A stretch of DNA of 51,292 nucleotides, taken from NCBI GenBank assembly GCA_045648645.1, contig JAZROH010000065.1:1-51292 (forward strand), read 5' to 3'. Under the pieces are notes generated by a model. The model was not told where the DNA came from and ran no database searches. It saw only the letters and a program-made list of their open reading frames with translations. The DNA comes from Clostridia bacterium (GTDB taxonomy: Bacteria > Bacillota > Clostridia > UMGS1883 > UMGS1540). Every line of letters starts with the position of its first letter. Positions within the stretch are counted from its first letter, which is position 1. This document shows, piece after piece, positions 1 through 51,292 of the stretch. The position numbers and the translations under genes are program-made.

Positions 1-1121
1 AGGGATACGAATACAATCGCCCATCCTAAAATGGCAAGCATGGGGGAGGCGTTTGTATTATTATAGATGAGGGACAAAATGGGGAAGGACAAGAGGGATA
101 TACCTGCCGAGCAGGGAAGGGCAAAAAGCGTTGTGATGCGAATTGCTGATTCGGCGCTTTCCTGTGCCCGCACTTTTCTGCCGCTTATAAAGGAAGAGGC
201 AATCGCGGGGACAAGGCTTATGCTGATAGCGGTAAGAAGCGTCGGCGGCATGTTGAAAATCGGCACGGCATAGCCGGAATACGAACCCCAAAGCCGCACG
301 GCTTCACTTTGGGAAAAGCCGGCATTTATGAGGTTATGTTTAATCATTGCCATGTCGATAATACTGGTGAGACTGAAAACAGAAGCACCGATGGTAATGG
401 GAATGGCAATCGTGATAAGCTTTTTAAAGAGCGTTTTATGGGGACGGGGATTCTCACCTTCTACGCCGAAGGCAAAAATACGTTTTTTACTGCATACAAA
501 GATTACAAAAAGTGTTATGAAACCAAGCAGCGCACCGCCGGTAACACCTGCAACGGCACCTGCGGCACCTATTTCCACGCCACGTGGAAGGAAAAGATAG
601 GCAAGTCCGTATCCTAAAATCAGCTTTCCTAAGGCTTCTGCAACCTCAGATGCTGCCGTTGGCACCATGTTTTGCTGCCCCTGGAAAAAGCCGCGAAAGG
701 CAGACATGACCGATACGAAAAGCATGGCGGGTGCAATGGCACGAATACCGGCTGCCGCTTTCGGGTTACCGATAATATGCGCGAGTGCATCCGCACCGAA
801 GAAGAGAACGGATGTGCCGATAACACCGAGAAACAAAAGGAAAAGAAAACTGACCCGCAGAATGCGGCGTGCTTCCGCTTTCCGTTTGAGTGCCATGCTT
901 TCCGAAACCATTTTAGATACGGCTACGGGAAGCCCGGCAGTGGCAAGGACAAAGAGCCATGTATAAATGGTATAGGCATCGGCAAAATGCCCCATACCCT
1001 CTTCGCCGATTAAATATGTAAGCGGTACCTTAAAGGCAAGCCCGATAAGCTTGACCAAGAGATTTGCCGCCATCAAAACAGCAGCACCGCTTATAAAGGA
1101 CGCGGTTTTCTTTTCCTGCAT
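1..1121 (-). CDS. SpoVB/YtgP(MurJ)-family polysaccharide biosynthesis / lipid II flippase-like membrane protein (3' end outside window)
   Basis: Not in the ORF track because it runs off the window. Manual translation from ATG 1121 (GGAG RBS upstream): MQEKKTASFISGAAVLMAANLLVKLIGLAFKVPLTYLIGEEGMGHFADAYTIYTWLFVLATAGLPVAVSKMVSE, and later GSYSGYAVPIFNMPPTLLTAISISLVPAIA, both typical MOP/SpoVB motifs. Confidence 0.85.
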   Translation of the reverse strand, partial: MQEKKTASFISGAAVLMAANLLVKLIGLAFKVPLTYLIGEEGMGHFADAYTIYTWLFVLATAGLPVAVSKMVSESMALKRKAEARRILRVSFLFLLFLGVIGTSVLFFGADALAHIIGNPKAAAGIRAIAPAMLFVSVMSAFRGFFQGQQNMVPTAASEVAEALGKLILGYGLAYLFLPRGVEIGAAGAVAGVTGGALLGFITLFVIFVCSKKRIFAFGVEGENPRPHKTLFKKLITIAIPITIGASVFSLTSIIDMAMIKHNLINAGFSQSEAVRLWGSYSGYAVPIFNMPPTLLTAISISLVPAIASSFISGRKVRAQESAESAIRITTLFALPCSAGISLLSFPILSLIYNNTNASPMLAILGWAIVFVS

Positions 1122-1140
1122 AATCGTACTCCTTTTGACT

Positions 1141-1878
1141 TTATGAATTTACTATATTCCATATTCTGTGTAAGTATTCCAAAGATTTGGGGGCAAGGTC
1201 TGTATGATGCCGGACAAAGCGCTCGACCATGTCTGAAAGCTCTGCCGCCGCAGCTTCCCCCGAAAAATCCAGCGCCGTTTTCAGCCCTTTTTCGGTATAG
1301 CCCCGAAGAAGGGAAAGCGCCGCAGGGGACAAGGGTCGAAGGGGGGAGCAGGCAGAACAAAGAAGACCGCCCGCTTGCGGGGAAAAAGCGGCAGCATCAG
1401 GGCTGCCGCATTGCATACAGCTTTCCGTGTGCGGCATAAAGCCCGCCGCGCACATAAGACGTATTTCATACAGTACCTTTAAATCGAGAGGGTCTTTTAA
1501 ATCCTGCTCCAGATAATGAAGCGTGTTTAAAAGAAGACGAACGGCTTCCGTAGCGTCTGTACCTTCGCCGAATAAAAGACCTGCAAGCTCGGCGAAGTAT
1601 ACGGCATACGAAAGCTTTTCCACATCTTCTCGAAGATGGTAGAAGCTGCGAAGGGGAGAAGCGCTTGTTAGGGCGTACATTTCTCCGCGGGGCAGAAGAA
1701 TAAACTCGCCGTAGGAAAGGAGCGTGCAACCGCTGTGCATGGGATTTTTCTGGCTTTTGGCACCGCGTGCCCACACGCTGATTTTTCCCATATCGGGCGA
1801 TAAAACAGTAAGGGCAAGGCTACTGTTCTTGCCCGCTGTCGTCCGTATTACAACGCCCGTCGTCTTCACCGGTTCCAT
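1141..1878 (-). CDS. recO: DNA repair protein RecO
   Basis: N-terminal OB fold (TTGVVIRT...GKISVWARGAK), CxxC...CxxC zinc finger (CMQC/CSAC), downstream of era. Confidence 0.95.
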   Translation of the reverse strand: MEPVKTTGVVIRTTAGKNSSLALTVLSPDMGKISVWARGAKSQKNPMHSGCTLLSYGEFILLPRGEMYALTSASPLRSFYHLREDVEKLSYAVYFAELAGLLFGEGTDATEAVRLLLNTLHYLEQDLKDPLDLKVLYEIRLMCAAGFMPHTESCMQCGSPDAAAFSPQAGGLLCSACSPLRPLSPAALSLLRGYTEKGLKTALDFSGEAAAAELSDMVERFVRHHTDLAPKSLEYLHRIWNIVNS

Positions 1879-1960
1879 GCCCGTTCTCCGTTTCCTTGAA
1901 TTTCATATACATTTCGGGACTGCCTGTTTGGCAGAAAAGTTCCCAGTAAGATAAATCCAT
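1820..1960 (-). CDS. yqzL: YqzL-family small protein (46 aa)
   Basis: MDLSYWELFCQTGSPEMYMKFKE matches the W-x-x-F-x-x-TG-x-x-x-x-Y pattern; conserved position between era and recO. Confidence 0.75.
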   Translation of the reverse strand: MDLSYWELFCQTGSPEMYMKFKETENGHGTGEDDGRCNTDDSGQEQ

Positions 1961-2024
1961 GTCTGTCACCGTCGCTTTCGAGTTTAGTGTGTGCAGTTTG
2001 CGACGGATTATGGCAGGGAAAAAC

Positions 2025-2918
2025 TTACTCTTTATCACTAAAGCCGAGATTTTTCAGCATGAAGTTGCTGTTTCTCCAGTCATCCTTGACCTTTACAAAA
2101 AGCTGCAAAAATATTTTTTTACCGAAAAACGCTTCCGCTTCTTCTCTTGCCGCAGTTCCCACGCGTTTCAGCATAGCACCGCCGCGTCCGATAATAATAG
2201 ACTTATGCGAGGCTTTTTCACAGACAATATCGGCAGAGATACGGCAGATTTTCTTTTCGTCCTTCATTTCCACCACTTCCACCGCTGTGCCGTGGGGGAT
2301 TTCCTGATCAAGATAGGAAAGCAGTTTTTCCCGAATAAATTCTGCCATAATTTCCCGCTCTGTCTTATCGGTAATCATATCTTCCGGATAATACATGGGA
2401 CCCGGAATAAGGAACTTTTGCAGTTCCTCCAAAAGAATTTCTGCGCCGTCCCCTGTTTTGGCTGAGATGGGAACGATGGCGGAAAAATTAAATTTTTCAG
2501 AGAAGGCGGCAATCTGGGGAAGAAGTGCTTCACGCCCTATGCGGTCAATCTTATTTAGTCCAAGCACCGCGGGAATATTTTTTGTAGAAAGCTCTTCTAT
2601 AATCCGTTCCTCGGGTGCCCCAAATCCACGTGTGGCATCTGCCATTAAAAGAGCGGCGTCCACAGAAGAAATAGCACCGATGGCGGCATGATTCATAAAA
2701 TCTCCAAGGCGCGTTTTACTGCGGTGTACACCGGGCGTATCCACAAAAACCATTTGATAGTTTTCCCCGTTTAAAATACCGAGAATCTGGTTTCTGGTGG
2801 TCTGAGGCTTTGCTGTGGTAATGGCAATTTTAGCACCCACCAGACGATTTAAAATGGTAGATTTTCCCGCGTTCGGGCGACCGACAATGGCAATAAAGCC
2901 GGATTTGAAATTTTCCAA
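2025..2918 (-). CDS. era: GTPase Era
   Basis: GRPNAGKS, DTPG, NKID and ISA G-motifs plus a KH domain (IIIGRGGAMLK). Start reassigned to TTG 2918 (RBS AGGAAGGA); the longer ORF-track start overlaps rodA. Confidence 0.97.
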   Translation of the reverse strand: MENFKSGFIAIVGRPNAGKSTILNRLVGAKIAITTAKPQTTRNQILGILNGENYQMVFVDTPGVHRSKTRLGDFMNHAAIGAISSVDAALLMADATRGFGAPEERIIEELSTKNIPAVLGLNKIDRIGREALLPQIAAFSEKFNFSAIVPISAKTGDGAEILLEELQKFLIPGPMYYPEDMITDKTEREIMAEFIREKLLSYLDQEIPHGTAVEVVEMKDEKKICRISADIVCEKASHKSIIIGRGGAMLKRVGTAAREEAEAFFGKKIFLQLFVKVKDDWRNSNFMLKNLGFSDKE

Positions 2919-2938
2919 AGCTGTATCCTTCCTATTCT

Positions 2939-4048
2939 TTAAAATTGAATTCTTTTTCGTCGCATATGCACACTTAGGACAAGTGAAAGTGCTAAAAGAC
3001 TTGCGAGCATATTGGAGCCGCCGTAGCTTACAAAGGGCAGCGGTATACCGGTAACAGGGAGAAGTCCAAGGCACATGCCAATGCTTTCAAACACATGCGC
3101 AATCAGCATAAAGCCAACACCTGCGGCGAGAAGCTCGCCGTAGCCATCCCGCGCCTGCGAGGCAATGGTGAAACAGCGGATGATTAAAATAAGAAGTACC
3201 GCAAGCACCAAAACGCAGCCCCACATACCCATTTCCTCGCCGATAACGGCGAAAATAAAGTCGGTTTGTTTTTCGGGGAGATAGCCGTGCTGGGTTTGAA
3301 TTCCTTGTCCGATGCCTCGCCCCAAAACACCGCCGGCGCCAATGGCAATTTTGGACTGAATCACGTGATAGCCGGAGCCGAGCGGGTCCATTTCAGGATT
3401 AAAGAAAGTCAAAATACGGTTTTTCTGAAAATCCTGCAGAATAAAAAACCAGGCAAGGGGCGCGAGAAGTGCAAAGGCACCGCCCGCTGCTGCAAAATAT
3501 TTAAGACTCAGCCCGCCAATATATAAAACACCCAGAAAAATAAAGGCAAAGACAAGTGCAGTTCCAAGGTCGGGCTGCAAAAGAATCAGCCCGATTAAAA
3601 GCCCCGCATGCAGGCACAAAAGAAGGAGAACCGAAGGGCGGTTTATATCCTCCCGCACCGCATCCACATGCTTTGCAAACGAGATGATGAAGCCGATTTT
3701 AGCAATTTCCGACGGCTGAATGCCGACGGGACCTAAGCGAATCCAGCCTTTTGTTCCCACTTCTTCGCCGCCCGTGCCGATAAAGAGAACAACGAGCAGC
3801 ATAAGCGCACTGACGATATAAATATAAATTCCAAGCTGTCCCAGCATGTCATAGTCTACGCGGGTAATCAGAAAAAGCACCAATGCGCCAATACAAAAAG
3901 CCGCGCCCTGTATAATGATATAGCGGGAAGACCCCAGACTTTGTGCAGAGCTTGCAATTGCCACAAGACCAATGATGAATGCAATGGTTGCACAAATTAC
4001 GAGGCACGGGTCAAGCTGCGATAAAAAGCGGTTTTTTCGTTTGGTCAA
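2939..4048 (-). CDS. rodA: SEDS-family peptidoglycan glycosyltransferase RodA
   Basis: About 10 TM segments; motifs WIRLG..IQPSEIAK, LQPDLGT, GYHVIQSKIAIG, LPEKQTDFIF, TGIPLPFVSYGGS. Confidence 0.9.
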   Translation of the reverse strand: MTKRKNRFLSQLDPCLVICATIAFIIGLVAIASSAQSLGSSRYIIIQGAAFCIGALVLFLITRVDYDMLGQLGIYIYIVSALMLLVVLFIGTGGEEVGTKGWIRLGPVGIQPSEIAKIGFIISFAKHVDAVREDINRPSVLLLLCLHAGLLIGLILLQPDLGTALVFAFIFLGVLYIGGLSLKYFAAAGGAFALLAPLAWFFILQDFQKNRILTFFNPEMDPLGSGYHVIQSKIAIGAGGVLGRGIGQGIQTQHGYLPEKQTDFIFAVIGEEMGMWGCVLVLAVLLILIIRCFTIASQARDGYGELLAAGVGFMLIAHVFESIGMCLGLLPVTGIPLPFVSYGGSNMLASLLALSLVLSVHMRRKRIQF

Positions 4049-4060
4049 AGTAACACCACC

Positions 4061-4852
4061 TTATTTTACGAGAGGACAAAGGTCAGCCTCTGTGATTTCC
4101 AGAAGGTCCGCAAGCACGGTAAGGCGTTCGAAACGTTCGGCGTAAGAATCGGGGTCATGGCAATCCGAGCCGAAAACAAATTTGCAGCCGCAATCCTTTG
4201 CCGTTTCGTATACGCGGAACATTTCACTTCTATGCATGGATTTTATCGGATAAGATGAAAATGCAGAAGCATTGATTTCGATTGCAATGTTTTTATACAC
4301 CGCATCGGCAAACAAATCCTCCAAACGGTCATCGGCAATACGGAAGAGAACTTCATCAAAATTATCCGGATTGCCATAGGGGAAGAAGGGGTGCGCGATT
4401 GCTGTAATATATTTGGAAAGCGGATGTTCTACGAGCATGGAAAAACGCTCGCAAAGAACTTCTGCCAGTTTTTTTACATCTTTTCGAATGGAAGCGGGAA
4501 TCACCGCATCATGCTGCGAGTGGGAGTGCACGGCAAGAACGTAATCCAGATTTTTTGCCGCCTCCTCAGAAAGCCCCAAAACGCCGTTTGCGTCCATCTC
4601 GGCTTCACAGCCGCGAAGGATGCGGATGCCATCCGCGTTTGGATAGGCTTCGGATAAAATGTGTGCCATATCCTGCCCTTTATAAAAATCATTAATGGCG
4701 GGGGCTACTGCGGTATCCCATACGTGGTTTGAAAAACCGATGGTTTTAAGCCCTCTTTCCTTTGCAATTTCAATATAAGCCTCGGGAGAAGCACCGGGCT
4801 GTCCGCAACGGGAAAGGGTTGTATGCATGTGTAAATCATGTGTGATGTTCAA
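4061..4852 (-). CDS. PHP-domain metallophosphoesterase (histidinol-phosphatase-like)
   Basis: DLHMHT, GFSNH, GCEAE, IAHP, EINAS and GSDCH metal-binding motifs. Confidence 0.85.
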   Translation of the reverse strand: MNITHDLHMHTTLSRCGQPGASPEAYIEIAKERGLKTIGFSNHVWDTAVAPAINDFYKGQDMAHILSEAYPNADGIRILRGCEAEMDANGVLGLSEEAAKNLDYVLAVHSHSQHDAVIPASIRKDVKKLAEVLCERFSMLVEHPLSKYITAIAHPFFPYGNPDNFDEVLFRIADDRLEDLFADAVYKNIAIEINASAFSSYPIKSMHRSEMFRVYETAKDCGCKFVFGSDCHDPDSYAERFERLTVLADLLEITEADLCPLVK

Positions 4853-4864
4853 AATGTAATCCTC

Positions 4865-6307
4865 CTATTCACAGATAAATACGGCGTATCCTTTTGTACC
4901 CTTGGCAAAAATGGTATCTCCTTTTACTTCGTAAGATACATCATCGCTTTTCTCGTAGAGCGTAACAGCGCCGGATACAGGGACAGAAAGCGTATTTTCA
5001 CTGATAAAGTCCATATAAATGTAAGTTTTTCCCGCAAATGTAATGGTATAGAAAGAGGCACGGTCCGTGTTTTGTGGGAAATATTTTTTGTAAGCAATGC
5101 CGCGCACCTTATCAAGGTCACCATTCATAAAGGTGGGGTAAACCTTTCGGGTGCTGTTTAAAAGGCCGGCGTGGGTTAAATGCTGCAAACGTTTTTCGGG
5201 AATCCCGTCGTAAAGGGGCAGATAGCCACAGGCAAAGCCAAGACGGTCATGCCCTTCAGTATCCCGGAAATAATCGACAATACGGTCGGGCGGGGAATCG
5301 GGAACAGACCAGAATTCGGACGTAATATAAGGCTTGCCCTCTGTATAAACGCCCTTTTCCAGCGAGATGGGGTCTGTAAAGTCAAAGGTGCCGTCCGTGC
5401 AAACTATGGGCAGTGTTTTCGGTATGCGTCTGTGGATACTACCGCCGTACACATCCAGTTTTTCCTGATACATAGCACCGAGCCAGCAATCAAAATGAAT
5501 GTCCATGGTCTTTTCGTGATTGAAATCGCAAAGCACCGTGCCATCAGGCAGAATGTGATACTGCATGCGGTGAATCAGCATGGTTTGCCCGTATTCACCA
5601 AGGTCGGGCTGGGACAAAAATCCACCTTGGGGGCGGGCGGCGGTCAATGCCGGTGCCACCGTGGCAGGATTTCGAATTTCATATTCTTCTTCGATGCGCA
5701 CGGAATCGCAGTGCGCACTGCTGAAAAGAATCCGTTCTTCGCCGCCGGAGATGACAATGACGCGTTTTTTAGTAAATTTGTATGCACGTGTGAGATAAAC
5801 TGTTTTCTGCTCATCGGTAGCCGGGATGGGCGCGGTGTGTGCACCGTGGGAAACATAAGTAAGTTTACCCGTAATTTGCATAACAAATTTATAATCTTCC
5901 AAAGTTCCGATATTTTCGGAAACAAACAGCAAATGGTCTTCCGTTTCGATACGAAGAAGCGTGAAGGTAACGCCCGCATCGTCCTTCCATACAGAACCCA
6001 CATCTGCAACCGTTTTATCATGGCGCGGCACACGCAGAACAACGCAGCAGGGATAGCCGTGCCCTGCGCCGTGCCAGATATTGTTTATAATACAGGGCAC
6101 AGCTTCATCGTTAGAAATGGCAAAGGGGACGTCAATATGAAAACAGTCCCACTTATCTTTTCGAATAAGACCGGCTTCCATGAAGTCCACGGGGTCGTTG
6201 AATGTGCCGTTCGTTATAGCCATTCCGCGAAACTTCTGCACAAGGTCGTGCGTTTCGGAATAGGGTGTTTGTACCAAAAGCTGGTATTTGGACATACAAG
6301 CAAACAT
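4865..6307 (-). CDS. Hypothetical protein, 480 aa
   Basis: Long ORF with RBS (AAGGGAG), packed 12-13 nt from both neighbours; no family recognised. Confidence 0.75.
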   Translation of the reverse strand: MFACMSKYQLLVQTPYSETHDLVQKFRGMAITNGTFNDPVDFMEAGLIRKDKWDCFHIDVPFAISNDEAVPCIINNIWHGAGHGYPCCVVLRVPRHDKTVADVGSVWKDDAGVTFTLLRIETEDHLLFVSENIGTLEDYKFVMQITGKLTYVSHGAHTAPIPATDEQKTVYLTRAYKFTKKRVIVISGGEERILFSSAHCDSVRIEEEYEIRNPATVAPALTAARPQGGFLSQPDLGEYGQTMLIHRMQYHILPDGTVLCDFNHEKTMDIHFDCWLGAMYQEKLDVYGGSIHRRIPKTLPIVCTDGTFDFTDPISLEKGVYTEGKPYITSEFWSVPDSPPDRIVDYFRDTEGHDRLGFACGYLPLYDGIPEKRLQHLTHAGLLNSTRKVYPTFMNGDLDKVRGIAYKKYFPQNTDRASFYTITFAGKTYIYMDFISENTLSVPVSGAVTLYEKSDDVSYEVKGDTIFAKGTKGYAVFICE

Positions 6308-6320
6308 AGCGAAACTCCCT

Positions 6321-6875
6321 TCATATAACGAGTGTCAAAAGCTTAGCGGGCGTGTCACCGATGGCAATCATGCCATGGGGATAGGAGGAATCATAGTAAA
6401 CCGAGTCGCCGGCTTCTAATATTTCTTCTTTGCCACCGATGGTAATTAAAATTTTTCCTTCCAGAACATAGTCAAATTCCTGTCCTTTATGAATGTTGGT
6501 ATGCGGTTTTTCGTCGCCTTTTTGCGGGTCAACCGTTACAAGGAGGGGCAGCACCTTATTGCCGGCAAAGTTATAGGCAAGATGCTGGTAGTCATATTGC
6601 TTACTGCGTTCGATATTCAGCCCTCTGCCGCCGCGTACAACCTGATACACGCGCAGCTTTGCATTATTGCCGGACAAAAGCTCATATACCTGAATGCCGA
6701 AATGATTTGCCGCATCCGATAAAAAGCTTATCGGCATATCGGAGGAGCCGCCTTCATATTCTAAATATGTTTCGTGAGAAACCTTGAAAAGCTCTGCCAT
6801 TTCCTGGGTGGAGCGTCCTTCAATTTCTCTTAGTTCCCGTATGCGCAGTGCTACTTTTTTAATATCTTCATTCAT
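6321..6875 (-). CDS. XRE-family HTH / cupin transcriptional regulator
   Basis: N-terminal HTH (RIRELRE...STQEMAE...YEGG) and C-terminal cupin (HKGQEFDYVLEG...GDSVYYDSSYPHGM). Confidence 0.92.
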   Translation of the reverse strand: MNEDIKKVALRIRELREIEGRSTQEMAELFKVSHETYLEYEGGSSDMPISFLSDAANHFGIQVYELLSGNNAKLRVYQVVRGGRGLNIERSKQYDYQHLAYNFAGNKVLPLLVTVDPQKGDEKPHTNIHKGQEFDYVLEGKILITIGGKEEILEAGDSVYYDSSYPHGMIAIGDTPAKLLTLVI

Positions 6876-6906
6876 AAGAAAACCCCCAATACAGTTTTAT
6901 TCTATT

Positions 6907-6935
6907 AGTATATCACACCCGTCTGTAAATTGCAA
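6907..6935 (-). promoter_or_regulatory. Putative sigma-A promoter for the XRE-cupin gene cluster
   Basis: Minus strand TTGCAA-N17-TATACT with extended -10 TG. Confidence 0.6.
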
Positions 6936-7057
6936 TTCCTCAAAGTGTAAAAATGGAAAAAAATTTACAAAAAATGAAATTTTAAGAAAAACAAAGAAAA
7001 TGAAAGAAAACAGAAGAAAATAGTTGATTTTATATAAAAAACAAAGGGAAATGCATG

Positions 7058-7085
7058 TTGAATAACTGCAAAAATGTGGTAAACT
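7058..7085 (+). promoter_or_regulatory. Putative sigma-A promoter of groESL
   Basis: TTGAAT-N16-TAAACT with a TG extension; A-tract-rich upstream region; directly before CIRCE. Confidence 0.6.
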
Positions 7086-7093
7086 AATCACTG

Positions 7094-7120
7094 TTAGCAC
7101 TCGGGACGAGAGAGTGCTAA
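7094..7120 (+). promoter_or_regulatory. CIRCE element (HrcA operator)
   Basis: Perfect TTAGCACTC-N9-GAGTGCTAA upstream of groES. Confidence 0.98.
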
Positions 7121-9093
<1,973 letters not shown>

Positions 9094-9110
9094 GATTTAT
9101 AGACTATCTA

Positions 9111-9137
9111 AAACCCCCGCAAAATTTTGCGGGGGTT
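9111..9137. repeat. Palindromic terminator-like sequence, copy 1 of a 27-bp direct repeat
   Basis: AAACCCCCGCAAAATTTTGCGGGGGTT; differs at one position from 9380-9406. Confidence 0.9.
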
Positions 9138-9379
9138 CCGCGTGTCGATAAAGGCGACACGCGGACAAAGACATCGAAAAACGAAGGTATATTTTGCGAA
9201 ATCGTTTTCGTCGGCGTACGATGGTACGGCAGAGAACGATTTCGCAAAAAGCAAGAAATGACGGGGATTCTCGATGGATCTCCGTCATTAAAGTTTTATG
9301 TTTTTTTTGTGAATGTAATATGGATAAGCATAATATTTATGAAGTTATTCTTGCGGTAGAGCAAGTTTTTCGACAGTCT
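9138..9379. mobile_element. Putative non-autonomous MITE-like element (IS1182-like ends)
   Basis: 242 bp between the two 27-bp direct repeats. Ends form an imperfect inverted repeat: CGCGTGTCGATAAAG versus the reverse complement of the right end, AGACTGTCGAAAAAC. Three internal hairpins; no credible ORF. Confidence 0.55.
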
Positions 9380-9408
9380 AAACCCCCGCAAATTTTTGCG
9401 GGGGTTTT
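9380..9408. terminator. Intrinsic, probably bidirectional terminator between groEL and the DUF1887 gene (copy 2 of the direct repeat)
   Basis: AAACCCCCGCAAA-TT-TTTGCGGGGGTTTT located between convergent genes. Confidence 0.8.
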
Positions 9409-9419
9409 CATATGGAGAT

Positions 9420-10601
9420 TTACTTCAAAGCACTATCTGCAAGCTTTTCTGCAAACATGGCAGGGGAGAGGGTGTGGGCGTTTTGTATAATTTTTATGCC
9501 CAGTTCTTTTGCCCGTTTAAAAAAGGACAAATCCGGCGTATGTTTTGTAAGCACAAGGATTTTTTTGGCATACGGACCGCCGAAACGGTTTGCCACAACA
9601 GAAAGCTTATACAATTCATCCGTACTTACAAAGCCGTTTTTGCAGGAAATGTAAACGGGAATAATGCCCTGCATCAAAAAGACATCAATTTCATTTTTGA
9701 CATCCTCTTTTAAATAGGAGGAGGGACGGGATTCCCAGTCAATGACTACACCGGTATTGGCATCTGTAAATATATTCTTACGTTTGTTTTGCAGGACATA
9801 TGCCGCATAATAGGTGTAAAGCTCTAAAACGGCGCCTTCTTTGGAAAGCGCATGCTGTATGGCGCGGTTTTTATAGCGGAAGGAGATGTAATCCCCTTTT
9901 TCCCGATAGCCGCTGAGTGCGCCCACTTGTTGCAGGGCGCGAATTGTCCGCCGAAGAACGTCTTGCTTTTGCGGCGGAAGCTTGCGTGTCGCCTCTTGCA
10001 TTCTGAGTTCTACATACAGGCTTTCGGGCGGGCAATATGCGTGCAGGGTGCTGAGGGCTGTATTCCATGCCTGACAGTCCCGCTTGCACACCGACCATAC
10101 GGACAGAACATCCTGCCAAAATTCCGAAGATTCGGGTGGAATAAAAGTTTCTGAAACGGCACCGCCGTAAAGTGCAATATTTTCTGAAATGGAAAGCCGG
10201 ACGGGACGCGGTGCGGGATAAAGCGAGGAACCTAAAAGGGGCGTAAGTGTGGCACGCGCAGTATCTAAGGTGTGCATGGGAAGCCCGTATTTTTCCGAAA
10301 GCGCACCCATAGCAACGAAAATTTCCGTTTGTCCGCCTGTCAGGTCAAAGATGCAGTTTTCGTGCGTTTTAATCAGGGATTCCAGCTTTTGTATAAGGCT
10401 TTGGTAGTTCTTGGTGTTAACCCGCACAACCTCAACCTTTGTGGGAAGTCCTTGGGCGCGAATGATGTTTTGCAGTCTATGGCTAAACGCGTACATTTCC
10501 ATGGAATTTGTTCCGCACAATATAAGATTATCAGGGGAGAGCAGAAGGGTGCTAAGTGCATTATGAATGGGTACGGAATCAAAAAATTCTATAATAGTCA
10601 A
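9420..10601 (-). CDS. Card1/Can2-like (DUF1887) CARF-domain protein with a C-terminal restriction-endonuclease-like domain
   Basis: N-terminal Rossmann-like CARF (IEFFD..PIHN, FDLTGG); LSISENIALYGG; C-terminal G..LE, NEIDV, ISCK, ELYKL...FGG motifs; 393 aa. Confidence 0.8.
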   Translation of the reverse strand: MTIIEFFDSVPIHNALSTLLLSPDNLILCGTNSMEMYAFSHRLQNIIRAQGLPTKVEVVRVNTKNYQSLIQKLESLIKTHENCIFDLTGGQTEIFVAMGALSEKYGLPMHTLDTARATLTPLLGSSLYPAPRPVRLSISENIALYGGAVSETFIPPESSEFWQDVLSVWSVCKRDCQAWNTALSTLHAYCPPESLYVELRMQEATRKLPPQKQDVLRRTIRALQQVGALSGYREKGDYISFRYKNRAIQHALSKEGAVLELYTYYAAYVLQNKRKNIFTDANTGVVIDWESRPSSYLKEDVKNEIDVFLMQGIIPVYISCKNGFVSTDELYKLSVVANRFGGPYAKKILVLTKHTPDLSFFKRAKELGIKIIQNAHTLSPAMFAEKLADSALK

Positions 10602-10615
10602 TGTATAATCCTTCC

Positions 10616-13600
10616 TTACGATTCTTTTCTTATGTCATCCAGCTGCATGGTCAGAAGCTTGGAAACACCCTTTTCCTGCATAGTAACGCCATATAATACG
10701 TCTGCCGCTTCCATGGTGCCGCGACGGTGGGTAACGATAATAAACTGGGTGTCCGCATAGTCGCGAAGATATGCGGCAAAGCGGTCAATGTTATGGTCAT
10801 CGAGCGCCGATTCAATTTCGTCGAGAATACAGAAGGGGGCGGGACGAACACGAAGCACCGAAAATAAGATGGCAATGGCGGTAAGCGCTTTTTCGCCGCC
10901 GGATAAAAGCGATAGGCTTTGCAGCTTTTTGCCGGGGGGCTGTACGTCAATTTCAATGCCGCTTTCCAGAATGTTTTCAGGGTCGGCAAGGGTAAGCTTT
11001 CCAGTACCGCCGCCGAAAAGGGCGCGGAATGTGTCTTTAAAGTGTTCAGCGATTTCCGCGAATCGGGCGGCAAAGGTTTCGGTCATCACACGGGTCATAT
11101 CCGCAATGATTTTTTGAAGCTCTGCCATTGCTTTTTCAAGGTCTGCAATTTGCGCCGCCAGAAATGCATGCCGTTCCTTAACTTCGGCATATTCCGCGAC
11201 TGCATCAATGTTCACGCTTCCAAGACCGCGAATCGTGCGGCGAAGGCGCGTTGCTTCCTCTTTTGCAGGCCCGATGGGTCCAATATCCGTCTGGTACGCA
11301 CTTGCCGCAGAGTAGGTAAGCTCATAGGCATCCCAAAGGTGCGTAATGGTGTCATCCAGTTCATTTTGCATTTTTTCAAGCTTTGCTTCAAGGCGTGTTT
11401 TTTCACCCTGCAGCGCATAAAGCTTTTCGTTTTGCATTTGCAAATCCGCGCGCATTTTAGCGGCGCGGGTATCGTCTGTATCTTTTTCGGATGCCATTTT
11501 TGATAAATTTTCTTGAAATTCCTGTGCGCGTTTTTTAGCTTCATCAATATCCAGAAGACGATTGGCGTGGCGAAGACGCAGGTCTTCGGCATTTTGCAGC
11601 GCCATTCGTTTTTTATATTCTTTTTCCGCAATATCGCCGCGCAGCTTTTGTATGGAAAGAAGCGTTTGCTCACGTGCACTGTAGGCGGCAACCAAATCTT
11701 TTTCGGAGGAATTTACCGCAACCTGTAAATCCGCAAGCGCATCCCGCTGCGCACTCTGGTTTTCCATATAACGGCGCAAAAGCGCGCGGGCTTCCTCTGT
11801 CCGTGCTTCCGCTTCCGTATGCCGTTTTCTAAGGTCTTCCTCCGCGCATTTCAGTCGGTCACGCTCCGCATCTGCGTTTTGGATTTGGGCGAAGGTGCTG
11901 GCGAGGTCTGCCTTAAGTCTTGCCAAATGTTTTTCTTCATTTTCTTTTTCGCTTTCGCAAAGCCGAATGCTTCCTTCGCACTGCATAAGGGATGCTTTTT
12001 TACGGGCGTGGTCTGCGCGAAGGTCTTCCATCTCGTCCGTAATTTCCGCAATGCGGTCATTTTGTGCGTCAATTTTATCTTCGATTTTCTGCATATGTAC
12101 AGAAAGTGCCTGACATTCTTTTTCGAGTGCGGCAATTTCCTCACTTCTCCCTAGAAGATGGGATTGTCCGCCGCGACTCCCGCCGGACATAGAGCCGCCA
12201 CGCATCAAAACTTCGCCGTCAATTGTCACAATTTTAAATTGATGCGAAAACTTTCGTGCGGCGCTAATAGCATTATCAATCGTATCCATAACCACAGTAG
12301 TGCCGAGCAAATGGAGAATGATATCCTGATAGGCGCGGTCGGTAGATACAAGGTCACAGCCAAGCCCGATAAAGCCGGGACAGGCAGCAACCCGGCTTTC
12401 ATTGGAAAGGCGTTGTCCCCGTACAGCGGAAATGGGTAGGAAGGTGGCACGTCCCTCGCGGGTGCGCTTTAGAAAGTCAATAGCTTCCTTGGCGTCCTCT
12501 TCTCTGCCCACAACAATATTTTGAAGGGCACCCCCAAGTGCGGTTTCGATGGCGGTTACATAGGCGGGCTCCACAGAAATCAGCTGGGACAGTACGCCGC
12601 GGATATCGGCTGAGAGGTGAGCGGAGATAACAGCGCGAACGCCCCTGGCGTAGCCTTCCATGTTCTGCTCCATATCTGAAAGCGCATTTTTTCGGGAAAG
12701 CTTCTGGTTATATGTGCGCATCGTTTCATTATATGTATTTTTCTGCGCCTGCAGGGCGGCTTGTACCGCAGGTTTTTCTGCTGCAAGCGTATGAAAAGTT
12801 TGTGCGGTAGTTTCAATTTCTGCCTTCAGTGTTTCCTTCTGCTTTTCAAGTGCCTGGGCTGTCTTTTGGTTTTCTGTAAGCCGTTTTTCCGAAAGGATAA
12901 TTTCCGAAGAAAGCTCTGCACTTCTGGCATTTAAATCATAACCGGACAGAGAGGCAATGTGCTTTGCCGTTTCTTCTGCCTGCGCTAAAAGCTGTGCGGC
13001 GGCAGCGGCAAGGTCTTCCGAGATGCCGGTTTGCGTGCGAATGGCAGAGGCGGCATCCTCAAGCTTTATCCGTCCTGCCTCCACTGCGTTTTCGGCTTCG
13101 GAAAGCGCAGCTTTACAGGCTTCAATGTGGGCCTCCGCGGCTTTGGTTGCCGCTTCCAGCTGCAGAATTTCTTCTTCTGCCCCCTGCTTTTCAGCTTCGA
13201 ATTGCTCTGCCGTTTTCATTTCGGTTTCCATGCGCTGCGAGAGCAGGGCGTTGTCACCCTCCCAGCCTTTAATGGAAAGGTCGGTGCTGTGCAAAAGGGA
13301 GCGTACTGCTTCCATTTCCGCATCGCGTGTTTTCATTTCGCCGTAGAGAGATTCCTCTTCCTTTTGCATCGTGTCAAGCTTTGCGGTTTCATTTTCCAGT
13401 TCACAGCGTACAGCATCAAAAAGTGCAGAAGATTCGGCTTTGCCTTTTTGCAGCTTTTCAATATCAATAATGGAAAGGTTAATTTCCAATGTTTTTAGCT
13501 TTTCGTATAAGTCCAGATATTCCCGCGCTTTTCTAGCCTGCGTTTCCAAAGGACCGAGGCGGGCGGAAAGTTCTCCTTGAATATCCCGAACGCGGACAAG

Positions 13601-14161
13601 GTTTTCTTCCGTAGTTGTCAGCTTTCGTACCGCTTCGTTCTTTTTATATTTGTATTTGGAAATACCGGCAGCTTCTTCGAAAATCTGCCGTCTGTCTTCT
13701 GATTTTTGGGATAAAATGGAATCAATCTGTCCCTGACTTATAATGGAATATCCGTCGCGTCCAAGCCCCGTATCCATAAAAAGCTCGTGAATATCCCGAA
13801 GACGGCAGGGTGTTTTGTTGATAAAATATTCACTTTCCCCGCTACGGTAGACCCGACGGGTGACTGTGATTTCCGTATACGGGCTTGAAAAAAGCCCGGA
13901 AGAATTGTCGAGCGTAAGAGACACTTCGGCAAAGCTTACGGGTTTATGCTTCGCGGTACCGGCAAAAATAACATCCTCCATGCGACTGCCGCGAAGAGAT
14001 TTTACACTTTGTTCGCCGAGAACCCAACGAATGGCATCGGTGATATTGCTTTTACCGCTGCCGTTAGGACCGACAATGGCGGTGATTGCATAGTCGAAGG
14101 ATACGCAAAGCTTATCCATAAAGGACTTAAAGCCGTACATATCCAGCCGTTTTAAATACAT
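10616..14161 (-). CDS. smc: Chromosome segregation protein SMC
   Basis: GFKSF, Walker A GPNGSGKSN, hinge GRATFLP, signature LSGGEK, Walker B ILDEIE, long coiled coils. Confidence 0.99.
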   Translation of the reverse strand: MYLKRLDMYGFKSFMDKLCVSFDYAITAIVGPNGSGKSNITDAIRWVLGEQSVKSLRGSRMEDVIFAGTAKHKPVSFAEVSLTLDNSSGLFSSPYTEITVTRRVYRSGESEYFINKTPCRLRDIHELFMDTGLGRDGYSIISQGQIDSILSQKSEDRRQIFEEAAGISKYKYKKNEAVRKLTTTEENLVRVRDIQGELSARLGPLETQARKAREYLDLYEKLKTLEINLSIIDIEKLQKGKAESSALFDAVRCELENETAKLDTMQKEEESLYGEMKTRDAEMEAVRSLLHSTDLSIKGWEGDNALLSQRMETEMKTAEQFEAEKQGAEEEILQLEAATKAAEAHIEACKAALSEAENAVEAGRIKLEDAASAIRTQTGISEDLAAAAAQLLAQAEETAKHIASLSGYDLNARSAELSSEIILSEKRLTENQKTAQALEKQKETLKAEIETTAQTFHTLAAEKPAVQAALQAQKNTYNETMRTYNQKLSRKNALSDMEQNMEGYARGVRAVISAHLSADIRGVLSQLISVEPAYVTAIETALGGALQNIVVGREEDAKEAIDFLKRTREGRATFLPISAVRGQRLSNESRVAACPGFIGLGCDLVSTDRAYQDIILHLLGTTVVMDTIDNAISAARKFSHQFKIVTIDGEVLMRGGSMSGGSRGGQSHLLGRSEEIAALEKECQALSVHMQKIEDKIDAQNDRIAEITDEMEDLRADHARKKASLMQCEGSIRLCESEKENEEKHLARLKADLASTFAQIQNADAERDRLKCAEEDLRKRHTEAEARTEEARALLRRYMENQSAQRDALADLQVAVNSSEKDLVAAYSAREQTLLSIQKLRGDIAEKEYKKRMALQNAEDLRLRHANRLLDIDEAKKRAQEFQENLSKMASEKDTDDTRAAKMRADLQMQNEKLYALQGEKTRLEAKLEKMQNELDDTITHLWDAYELTYSAASAYQTDIGPIGPAKEEATRLRRTIRGLGSVNIDAVAEYAEVKERHAFLAAQIADLEKAMAELQKIIADMTRVMTETFAARFAEIAEHFKDTFRALFGGGTGKLTLADPENILESGIEIDVQPPGKKLQSLSLLSGGEKALTAIAILFSVLRVRPAPFCILDEIESALDDHNIDRFAAYLRDYADTQFIIVTHRRGTMEAADVLYGVTMQEKGVSKLLTMQLDDIRKES

Positions 14162-14193
14162 GCAATCACCGCCTTTCTGTTTTATCTTCCGAT

Positions 14194-15036
14194 TTATTTT
14201 TCAGCAAATAAAATGCCAAGCGTACCGGGACCGCAATGGCTGGAGATTACGCAGCCTGCGTCCGCCCTATAGATTTCTTTGAAAATACCAAGTTCCTCCA
14301 AGGTTTCGTATGCAGCCGCCGCCACCTCGGGCTCCACTCCTGCATCTGTCAAAAATACATAGGCGGGGTCTGCCGCTACGCCTTCGAGCCGCTCGCGAAT
14401 GTATTTGGAAACAACGATTTTCAGCTTGCCGCGGTATTTTTTATCCATACCGAGCATACCGTCCGTGATGGCAAGGCTCGGCTTTATGCCGAGAAGATTT
14501 GCCCCAAGTGCCGCAATACCGCTGCAACGTCCACCGCGATGGATGTAGTCGAGCTGGTCTAATACAAAGCTTACATTACACCGCTTGGCGTATGCTGTGC
14601 AGTCCTCTGAAATAGCGGCAGCGTCGAGTCCCTGTTTGCGAAGCTCGATAGCATGAAGCAACACGAGTGCTTCACCGGAGGAAAGGGACGCCGTATCTAC
14701 TACATACACATTCTCAAACTCCGATGCCGCGAGCACGGCATTTTGACATGCCGAGGAAAAACGGGAGCCGAGAGAAAGATAAAGCACAGCATCACCTTTT
14801 TGTAAAAGCTCTGCGAAGAAATCGGAAAAAGCGGCAGGCGGGATGGCAGAGGTTTTCGGCATAACACCCGTTTCCTCGACTTTTTTATAGAGCGCGTCAC
14901 GGGTGATGGTAACACCGTCAATGAATTCTTCATCCCCGAAGTTTACATGGTAGGGGAGAACACAAATATCGTTTTCTGTAAGAAAGTGCTTCGGGATATC
15001 ACAAGCACTGTCAACGGCTATAACTATTTTTTGCAT
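14194..15036 (-). CDS. DegV/FakB-family fatty-acid-binding protein
   Basis: DSACD, PKTSA, VVDT.SLS.G, GGRC, IKP, SHCGPG motifs. Confidence 0.95.
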   Translation of the reverse strand: MQKIVIAVDSACDIPKHFLTENDICVLPYHVNFGDEEFIDGVTITRDALYKKVEETGVMPKTSAIPPAAFSDFFAELLQKGDAVLYLSLGSRFSSACQNAVLAASEFENVYVVDTASLSSGEALVLLHAIELRKQGLDAAAISEDCTAYAKRCNVSFVLDQLDYIHRGGRCSGIAALGANLLGIKPSLAITDGMLGMDKKYRGKLKIVVSKYIRERLEGVAADPAYVFLTDAGVEPEVAAAAYETLEELGIFKEIYRADAGCVISSHCGPGTLGILFAEK

Positions 15037-15053
15037 ATAAGAAGTCCTTTCTG

Positions 15054-15932
15054 CTATTCCTCCAGTTTTTTGAGTTCTGCAATTTCTTTTTCGTCCATTT
15101 TATCTTTATCGTGACTTTTCCCACGGCGCAGAAGCTTTACTTCGTCGCGGGAAAAGTCGGCAATGACGCCTTCTTCCGCACCATCGAGTCGAACACGAAG
15201 TCTGCCGGAAAGAAGCGCAACCGTAACAACGGTGCCGTTGCCGCGGGGGGTTTTTACAAGCGCGCCCACAGGAGGGGTGATTTTATGCAAATCCTCGTAG
15301 GCATCCTGCTCGTATTTGAGGCAGCACATAAGTCTGCCACAGGCACCGGAAATTTTTGTGGGGTTTAGAGAAAGACCTTGTTCCTTTGCCATTTTAATGG
15401 AAACGGGCTGGAAATCACTTAAAAATGTAGAACAGCAAAGGGGTCTGCCGCAGACACAAAGGCCGCCCATCATCTTCGCTTCATCTCTTACCCCGACCTG
15501 CCGCAGTTCAATGCGGGTACGAAATACCCCTGCAAGGTCTTTTACAAGTTCGCGGAAGTCAACGCGGCCGTTTGCCGTAAAGTAAAAGAGAATTTTATTG
15601 GCATCAAAGGAATACTCTACATGAATGAGCTTCATTTCCAGATTGTGTTTTTCGATTTTTTTAAGGCAAATATCAAAAGCTTCCTTTTCCTTTCGTCGGT
15701 TGGCTTCTACCTGTCGCGTGTCGGCGGGCGTAGCAATACGCACAACCTTTTTAAGAGGAGAAACCAAATCTTCGTCGGGGATATCGGAAATCGGAACGGT
15801 AACCTCGCCGTATTCAAGCCCCCGCGCAGTTTCAACAATTACATGCATGCCTGTTTTAAGGGGTAAATCCGTCGGGTCAAAGTGATACACTTTACCGTTT
15901 TCCTTAAACTTAACACCTACTATCCGTATCAT
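15054..15932 (-). CDS. ricT: PSP1/YaaT (RicT) stage 0 sporulation family protein
   Basis: RVDFRELVKDLA..FRTRIELRQ, CGRPLCC, KISGACGRLMCCLKYE. Confidence 0.95.
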   Translation of the reverse strand: MIRIVGVKFKENGKVYHFDPTDLPLKTGMHVIVETARGLEYGEVTVPISDIPDEDLVSPLKKVVRIATPADTRQVEANRRKEKEAFDICLKKIEKHNLEMKLIHVEYSFDANKILFYFTANGRVDFRELVKDLAGVFRTRIELRQVGVRDEAKMMGGLCVCGRPLCCSTFLSDFQPVSIKMAKEQGLSLNPTKISGACGRLMCCLKYEQDAYEDLHKITPPVGALVKTPRGNGTVVTVALLSGRLRVRLDGAEEGVIADFSRDEVKLLRRGKSHDKDKMDEKEIAELKKLEE

Positions 15933-16899
15933 GACAATACCTCCAACATTCTAATAGAAAATCTGTTATCCATATTGTAAAATTTGACCCCTTGCCTATG
16001 GAGGCGGCAAGAGAAAGGGCTGCTTCATGGCAGCGAACGGCCGCGCGGGGCGGCACGGAAAATGCAAATTCAGAAATGGCAGCCTGCATATCCTGATTTA
16101 AAAGCATGTTCTCATCAGAAAGCTGCACATAAATACAGTCGCGCATCCAGGAAGAGAAAAAAGAAAGCATAACGGGAAGCGCATGTTTATATTCTTCAAA
16201 GCACCGCAAAATAGAATAAATGCCTGCACGGGACGCGGCAAGGCGGGGTAGCACGGAAAAAAGTGCTTGCCGCATGGAAAGGTATTCTTCGTTTTCGGCA
16301 AGACTCTTCGCCGTTCCGATGCTGCCACCCGAAGCTGCCGCCAGAAAGGCTGCATCCGGCGCGCGGTGCGGATAATTTTCTAAAATAAAGGTTTCCAGTT
16401 CTTTGGCAGGGCATCCGGTCATACCCACAACAATACCGCGGGATAATACCGTTTTTAAAAGGGCATCCCGATTGGTAACGGTCAAAAAAATCGTTACATA
16501 GGACGGCGGTTCTTCAAACGCTTTTAAAAGCGTGTTCTGTACGGCGGGGGAGAGCTTCTCGCCATCCGGAAAAATATAAATTTTCCGTTCGGATAAAAAG
16601 GGCTTAACATACATTTCCGCCACAAGGCTTCGTGCCCGCTCTACATTTAAAGGATTCTTTTCGTCCGCCGCAACATAAATAATATCCGGATGGTTTCCGC
16701 TTTTTGTTTTTATGCAGGTACTGCATTTGTCACAAGGCTTTGATTCTCCTTCGCAGAGAAGAAGTCTTGCCAGGTACCGGCATAATGTTTTTTTACCCAT
16801 ACCAACAGCACCCTCGAAAATATACAGATGTCCGATTGTATGTTTTCGGAGTGCTGCTTCAAAATATGCAATCTGTGTATCCTTACCGTATAACTTCAA
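15910..16899 (-). CDS. holB: DNA polymerase III subunit delta'
   Basis: HLYIFEGAVGMGK, zinc cysteines C..PCDKCSTC, NHPD, NTLLKAFEEPP, TVLSR; lies between darA and ricT. Confidence 0.92.
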   Translation of the reverse strand: MKLYGKDTQIAYFEAALRKHTIGHLYIFEGAVGMGKKTLCRYLARLLLCEGESKPCDKCSTCIKTKSGNHPDIIYVAADEKNPLNVERARSLVAEMYVKPFLSERKIYIFPDGEKLSPAVQNTLLKAFEEPPSYVTIFLTVTNRDALLKTVLSRGIVVGMTGCPAKELETFILENYPHRAPDAAFLAAASGGSIGTAKSLAENEEYLSMRQALFSVLPRLAASRAGIYSILRCFEEYKHALPVMLSFFSSWMRDCIYVQLSDENMLLNQDMQAAISEFAFSVPPRAAVRCHEAALSLAASIGKGSNFTIWITDFLLECWRYCHDTDSRC

Positions 16900-17222
16900 A
16901 CCTTTTCAAACCTGTCTACATCCATAACAAAAATTGTGGCACCGCCTACCTCCACCTCAATGGGCTGGGGCGTATACATGCCTGCCATGCCGGCGGAAAT
17001 CGGCGTTGTCATAATATGCTTGCGGGTGCGACACCTTTCCTTGAAAATAGAAATTGCTTCCTCTACCCGCTCCTCTTCGGTACCTACAAGCAGCGTAATA
17101 TTTCCTGCACGCAGAAAACCGCCTGTAGTTGCAAGCTTTGTAACGCTGAAGCCTGCATCGTTTAGTGTGCCGAGCACCTTGTTGCCGTCCTCACTGTGTA
17201 CAATTGCCAGAATGAGCTTCAT
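16896..17222 (-). CDS. darA: Cyclic-di-AMP receptor, PII-like (DarA/PstA/YaaQ)
   Basis: MKLILAIVHSED...TKLATTGGFLRAGN...EVEVGGATIFV; start moved to ATG 17222. Confidence 0.95.
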   Translation of the reverse strand: MKLILAIVHSEDGNKVLGTLNDAGFSVTKLATTGGFLRAGNITLLVGTEEERVEEAISIFKERCRTRKHIMTTPISAGMAGMYTPQPIEVEVGGATIFVMDVDRFEKV

Positions 17223-17247
17223 AGAGAATTCCCCTTTCAAAATGAGA

Positions 17248-17976
17248 TTATTTATAAGCACGGGCTACCGCATGGATAATTTCTGCAGCTTCTTCCCGTA
17301 TAGCCTTTTCAATAGGCGCATCCGTTTCGCAAAACGGATTATTGCGCATATCCTTACCAAAAAGAATTTCATACCAAGTACCGGCAATTATGTATCTGCC
17401 AAGCCCTAAGGAAGCATGAATATCATCCCGGTATAAAGGCGTAAGCCCTACTTCCTCTGCTTTGCAGAGTGCAAGCCCTGCCGGAATAATAATTTCAATT
17501 CCTGTTTCTTCGGCAGCTTCCCGGTAGGCAGCCTCCGCCTTTTCAAACATTTCGCGAGGCGTTTTAAAGCCGAGGGAAGCAAGTTTTTCACTTTTGGGCG
17601 CATATCCCCATGTTTGGTGCAGAGCCTGTCGGGCAGAAGGAGCATGCTTCTTTACAAAAGCGGAAAGAAGCCCGAGGTGCGGCTGATATGTAGCATAATC
17701 AATGCTTTGGTAGCTTACCTGCTGCAGCGTTACAACATCCCATGTGTCGCTCGCAAGAGCTTCAGGAATGGAAACCATCCTGCCGGTATTTTCGCCGTTG
17801 AGTTCATAGCCGTATGCTGCTTCCTCGTTTATGAGGTTATTAAGATGCCGCTCTAAAGAGCAGCCGCCGATATAAAGATTTACAACCTTAGCCTGCTCGC
17901 CGCCAGCGGCGGCAATCTGCGAAAGATAACGGGTTGCGTCCTGTGAATAGCAGTTTCCGATACATAGGATGTTCAT
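17248..17976 (-). CDS. DUF4886-like SGNH-fold hydrolase
   Basis: IGNCYSQDA, NLYIGGCSLERH, WDVVTLQQVS, HQTWGY, IIPAG, LYRDDIHAS; start reassigned to ATG 17976. Confidence 0.8.
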   Translation of the reverse strand: MNILCIGNCYSQDATRYLSQIAAAGGEQAKVVNLYIGGCSLERHLNNLINEEAAYGYELNGENTGRMVSIPEALASDTWDVVTLQQVSYQSIDYATYQPHLGLLSAFVKKHAPSARQALHQTWGYAPKSEKLASLGFKTPREMFEKAEAAYREAAEETGIEIIIPAGLALCKAEEVGLTPLYRDDIHASLGLGRYIIAGTWYEILFGKDMRNNPFCETDAPIEKAIREEAAEIIHAVARAYK

Positions 17977-18007
17977 AGTGCACCTCAATTGCCAATTCTT
18001 TTTATAC

Positions 18008-18036
18008 AGTATATCATAAAATAAAGAGAAAAGCAA
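18008..18036 (-). promoter_or_regulatory. Putative sigma-A promoter for the DUF4886-darA-holB-ricT run
   Basis: Minus strand TTGCTT-N17-TATACT with TG extension. Confidence 0.55.
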
Positions 18037-18066
18037 AACTTTTTTGTTCAATAAATAAAAAAATAG

Positions 18067-18113
18067 GAAAAAAGGGGCGGATGGTGAAATGCATTTGCAA
18101 AACCATCCGCCCC
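18067..18113 (-). terminator. Intrinsic terminator after the aldolase gene
   Basis: 12-bp stem GGGGCGGATGGT/ACCATCCGCCCC followed by a T-run on the minus strand. Confidence 0.85.
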
Positions 18114-18123
18114 ACAGGACTTT

Positions 18124-18867
18124 TTAGTCGATATTTTCCACAAAGCCGTGGAGTTCTTTGTACTTCTGGGTGAGGAAGCCGATATCGCCGCCGGACCAGA
18201 TAATGTTCATGCCCTTTTCTCTCCAGAAGGTGATTTCTTCGGGAGAGTCGCAGTAGATACCGCAGGACATATTGTTCTTATTACAGATTTCGATAACTCT
18301 TTCAATCTGGGAAATCAGATTTTCGTTCTTATACTGGAACGGAATGCCCATGTCAATGGAAAGGTCAGTGGGACCGACGATAACGCCGTTTGCCTTTACA
18401 GCGCCCAGCATAGCATCCAGATTATCAATACCCTGTACCGATTCCATCTGCAGGAAAAGTGCGCGATTTTCATTGAAATGATTTACATCCAGATTGCCGC
18501 GAAGAAGAGAGAAGCCGCCGCAGCCCTTTTTACCGATGGGCGGGAACTTGACACTTTCATATGCTTTCTTTGCCTGTTCCACGGTTTCCACGCGGGGTAC
18601 CAAAATGCCGTCCGCTCCGATGTCTAAAAGCTTAGAAAGCAGATGGTATTCCGTGTCAGCGGCACGCACAACGGCGGGAACACCTAAGGTGTTGCACTGC
18701 ATGATCAGTTTTTCCGCTGTTTCCATGGAAAAACGTCCATGCTCCAAATCAAACATGAGGAAATCGGGAGCGGGATTAGAGAAAATCTTAATAATCCCCG
18801 CCCAATCCACATAGCTGATTGTGGTGGCAAAAATCTTTTCTCGGTTTTTCAGCTTGTCAAATAACAT
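18124..18867 (-). CDS. HpcH/HpaI-family class II pyruvate aldolase
   Basis: DLEHG, VVR, LDIGADGILVPRVE, KFPPIGKKG, QMES, GPTDLS. Confidence 0.92.
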   Translation of the reverse strand: MLFDKLKNREKIFATTISYVDWAGIIKIFSNPAPDFLMFDLEHGRFSMETAEKLIMQCNTLGVPAVVRAADTEYHLLSKLLDIGADGILVPRVETVEQAKKAYESVKFPPIGKKGCGGFSLLRGNLDVNHFNENRALFLQMESVQGIDNLDAMLGAVKANGVIVGPTDLSIDMGIPFQYKNENLISQIERVIEICNKNNMSCGIYCDSPEEITFWREKGMNIIWSGGDIGFLTQKYKELHGFVENID

Positions 18868-19841
18868 TAGAATCTACGTCCTTTCAAATATTTTTCATTT
18901 ACAACATTGATGGGCGTTTCTCCGCGGAGAACGCGTACAACGTTGTTTGTGACCTCTTTATGTAAATCGTCTACGCCTTCGTAGGAATTCCAGGCTACAT
19001 GCGGTGTGAGCACTACATTATCCATCCCTAAAAGCTTGCTTTGAGGGGAGAGGGGTTCGGATTCAAATACATCCAGTGCGGCGCCTGCAATTTCGCCGGA
19101 GAGGAGGGCAAAAATCAGTTCGTTTTCGTTTACCAGACCGCCTCTGCCGGTGTTTATAAGAACAGCTTCCTTTTTCATCAGCTTAAACTGGGGCATACCC
19201 ATCATGTGATGCGTTTCCTCCGTAAGCGGGGAATGGAGCGTAACATAGTCGGAATTTTCCAAAAGGGTGGGAAAATCCACCAGCTTTGCACCCTCTGCGG
19301 CGGCAACTTCGGCACTGACATACGGGTCGCTGACCAGAATATCCATTTCGAAGGCTTTTGCGCGGGCGGCAACAACCCGGGCAATTCTGCCGAAGCCTAC
19401 AAGCCCCAGCGTTTTGCCGCGCAGGCGGCGAACCTTTCCTACGTGGTCGGCACTCCATTTTCCGTTTCTTGCGCATTTGTCCGCGAGGGGAATATGCTTG
19501 CAAACGGAGAGGAGAAGTGCCATGGTATGCTCTGCTACGTCGTATGTACCGTAGGAAGGTGCATTGCAAACATAAATACCTTTTTTGCCGGCAGCCTCAA
19601 GGTCCACATTGTCGTAGCCGATGCCATATCGAATAATCATTTTACATTTGTCGAGTGCTTCAATAATATCTGCGGAGATATTGGCATCATTAAACATTAA
19701 TACATCGGCATCCTTGACAATGGAACGAAGCTCGTCGGCATCTTTGAAGTATGTGACAATGAAAGTGGCACCTTCCTGGTGAAAAACTTTTTTCTCCAGA
19801 GAAAAGTCGGTACCCATTCTGTCGAGCATCACAATTTTCAT
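18867..19841 (-). CDS. D-isomer-specific 2-hydroxyacid dehydrogenase (CtBP/SerA-like)
   Basis: RYGIGYDNVD, GLVGFGRI, INTGRG, LDVFESEP, TPHVAW. Confidence 0.93.
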   Translation of the reverse strand: MKIVMLDRMGTDFSLEKKVFHQEGATFIVTYFKDADELRSIVKDADVLMFNDANISADIIEALDKCKMIIRYGIGYDNVDLEAAGKKGIYVCNAPSYGTYDVAEHTMALLLSVCKHIPLADKCARNGKWSADHVGKVRRLRGKTLGLVGFGRIARVVAARAKAFEMDILVSDPYVSAEVAAAEGAKLVDFPTLLENSDYVTLHSPLTEETHHMMGMPQFKLMKKEAVLINTGRGGLVNENELIFALLSGEIAGAALDVFESEPLSPQSKLLGMDNVVLTPHVAWNSYEGVDDLHKEVTNNVVRVLRGETPINVVNEKYLKGRRF

Positions 19842-19866
19842 CTTACAGCAGTCCTTTCTTTAAAAA

Positions 19867-20805
19867 TTATTCGTTCTTACCTGCTTTTTCTATGCAGAAC
19901 AGGTAAGAAGCATCTTCATAAGCCGGAATATCCTCGTGTCCGTGCGTGTGGTAAAGCTCCAATCGTTTTTCGCCCTTGAGCAAATTATAGAAACCAACTG
20001 TGTTTTGCGGAATACAGGTGGTATCCCGAAGTCCCGCACCGATAAGAACGGGGCAGTTGATTTTATCTGCAAAATGCATGGTATCAAAATAAGAAAGGGT
20101 TCGAACGAGGGCGGGGAATGTGGAAAGCTGGGGGTCATAAAGCCGGAAGTACCGCCAAAATTCCTGATACGGACCCTCGGATTTTTTTGCAATTGCATCC
20201 TGAATATTTGTCATATACGGATACAGAAGAGATAAGAAGCCAATATTACCATCCATGGCGGCAGCTGCAATGGCAACAGCTGAGCCTTGGCTTGCACCCC
20301 AGATGCCGATTCTGTCAGGGTCAACACCTTCCACCGTACGCAAAAGCTGTACACTGCGGTACACGTCCGTATACATATATCGATAGATGTATGTTTCGGG
20401 GGTTTCAAAGCCACGGGTCATAATACCGCCCGGAACACGGCAGGACGGCGTGTCAACATTTCGCATGGGAATTTCCACCCGCATGTTCACTGCCAGAACA
20501 GCAAATCCTGCTAAAATCCATTTTAAATAGTAGCTGACAGGTTGAATACACATGCTGTAACCATGTGTGAAAATAATTGCAGGCATGGAAGGCTTGCGCT
20601 GTGCGGGCAGGAGAAGAAGTCCTTCAAGCCGTCCGCCGCCAAAGCCGGAAAAGAATACCTTTTGTACCTCGGCAATTTCCGAGGGGAAGGGATACGGCGA
20701 GAAGGCCGGTGCGAGAGGCTCCAGATCACTTTCCGCACGTGTTTTGTCCCAAAATTCTTGAAAATCCGCCTCCCGATAGAGCGCGGGGGTAAATTGCATA
20801 TCCAT
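19867..20805 (-). CDS. Acetylxylan esterase / cephalosporin-C deacetylase (CE7-like alpha/beta hydrolase)
   Basis: HGY, nucleophile motif GASQG, LSYFD, GLRDTTC, HGHE. Confidence 0.88.
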   Translation of the reverse strand: MDMQFTPALYREADFQEFWDKTRAESDLEPLAPAFSPYPFPSEIAEVQKVFFSGFGGGRLEGLLLLPAQRKPSMPAIIFTHGYSMCIQPVSYYLKWILAGFAVLAVNMRVEIPMRNVDTPSCRVPGGIMTRGFETPETYIYRYMYTDVYRSVQLLRTVEGVDPDRIGIWGASQGSAVAIAAAAMDGNIGFLSLLYPYMTNIQDAIAKKSEGPYQEFWRYFRLYDPQLSTFPALVRTLSYFDTMHFADKINCPVLIGAGLRDTTCIPQNTVGFYNLLKGEKRLELYHTHGHEDIPAYEDASYLFCIEKAGKNE

Positions 20806-20915
20806 GTCGATTCCTTTCCCGAGAAACTGTTTTGTTCTTTTTCAAATGTATCGTACCATGAATAAAAAGGGGATAATACTGCATATGTGCTTCGTTTTAC
20901 AGAAAAAAGCGCATT

Positions 20916-21383
20916 CTAAATCGTCCGGTGTTCAACTGAGAGGTGGGTTCCTTCAATAGTAAGAATGCCGAAAGAGGGTGCGCCGCTGGCAGGGAGAGAA
21001 ATACTGCCGGGATTAAACAGGTGCAATCCGTCTTCCATGCCGTTAAACGCTTCGTGTGTATGCCCGAACAGAACAAGGTCCATCCCTTTTGCACAGTGGG
21101 CAAGCTCACGAAGTCCCTTCTTTACGCCTCTCGTATGTCCATGGCAAAGGAAAAACCGTTTGCCGCCAAGTTCAATTACCTTTTCAGTATCGCCGCCGGC
21201 ACAAAAATCACAATTCCCGCATACATAGGTGATAGGTGTTTCGGGGTATACAATGCCTAAATCCTCTGTGTCACGCACGGTATCTCCAAGGTGAATAATG
21301 TGGTCAATCGGTCCTGCAAGTTCCATTGCCCGAAGACAATTGTGCATACGACCGTGGCTATCGCTGAAAACTGCAATTCGCAT
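20916..21383 (-). CDS. YfcE/YsnB-family metallophosphoesterase
   Basis: SDSHG, HLGD, GNCD, HGH, FGHTH, NPGS; start at ATG 21383. Confidence 0.93.
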   Translation of the reverse strand: MRIAVFSDSHGRMHNCLRAMELAGPIDHIIHLGDTVRDTEDLGIVYPETPITYVCGNCDFCAGGDTEKVIELGGKRFFLCHGHTRGVKKGLRELAHCAKGMDLVLFGHTHEAFNGMEDGLHLFNPGSISLPASGAPSFGILTIEGTHLSVEHRTI

Positions 21384-21410
21384 AAAAATACCTCTCTTTC
21401 CTTTTTCTAA

Positions 21411-21506
21411 AATATATACCAAAAAAATACGTTTGTCAAGCTTTCACAAAAGAAGAATTCTTTTTTGTGAAAAAGACTTGATTTTATGAAGGAATGTGTG
21501 TATAAT
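21411..21506. promoter_or_regulatory. Divergent sigma-A promoters with an intervening palindrome
   Basis: Minus strand TTGACA(21439-21434)-N17-TATATT; plus strand TTGATT(21478)-N17-TATAAT(21501-21506); palindrome at 21442-21472. Confidence 0.65.
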
Positions 21507-21524
21507 AGGAAAAGGTGATGCAAA

Positions 21525-21938
21525 TTGCGTATAATCGGTCTTGATTATGGTGATAGCCGCATCGGTGTTGCGGTAAGTGACGGACTGGGGATGACGGCGC
21601 AGCCGGTTTGCGCGTTATCGGAAAAAACATGGTCGAAGCAGCTTGAAAAGCTGGCACAGATTGTAACGGAATACGATGCAAAGTGCTTTGTTATCGGCAT
21701 GCCGCGGAATATGAACGGCAGTATTGGTCCGCGGGGTGAGGTGACACGAAAGTTTTCACAGCTACTAAAGGAGCGGTTCGGGATTCCTGTTTATGAATGG
21801 GATGAACGGCTCACTTCGGTTGCCGCACACAGAGCCCTTTCCGAAGGGCAGATGCATGGTGCAAAGAAAAAAGGCAAGGTGGATATGCTGGCAGCGGTTT
21901 TTATTCTGCAGGGATATCTGGATAGCCTTCAAAATTGA
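21525..21938 (+). CDS. ruvX: RuvX/YqgF (YrrK) pre-16S rRNA nuclease
   Basis: GLDYGDSRIGVAVSD, GMPRNMNG, WDERLTS, VDMLAAVFILQGYLD. Confidence 0.96.
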   Translation: MRIIGLDYGDSRIGVAVSDGLGMTAQPVCALSEKTWSKQLEKLAQIVTEYDAKCFVIGMPRNMNGSIGPRGEVTRKFSQLLKERFGIPVYEWDERLTSVAAHRALSEGQMHGAKKKGKVDMLAAVFILQGYLDSLQN

Positions 21939-21952
21939 AAGGAGCATGGAAA

Positions 21953-22255
21953 ATGCAGGAAGAAAGAGAAAATGTAATTGTACTCATAGATGATGAGGGT
22001 AAGGAAATGCCCTTTGAGGTGCTGGACATAATTGAAGAGGACGGCAATCGCTATGCTGTAGGTATTCCCGCAGAGGAAGCCGAGGACGAAGCGGAGGAAG
22101 GTACCGTTTTAATTATGCGGATTGTGCCGGCAAATGATGAAGAGGACATCTTAGAGCCTATTGAAGACAACGCAGAGCTTGAGAAAATTTTTGAGATTTT
22201 CAAAACCCGCATGGAAGAAGAATTTGAGTTTGAAGACGAGGATTCAGAGGCGTAA
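21953..22255 (+). CDS. DUF1292 (YrzB-like) acidic protein
   Basis: IVLIDDEGKEMPFEVLDIIE...Y...IEDNAELEKIFEIF; usual partner of ruvX; ATG 21953 with GGAG RBS. Confidence 0.9.
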   Translation: MQEERENVIVLIDDEGKEMPFEVLDIIEEDGNRYAVGIPAEEAEDEAEEGTVLIMRIVPANDEEDILEPIEDNAELEKIFEIFKTRMEEEFEFEDEDSEA

Positions 22256-22267
22256 AGCCCCTCTGTA

Positions 22268-22456
22268 TCCCTGCGTTGTACGTTAGTCGGAGTATATATT
22301 TTAGCCAACACTAAAATGTAAGGGAGGCAAAGCGTCTCTGTGGTGTGTAGGCCCCCCGCCCGAAAGGCCGGTATGAGGGTAACCCGTAAGCAGAGAATAT
22401 GCCACCCACCTGCAAAGCAGGTTAAAATTTTGCTGTCAGACGGCAAACGCGGGGGA
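22268..22456 (+). ncRNA. ssrS: Probable 6S RNA
   Basis: About 190 nt whose ends pair (TCCCTGCGTT / AACGCGGGGGA); contains CCAACACT...GGGA and CCCACCTG...GCAGGTT segments typical of Bacillota 6S RNAs; followed by a hairpin. Recognised by eye, no covariance model run. Confidence 0.72.
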
Positions 22457-22468
22457 ATAGAACGCAAG

Positions 22469-22505
22469 ACGGGGCTGTTGCAAATTGCGACAGTCCCGTT
22501 TCTTT
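22469..22505 (+). terminator. Terminator after the probable 6S RNA
   Basis: ACGGGGCTGTTGCA-AAT-TGCGACAGTCCCGT followed by TTCTTT. Confidence 0.7.
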
Positions 22506-22557
22506 GGAAAATGCAGAGTAGAACTTTGGGTCGTCGGATAAATGTTGGGAGAGGCTT

Positions 22558-23874
22558 ATGAATACAAATATTAATTTAATGAAGCCGGATTCGGCAATGA
22601 AAAAATATCTTGCAGGCGCTTCGGCACTGCTTCTTTTGCTTACAGTGTGCTTGCCGTCCGTGGGACTTGCTTTTGCTTGCGGGAACATTGTTTTTCTGGC
22701 GGTGTGGTATCTTTGTAAGAATGCAAAGCCCCCGGAAAAGTGCATTAAAAAAATTGTCTGGGGCTCTGTTCTTTTAAACATCTGTATTCTGTTTTACACG
22801 GCTTATCAAAAAAATGATATTCTTTTGCTGGCACGCGGATACAGAGAGGCACTGGCATACGGACCGGTATTAAATGAAAACATTCCGGCGTTTTTCCGGG
22901 AAGTGTATTACAGCATGCTTTTAGGAACAGACTCACTCTTGCCTACGCTTTTTATAGCCCCGCTTTTGGATTTTTTGGGCGGAAGCTTTACGGTGTATGT
23001 ACTTTTGGTGTTCAACATATTTGTTGTTCCGTTCTTTCTGCTCCTTGGTATTTTAATTAACGAAATCAATCCGAAGTGTGTACCGCTTATGTTTTTGTTT
23101 GCCCCCTTTTTAACCCCTGTTTTTTGTGGAAATCTTGATAGTGCAGGGCTTTTATGCGTGGCACTTTGGCTGTATTTGATACATAAAAGAACTTTTCGAA
23201 AAACGGCGATTTCCAAAGCAATTGTTCTGGGACTTTTGTCTGCAGGTATGCTTTTAATGCGCAACTGGTATTTTTTCTACCTGCTCGGCATAATTCTTGC
23301 GTTTTTGTTTTCCGGTGCTATCCGAACAATTTATGATAAAAAATTCAATATGGAAACACAAGCGAAAAATATGCTGATTGTCGGCGGTACGGCGCTAGTG
23401 ATTGTTGTATTGCTTTTCAAAGCATATTTTGGGCAGGTTTTCCGTATATACGCAGAGCCTATAGAACTTCTGGAAACATTGTGGCAAAATGTAAAGCTGT
23501 TTATATCCTATTACGGCATTTTGCCTCTGCTTTTCTATGCACTCGGAATTGCCGGGCTTTTTCGCAGAAGGTACAGACAGTACACAATGTTTTTGCTCCT
23601 GCAAATTCCAATTACGTTTCTTTTATTCGGGAGCACACAAATTATGGAGCCGTCCCATCAATATTTAATTGCGGCAGAACTGCTTCTCCTGGGTATTATG
23701 GGGATTACGGCGTTGCCGAAATGGAACACACAGGCTATGGTTGCCTTTACGGTTGTGCTTGCTTTGAATTTTGCGTATACGTATGCACCGCTTTCCGGGC
23801 AGCCGCTAAGAAACGTGCTTGGGGCACGGTTTATTCCCTCTGATATCGTACAAATGGAGAACTTACAAAATTAA
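22558..23874 (+). CDS. Polytopic membrane protein, possibly GT-C-type glycosyltransferase-like
   Basis: 438 aa with roughly 12 hydrophobic segments and a conserved-looking LMRNWYFFY segment; family assignment is tentative. Confidence 0.6.
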   Translation: MNTNINLMKPDSAMKKYLAGASALLLLLTVCLPSVGLAFACGNIVFLAVWYLCKNAKPPEKCIKKIVWGSVLLNICILFYTAYQKNDILLLARGYREALAYGPVLNENIPAFFREVYYSMLLGTDSLLPTLFIAPLLDFLGGSFTVYVLLVFNIFVVPFFLLLGILINEINPKCVPLMFLFAPFLTPVFCGNLDSAGLLCVALWLYLIHKRTFRKTAISKAIVLGLLSAGMLLMRNWYFFYLLGIILAFLFSGAIRTIYDKKFNMETQAKNMLIVGGTALVIVVLLFKAYFGQVFRIYAEPIELLETLWQNVKLFISYYGILPLLFYALGIAGLFRRRYRQYTMFLLLQIPITFLLFGSTQIMEPSHQYLIAAELLLLGIMGITALPKWNTQAMVAFTVVLALNFAYTYAPLSGQPLRNVLGARFIPSDIVQMENLQN

Positions 23875-23886
23875 ATAAAAAAGTGG

Positions 23887-23915
23887 TTGTCAAATCCGTC
23901 GAGATATGCTATACT
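23887..23915 (+). promoter_or_regulatory. Putative sigma-A promoter for SLH gene-asd-dapA-dapB
   Basis: TTGTCA-N17-TATACT with TG extension. Confidence 0.65.
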
Positions 23916-23971
23916 ATATAGGATATAGGGTGATTTTGACGAACGCCCGAGTTTAGAGGAGGAATACACAC

Positions 23972-25393
23972 ATGTATAAAAAGGCTATAGCACTTGCTTT
24001 GACCGGAATGCTTTTGTTTTCCGCACCGGTAGCTGCCGCCCCCAGTGCATGGGCAACAGCGGAAGTGGAAGCAGCAACGGGACTTGGTCTTGTTCCTGAA
24101 AGAATACAGGATGCATATCAGGATGCCATAACCCGTGAAGAATTTTGCGAAATGGTAATGCTTATGTGGGAAAAGCTTACGGGTAATGAAATGCCCGTAG
24201 CCGAAGCTACATTTGCCGACACACAAAATGCATCGGTGGCGGCGGCACAAAGCCTCGGCATTGTGCAAGGAGAGAGCCCCGAGCAGTTTTCACCGAATAA
24301 TCCCGTAACCAGACAGGAAATGTGCGTAATGCTGCGAAATGCATTTAAAAACGCCTGCCCGACGGTGGCACTTCCCGAGGTGTATGCCAATACGTTTCCG
24401 GATGCAGCCGCGGTTGCCGATTGGGCAATGGAAGCGGTGCAGACGATGAATCTGTTTGCCGTCATGCTTGGAGATGAAAACGGGAATATCAATCCCCTTG
24501 GAAACACTACAAGAGAACAGGCGATTTTGCTTGCATACCGTCTTTGGGGAACGCAGGCAATCACCCAGCAGGAATTTATCGAAAAGTTCCTTATGCCCGT
24601 AAGCGGCAACACACATGATAATATGCTCGGCGGCGCATATGCTGTGGGTGTAGGCGGCGGCCCCTTCTACTATTCGGGTGAAACAGGCATTTACAAGCTC
24701 GGGACAGATACACCTGTGATAGCAAAGCCGGCAAAGAATTTTGCGGCGTTTAGCGATACAATTTATTATATTGGTGCCGATGGATGCATATATATGGTAA
24801 AGCTTTCGGAAAACAAGGAAACGAAGCTTACCGATGTGCCTACCGATAATTTTGCGGCATTTAACGGTGCGCTGTACTATCGCAATCTTTCGGATGGGGG
24901 ACGCGTTTACAGAATGCCGCTGGATACAATGGAAACAGCACCCTTCACACCCGCTGCGGGAGAAATTCCCGTTATCACCGGAAGCGCCATTTATTATTCC
25001 GATGGTACGGCGATTTATGCGCGAAACGATGACGGAACATTTACGGCGGTCTTCTCCGGTGCAAACAGCAACCTGTGCGTAAAGAATAATCAGTTTTATT
25101 TCCTGAATGCGAACGGGCTGATTTGTACGGCAGATTTAAATGGTGCCAACTACAAAGCGGTGTCCAAACTGCCGGTAAAAAGCTACTGCTTTACCAGAGA
25201 TTGCCTGATTGCTATCGGCAGTGCCGACAGCGCCGTATATAAGATTGACTATACAGGTCGTTACACAATTAAAATGGATACAAGCACGTATGTGAATATC
25301 AACACATATGATGATTATGTATATGCGCGTGATGCCGAGGGCGGCATCTATAAGTTCTCAAACAACGCGACAGAAAAAGCAAGGATAAATTAG
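23972..25393 (+). CDS. Secreted S-layer-homology (SLH) protein with a DUF5050-like beta-propeller
   Basis: Signal peptide; SLH motifs ITREEF, FSPNNPVTRQEM, NPLGNTTREQA; repeated 'IYY...IY' blades in the C-terminal half. Confidence 0.85.
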   Translation: MYKKAIALALTGMLLFSAPVAAAPSAWATAEVEAATGLGLVPERIQDAYQDAITREEFCEMVMLMWEKLTGNEMPVAEATFADTQNASVAAAQSLGIVQGESPEQFSPNNPVTRQEMCVMLRNAFKNACPTVALPEVYANTFPDAAAVADWAMEAVQTMNLFAVMLGDENGNINPLGNTTREQAILLAYRLWGTQAITQQEFIEKFLMPVSGNTHDNMLGGAYAVGVGGGPFYYSGETGIYKLGTDTPVIAKPAKNFAAFSDTIYYIGADGCIYMVKLSENKETKLTDVPTDNFAAFNGALYYRNLSDGGRVYRMPLDTMETAPFTPAAGEIPVITGSAIYYSDGTAIYARNDDGTFTAVFSGANSNLCVKNNQFYFLNANGLICTADLNGANYKAVSKLPVKSYCFTRDCLIAIGSADSAVYKIDYTGRYTIKMDTSTYVNINTYDDYVYARDAEGGIYKFSNNATEKARIN

Positions 25394-25404
25394 GAGGAAA
25401 GACA

Positions 25405-26403
25405 ATGAAGAAGTACAAAATTGCAGTTGTAGGTGCAACCGGTATGGTTGGCAGAACCTTTTTGAAGGTGTTGGAAGAATATAAGCTTCCTGCAGAGAGC
25501 TATACTCTGTTTTCGTCTGCAAAATCTGCGGGCAGCACTTTGAAATTTATGGGTGAGGAGCATACCGTTCGCGAACTGACGGAAACATCCTTTGATGAAG
25601 GCTTTGATATTGCACTCTTTTCTGCAGGCGGCAGCACCAGCGAAAAATTCGCGCCCATTGCCGCAAAAAAAGGATGCCTTGTTATTGATAACTCCAGCGC
25701 ATGGCGTATGGATCCCGAGGTGCCGCTCGTAGTACCGGAAGTAAACCCCGAAGATATCAAAAAGCATAAGGGTATTATTGCGAACCCGAACTGCTCCACC
25801 ATTCAGGCGATGGTAGCCATTAAGCCTTTATACGATGCTTACGGCATTAAGAGAATTGTATATTCTACCTATCAGGCAGTTTCCGGCGCAGGTCGCGGCG
25901 GTTGGGATGATTTGGAAAACGGTCTGAAGGGCGAAGCACCGAAGAAATTCCCGTATCCCATTGCAGGTAATTGTCTGCCGCATATTGACGTTTTCCTTGA
26001 AAACGGCTATACAAAAGAAGAAATGAAGATGATTTTAGAAACCCGCAAAATTTTGGGTGACGATTCTCTTCGTATTACGGCAACGACTGTACGTGTACCT
26101 GTATTTAACAGCCATAGCGAATCTATCAACGTAGAGCTTGAAAAGCCGTTTGAAATGGATGAACTTATGGACGTTTTGAAGAAGGCACCGGGCATTGTTG
26201 TAGAAGATGATACGGCAAACAACGTTTATCCCATGCCCATAACGGCTACCGGTCATGACGAAACCTTTGTAGGTCGCATCCGTCGTGACGAGAGCGTGGA
26301 AAGTGGTGTAAACCTTTGGGTTGTAGCCGATAATATCCGCAAGGGTGCTGCAGCCAATGCAGTACAGATTGCGCAGAAGTTTATTGAATTCGATAACGAA
26401 TAA
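25405..26403 (+). CDS. asd: Aspartate-semialdehyde dehydrogenase
   Basis: GATGMVG, IDNSSAWR, ANPNCST, YQAVSGAG, DNIRKGAA. Confidence 0.98.
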   Translation: MKKYKIAVVGATGMVGRTFLKVLEEYKLPAESYTLFSSAKSAGSTLKFMGEEHTVRELTETSFDEGFDIALFSAGGSTSEKFAPIAAKKGCLVIDNSSAWRMDPEVPLVVPEVNPEDIKKHKGIIANPNCSTIQAMVAIKPLYDAYGIKRIVYSTYQAVSGAGRGGWDDLENGLKGEAPKKFPYPIAGNCLPHIDVFLENGYTKEEMKMILETRKILGDDSLRITATTVRVPVFNSHSESINVELEKPFEMDELMDVLKKAPGIVVEDDTANNVYPMPITATGHDETFVGRIRRDESVESGVNLWVVADNIRKGAAANAVQIAQKFIEFDNE

Positions 26404-26426
26404 GGACAGAAAGCGAGGCGCAATAT

Positions 26427-27320
26427 ATGAAGAACTTACCTTTTACAGGTAGTGGTGTTGCTCTGGTAACACCGTTTAAGAACGGAAAAATCGATTTTGA
26501 CAAGATGGGCGAGCTCGTCGAGTTACATATCGAGAAAAATACAGATGCCATTATTGTTTGCGGTACTACAGGCGAATCTGCAACCATGCCGGATGCAGAG
26601 CACATTTCTGCGGTGGAATACTGCGTGCAGAAGGCTGCCGGTCGCATTCCGATTGTGGCAGGCGCAGGCTCTAACGACACAAACCACGGCGTACAGCTTT
26701 CTGCTGCTATGCAGAGAGTGGGTGCGGATGCTCTGCTTTCCGTAACACCGTATTACAACAAGGCAACCCAGAAGGGACTTATCCGTCACTATACAGAAAT
26801 TGCTAACGCAGTAGACATTCCGATTATTCTGTATAATGTGCCGTCCCGCACGGGCGTGAACATTCAGCCTGAAACACTTTTAGAGCTTTCCAAGATTGAA
26901 CACATTGTGGGCGTAAAGGAAGCCGGTGGCAATATTTCGCAGGTTGCGAAAATTGCAGCACTTTGCGGTGACAAGGTGGCAATTTATTCCGGTGACGATG
27001 ATATGATCGTACCCGTAATGTCCCTCGGCGGTGTGGGCGTAATTTCTGTTTTGGCGAATATTTTACCGCAGGAAACGCATGATATTACTGCGCGTTGCTT
27101 CGCGGGCGATTTCAAAGGCGCAAGAGAATTACAGCTTAAACTGTATGACCTTATCAAGGCGCTCTTTATTGAAGTAAATCCCATTCCGGTAAAAACCGCA
27201 ATGAATATGCTTGGCTATGATGTAGGAGAGCTTCGCATGCCGCTTTGCGAAATGGAAGAAAAGAATGCGGCTGTTCTTCGCGCGGAAATGGAAAAGCTGG
27301 GAATGGAAATTAAAGCATAA
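26427..27320 (+). CDS. dapA: 4-hydroxy-tetrahydrodipicolinate synthase
   Basis: ALVTPF, GTTGE, YNVPSRTG, GVKEA, NPIPVK. Confidence 0.98.
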   Translation: MKNLPFTGSGVALVTPFKNGKIDFDKMGELVELHIEKNTDAIIVCGTTGESATMPDAEHISAVEYCVQKAAGRIPIVAGAGSNDTNHGVQLSAAMQRVGADALLSVTPYYNKATQKGLIRHYTEIANAVDIPIILYNVPSRTGVNIQPETLLELSKIEHIVGVKEAGGNISQVAKIAALCGDKVAIYSGDDDMIVPVMSLGGVGVISVLANILPQETHDITARCFAGDFKGARELQLKLYDLIKALFIEVNPIPVKTAMNMLGYDVGELRMPLCEMEEKNAAVLRAEMEKLGMEIKA

Positions 27321-27329
27321 AGGAACGAA

Positions 27330-28097
27330 GTGCCAATGATAAATGTAATTATTAGCGGTGCAAACGGAAAAATGGGAAAAACCGTTGCAGGCATGCTTTC
27401 GGGCATGCCCGGTTTTTCTGTTTGTGCCGGTGTAGACGTCTATACGGAAAAGTACGGAGATTTTCCCATTGTGGAAACCCCGCGTCTTTTGCCTGGTGGC
27501 GGAGATGTGATTATTGATTTTTCGAATCCCGCCGCGCTTTTGGACCTTTTGCCGTATGCAATGGAAAAGAAAATTCCGGTGGTTGTATGCACAACAGGTC
27601 TTGGAAATGAACATAAAAGTCTTTTGGAGGCAGCAGCAAGAGAAATCCCCGTATTTTTCTCTGCCAATATGTCTTTAGGGATAAGTCTGATTACAGAACT
27701 TGTAAAAACAGCGGTTTCTGTGCTTGGCGAGGGGTTTGATATTGAAATCATCGAAAAGCATCATAATCGGAAGCTGGATGCCCCCAGCGGCACGGCTATG
27801 GCAATTGCAGATGCGATTGCGGATGCGGCGGAAGGAACAAAGGAATTTGTGTATGACCGTCATAGCGTGCGCCGTCCGCGCGGCAAGCAAGAGGTCGGCA
27901 TTCATGCGGTGCGCGGCGGAACCATCGTTGGGGAACATACCGTGCTTTTTGCCGGACAGGATGAAGTGATTGAAATTAAGCACAGCGCAGGAAGCCGTGA
28001 TATTTTCGCGGTTGGTGCCATTCGTGCCGCGGCATTTTTGCAGGACAAGCCTGCAGGAATGTATGCAATGCGCGATTTGGTATCGGCATCTTTATAA
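27330..28097 (+). CDS. dapB: 4-hydroxy-tetrahydrodipicolinate reductase
   Basis: GANGKMG, IDFS, EKHHNRKLDAPSGTA; start is GTG 27330 or ATG 27336. Confidence 0.97.
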   Translation: MPMINVIISGANGKMGKTVAGMLSGMPGFSVCAGVDVYTEKYGDFPIVETPRLLPGGGDVIIDFSNPAALLDLLPYAMEKKIPVVVCTTGLGNEHKSLLEAAAREIPVFFSANMSLGISLITELVKTAVSVLGEGFDIEIIEKHHNRKLDAPSGTAMAIADAIADAAEGTKEFVYDRHSVRRPRGKQEVGIHAVRGGTIVGEHTVLFAGQDEVIEIKHSAGSRDIFAVGAIRAAAFLQDKPAGMYAMRDLVSASL

Positions 28098-28125
28098 AAA
28101 ATATTGCAGAGAAAATAAAAAGTTC

Positions 28126-28154
28126 TTGCAATATTCTGTAATTTAAGATACAAT
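28126..28154 (+). promoter_or_regulatory. Putative sigma-A promoter of efp
   Basis: TTGCAA-N17-TACAAT. Confidence 0.55.
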
Positions 28155-28190
28155 AATAGTATAAAAATCGGAAAGGAATGGAAACATAGG

Positions 28191-28748
28191 ATGATTAGTG
28201 CAGGAGATTTTAGAAACGGTATTACTTTTGAAATGGAAGGCAATGTATTTCAGATTGTCGAATTTCAGCATGTAAAACCCGGTAAGGGAGCGGCTTTTGT
28301 AAGAACAAAGCTTAAAAATGTTATTAACGGCGGCGTTGTTGAAAAAACCTTCCGTCCTACGGATAAGATGCCGAAAGCGCATATTGAACGCAAGGATATG
28401 GAATATCTGTATAATGACGGTGAACTTTATTACTTCATGGACCAGGAAAGCTATGAGCAGATGCCTTTGAACGCAGACCAGCTTGGAGATGCGCTTCGTT
28501 TTGTAAAGGAAAACATGCTTGTAAAAATTCTTTCCTATAAAGGCAACGTATTCGGCGTAGAACCCCCGAACTTTGTTGAACTGCAGGTTGCAGAAACCGA
28601 GCCGGGTGTTAAGGGTGACACTGCAACAGGCGCACAGAAGCCTGCAATTTTGGAAACAGGTGCACAAATAAATGTTCCGCTCTTTATCGACCAGGGTGAT
28701 ATGATTCGTGTTGACACGCGCACCGGCGAATATATGGAGCGTGCATAA
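28191..28748 (+). CDS. efp: Elongation factor P
   Basis: [32 protein letters not shown]. Confidence 0.99.
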
Positions 28749-28774
28749 TATTTAACTTAGAAGGAGGAACGAAA

Positions 28775-29203
28775 ATGGCAGCATTGGAAGAAAAGGTAGC
28801 ATACCTGAAGGGGCTTTGCGAAGGCATGGACATTGATACGGAGAAGGGCGAAGGCAAACTGCTTGCAAAAATCATTGAAGTGCTTGGCGAAATCACAGAG
28901 GAGATTGCATGCATCGAAGAGGATTATGAAGAACTGCAGGCACAGGTTGACGAAATCGACGAAGATTTGGGCTATGTAGAGGAAGACCTCTATGGCGATG
29001 ATGACGATGAGGATTGCGATTGTGACTGCGGTTGCTGCGATTTTGATTGTGAAGACATAAAGTGCCCCAATTGCGGCGAGGAAATTTATCTGGACAGTGA
29101 GCTTTTGGACCTTGAAGAGGACAACCTCATCTGCCCCGCATGCGGACACGAAATCGAACTCGAATGTGACTGCTTTGATGACGAATTCGAAGACGAAGAA
29201 TAA
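28775..29203 (+). CDS. CD1247-N-terminal-domain / zinc-ribbon acidic protein
   Basis: LEEKVAYLKGL...EIDEDL...CPNCGE...CPACG; usual position downstream of efp in Clostridia. Confidence 0.85.
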   Translation: MAALEEKVAYLKGLCEGMDIDTEKGEGKLLAKIIEVLGEITEEIACIEEDYEELQAQVDEIDEDLGYVEEDLYGDDDDEDCDCDCGCCDFDCEDIKCPNCGEEIYLDSELLDLEEDNLICPACGHEIELECDCFDDEFEDEE

Positions 29204-29210
29204 GGTAAGA

Positions 29211-29245
29211 AAAAACAGTACGGGTTTATTGCTCGTACTGTTTTT
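29211..29245 (+). terminator. Intrinsic terminator
   Basis: AAAAACAGTACGGGT-TTATT-GCTCGTACTGTTTTT. Confidence 0.8.
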
Positions 29246-29416
29246 GTATAATAATACTAAAATAAATGGCATGTTTAACAGTAAAATGCATTTGTAAAAA
29301 ATTACCAAAAAAGAAAAAAACCCCGTATTTCAAGGGCTTGTGCATGCGGCTTTGTGCATTTTGTTCAACCTGCCATACTTTTCTAAAAAAATTTACAATA
29401 AAATTCGAAAAAGTTC

Positions 29417-29445
29417 TTGCATTTTATGGCTACTTATGCTATACT
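29417..29445 (+). promoter_or_regulatory. Putative sigma-A promoter for the ABC permease pair
   Basis: TTGCAT-N17-TATACT with TG extension. Confidence 0.65.
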
Positions 29446-29611
29446 ATAAATACGTTTTATGGTGAATGTGCATAAGCGTTCATCAAAAATGTATACGTTT
29501 TAGCGTTTTGTGTGCGCATATTTATACAAATCACACAAGTGAAGGGGTATTGGTCGTGTCCGGGGCAATACTTAATATTAAAATCAGCGGACAGAAAGGT
29601 TAGGATACATA

Positions 29612-30490
29612 ATGACCAGAAAACACATGCGCTGGGGATGGCTGTTTGTATCACCGTACATAATCTCGCTGTTATGTTTTACGTTGATACCGCTGCTCAT
29701 CTCGATTTTCTTTTCATTCACGCGCTATGACATGTTGAACCCGCCGAAGTGGGTAGGCTTGCAAAACTATGTTAGAACAATTACAGACCCGAAGATTTGG
29801 ACTTCCTTCCGTAATGTTTGGGTATACGCAATTATGCTGGAGAGTGTTCAGATTTCTCTCGCGTGCGTACTTGCGGTACTTCTCAACCAGAAGGTAAAAG
29901 GTCTTTCTGCTTTCCGTATTATTTACTACATACCGGGTCTTACGCCTACAACGGCTGTATCTCTTGTTTGGGCACGTATGTATAACCCCAACGGCGGTGT
30001 TTTAAATACAATCCTTGGTTTCGTAGGTCTTGGACCGTTCCTCTTTACATATAGTGCAAATTGGGTTGAAGTTATTGCGGCGATTGTACTTATGACATTG
30101 TGGAAGGGTGTGGGTCATACCACGATTTACCTTATTGCCGGTCTGCAGGCAATTAGTGATGACATTATCGAAGCGGCTGACATTGACGGTGCAAGCGCAG
30201 TGAGAAAATTCTTTAAGATTACCGTTCCGCTTTTAACACCGACCATCTTCTTCCTGATGATTACCGGTATTTCCAGTGCGTTGCAGGTTTTTGAATCTTT
30301 CTACATGCTTGCTGAAAATACAGGTGCCGATGTATCGGTTGTAAACTCTAAGATTTACCAATTGATGTGGACAGGAACGTCACAGGTTGGTCTGGCTGCT
30401 GCCCTTGGCTGGGTAAGCTTCATCTTCGTAGCTTTGGTAACATGGCTGCAGAAGAAATATGAGAAAAAGTGGGTGCACTACGATGCCTAA
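29612..30490 (+). CDS. Carbohydrate ABC transporter permease (MalF/UgpA-like)
   Basis: WVGLQNY, YNPNGGVLN, EAA loop EAADIDGAS, ITVPLLTPT. Confidence 0.95.
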   Translation: MTRKHMRWGWLFVSPYIISLLCFTLIPLLISIFFSFTRYDMLNPPKWVGLQNYVRTITDPKIWTSFRNVWVYAIMLESVQISLACVLAVLLNQKVKGLSAFRIIYYIPGLTPTTAVSLVWARMYNPNGGVLNTILGFVGLGPFLFTYSANWVEVIAAIVLMTLWKGVGHTTIYLIAGLQAISDDIIEAADIDGASAVRKFFKITVPLLTPTIFFLMITGISSALQVFESFYMLAENTGADVSVVNSKIYQLMWTGTSQVGLAAALGWVSFIFVALVTWLQKKYEKKWVHYDA

Positions 30491-31370
30491 TAATGTTACA
30501 GTAAATTCAACCCCCGTTCAGAAAATTAAACGTCCCAACTTCTTTACCCGTCGTAGGGACTACAGCATCTGGGGCCTGATTGCTCTGCTTATTGGAGCAG
30601 TGATTATGATTTTCCCCTTCGTCTTTGCTTTTTCCGGTTCCTTGGTATCTAATGGTGCCGCCGTTTACAGAATGGAATGGTTTAAGGAATGGAATTGGAG
30701 CAACTATGCACGTGTTTTAGAAGAAGCAGACTTTTTGCGCTACATAGGGAATACGCTTTTGATTTGCGTAATTGATATTGTGGGGTCCATCATTTCGAAT
30801 ACCTTTATCGGATTTGGCTTTGCAAGATATGAAACTAAAGGACTCGGCATTCTCTTCTTCGGTGCACTTTGTACCATGTTCCTGCCGGGTACCATTATGC
30901 AGGTTCCGATGTTTGTTATCTGGAGTGAGCTGCATTGCGTTGATACATACATCCCGTTAGTTATAGGATCTTTCTTTGGTTCGGCAATAAATATATTCCT
31001 GATGCGGCAATGCTTTAAGGGACTTCCGGCAGGGCTTTATGAAGCGGCTATGATTGACGGTGCAAATCCGCTTTATATCTATGCAAGAATCTATATGCCT
31101 TTGGCACGTCCCATGATTGCAACGCTTGCACTTAATGCTTTTAAAAGTGGATGGAACAACCTGTTTGGTCCGCTGATTTATATCACCAGTCAGGAAAAGC
31201 GTACCCTCTCTTTGGCACTTGCAAACTTTAACGCAAAATACGAAGTTTCCGGTGATGTACATCTTTTAATGGCTGCTGCTATTATCGCGATGCTCCCGAC
31301 AACTGTTATTTATGCATTTACCCAGAAGCAGTTTATCGCCGGTATGGCATCTGCTGCAATTAAGGGTTAA
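30483..31370 (+). CDS. Carbohydrate ABC transporter permease (MalG/UgpE-like)
   Basis: NWSNY, IFLMRQ.F, EAAMIDGA, WNNLFGPLIY, QKQFIAG; start ATG 30483 overlaps the upstream stop region. Confidence 0.95.
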   Translation: MPNNVTVNSTPVQKIKRPNFFTRRRDYSIWGLIALLIGAVIMIFPFVFAFSGSLVSNGAAVYRMEWFKEWNWSNYARVLEEADFLRYIGNTLLICVIDIVGSIISNTFIGFGFARYETKGLGILFFGALCTMFLPGTIMQVPMFVIWSELHCVDTYIPLVIGSFFGSAINIFLMRQCFKGLPAGLYEAAMIDGANPLYIYARIYMPLARPMIATLALNAFKSGWNNLFGPLIYITSQEKRTLSLALANFNAKYEVSGDVHLLMAAAIIAMLPTTVIYAFTQKQFIAGMASAAIKG

Positions 31371-31387
31371 TCAAAAAAGATTTTATC

Positions 31388-31421
31388 AAATAAGCCGTTA
31401 CAATGCGTAACGGCTTATTTT
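31388..31421 (+). terminator. Intrinsic terminator
   Basis: 14-bp stem AAATAAGCCGTTAC/GTAACGGCTTATTT. Confidence 0.85.
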
Positions 31422-31516
31422 GCACCTTTCTGCAGAGTAAAACAGTTCACATTTTCTATGCAGAAAGAGGATATACTGCAATATGTAAAAAACTTACAGC
31501 GGAAAGGAATAAACAA

Positions 31517-33775
31517 ATGGTCATGTGTTCACGCTGCAACAAAAATGTGGCAGTGATGTTTGTAACAAAAATTGAAAACGGAGAGAAGAAAACAGAAGGA
31601 CTTTGTCTTTCCTGTGCCCAGCAGCTTGGTCTTGATATAGGACAGCTTGCAGGGAATATGGGACTGGAGCCGGAAAACTTTGAAAACCTTAGCGAACAGG
31701 TTATGCAGATGATGGAAGCGGAAGGGGACGAAGAGGGCGGTAATCTCTTTAAAGATTTATTTGGCTTTTTGGAAGGCGGACAGGCGAAGCATTCTCCGGA
31801 TGATGAAAAAGAAGATAAAAAATCTCAAAAGGGAGATAAAAAAGAAAATAAGAAAAAGAAGAGGATGCTGGATTCCTTTGGTACGAATCTTACCGCGCGA
31901 GCACGAAATGGGGAAGTGGACAGAGTTATCGGGCGCGATGCGGAAATCACGCGGTGTATGGAAATTTTGAATCGCCGTACAAAAAATAATCCATGTCTTA
32001 TCGGTGAACCGGGCGTGGGTAAAACAGCAATTGCAGAAGGGCTTGCAACCCGTATTGTGGAGGGGAATGTGCCGGCAAAGCTTCTGGATAAAGAAATTTT
32101 TCTTTTGGATTTTACGGCGATTGTGGCAGGGACGCAGTTTCGCGGTCAATTTGAGGCACGCCTTAAGAGCATTATCGAAGAAACGAAAAAGCTCGGCAAT
32201 GTAATTTTGGTTATTGATGAGCTTCATAATATCGTAGGTGCCGGCGATGCAGAGGGGGCAATGAGTGCGGCAAACATTTTAAAGCCTGCGCTTGCAAGAG
32301 GGGAAATTCAGGTAATTGGTGCTACAACGACTACGGAATACCGTAAACATATCGAAAAGGATGCAGCACTCGAACGGCGGTTCCAACCGATTTTAGTGGA
32401 AGAGCCCAATATAGAAGAAACCATTGAAATCATCACAGGCATAAAAGGCTATTATGAAGAATATCACAAGGTGAAAATTGATGCAGATGTAATTCGGGCG
32501 GCGGCAACCCTCAGTGAGCGGTATATTACAGACCGCTTTTTGCCGGATAAGGCAATCGACGTTCTCGACGAAGCGGCATCCCGTGCAAATTTGAAGAATG
32601 TCTGCATAGCACAGCTCGCAAAACTAAGGGCAGAGCTTGAATCGGTGCAGGCATCCAAAGAAAGCGCTGCACAAACGGACTCGATTGAAACGTACCAGAT
32701 TGCGGCGGACCTTAAAATGAAGGAATGTCGTTTGGAAGAGAAAATTCAGGAAACCGAGGCGGCGATGCAAGAGGTGCACCTTACAGTAGAGGATGTCGCG
32801 CGTGTAATTGCCGGCTGGACGAAAATCCCCGTAGGCCAGATTACCAAGGAAGAAACCACCCGGCTTTTAGAACTGGAAGAAACACTTAGAAAGCGAGTTC
32901 GGGGACAGGATGCGGCAATTGAAGCCGTGGCAGGTGCTATGCGGCGCGGCAGAGCCGGACTTTCCAAGGTCAGAAGACCTGTGTCCTTCATTTTTACCGG
33001 CTCTACCGGTATTGGGAAAACGGAGCTTGCCCGTGCGCTTGCAGAGGCTATGTTTGATACGGAGGATGCCCTTATCCGCGTGGATATGTCGGAATACATG
33101 GAAAAGCATGCGGTGTCGAAGCTCATCGGCTCTCCGCCCGGATATGTGGGGTATGATGATGCGGGGCAGCTTACCGAAAAAATTCGCCGTCGTCCGTATA
33201 GCGTTATTTTACTAGATGAAATTGAAAAAGCACATGCCGAAGTTTTGAATGTATTCTTGCAAATTCTGGATGACGGCCGCATTACCGATAGCCACGGCAA
33301 GCTGGTAAGCTTTGAGAATACCGTAATTATCATGACCTCTAATGCCGGCTCGGATTATAAGGGTACGGCACCGGGATATACAACCTCACCGGAAAAAGCG
33401 GGAATGGAAAAAGCGGAAAAAGCACTTCGTGCGTTCTTCCGTCCTGAGTTTTTAAACCGCCTTGACGAGATTATTCTCTTTAAACCCCTTGAAAAACCGG
33501 TGCTCATGGAAATTCTTTCGAAGATGCTGGATGAATTTTCCGAGATGCTTTCGACGAGAGATATTGCGTTTTCCATGACGGAGGAGGCAAAAGAGCTTCT
33601 GCTCGAAAAGGGTATTGACATTAAAAACGGGGCAAGACCGCTTCGTCGTGCCATTCAAAAGCATATAGAGGACAAGGCGGCATACCTTTTGATTTCCGGG
33701 GAACTCGGTGCAGGGGATACCTTCTTAGTACGGCGTGAAGAGGATGAAATCGTCTGCGAAAAGAAAAAAATGTAA
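31517..33775 (+). CDS. ATP-dependent Clp protease ATP-binding subunit with N-terminal zinc finger (ClpE/ClpC-type)
   Basis: CSRC...CLSC N-terminus; two AAA+ modules (GEPGVGKT, GSTGIGKT); RFLPDKAID, LIGSPPGYVGY; start ATG 31517. Confidence 0.95.
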   Translation: MVMCSRCNKNVAVMFVTKIENGEKKTEGLCLSCAQQLGLDIGQLAGNMGLEPENFENLSEQVMQMMEAEGDEEGGNLFKDLFGFLEGGQAKHSPDDEKEDKKSQKGDKKENKKKKRMLDSFGTNLTARARNGEVDRVIGRDAEITRCMEILNRRTKNNPCLIGEPGVGKTAIAEGLATRIVEGNVPAKLLDKEIFLLDFTAIVAGTQFRGQFEARLKSIIEETKKLGNVILVIDELHNIVGAGDAEGAMSAANILKPALARGEIQVIGATTTTEYRKHIEKDAALERRFQPILVEEPNIEETIEIITGIKGYYEEYHKVKIDADVIRAAATLSERYITDRFLPDKAIDVLDEAASRANLKNVCIAQLAKLRAELESVQASKESAAQTDSIETYQIAADLKMKECRLEEKIQETEAAMQEVHLTVEDVARVIAGWTKIPVGQITKEETTRLLELEETLRKRVRGQDAAIEAVAGAMRRGRAGLSKVRRPVSFIFTGSTGIGKTELARALAEAMFDTEDALIRVDMSEYMEKHAVSKLIGSPPGYVGYDDAGQLTEKIRRRPYSVILLDEIEKAHAEVLNVFLQILDDGRITDSHGKLVSFENTVIIMTSNAGSDYKGTAPGYTTSPEKAGMEKAEKALRAFFRPEFLNRLDEIILFKPLEKPVLMEILSKMLDEFSEMLSTRDIAFSMTEEAKELLLEKGIDIKNGARPLRRAIQKHIEDKAAYLLISGELGAGDTFLVRREEDEIVCEKKKM

Positions 33776-33864
33776 ATTATTTTGATTAAATGTGCAAAAA
33801 TACTTGCCAAAAACAAAAAAACGTGATACAGTATACGGTAGCATAAAAAGGAGGTGTATTGTAC

Positions 33865-34035
33865 ATGGCATATAAAATTACAGAAGACTGCATCAGCTGC
33901 GGCGCTTGTGAAGCAGAATGTCCGGTTTCCTGCATTTCTGCAGGCGATTCTACATTCGTAATCGATGAAGATACTTGCATCGAATGCGGTAACTGCGCAA
34001 ACGTTTGCCCCGTTTCCGCTCCCCAGCAGCAGTAA
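33865..34035 (+). CDS. fdx: Clostridial 2[4Fe-4S] ferredoxin (56 aa)
   Basis: Manual translation MAYKITEDCISCGACEAECPVSCISAGDSTFVIDEDTCIECGNCANVCPVSAPQQQ; two CxxCxxCxxxCP motifs; AGGAGGTG RBS. Confidence 0.97.
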   Translation: MAYKITEDCISCGACEAECPVSCISAGDSTFVIDEDTCIECGNCANVCPVSAPQQQ

Positions 34036-34050
34036 AAAGGGTGAAGAGTA

Positions 34051-34074
34051 GGGGTTGCCCTTCGGGGCGACCCC
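34051..34074 (+). terminator. Hairpin after the ferredoxin gene (terminator or mRNA-stabilising)
   Basis: GGGGTTGCCC-TTCG-GGGCGACCCC; no strong U-tract. Confidence 0.55.
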
Positions 34075-34091
34075 GAACTTGTCAAGAAGAT

Positions 34092-34820
34092 ATGAATGAA
34101 TTTGAAAGAAAAGATGACCTGCAGCTTGGCGGGCTTCATATATGGCAGGACAGGCGTGAGTTTTGTTTTGGTGTGGATGCGGTGCTCCTTTCGGCATTTG
34201 CCGAGATTAAAAAGGGGGACCGTGTATTAGATCTTTGCACGGGAAACGGCATTATTCCGATTTTGCTTGCAGGCAAAACAGAGGCGGGAGAAATCCGTGG
34301 TCTCGAAATTAATCCTGTGCAGGTGCGCCTTGCAAAAAGAAGTATCGAGGAAAACGGGCTTCGGCATGTGGCGGTTTTAGAAGGCAATATAAAGGATGCG
34401 AAATCCATTTTCTGCGATGCGCGATTTGACGCTGTAACCTGCAATCCGCCTTATATTACGGATGGGCGCATTCAAAACCCGAACCGTAATAAGGCAATTG
34501 CCCGACATGAGATTTTGTGTACACTGGACGATGTACTGCAAAGTGCCGCTTCCGTGCTCCGCTTTGGCGGACGCTTTTTCATGGTACACAGACCTGACAG
34601 GCTTACAGATATACTGGAAAAAATGCGGGCACACCGTTTGGAACCCGGGCGGCTTCGCATGGTACATACAAGGGCGGATAGTGCCGCATCGCTTGTATTG
34701 ATTGAAGGAATTTTTGGCGGCGGTGTTTTTTTGCGTGTAATGCCGCCGCTTATTTTATATGGCGAGGATGGGCAGTATACAAAGGATGCGCTCACCGCAT
34801 ATGGAAGGGATATAAAATGA
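34092..34820 (+). CDS. tRNA1(Val) A37 N6-methyltransferase (YabB/TrmN6-like)
   Basis: FCFGVDAVLL, DLCTGNG, NPPY, IARHE, MVHRPDRL; start ATG 34092. Confidence 0.93.
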   Translation: MNEFERKDDLQLGGLHIWQDRREFCFGVDAVLLSAFAEIKKGDRVLDLCTGNGIIPILLAGKTEAGEIRGLEINPVQVRLAKRSIEENGLRHVAVLEGNIKDAKSIFCDARFDAVTCNPPYITDGRIQNPNRNKAIARHEILCTLDDVLQSAASVLRFGGRFFMVHRPDRLTDILEKMRAHRLEPGRLRMVHTRADSAASLVLIEGIFGGGVFLRVMPPLILYGEDGQYTKDALTAYGRDIK

Positions 34821-35641
34821 GTGGAACACTTTATGTTTGTGCAACACCCATAGGCAATTTAGAGGATATTTCCGAGCGACTTCGAAAGACGCTCTCCGAG
34901 GTGGACCTTGTGGCGGCGGAGGATACGCGGCACACGGCAAAGCTCTTAAAACATCTGGAGATTTCGAAGCCGTGCATCAGTTATTTTACGCATAACAGAA
35001 AGGGACACGGCGAGGTTATTATAAAAGAGCTTCTTGCAGGGAAAAATGTGGCACTTGTAAGTGATGCAGGGACGCCTGCAATCAGTGACCCTGGCGAGGA
35101 ACTGGTGCAAATGTGCGCGGCGGAAAATATTCGGACAGTGCCCGTGCCCGGGGCCTGTGCGGCGATAAGTGCGCTTTCGGTTTCGGGGCTTTCAACGGGG
35201 CGTTTTGTCTTTGAAGGGTTTTTGCCGATGCAGAAAAAAGGCAGAATGGACCGTCTGGCGGAGCTAAAAAATGAAAAAAGAACCATCATATTTTATGAAG
35301 CACCGCATAAGCTTTTAAGGACGCTGGAGGATTTTAAATCCGCATTTGGAGAGACACGGCGGATTACCCTTTGCAGAGAAATGACAAAGGTGTTTGAAGA
35401 AACGGTGCGCATTACGGTGGGCGAGGCAGTAGAAAAGTATACGACAGAGCCGCCGAGAGGCGAATTTGTGCTGGTACTGGAAGGCGCGCCGGAAGAGGTC
35501 GTTTCTTTTGCGGATTTGACGGTGGAGGAGCATGTTGCGCTATATGAAAAGGGCGGCATGTCCCGCATGGATGCGGTCAAAAAGGTGGCGGCGGACAGAA
35601 ATGTTCCCAAGCGGGAAATATATGATATAGTTATGCGGTGA
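34817..35641 (+). CDS. rsmI: 16S rRNA C1402 2'-O-methyltransferase
   Basis: ATPIGNLEDIS, AEDTR, VSDAGTPAISDPG, FYEAPH. Confidence 0.98.
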   Translation: MSGTLYVCATPIGNLEDISERLRKTLSEVDLVAAEDTRHTAKLLKHLEISKPCISYFTHNRKGHGEVIIKELLAGKNVALVSDAGTPAISDPGEELVQMCAAENIRTVPVPGACAAISALSVSGLSTGRFVFEGFLPMQKKGRMDRLAELKNEKRTIIFYEAPHKLLRTLEDFKSAFGETRRITLCREMTKVFEETVRITVGEAVEKYTTEPPRGEFVLVLEGAPEEVVSFADLTVEEHVALYEKGGMSRMDAVKKVAADRNVPKREIYDIVMR

Positions 35642-35654
35642 AAGGAACGATACT

Positions 35655-36686
35655 ATGCAAATTGCAATTTTATTCGGCGGAAAATCCGGAGAACACGATG
35701 TATCCTGTCTTTCGGCAGCATCTGTACTGGAAAACATAAATGCAGAAAAATACTCCATTTTGAAAATAGGCATTACGAAAGATGGTGCATGGTATAAAAC
35801 GGATGCAGCACCGGAGGAAATCCGAAGCGGAAAATGGGCGTATCTTCCAAAAACAAAAGCGATTTTGTCACCGGATGCAAGTGACGGCGGCTTCTGGATA
35901 TTTGAAGAAAACGGACCTGTGCTTTTGCCTGTGGATGTAATTTTCCCTGTTATGCACGGGGACTTTTGCGAGGATGGCTGTCTGCAAGGGCTTTGTGAAC
36001 TTGCGGGCATCCGGTATGTAGGATGCGGCGTTTGTGCATCGGCTGTTGGAATGGATAAGGAAATTGCAAAACAAATGTTTGCCGGCGCGGGCATTCCCGT
36101 GGCAGGCGGCGTTGTAATTGAAAAGAAAAATGCGAAAGAGGCGGCAAAACTTGTAAAAACTACGCTTACCTATCCCGTGTTTGTAAAACCTGCCAATGCA
36201 GGCTCTTCACTCGGGGCTTCCAAGGTAGAGAGCGAGGACAGACTCGAAGATGCCCTAAAAGAAGCGTTTCGATATGATACAAAGGTGCTCGTGGAAGAAT
36301 ATATTGATGCCCGTGAGATAGAATGTGCGGTACTCGGGAAGGAAACGCCTGTACCTTCAGTGCTGGGGGAAATTGTGCCCGAGGCAGAGTTTTATGATTA
36401 CGAGGCAAAATATATTGACGGCACGTCAAAGCTTTTAATTCCTGCACCGCTTTCCGAAGAAGAAAGCGCAAAAATTCAGGATTATGCCGTGCGTGCGTTT
36501 CGGGCAATCGGGGCGGAAGGATTTTCGCGGGTTGACTTTTTTATGGATAAAGGAACGGGTAGGGTGGTCATCAATGAAATTAACACCATTCCGGGCTTTA
36601 CGGAAATCAGCATGTATCCAAAGCTTTGGAAAGCATCGGGACTTGCATATGCGGACTTAATCGACAGATTGATAGAACTTGCATAG
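35655..36686 (+). CDS. ddl: D-alanine--D-alanine ligase
   Basis: FGGKSGEHDVS, HG..CEDG, VKPANAGSS, FYDYEAKY (Tyr-type omega loop), NEINTIPGFT. Confidence 0.97.
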   Translation: MQIAILFGGKSGEHDVSCLSAASVLENINAEKYSILKIGITKDGAWYKTDAAPEEIRSGKWAYLPKTKAILSPDASDGGFWIFEENGPVLLPVDVIFPVMHGDFCEDGCLQGLCELAGIRYVGCGVCASAVGMDKEIAKQMFAGAGIPVAGGVVIEKKNAKEAAKLVKTTLTYPVFVKPANAGSSLGASKVESEDRLEDALKEAFRYDTKVLVEEYIDAREIECAVLGKETPVPSVLGEIVPEAEFYDYEAKYIDGTSKLLIPAPLSEEESAKIQDYAVRAFRAIGAEGFSRVDFFMDKGTGRVVINEINTIPGFTEISMYPKLWKASGLAYADLIDRLIELA

Positions 36687-36760
36687 CTGTAAGAACTTAA
36701 CTTTGCTTTTTGTAGAGATTTGTGATATACTATGTGTAAATACATATGAGGAGCATCAAT

Positions 36761-37186
36761 ATGAATAAGGAAGTTATCATTTCTATAGAGGGACAGGAAA
36801 TGTTTGCCGAAGGCGGAGAAGAAAACGTAACCGAGCTTGTTACGGCGGGAAAATACTATAAAAAAGGGGACAAGCATTATCTTTCCTATAAGGAAACGGA
36901 AATGACGGGCTTTGAAGCCACAACCACAATGCTGAAAATTGAAAATGACCGCGTGGCGCTGACGCGTTACGGACAGGTGAATACCCATATGGTGTTTGCC
37001 CCGGGCGAAAAGCATACAGGATATTATGAAACGCCTTACGGCAGCTTTACCGTAGGCATTGTGTCGGACGATGTGAAGGTACAGTTTGGGAAAAACAGCG
37101 GACAGATAGATATCCATTATCTGCTTGAAATTGATAATAATACAAAGGCAGAGCACACGCTCTCCTTAAACGTGCGGGAAGCATAA
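36761..37186 (+). CDS. DUF1934 (YwiB-like) beta-barrel protein
   Basis: YLSYKE...TTTMLKI...R.G...YETPYG; adjacent to argS; promoter-like TTGCTT-N17-TATACT at 36703-36731. Confidence 0.88.
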   Translation: MNKEVIISIEGQEMFAEGGEENVTELVTAGKYYKKGDKHYLSYKETEMTGFEATTTMLKIENDRVALTRYGQVNTHMVFAPGEKHTGYYETPYGSFTVGIVSDDVKVQFGKNSGQIDIHYLLEIDNNTKAEHTLSLNVREA

Positions 37187-37209
37187 ACTGAAATCGGAGG
37201 AAGAGAAGA

Positions 37210-38877
37210 ATGTATACAGCAGAAAGAGTTTTACATACGGTGGAAAATCTTGTGCGGGAGGGCGTTAAAAGGGCATTCCCCGAGGCAGAAATGCCTGCCT
37301 TTTTGGTGGAAGCACCAAAAGCCGATGCACATGGAGATTTTTCCACGAACGCGGCAATGCTTTTAACGAAGGCACTTCGTCGTGCCCCCAGAGATATTGC
37401 GACGGCGATTATTGAACATATGCCCGAGGATGCACTGGTTCTGCGCACAGAGGTGGCAGGACCGGGCTTTATTAACTTTTATTTAAATCCCGATTGGATT
37501 TACGGCACGCTTTCGGATATTGAAGAGAGGGGCGAGGATTTCGGGCGCATTGCGGACGGAAACGGCAAAAAGGTTATGGTGGAATTCGTAAGTGCCAACC
37601 CCACGGGCCCCATGCATATGGGTAATGCCCGCGGCGGTGCAATCGGTGATTCTTTGGCGGCACTTCTAGATATGGCAGGCTGGGAAGTGAGCCGTGAATT
37701 TTACCTGAATGATGCAGGGGCACAGATTGAAAAGTTTGGTATGAGTCTGGAAGCCCGTTACCTGCAAATCCTGACGGGGATAGAGGATTTTCCCGAGGAT
37801 GGCTATCAGGGGGCTGACATTACCGAGCTTGCGCAAGCCTATATTGACGAAAAGGGAACGGGACTTCTGGAAATGGAAAGCGATGCACGCCGTCGTGCAC
37901 TTGTGGAGTATGCGCTTCCCCAAAACATTGAGAAAATGCAGAAGGATTTGGAAAAATACAGAATCCATTATGATACATGGTATAGGGAGAGCTCCCTTTA
38001 TGAAAGCGGTGAGGTGGAAGAAACCATCGCGCTTTTAGGTGAAAAGGGGCTGACCTATACAAAAGAGGACGCTGTCTGGTTTAAGAGTACGGAATTTGGC
38101 GCGGAAAAGGACGATGTTCTTGTGCGTGCAAACGGAATTCCCACGTATTTTGCAGCAGATATCGCCTATCACAGAAATAAGCTTGCCGGACGTAATTTTG
38201 ATATGGCAATCAATATCTGGGGTGCTGACCACCACGGGCACATTGCCCGCATGAAGGGGGCAATGGAAGCCTTGGGTATTGATGCGGCGCGTTTGCATGT
38301 TATCACCATGCAGCTTGTTCGTCTTGTGGAAAAGGGTGAGGTTGTTCGTATGAGTAAGCGTACCGGAAGAATGATTACGCTTTCTGACCTTCTGGATGAA
38401 ATCGGCGTAGATGCCGCACGTTTCTTCTTTAATTTGAGACAAGCCGGCAGTCACTTTGAGTTTGATTTGGGACTTGCCGTGGAGCAGTCCAATGACAATC
38501 CTGTTTTTTATGTGCAGTATGCCTATGCGCGTATTTGCAGTATTCTCCGTCTTTTGAAGGAAGAAGGAACAGAGGTGCGTCCCTATAAGGAAATCAATGC
38601 GGCACTTCTTTCGGATGAGCATGAACGTGCGCTTATTAAAAAATTAGCAGATTTTCCGGAGGAAATCCGCGTTGCTGCCGCTTCCCTCGAGCCTTCCAGA
38701 ATTACCCGGTATGCAATGGACACGGCGGCACTTTTCCATAGCTTCTATAATGCATGCCATGTACGTACGGAGGATGCAGCGCTTACGGCGGCACGCCTTT
38801 CGCTCGTTTCGGCAACCCGCACAGTGCTTGGAAATGCCCTTCGCATGCTAGCGGTAACGGCACCGGAGAAAATGTAA
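37210..38877 (+). CDS. argS: Arginine--tRNA ligase
   Basis: AGPGFINF, EFVSANPTGPMHMGNARG, GADHHGH, MSKRTG, YVQYAYAR, C-terminal APEKM. Confidence 0.98.
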   Translation: MYTAERVLHTVENLVREGVKRAFPEAEMPAFLVEAPKADAHGDFSTNAAMLLTKALRRAPRDIATAIIEHMPEDALVLRTEVAGPGFINFYLNPDWIYGTLSDIEERGEDFGRIADGNGKKVMVEFVSANPTGPMHMGNARGGAIGDSLAALLDMAGWEVSREFYLNDAGAQIEKFGMSLEARYLQILTGIEDFPEDGYQGADITELAQAYIDEKGTGLLEMESDARRRALVEYALPQNIEKMQKDLEKYRIHYDTWYRESSLYESGEVEETIALLGEKGLTYTKEDAVWFKSTEFGAEKDDVLVRANGIPTYFAADIAYHRNKLAGRNFDMAINIWGADHHGHIARMKGAMEALGIDAARLHVITMQLVRLVEKGEVVRMSKRTGRMITLSDLLDEIGVDAARFFFNLRQAGSHFEFDLGLAVEQSNDNPVFYVQYAYARICSILRLLKEEGTEVRPYKEINAALLSDEHERALIKKLADFPEEIRVAAASLEPSRITRYAMDTAALFHSFYNACHVRTEDAALTAARLSLVSATRTVLGNALRMLAVTAPEKM

Positions 38878-38896
38878 GGAAAGAAAGGGATAAACC

Positions 38897-40315
38897 TTGA
38901 AAAAAACGCTGAAACGAATCGTTGCCGCGGCAATCGGCGCCCTTGTTTTATCAACGAACGTATGCGGGGCCACTTTAAGCGGTGAACAGGAATACAGATT
39001 TATTCACGACCTTGTGGATTTCATTGAGGCAAACGCTAAATTCCCGAAGGATAAAAACACCCTTCTCGATATAGCGCTTCACGCAAGGCTTACAAACCCT
39101 GATGCCGGCTTTAACGGCATGGTGGAAGCGGTGATGGGTTCTTTAGATGAGCATAGCGGCTATCTGACGAAGGAAACGTATACCTCTTTTATGGAAAACA
39201 GTGTTTCGGGTACATATTCCGGGGTTGGTGTTACCATTTCTATTACAGGGGATGATTTTGTTGTCATTTCCGCCCTGCCGGGCTCGCCTGCGGCGAAGGC
39301 AGGCATTGCCGCGGGGGATATTCTTGTGGCTGTGGATGATGTAAATATTGAAAATGAAGAATTTCAGGCAGTGCGGGAGAAGATTACAGGTGTGCCGGGG
39401 ACTACGGTGAAAATTACCGTCCGCCGCGGCGGCGAGCTTGTTTCCTTTACGGTACTTCGGGCTGTTTTGGAAATGGAAACGGTGGAATATGAAATTCGAG
39501 ATGGCGTAGGCTATCTGCTTCTCACAAATTTTAACGAAACAACGGCTGAGGATGTGCAGGAAGCAATTACGTATTTTGAAACTGCAGGGATAGAGGATGT
39601 TATTTTGGACCTTCGGGATAATCCGGGGGGCGAAATGTATGCTGCGCTCGATGTGTGCCGCATGTTTACCCCAAAAGGCGTTATTATGCGGGTGGAGTAT
39701 GCGGACAGCAAAAACAACCAGTTATACTATAATTCCACGGATAATAAGGGGAAATTCAACCTTGTTGTTTTAGTCAATGAAGGAAGCGCATCTGCATCCG
39801 AGCTTTTGGCAGGGGCTATTAAGGATACATCCTCCGGTCTTCTCATTGGAACACAGACCTTTGGAAAAGGAACGGTGCAGACGCTTTTGCCCATTATAAG
39901 TGGCGGCGGCATTCGCCTGACGATTGCAGAGTATAAAACCGCGGGCGGGCGTGCCATCCATCATGTGGGACTTGCGCCGGATATATATGTAAAAAACAAG
40001 AGCAAAACCGTGGATACTTCCTATATGGTACCGATGGAGCTTGCTACAGTATGGAAAGCGGGCGATACGGGCGAAGGTGTGCTCGCGCTGGAACAACGGC
40101 TCGCTTTTTGGGGGTATCTGGAGGAAGCGGATATGACGGCAGATGAAGAAACAGCGGCAGCTCTGCGGCTTTTTCAGGCGCAAAACGGACTGGAAGCCAC
40201 GGGCGAAGCAGACCTATATACACAAATGCGCCTAAACGACGCAGATTATACTGTGCCCGTGGAGCAGGATGATCAGCTCGCTGCGGCACTGGAGTATTTC
40301 AATGAAGAAGCTTAA
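38897..40315 (+). CDS. S41 carboxyl-terminal protease with PDZ and peptidoglycan-binding domains (CtpA-like)
   Basis: Signal peptide, GSPAAKAGI (PDZ), DLRDNPGG, SASASE, TFGKGTVQ, LRLFQAQNGL (PG-binding). Confidence 0.93.
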   Translation: MKKTLKRIVAAAIGALVLSTNVCGATLSGEQEYRFIHDLVDFIEANAKFPKDKNTLLDIALHARLTNPDAGFNGMVEAVMGSLDEHSGYLTKETYTSFMENSVSGTYSGVGVTISITGDDFVVISALPGSPAAKAGIAAGDILVAVDDVNIENEEFQAVREKITGVPGTTVKITVRRGGELVSFTVLRAVLEMETVEYEIRDGVGYLLLTNFNETTAEDVQEAITYFETAGIEDVILDLRDNPGGEMYAALDVCRMFTPKGVIMRVEYADSKNNQLYYNSTDNKGKFNLVVLVNEGSASASELLAGAIKDTSSGLLIGTQTFGKGTVQTLLPIISGGGIRLTIAEYKTAGGRAIHHVGLAPDIYVKNKSKTVDTSYMVPMELATVWKAGDTGEGVLALEQRLAFWGYLEEADMTADEETAAALRLFQAQNGLEATGEADLYTQMRLNDADYTVPVEQDDQLAAALEYFNEEA

Positions 40316-41345
40316 AATCGGAGGCATCCCCATGGGCGGTGGCAGCCCCATCACGGTACAAACCATGACGACGACCGACACGCGGGATGTGGAAAAAACA
40401 GTTGAACAAATTCGCCTTTTGGAAACAGCGGGGGCTGACATTGTGCGTCTTGCTGTTCCCGATATGGCGGCAGCGGAAAGCTTTGCCCGTATTAAAAAGC
40501 AGGTAAGTGTTCCGCTTGTTTGCGATATTCATTTTGATTATCGGATTGCGCTTGCCTGTATCGACGGCGGGGCGGATAAAATTCGAATAAATCCCGGCAA
40601 TATTGGCGAGGCATCGCGGGTACGAAAGGTGGCAGAAGCGGCAAAGAGCGCCGGTATTCCCATCCGCATTGGTGTAAACGGCGGGTCTTTGGAAAAAGAA
40701 ATGTATGAAAAATACGGAAACACGCCGCTTGCCATGGTGGAAAGTGCGAAATACCATGCTTCCCTTCTGGAAAAGGAGGGCTTTTCGGACATCGTTATCA
40801 GTTTGAAGGCTTCGGATGTGCAAAAAACGGTGGAGGCATATCGTTTGATGGCAAAAACCGGGGACTACCCTTTACATATCGGGGTTACTGAGGCAGGAAC
40901 GGCATATGCGGGGCTTATAAAGTCCGCGGCAGGGATCGGCAGTCTTCTTCTGGACGGCATAGGGGATACCATTCGCGTATCGCTCTCTGCTCCGCCTGAG
41001 GAAGAGGTGCGCGCAGGTATTGCGCTTCTGCGGGCAGTAGGAAAGCGGGAGGGAGCAGAACTGATTTCCTGCCCCACCTGCGGCAGATGCAAAATCGACC
41101 TTATGCCCGTAGCGCGGGAAATGGAAGCCTATCTTGCCAAAATTGACACGCCCATTCGCGTTGCGGTTATGGGCTGTGCAGTAAATGGACCGGGTGAGGC
41201 ACGGGAAGCGCATGTAGGGATTGCCGGCGGGGACGGTAAAGCGGTGCTGTTCCGGCATGGCGAAATTATTGAAAGCATTCCGGCGGAAAATATTCTGCCG
41301 GTACTTAAGGGCGAAGTGGAAAGGATAATAAAAGCGTGGAAGTAA
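40302..41345 (+). CDS. ispG: (E)-4-hydroxy-3-methylbut-2-enyl-diphosphate synthase
   Basis: VQTMTTT, DIHFD, RINPGNIG, IGVTEAG, CPTCGR, GCAVNGPGEA; start ATG 40302. Confidence 0.98.
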   Translation: MKKLKIGGIPMGGGSPITVQTMTTTDTRDVEKTVEQIRLLETAGADIVRLAVPDMAAAESFARIKKQVSVPLVCDIHFDYRIALACIDGGADKIRINPGNIGEASRVRKVAEAAKSAGIPIRIGVNGGSLEKEMYEKYGNTPLAMVESAKYHASLLEKEGFSDIVISLKASDVQKTVEAYRLMAKTGDYPLHIGVTEAGTAYAGLIKSAAGIGSLLLDGIGDTIRVSLSAPPEEEVRAGIALLRAVGKREGAELISCPTCGRCKIDLMPVAREMEAYLAKIDTPIRVAVMGCAVNGPGEAREAHVGIAGGDGKAVLFRHGEIIESIPAENILPVLKGEVERIIKAWK

Positions 41346-44300
41346 ACGGAACAAAGGCAATTGCAGAAGCTTTTAGCGGCGCACCGATACCAAAGGGCGC
41401 CGCTCAATTTCGTGTTGCCGCGCTTCGGGTAAACCCCACGCTTCGCACTATGCATACAAGCCTTGTTCTGCCGGATATTCCTGCATATGATGTGGTACGG
41501 CAACTGAAAAAGGCACTGATGGAGCACTACGCTCTGCGGGAAATCCGCACGGATTTTTCTTTTTTATCGTTGCCCGAAGAAGGAAGCCGCGGAGAGGCAC
41601 TGCGGGATTTTGTTGTGGGCGTTTTGGCAGAGGAAAAGCCGGTTTTGGAATATGTGCTGAAGGATAGCGCATGGCAGGAAAATGGGGAAGAGCTTATAAT
41701 CTGCCTCCATCACGGCGGCGCAGAGCTTTTAAAGGCCGAGGCGGCAGAGATGGAGATTGCCCGCACATTTTATGCGCTGACGGGGCAGACTGTAAAGGTG
41801 CGTTTTACAGAAGAACTTGAAGAAGTGGACCTTTCGGCAAAGCCGATGCCTATGCCGCTCCGTCCTGTAAAGGCGGAAACAAAAGAGGCGGCGCCGATTG
41901 TCGGCGGCGTCATTTTAGGCAAGGCAATTGATACGGAAACGGTGGAAATCGCCGGCATCAACGAAGGCAGCGGTCGCTGTACAGTATGCGGTGAGGTGTT
42001 TGCCGCTGAGGGACGCGATATCAAAGAAAAGAAGCTATTTACTTTTAACATAACCGATAAGACGGATTCGATTACCTGTAAGCTCTTTTTAACGCCGGAT
42101 AAGTATGATACAGTAAGCGGCGCGGTGAAAAAGGGCTCGTATATTCTGGTGCGCGGAAACGCGGTGTTTGACGCCTTCGCGGGTGAAGTGGTTTTGCGCG
42201 TGCAGGATATCGGAGAAGCCACAAAGCGGGAAAAGACAGACAATGCAGAACAAAAGCGGGTGGAACTGCATGTGCATACCCAGATGTCCAGTATGGACGG
42301 CGTTTCCAGTGCCACGGCGCTTGTAAAACAAGCAATAAAATACGGGCATCCCGCCATTGCGATTACCGACCACGGCGTTGTGCAGTCCTTCCCGGAAGCC
42401 TTTAAAGCAGCGAAAGGGTCGGATTTAAAGGTTATTTTTGGCGTAGAAGCGTATTTTGTCAACGATATAGGCGCTTCCCTCTATAAAGGTAAATCCTGGC
42501 CCATAGACGGCGAAATGGTCGCTTTTGACATTGAAACTACGGGACTAAGCCCCAAAACGGAGCGGATTACGGAAATTGGCGCGGTAAAAATCCGCGATGG
42601 TGTGATTGTGGACACCTTTTCCACCTTTGCAAACCCCGGAAAACCGATCCCGGCAAAGATTGTGGAGCTGACGGGGATTACGGATGCTATGGTGGCGGAT
42701 GCCCCTTCGGAAGAAGAGGCGGTCGGCGCATTTTTGGACTTTTGCGGCGAGGCACCGATTATTGCCCATAATGCATCCTTTGATACAAGCTTTATTCGTG
42801 CTGCCTGTCAGAGGATGGGAAGGGCGTATACACCGTCTATACTGGATACCTTGGTATTTTGTCGCGCTATGGTGATCAGTAAGCGCCAGCATTCTCTTGA
42901 CAAAATGGCAAAGTATTTCGGCGTTGAAAATCCTTCGCACCACAGAGCGGTCAATGATGCGCAGGTCTGTGCGCAGATCTGGGCGGCACTTGCCGAACAA
43001 ATTAAAGCGATGGGTGTTGTGGATATTGCCGATATTGATAAAAAGATGGCGGGGAACGTGGATATGAAAACCCTGCCCTCCTACCATATGATTTTGCTTG
43101 CGAAAAACAGACAGGGGCTTTTTAACCTGTATACGCTCATCACAAAGTCGCATATGGATTATTTCCATAAAACCCCACGCATTCCCAAAAGCGAGCTTGT
43201 CCGCTACAGAGAGGGGCTTTTGGTGGGGTCTGCCTGTGAAGCGGGGGAACTGTTTCGCGCGATGGTGGCGGAGGAAAGTGAAGCTTCGCTTCTTAAAATT
43301 GCGGATTTTTATGATTATCTGGAAATCCAGCCTATCGGCAACAATCAGTTTATGATTGCAAACGGAACGGCGGCAGACGAGGAACAACTACGGGACTATA
43401 ACCGCCGCATTATTGCCATGGGGGAAAAGCTTGGGAAACCCGTTGTGGCAACGGGAGATGTTCATTTTCTCAATAAAGAGGACGAGGTGTACCGCCGTAT
43501 CCTCATGGCAGGCAAGGGCTTTGACGATGCCGATAATCAGGCACCGCTGTATTTCCGCACAACAAATGAAATGCTGGAGGAATTCGGTTATCTCGGAGAC
43601 GCGTTGGCACGGAAGGTTGTTATTGAAAACACGAATTTGCTTGCCGATATGATTGAAAATGTGCCCCCCGTACCAAAGGAAAAATGCCCGCCGGAAATTG
43701 AAGGCTCAGATACGGATATTATGAATATGAGCCGCGAGAAGGCGGAACGCATTTACGGCACGCCCCTTCCCGAAATTGTGCAAAAGCGCATGGATAAAGA
43801 GCTGGACAGTATTATCAATAACGGTTTTGCCGTTATGTATCTTATTGCACATAAGCTTGTAAAAAAATCGAATGAGGACGGATATCTGGTTGGCTCCCGT
43901 GGATCGGTAGGGTCTTCCTTTGTGGCATTTTTGTCGGATATTACCGAGGTGAATGCCCTGCCGCCCCATTATGTATGCCCCGAGTGTAAATATAGTGAAT
44001 TCGTGGAAAATATGGCGGGGTCGGGCTGTGACCTTCCCGATAAGGTTTGTCCCAAATGCGGTGCACAGCTTTATAAAGACGGTCATGATATTCCTTTTGA
44101 AACCTTCCTTGGTTTTGACGGCGATAAGGCACCGGATATCGACCTTAATTTTTCCGGTGATTATCAGGGCGTTGCCCATAAATATACAGAGGTGCTCTTT
44201 GGCTCGGAGAATGTATTTAAGGCAGGAACAATCGGTACGCTTGCAGAAAAAACGGCGTACGGATATGTGCGAAAATACTTTGAGGAGCGGGGAAAGAGCC

Positions 44301-45553
44301 TTCGAAAAGCGGAGCTTGACAGGCTCACGCTTGGCTGTACGGGCGTAAAACGCACAACCGGACAGCATCCGGGCGGCATTGTTGTTCTCCCCAAAGGACG
44401 GGACATTAACGAATTTTGTCCCGTACAGCATCCGGCGGATAAGAGCGAGAGCGACGTGAAAACCACGCATTTCGACTATCACTCTATTGATGAAAACCTG
44501 TTAAAGCTTGATATCCTCGGGCACGACGATCCGACCGTGATTCGTATGCTTGAGGATCTTACAGGCATGGACGCAAAAAAAATTCCTCTGGATGACAAGG
44601 AAACCATGAGCCTTTTTACAAGCAAGGACGCCTTAAAGCTGAAAGAGGATATTAAAAGCACGGTAGGTACGCTTGCAATTCCCGAATTCGGGACGGGCTT
44701 CGTTCGCCAGATGCTTGTGGATACAAAGCCGAAAACCTTCTCCGACTTAATCCGCATAAGCGGACTTTCCCATGGTACGGACGTTTGGCTCGGCAATGCA
44801 CAGGATATAGTAAAAAGCGGGACAGCCACCCTTTCGGGCTGTATATGTACCCGTGACGATATTATGCTGTATTTAATTACCAAAGGGGTAGCCCCGAAGC
44901 TTTCGTTCACGATTATGGAATCGGTGCGTAAGGGTAAGGGACTAAAGCCTGAATGGGAAGAGGACATGCGCGCCCACGATGTGCCTGAATGGTATATTGA
45001 TTCCTGCAAAAAGATTAAATATATGTTCCCCAAGGCGCATGCGGCGGCATATGTAACCATGGCATTTCGCATAGCCTATTGCAAGGTGCACCATCCGCTT
45101 GCCTTTTATATGGCATATTACAGCGTTCGCGCCGATGATTTTGACTATGCCCTCATGGCAAACGGACACACCGTGGTAAAGGAAAAAATGAAGGAGCTTT
45201 CGGCGCTGGAAAGCAAAACACAAAAGGATAAAAATGTTTTGTCCATTCTGGAGGTCTGTGACGAAATGTATGCCCGGGGGTATTCCTTCTGTCCTATTGA
45301 CCTTTACGAGTCGGATGCAGAAAAGTTTCGGGAGGTAGACGGAAAAATCCTTCCACCCCTCTCCAGTATGCAGGGGCTTGGTGCTGCGGCGGCAAGAAAT
45401 ATAGCCGAGGCACGAAAAGGCGGCACGTTTCTTTCTGTGGATGACCTTGTGCAGCGTAGCGGTGCGAATAAATCGGTCATTGAAATTATGACTAAAAGCG
45501 GCGTTTTAGACGATTTACCCGAAATCAGCCAGACCACTTTGTTTGGCATATAA
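41336..45553 (+). CDS. polC: DNA polymerase III PolC-type
   Basis: VELHVHTQMS (PHP), embedded exonuclease FDIETTG...HHRA, GSRGSVGSS, PDIDLNFSG, YMFPKAHAAAY; normal length, no intein apparent. Confidence 0.99.
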   Translation: MEVNGTKAIAEAFSGAPIPKGAAQFRVAALRVNPTLRTMHTSLVLPDIPAYDVVRQLKKALMEHYALREIRTDFSFLSLPEEGSRGEALRDFVVGVLAEEKPVLEYVLKDSAWQENGEELIICLHHGGAELLKAEAAEMEIARTFYALTGQTVKVRFTEELEEVDLSAKPMPMPLRPVKAETKEAAPIVGGVILGKAIDTETVEIAGINEGSGRCTVCGEVFAAEGRDIKEKKLFTFNITDKTDSITCKLFLTPDKYDTVSGAVKKGSYILVRGNAVFDAFAGEVVLRVQDIGEATKREKTDNAEQKRVELHVHTQMSSMDGVSSATALVKQAIKYGHPAIAITDHGVVQSFPEAFKAAKGSDLKVIFGVEAYFVNDIGASLYKGKSWPIDGEMVAFDIETTGLSPKTERITEIGAVKIRDGVIVDTFSTFANPGKPIPAKIVELTGITDAMVADAPSEEEAVGAFLDFCGEAPIIAHNASFDTSFIRAACQRMGRAYTPSILDTLVFCRAMVISKRQHSLDKMAKYFGVENPSHHRAVNDAQVCAQIWAALAEQIKAMGVVDIADIDKKMAGNVDMKTLPSYHMILLAKNRQGLFNLYTLITKSHMDYFHKTPRIPKSELVRYREGLLVGSACEAGELFRAMVAEESEASLLKIADFYDYLEIQPIGNNQFMIANGTAADEEQLRDYNRRIIAMGEKLGKPVVATGDVHFLNKEDEVYRRILMAGKGFDDADNQAPLYFRTTNEMLEEFGYLGDALARKVVIENTNLLADMIENVPPVPKEKCPPEIEGSDTDIMNMSREKAERIYGTPLPEIVQKRMDKELDSIINNGFAVMYLIAHKLVKKSNEDGYLVGSRGSVGSSFVAFLSDITEVNALPPHYVCPECKYSEFVENMAGSGCDLPDKVCPKCGAQLYKDGHDIPFETFLGFDGDKAPDIDLNFSGDYQGVAHKYTEVLFGSENVFKAGTIGTLAEKTAYGYVRKYFEERGKSLRKAELDRLTLGCTGVKRTTGQHPGGIVVLPKGRDINEFCPVQHPADKSESDVKTTHFDYHSIDENLLKLDILGHDDPTVIRMLEDLTGMDAKKIPLDDKETMSLFTSKDALKLKEDIKSTVGTLAIPEFGTGFVRQMLVDTKPKTFSDLIRISGLSHGTDVWLGNAQDIVKSGTATLSGCICTRDDIMLYLITKGVAPKLSFTIMESVRKGKGLKPEWEEDMRAHDVPEWYIDSCKKIKYMFPKAHAAAYVTMAFRIAYCKVHHPLAFYMAYYSVRADDFDYALMANGHTVVKEKMKELSALESKTQKDKNVLSILEVCDEMYARGYSFCPIDLYESDAEKFREVDGKILPPLSSMQGLGAAAARNIAEARKGGTFLSVDDLVQRSGANKSVIEIMTKSGVLDDLPEISQTTLFGI

Positions 45554-45614
45554 CAAGGAAGCTGCGGCGAAAAACTTTGCGAAAACACTTTTTGATAAAA
45601 AAATAAAAAAATGC

Positions 45615-45643
45615 TTGACAAAAAGAGCAGGACGTGCTATACT
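45615..45643 (+). promoter_or_regulatory. Sigma-A promoter of tRNA-Thr
   Basis: TTGACA-N17-TATACT with TG extension. Confidence 0.85.
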
Positions 45644-45660
45644 ATGAAGGTGGCAAAAAT

Positions 45661-45736
<76 letters not shown>

Positions 45737-45737
45737 T

Positions 45738-45776
45738 AAAAAAGACAGATTTCTTAGTGAAATCTGTCTTTTTTTG
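45738..45776 (+). terminator. Terminator of tRNA-Thr
   Basis: AAAAAGACAGATTT-CTTAGTG-AAATCTGTCTTTTTTT. Confidence 0.85.
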
Positions 45777-45778
45777 TC

Positions 45779-45884
45779 GCTGTAAATCTCTAACGAGATT
45801 TACAGCATATCGAGTTTGAACGAAGTGAAAACATATCGAATTTACGAAGTAAAGATATCGAGCAAACAAAGTTTACATATCGAC
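45779..45884. repeat. Hairpin plus ATATCGA short-repeat array with mini-hairpin spacers
   Basis: 12-bp stem GCTGTAAATCTC/GAGATTTACAGC, then ATATCGA at 45807, 45833, 45855 and 45877. Confidence 0.8.
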
Positions 45885-45918
45885 GCTAGGTCATTTTGCT
45901 AAAAAATTATAAAAAATA

Positions 45919-45947
45919 TTGATTAAATAAGGAAAATGTGGTATTAT
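45919..45947 (+). promoter_or_regulatory. Putative sigma-A promoter of the structured RNA
   Basis: TTGATT-N17-TATTAT with TGTG extension; predicted start ~45954. Confidence 0.65.
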
Positions 45948-45953
45948 AAATAT

Positions 45954-46115
45954 GCTAAACAGATTTAATAATTTTATAATGCGGTGTTATCTTTATTTTT
46001 TTGCGGGCATTTTATGCCCTTATTTGTCGTGCTCAATCATTATGAATTTGATAAAAATGCGAACTTCATTTGATTGAGTGAGTAAAGATAACCCATTCTA
46101 TTAAATCTGTTTAGC
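45954..46115 (+). ncRNA. Candidate structured ncRNA / cis-regulatory leader (family not recognised)
   Basis: Perfect 17-bp closing stem 45954-45970/46099-46115 enclosing three further helices. Confidence 0.6.
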
Positions 46116-46138
46116 GACTATCGGAGTTTGCGTTTTTT

Positions 46139-46167
46139 ATGCGTCTGCTTCGGTAGGCGCATTTTTT
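46139..46167 (+). terminator. Intrinsic terminator between the structured RNA and the downstream genes
   Basis: ATGCGTCTGC-TTCG-GTAGGCGCAT followed by a T-run. Confidence 0.8.
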
Positions 46168-46225
46168 ATTTAGGAGGTGTTTTTACAGGATTTTATGCAG
46201 AAAATAACAGAAAGGAGGGAAGAAA

Positions 46226-47155
46226 ATGAAATTTTGCACAAGGTGCGGGAATCAGTTGACGGATGATGCGGTTTTTTGTCAAAAATGCGGAGAGAAAGAC
46301 GCAACTGCGGAAAATTCTATTGCCCCAAATACTTCACAAATACATAACGAATCTTTGATTTTTGAGAATGACGGGGCAGATGCGCCGAGACTTAGAACGA
46401 GCATGAAAATATGGATGACGCTTTCATTTGTTTTGGCATTTGTTTTTGCAATCGGCGCGACAGCTGATATATCGATGATGGCAGGGGTGTGCTTATTTGG
46501 CATTTTGGGACTAATGTTTCTGTTTCTGGCAAAAACCCCGAAAGGTCCTGCGCGAATTTTTTCAAAGGCAGAATGCTTTAAGAGAACAAACGGTATTTCT
46601 AAAGGTGTTTTTGTCGGCATAAGTGTTACCTTGTCGCTTTGCTTGTTTTCAGGAATTTTACATGTTTTTGATGGAAATACAACGAGCGGTAAAGAGGACG
46701 GAAGTAAAGCGAAAACAGCTGTGAGTGTTGCGGTAAAGCAAGAAAAGGCAGCAGATAAAACAGAACCGAAAATCCCAGAAGAATTTGCAGCGGAATGCCC
46801 AATAGCTGTTTCGGCATCTATGTATGATAATATTATCGGTTTTCCGGAACTTAAGTGCATGATCAAAAACAAAACGGACAAAGAAATAGCAGCAATTCAA
46901 TTGTATTTCTTGCCCCGAGATGTTTATGGGGAAGAAGCAGATGGCATTTTCGCACAAAACAAATTGCAATGTGATACACCAATTGCTGCAAATGGAACGG
47001 ATACGGCGGTCTGGCAGATGATAGACCAAAGTATTAAATCAGGTGATTTGTATGTATACAGCGTCTATTTTTCTGATGGTACGGAATGGGGAGACAGAAA
47101 TGCATCGAAAAGTAAGATTCAAGCATATGCAATGCAAACACAAGTTAGCTATTAA
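46226..47155 (+). CDS. Zinc-ribbon-domain membrane protein with an extracytoplasmic C-terminal domain (DUF5780-like, tentative)
   Basis: N-terminal CTRCG...FCQKCG, three TM segments, C-terminal ...VYSVYFSDGTEWG; AGGAGG RBS. Confidence 0.8.
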   Translation: MKFCTRCGNQLTDDAVFCQKCGEKDATAENSIAPNTSQIHNESLIFENDGADAPRLRTSMKIWMTLSFVLAFVFAIGATADISMMAGVCLFGILGLMFLFLAKTPKGPARIFSKAECFKRTNGISKGVFVGISVTLSLCLFSGILHVFDGNTTSGKEDGSKAKTAVSVAVKQEKAADKTEPKIPEEFAAECPIAVSASMYDNIIGFPELKCMIKNKTDKEIAAIQLYFLPRDVYGEEADGIFAQNKLQCDTPIAANGTDTAVWQMIDQSIKSGDLYVYSVYFSDGTEWGDRNASKSKIQAYAMQTQVSY

Positions 47156-47178
47156 AACGATAGAAAAGAGGAATAATT

Positions 47179-47526
47179 ATGAGAAGTAAAATTTTATTCA
47201 CAGCAAGTGCGCTTGCTACACTTTATTCAATTTATTTGCTGTCATATTTTGTTGGAGGAACAATGAATGCCGGCGGGGCGGAAGCTGTCGGGGGTGCAAT
47301 TGCTACAGCTTTGGTAACACCGCATATGATTATGTTTTTAATTGGAGCAATTTTTGGCTGGATTGGTTTTCTTGCTAAGAAAAGCTGGGGTGCATTGGTG
47401 GCTGCAATTTTGTATTCTGTAGGAACGCTGTTCTTCCTGATGTATGCCATGTTTGGCGTGCCGATTTTAGTTTTGGGATTCGTCGGATATAGTAAACAAA
47501 AGAAACTGAATTACCAAAATAATTAA
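47179..47526 (+). CDS. Small membrane protein, ~4 TM (hypothetical)
   Basis: 115 aa hydrophobic ORF with GAGG RBS and an AIATALVTPH motif. Confidence 0.8.
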   Translation: MRSKILFTASALATLYSIYLLSYFVGGTMNAGGAEAVGGAIATALVTPHMIMFLIGAIFGWIGFLAKKSWGALVAAILYSVGTLFFLMYAMFGVPILVLGFVGYSKQKKLNYQNN

Positions 47527-47546
47527 ACGATTTTATAGTAAGCAAG

Positions 47547-47595
47547 CAGGTATGTTAAGGGCAACGCATGCGTCATCCCTTGACATACCTGTTTT
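47547..47595 (+). terminator. Intrinsic terminator
   Basis: CAGGTATGTTAAGGG/CCCTTGACATACCTG stem followed by TTTT. Confidence 0.8.
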
Positions 47596-47648
47596 ATAAT
47601 GCTTGGCTTAGGTTGGGAGTGTGATTTTGCCAGTATTTATTTTGAAGT

Positions 47649-49254
<1,606 letters not shown>

Positions 49255-49263
49255 GGTGACGAA

Positions 49264-50211
49264 ATGAAAAAATTTGATGTTGCAGCCCTTGGTGAAATTT
49301 TGATTGACTTTACGGAAAACGGAATCAGCGAAAACGGCATGCGTCTTTTTGAGCAAAACCCCGGCGGCGCACCGGCAAATGTACTTTCGGCGGTTTCGCA
49401 TCTCGGTGGAAAAGCTGCTTTTATCGGCAAGGTGGGGAAGGACATGCACGGCGCATTTCTTCGGGAAACCGTGGAAAAATGCGGGATTGATACGCGCGGC
49501 CTTATCGAAACGGAGGAAGGGTTTACCACGCTGGCTTTTGTAGCCCTACGTGGCGGTGAGCGCAGTTTTTCTTTTGCCAGAAAGCCGGGGGCGGATACGC
49601 TTCTTACAAAAGAAGAAGTGGATTATGAAAGGATTGCCGAAAGCCGTATTTTTCATATTGGTTCGCTGTCGCTTACGGCGGAGCCGGTAAAAAGTGCGAG
49701 CCTTGCGGCGCTCTCCTTTGCAAAAGCAGAAAACGTAATCATTTCCTATGACCCGAATTATCGGGCATCTCTTTGGAGGGATGCAGAAACGGCGAAGGAA
49801 GAAATGCGAAGCATCTTGCCGTATGCGGACATTGTGAAGATTTCCGACGAGGAAACAGAACTTCTTACGGACGTTCAAAGTGCCGAGAAGGCAGGCGCAG
49901 TGCTGATTGAAAAGGGAGCAAAGGTTGTGCTTGTTACCTGCGGCGGGGATGGCGCCTATGTGTTTACGAAAGAAGGCAATGTGCAGATTCCGGCGGAAGG
50001 AGGTAAGCCCGTAGATACCACGGGTGCGGGCGATGCCTTTATGGGCGGCTTTTTATATTGCCTTGCAAAAAGCGAAAAAACACCCGCCGAAATCTCCTTG
50101 GCGGAAGCTAAGGAATTCGCACAGTTTGCCGCGAAGGTGGCAGGCGTTTGTATTTCACGGCGCGGGGCAATAAATGCCATGCCTACGCCGGATGAACTTT
50201 TGGAATCGTAA
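49264..50211 (+). CDS. PfkB-family carbohydrate kinase (fructokinase-like)
   Basis: GEILIDF, PGGAPANV, YDPNYR, DTTGAGDAF. Confidence 0.95.
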   Translation: MKKFDVAALGEILIDFTENGISENGMRLFEQNPGGAPANVLSAVSHLGGKAAFIGKVGKDMHGAFLRETVEKCGIDTRGLIETEEGFTTLAFVALRGGERSFSFARKPGADTLLTKEEVDYERIAESRIFHIGSLSLTAEPVKSASLAALSFAKAENVIISYDPNYRASLWRDAETAKEEMRSILPYADIVKISDEETELLTDVQSAEKAGAVLIEKGAKVVLVTCGGDGAYVFTKEGNVQIPAEGGKPVDTTGAGDAFMGGFLYCLAKSEKTPAEISLAEAKEFAQFAAKVAGVCISRRGAINAMPTPDELLES

Positions 50212-50277
50212 TTTTACTGTTCGACATAAATCGGATTAAAATAGAAATATGAAAAGAGATAAGACCACCAATAGGTA

Positions 50278-50456
50278 TGATGTGACCCCAAAAAGTTAGA
50301 CTTTTTATAGCGTAGTAGTTTTGATGACTGCTACGCTATTTTTATGCAGCCAAGGTGTTGAACCTGTATTGTACCGGACTCAACCACCCAAGTTTCTCTT
50401 TAATTCTTTTCTCATTATAATACTTTATATATCTTTCGATAGCTTCTTTAAGCTCA
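50278..50456 (-). mobile_element. IS3-family remnant (right end plus last ~38 transposase codons)
   Basis: Minus strand reads ELKEAIERYIKYYNEKRIKEKLGWLSPVQYRFNTLAA-stop, then a hairpin and ...GTCTAACTTTTTGGGGTCACATCA ending in CA. Confidence 0.88.
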
Positions 50457-50578
50457 TAGGTGTTGATTTTGTTTTGTAAAAATCCTCGTCAAAATGATGA
50501 TTTTTCTCAAAAGCATTGAAATTTATGACTAATTATGCTATAATATGCTATATTAGGAAAATGACTCGGGTAGGTGCT

Positions 50579-50824
50579 ATGGTGGAAAACGTAAGTTTAT
50601 TAAAAGTTAAGACGATGGACTTTCAGGATCAGATAAAGTTTGTTCGTATGCATCTGCAGCTCAGTCAGGAAGATCTTGCAAAACAAATGGGTATTTCCTT
50701 TGCAACTGTAAGCAGATGGGAACGAGAAAACAGAAAGCCGCAGCTTGCTCTGCTCGGCAAGTTCTACTCCTTCTGCCAAAGAAACGGAATAGAAATAGAC
50801 TTATCTGACAATACGAATATATGA
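50579..50824 (+). CDS. XRE-family HTH transcriptional regulator
   Basis: IKFVRMHLQLSQEDLAKQMGISFATVSRWE; start ATG 50579 or 50615; promoter-like TTGAAA-N17-TATAAT at 50516-50544 argues against the ORF-track start. Confidence 0.88.
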   Translation: MVENVSLLKVKTMDFQDQIKFVRMHLQLSQEDLAKQMGISFATVSRWERENRKPQLALLGKFYSFCQRNGIEIDLSDNTNI

Positions 50825-50838
50825 TGGAGGAATAAAAA

Positions 50839-51292
50839 ATGAGTATGGCTTATGGAATCCTCTGCGTGATATCGCTGGCTTTGATTGGTGTGTGCCTCGC
50901 AGTTGATAGAAAAAAAGATATATGTTTGTTGCTTTTGTTTATATCGGTGTTTGTGTGTAACTTAGGACAGTTTTTGATTTCAGTTGCACCAAGCCTTTCC
51001 TTTGCCCTTAACGGTAATAGGATTGCATATTTAGGTCAGGTTTTTCTGCCACTTCTTATGCTGAAAATGATACTGAATTTATGTAGTCTTAATTATAAAA
51101 AGTGGCTTCTGCCTACGCTTTCACTTATCAGCATAGCCGTGCTTTTCGTAGCACTTACACCTGGATTTTTCCCTTGCTATTATAAAAATGTTTCAATAGA
51201 GGTTGCAGATGGAGTAACAAGGCTTATTCGTGATTACGGCCCTTTGCACTTACTCTACTACATATATCTGCTTTCGTACTTTGCTTTAATGC
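50839..51292 (+). CDS. Membrane sensor protein with a histidine-kinase-N-terminal 7TM-like domain (3' end outside window)
   Basis: Not in the ORF track. GGAGG RBS; MSMAYGILCVISLAL...FVCNLGQFLISVAPSLSFALNGNRIAYLG...YYKNVSIE...RDYGPLHLLYYIYL, open to the window end. Confidence 0.75.
   Translation, partial: MSMAYGILCVISLALIGVCLAVDRKKDICLLLLFISVFVCNLGQFLISVAPSLSFALNGNRIAYLGQVFLPLLMLKMILNLCSLNYKKWLLPTLSLISIAVLFVALTPGFFPCYYKNVSIEVADGVTRLIRDYGPLHLLYYIYLLSYFALM

Follow-up and report, generated by a model that had tools for sequence, protein, structure and literature searches.

An uncatalogued, multicopy RNA of gut Clostridia, a probable attenuator with two mutually exclusive predicted folds

The RNA family described here is an uncatalogued leader RNA of gut Clostridia. 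Sequence comparison supports two complete and mutually exclusive folds, one that would let transcription read through into the downstream genes (ON) and one that would stop it (OFF). The reading we prefer, to which we give a probability of roughly 0.4, is that the attenuator, which would consist of RNA alone, is shut when its nascent 5' arm is captured, with a 3' half released from an earlier transcript as the most likely captor. That the leader is a transcription attenuator at all is probable, and trans self-capture as its input is held with about half of that confidence.

The element was analysed in a window of 51,292 nucleotides (the whole stretch of DNA presented above), and its parts are listed in Table 1. 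In the predicted ON fold the 5' and 3' arms form a rod (P1 to P4), strand K holds segment L, and the linker and segment S occupy the loop and 3' strand of the terminator, which is thereby blocked. In the OFF fold derived from the same comparison, L is the partner of S, the 3' arm forms hairpin P5 on its own, strand b and the linker form hairpin H, and the terminator is present. The OFF fold is a three-way junction of the 3' half alone, and the 5' arm, which is the partner of the 3' arm in the ON rod, takes no part in it. Hairpin H carries a six-base, U-turn-like loop, and the three loop bases that follow the U are complementary to bases 1-3 of the RNA.

Table 1. Parts of the attenuator element and its downstream genes in the window.
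Feature	Position	Strand	Remarks
Sigma-A-type promoter	45919..45947	+	-35 at 45919-45924, extended TG at 45939-45940, -10 at 45942-45947; predicted start 45954
5' arm	45954..46050	+	P1 strand a (45954-45970), 5' strands of P2 and P3, side hairpin, strand K (46042-46050)
Side hairpin followed by U-rich tract, inside 5' arm	46005..46026	+	Candidate pause site
Apex segment L	46051..46067	+	Partner is K in ON (P4) and S in OFF; contains one bulged base
3' arm	46068..46106	+	Paired with 5' arm (ON) or self-folded as hairpin P5 (OFF)
P1 strand b (46107-46115) and linker c (46116-46122)	46107..46122	+	Together make hairpin H (OFF)
Segment S, with U-run at its end	46123..46138	+	Partner is L in OFF (anti-antiterminator) and the terminator loop in ON
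Antiterminator	46118..46156	+	46118-46127 pairs with terminator loop and 3' strand (46147-46156)
Intrinsic terminator	46139..46168	+	10-bp UUCG hairpin and U-tract
Cargo gene 1, 309 aa	46226..47155	+	N-terminal zinc ribbon (PF13240, 2e-07); putative membrane segments (hydrophobic stretches)
Cargo gene 2, 115 aa	47179..47526	+	Hydrophobic protein, no assigned family
Inverted repeat 3' of cargo gene 2	47544..47594		Probable end of the read-through transcript

An earlier note on this DNA had described a sigma-A-like promoter, a 17-bp closing stem with helices nested inside it (45986-45997/46081-46092, 46005-46019 and 46030-46039/46071-46080) and a UUCG-capped terminator; the helix coordinates are right, and both promoter and terminator were found. 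A single promoter-like site is not above chance (7 found against 7.1 expected in 3.5 kb). The predicted start, which the note had placed on the first base of the closing stem, agrees with the spacing from the -10 box to the stem throughout the family, which is exactly 6 nt in 155 of 201 copies, and this fixed spacing gives independent support for the first base of P1 as the predicted transcription start. Upstream of the closing stem a -10 box is present in 196 of the 201 copies, the TG in 179 and a -35-like box in 178, and sense promoters score over a threshold of 10 in 183. Between the terminator and position 46226 no promoter was found, as the note had also proposed; the best site there scores -7.5, compared with 15.2 for the real promoter. 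The plus strand of 45950-46175 folds at -73.4 kcal/mol (z -7.4, with none of 200 shuffles as good) and the minus strand at only -56.4, with a similar z. One point needs correction: when the full transcript is folded, the terminator is predicted not to form, since 46118-46127 takes up its loop and 3' strand. The note also overlooked the multicopy family, the antiterminator, the long helix between apex and S, and the second complete fold.

The Rfam 15 scan of the window at gathering thresholds gave no family over the element, in agreement with the view that this structured RNA is uncatalogued, and the best overlaps at relaxed thresholds reached about 20 bits, far below threshold. Elsewhere in the window Rfam identified a tRNA (45661-45733) and a 6S RNA (22265-22459, 97.6 bits) and nothing else. 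In 20 homologue loci no match was found to the Rfam 15 families (T-box, riboswitches, 6S, SRP, tmRNA, RNase P, C4, skipping-rope, Gut-1 and others). A DNA search for homologues, one of the checks proposed in the earlier note, turned up several copies both here and in relatives. A covariance model was built from the 3' part of the element with only the terminator pairs encoded. Since 22 candidates were scored per genome, all copy and genome counts are lower bounds: the model identified at least 21 copies in this genome and matched at least 15 of 22 genomes of the family and at least 42 of 151 sampled genomes of the class Clostridia. A draw across the phylum gave matches in 2 of 151 genomes, both in the same class. 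A pattern scan identified at least 120 stretches, and the 80 matches listed were all from Clostridia, nearly all of them gut or rumen metagenome assemblies. Three sequence patterns matched 0, 3 and 0 viral contigs, and the 3 score identically under the model; in phage and plasmid collections there was one partial phage match and no plasmid match. An association with phages or plasmids was rejected, as matches in viral and plasmid collections are rare.

For the statistics two model alignments (102 and 107 hits) were merged, and 2 duplicates, 3 truncated or deleted copies and 3 rows in which P1 was not found were removed, which left 201 copies, 106 of the long type and 95 short. The second alignment takes in the seed and pattern-derived loci and is therefore biased for L:S, so the main pair counts were taken from the first alignment (102 hits), which is free of such loci. 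Three damaged copies were seen (L025:231-367, L079:1419-1537 and L087:2487-2603), one without the apex segment and two with a broken or displaced terminator, and these are useful natural mutants. The element also occurs in tight head-to-tail arrays of 2-4 units, with no genes between them and a promoter for each unit, and 13 of 23 neighbour pairs are 48-68 nt apart. Examples are L085:1824-2690, L200:1031-1639 and L254:2421-2775, whose units are diverged and carry a promoter and a terminator each.

Covariation, which the earlier note had named as a check, was found, and the comparison supports two whole folds. P1 (a:b) has many compensatory changes across the 201 copies, with the limit that strand a was located by best complement, so that its pairing is partly by construction and at least 4 rows look mis-assigned. 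Helix L:S is about 16 bp long with one bulged base and adjoins the terminator. In the 102-hit alignment it pairs at 92.5% of positions compared with 86.1% after shuffling and at most 65% in slid controls, and it has 148 two-sided changes compared with 40 after shuffling. The apex hairpin K:L is better with its own than with swapped partners in 176 of 201 copies, with no single pair significant on the tree. The part of L that K:L covers depends on the type, being the 3' half in long copies but the A-run in short ones, and a toehold is left either way: the A-run is open and the 3' half paired in 90 of 106 long copies, and the reverse is found in 59 of 95 short copies.

The antiterminator pairs at 90% in its five core pairs and at 69% in the outer three (the 5' part). 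Its own partner gives -9.8 kcal/mol compared with -7.5 for swapped partners and is the better one in 162 of 201 copies, and three of its eight pairs are significant on the tree; its covariation is modest. The antiterminator is stronger where an ORF is close and weakest where there is none (medians -11.4, -9.4 and -7.9; p 0.036, with copies that are non-independent). Several other pairings were tried and rejected. An antiterminator made of L and the 5' strand of the terminator pairs at 74.6% compared with 74.5% after shuffling, with nothing on the tree or in swaps, and L with the terminator 3' strand pairs at 82.7% in both cases. No gain over swapped partners was seen when strand a was paired with the terminator or K, or when the terminator 5' strand was paired with b, K or S.

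Hairpin H, formed by b and the linker, pairs at 94.5% compared with 82.7% after shuffling. All five of its positions change on the same tree branches (p <=0.003), and all four pairs are present in 154 of 201 copies. In copies whose linker departs from strand a, its pairing with b is kept at the two inner pairs of H (38 of 40 and 56 of 59 cases). Thus the linker tracks b through base pairing and does not simply repeat a. At the outer two pairs the linker pairs with b in only 23 of 47 and 9 of 34 cases in which it differs from a, and in the window copy, whose H is degenerate, these outer two pairs are absent. The H loop has a UNR motif in 195 of 201 copies, in bases that are also constrained by P1, and is closed by G-A in 89 and by U-G in 84 of the 201. 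U-turns are often closed by a sheared G-A pair, according to a passage of PMC4105743. P5 is better than shuffles in 196 of 201 copies and better than swapped halves in 182. H and P5 are possible only when the 5' arm is off the 3' arm, and selection on both therefore implies that the 3' half does exist, in some state, apart from the 5' arm.

The predicted fold of the intact window copy is ON. Folded alone, the 3' half formed L:S in 185 of the 201 copies, H in 166 and the terminator in 200, and the 3' half of the window copy alone gave a z of -4.7. The folding program is pseudoknot-free, so that L:S formed on top of an intact rod, an arrangement that would permit termination as well, lies outside the model. 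In an arm-blocking model applied to 101 of the 201 copies, 0, 15, 25 or 40 bases or the whole of the 5' arm were blocked. L:S was then present in 2, 3, 19, 36 and 89 of the 101 copies, and the terminator in 52, 34, 47, 57 and 90, respectively. The terminator is thus already favoured at equilibrium in 52 of 101 intact copies. In pseudoknot-free modelling the OFF fold would require that the whole 5' arm is gone, as the apex:S helix rises from 2 to 89 of 101 copies. For the window copy the terminator probability is 0.01 when intact and 0.93 without the 5' arm, and the H probability is 0.23 even with the 5' arm removed.

Two other inputs to the same attenuator have to be weighed against these results. 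The first is a cis switch of the pyr type, in which S would reach the apex of the intact rod as a pseudoknot, termination would be the default, and a protein, a ligand or the speed of the polymerase would block L:S; H and P5 would then be a later refolding or decay state. We consider this doubtful, though it has several points on its side. L:S, the antiterminator and the terminator all covary, half of L is open as a toehold in both subtypes, L:S is far stronger than K:L (-17.8 compared with -6.7), the invariant U-run in S could be a pause, and up to at least 21 copies in a genome resemble a regulon. However, it leaves the conservation of H, its U-turn-like loop and P5 unexplained, as all of these need the 5' arm to be absent. 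The few conserved bases outside the pairings are the bulge, one G and A/U runs; pairings account for nearly all conservation, and there is no clear ligand pocket. In addition, no regulator gene was found to recur beside the copies, and their cargo is incoherent, with no common pathway.

The second is a host factor that strips or coats the nascent 5' arm in cis, such as an RNase J-like 5'-to-3' nuclease, a cut at the apex or an RNA-binding protein, and the leader would then report nuclease or chaperone activity. A host factor would need the identical two folds, the arm is AU-rich with a candidate pause, and the apex is an invariant A-rich stretch. We regard it as improbable all the same. It would have seconds to act on 40-100 nt, and 15 or 25 nt blocked were insufficient in the model (L:S in 3 and 19 of 101 copies). 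Apart from its first bases, which are paired, the arm also shows no conserved motif to which a factor could bind, and the U-turn-like loop would be unexplained.

The position of the element in front of genes was surveyed in the 186 copies with at least 600 nt of downstream DNA. An SD-led ORF begins within 70 nt of the terminator in 109 of these, with a promoter-like site between the two in only 1 of the 109; in 44 the ORF is further off, 17 have none, and 16 are directly followed by another copy. The downstream genes of the homologues, which the earlier note had suggested tabulating, differ from copy to copy and comprise varied surface genes and small accessory genes. Among 60 downstream proteins, Pfam identified 6 BspA-type LRR proteins, 6 SLOG, 2 zinc-ribbon, 2 AbrB/MazE-like, 2 AMP-binding and 2 with a copper amine oxidase N-terminal domain, and 24 are without a Pfam family; Ltp, TerB, Band 7, NlpC/P60 and glycosyltransferase are single cases. 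The type III antitoxin suggested in the note found no backing, as none of the 60 proteins belongs to the ToxN, AbiQ or CptN families and PADLOC gave partial results in 3 of 37. The C-terminal part of cargo gene 1 gave no family, with leads under 0.9 only.

Of the note's two proposals, the attenuator for the downstream genes is the one that stood. The independent sRNA is left only as a rival, namely an independent non-coding RNA gene whose product, perhaps a protein sponge, would adopt two conformers and whose downstream genes would be passengers expressed by leak. The gene-less tandem arrays with a promoter for each unit, which control of cargo does not explain, favour such a gene, as do the 17 of 186 copies without an ORF within 600 nt. 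It is unlikely nonetheless, because a stand-alone RNA has no use for a covarying antiterminator that is weakest in the ORF-less copies, and 108 of the 109 closely coupled genes lack a promoter of their own.

A DNA-level element (a MITE, an attC-like site or a single-stranded DNA hairpin), for which promoter and terminator would be incidental, was also considered. It would fit with the multicopy, patchy occurrence among relatives (at least 15 of 22 family genomes), the perfect terminal inverted repeat and the absence of the element behind polC in 10 relatives. We think it highly improbable for several reasons. First, a flanking direct repeat of at least 3 nt is present in only 4 of 201 copies, with no target-site duplication. 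Second, the promoter lies outside the repeat at a fixed spacing, and the G-U pairs and the terminator function on one strand only. Third, the sequence of the repeat varies freely with compensation and has no invariant recombination core. Lastly, no recombinase gene was found to recur beside the copies.

Several observations were made on the surroundings of the element. In 10 relatives (L274-L283) none had the element within 1.5 kb behind polC, and this region is rearranged, with tRNA-Ser, with tRNA-Thr in either orientation, or with no tRNA; a shared empty site is therefore not definable. The absence on the polC side in relatives, together with a G+C content of 40% for the cargo here compared with 49% for polC, suggests that the window copy heads a small accessory islet behind tRNA-Thr. 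Between the terminator of tRNA-Thr and the promoter of the element lies an array (45779-45885) of a perfect 12-bp hairpin and then four short repeats at a spacing of 22-26 nt; its assignment to Gut-1 was rejected, as it is absent from 11 Gut-1 matches in this genome. Directly after the terminator there is a strong ribosome-binding-like hexamer (46172-46177) without a start codon at a usable distance, possibly a remnant of an earlier cargo gene, and cargo gene 1 has its own ribosome-binding-like site near 46212. A small cysteine-rich protein of about 70-120 aa recurs behind the element, often after tandem copies (L051, L071, L083, L205, L227, L247 and L249), and the members scanned have no Pfam or NCBIfam family. 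AbrB-type small regulators also recur as cargo, several behind tandem copies (L005 (G000:C52), L058, L169 (G000:C78), L029 and L261). Just upstream of the element an ORF family of about 120 aa recurs (L010, L011, L027, L074, L077, L167 and L207), which resembles the four-helix-bundle family.

In our preferred reading, capture of the nascent 5' arm, a lone transcript would zip its rod from the apex downward and tend toward read-through. The freed 3' half of an earlier transcript may grip the triphosphate 5' end of a nascent one by the U-turn-like loop of H and zip along the length of the captured arm, possibly assisted by a pause after the side hairpin. The nascent 3' half, left without its partner, would then take the OFF fold and transcription would terminate. 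The outcome would be a copy-specific negative feedback that damps expression as the RNA accumulates, with cargo made when earlier RNA is absent, as on arrival in a new cell or on restart after dormancy or RNA decay. Capture is computed to be downhill by a median of 20 kcal/mol. Bases 1-3 of the free 5' arm have exposures of 0.83, 0.79 and 0.72, compared with 0.67, 0.58 and 0.54 with the rest shuffled. A hairpin with a U-tract is present in the 5' arm of 64 of 106 long-type copies compared with 14 of 106 shuffles, and could hold the polymerase. Cross-pairing of paralogues is rare (8 of 91 reach 80% of the energy of their own duplex), and this genome's 21 copies differ from one another in their first nine bases, with two rows probably mis-assigned.

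Other sources of a 5'-arm partner were looked for. An antisense promoter scoring over 10 was found in 4 of 201 copies compared with 7 of 201 shuffles, and the frame from a possible start at -2 has a median of 9 codons, similar to other frames; an attenuator of the leaderless, leader-ORF or ribosome-mediated kind was rejected on these unremarkable frame lengths. Thus there is neither an antisense promoter nor a leader ORF, and the sole RNA complementary to that arm is each copy's own 3' half, which favours self-capture. Reading of a tRNA 3' end by the H loop in the manner of a T-box was also rejected, as the third base of the loop varies freely.

An extension of capture is a self-propagating RNA state, in which the OFF 3' half of each captured transcript would capture the next, as in a hybridisation chain reaction, and read-through transcripts would close as inert rods. 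We consider it rather unlikely. If true, it would give each locus a protein-free heritable ON/OFF state, addressed by the first bases of the RNA, and a phase-variation-like expression of surface proteins with the DNA unchanged.

Rfam lacks this family, a regulatory RNA that is common among uncultured Clostridia of gut and rumen, and the RNA would place surface proteins, lipoproteins, SLOG and AbrB-type proteins under its control. The comparison names the exact base pairs of both folds, so that purified polymerase and short RNAs are enough to test the mechanism. Should the RNA itself be the input, the element would be a feedback device of natural origin, portable and orthogonal, that exists in hundreds of variants, and it might also act as an RNA-only memory in surface-protein variation.

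The element can be compared with several known systems. Type III toxin-antitoxin and AbiF modules have the layout promoter, structured RNA, terminator and gene, with tandem RNA units. Here, in contrast, no toxin family lies behind the RNA, the cargo is varied, and each unit has its own promoter and terminator. In the pIP501 and pT181 attenuators read-through is the default, and an RNA that binds the nascent leader by a U-turn loop favours the terminator. However, these use a counter-transcript with its own promoter and control a plasmid rep gene, and here there is no plasmid match. In the pyr attenuators of Bacillus subtilis an anti-antiterminator, an antiterminator and a terminator compete, and the element shares this three-tier competition of helices that ends in an intrinsic terminator. 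It differs in having no PyrR-binding loop and no pyrimidine genes, in an antiterminator that takes the loop and 3' strand of the terminator and not its 5' strand, and in an anti-antiterminator that is locked by a rod of about 45 bp. The reference titles of PMC7430163 include the pIP501 U-turn, and its references name the Bacillus subtilis pyr attenuators.

According to a passage of PMC4825925, the P4 CI RNA is processed out of the leader in which it lies and brings about premature termination through pairing with sequences on either side of itself, upstream and downstream, and IsrK of Gifsy-1 competes with its own cis copy. P4 CI (seqA/seqC) and IsrK, as presented there, are therefore leader-derived RNAs, cut from or ending within the leader, that act in trans on the same locus. 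As with P4 CI and C4, the segment proposed to act in trans, here a 3' half with its own conserved fold, is complementary to its own leader (the 5' arm) on the same strand. In contrast to P4 CI and C4, the copies are chromosomal, up to 21 orthogonal ones in a genome, with varied cargo. In contrast to P4 CI and IsrK, the whole 3' half complements the whole 5' arm, and the terminator and antiterminator are of the classic intrinsic kind. No C4 family match and no phage replication or antirepressor genes were found at the copies. In the literature searched, no paper contained four motif strings of the element or another description of it, and the searched parts of the supplements of PMC8040213 and PMC10690425 gave no match. 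The meeting of the U-turn-like H loop with the 5' end of the RNA has the geometry of RNA-OUT meeting the 5' tail of RNA-IN in IS10, as described in PMC4737173; RNA-OUT comes from the opposite strand and blocks translation, whereas here the loop is on the same strand and the output would be termination. With attenuators in general the element has in common a terminator between promoter and gene, a gene without a second promoter, and an antiterminator that excludes the terminator.
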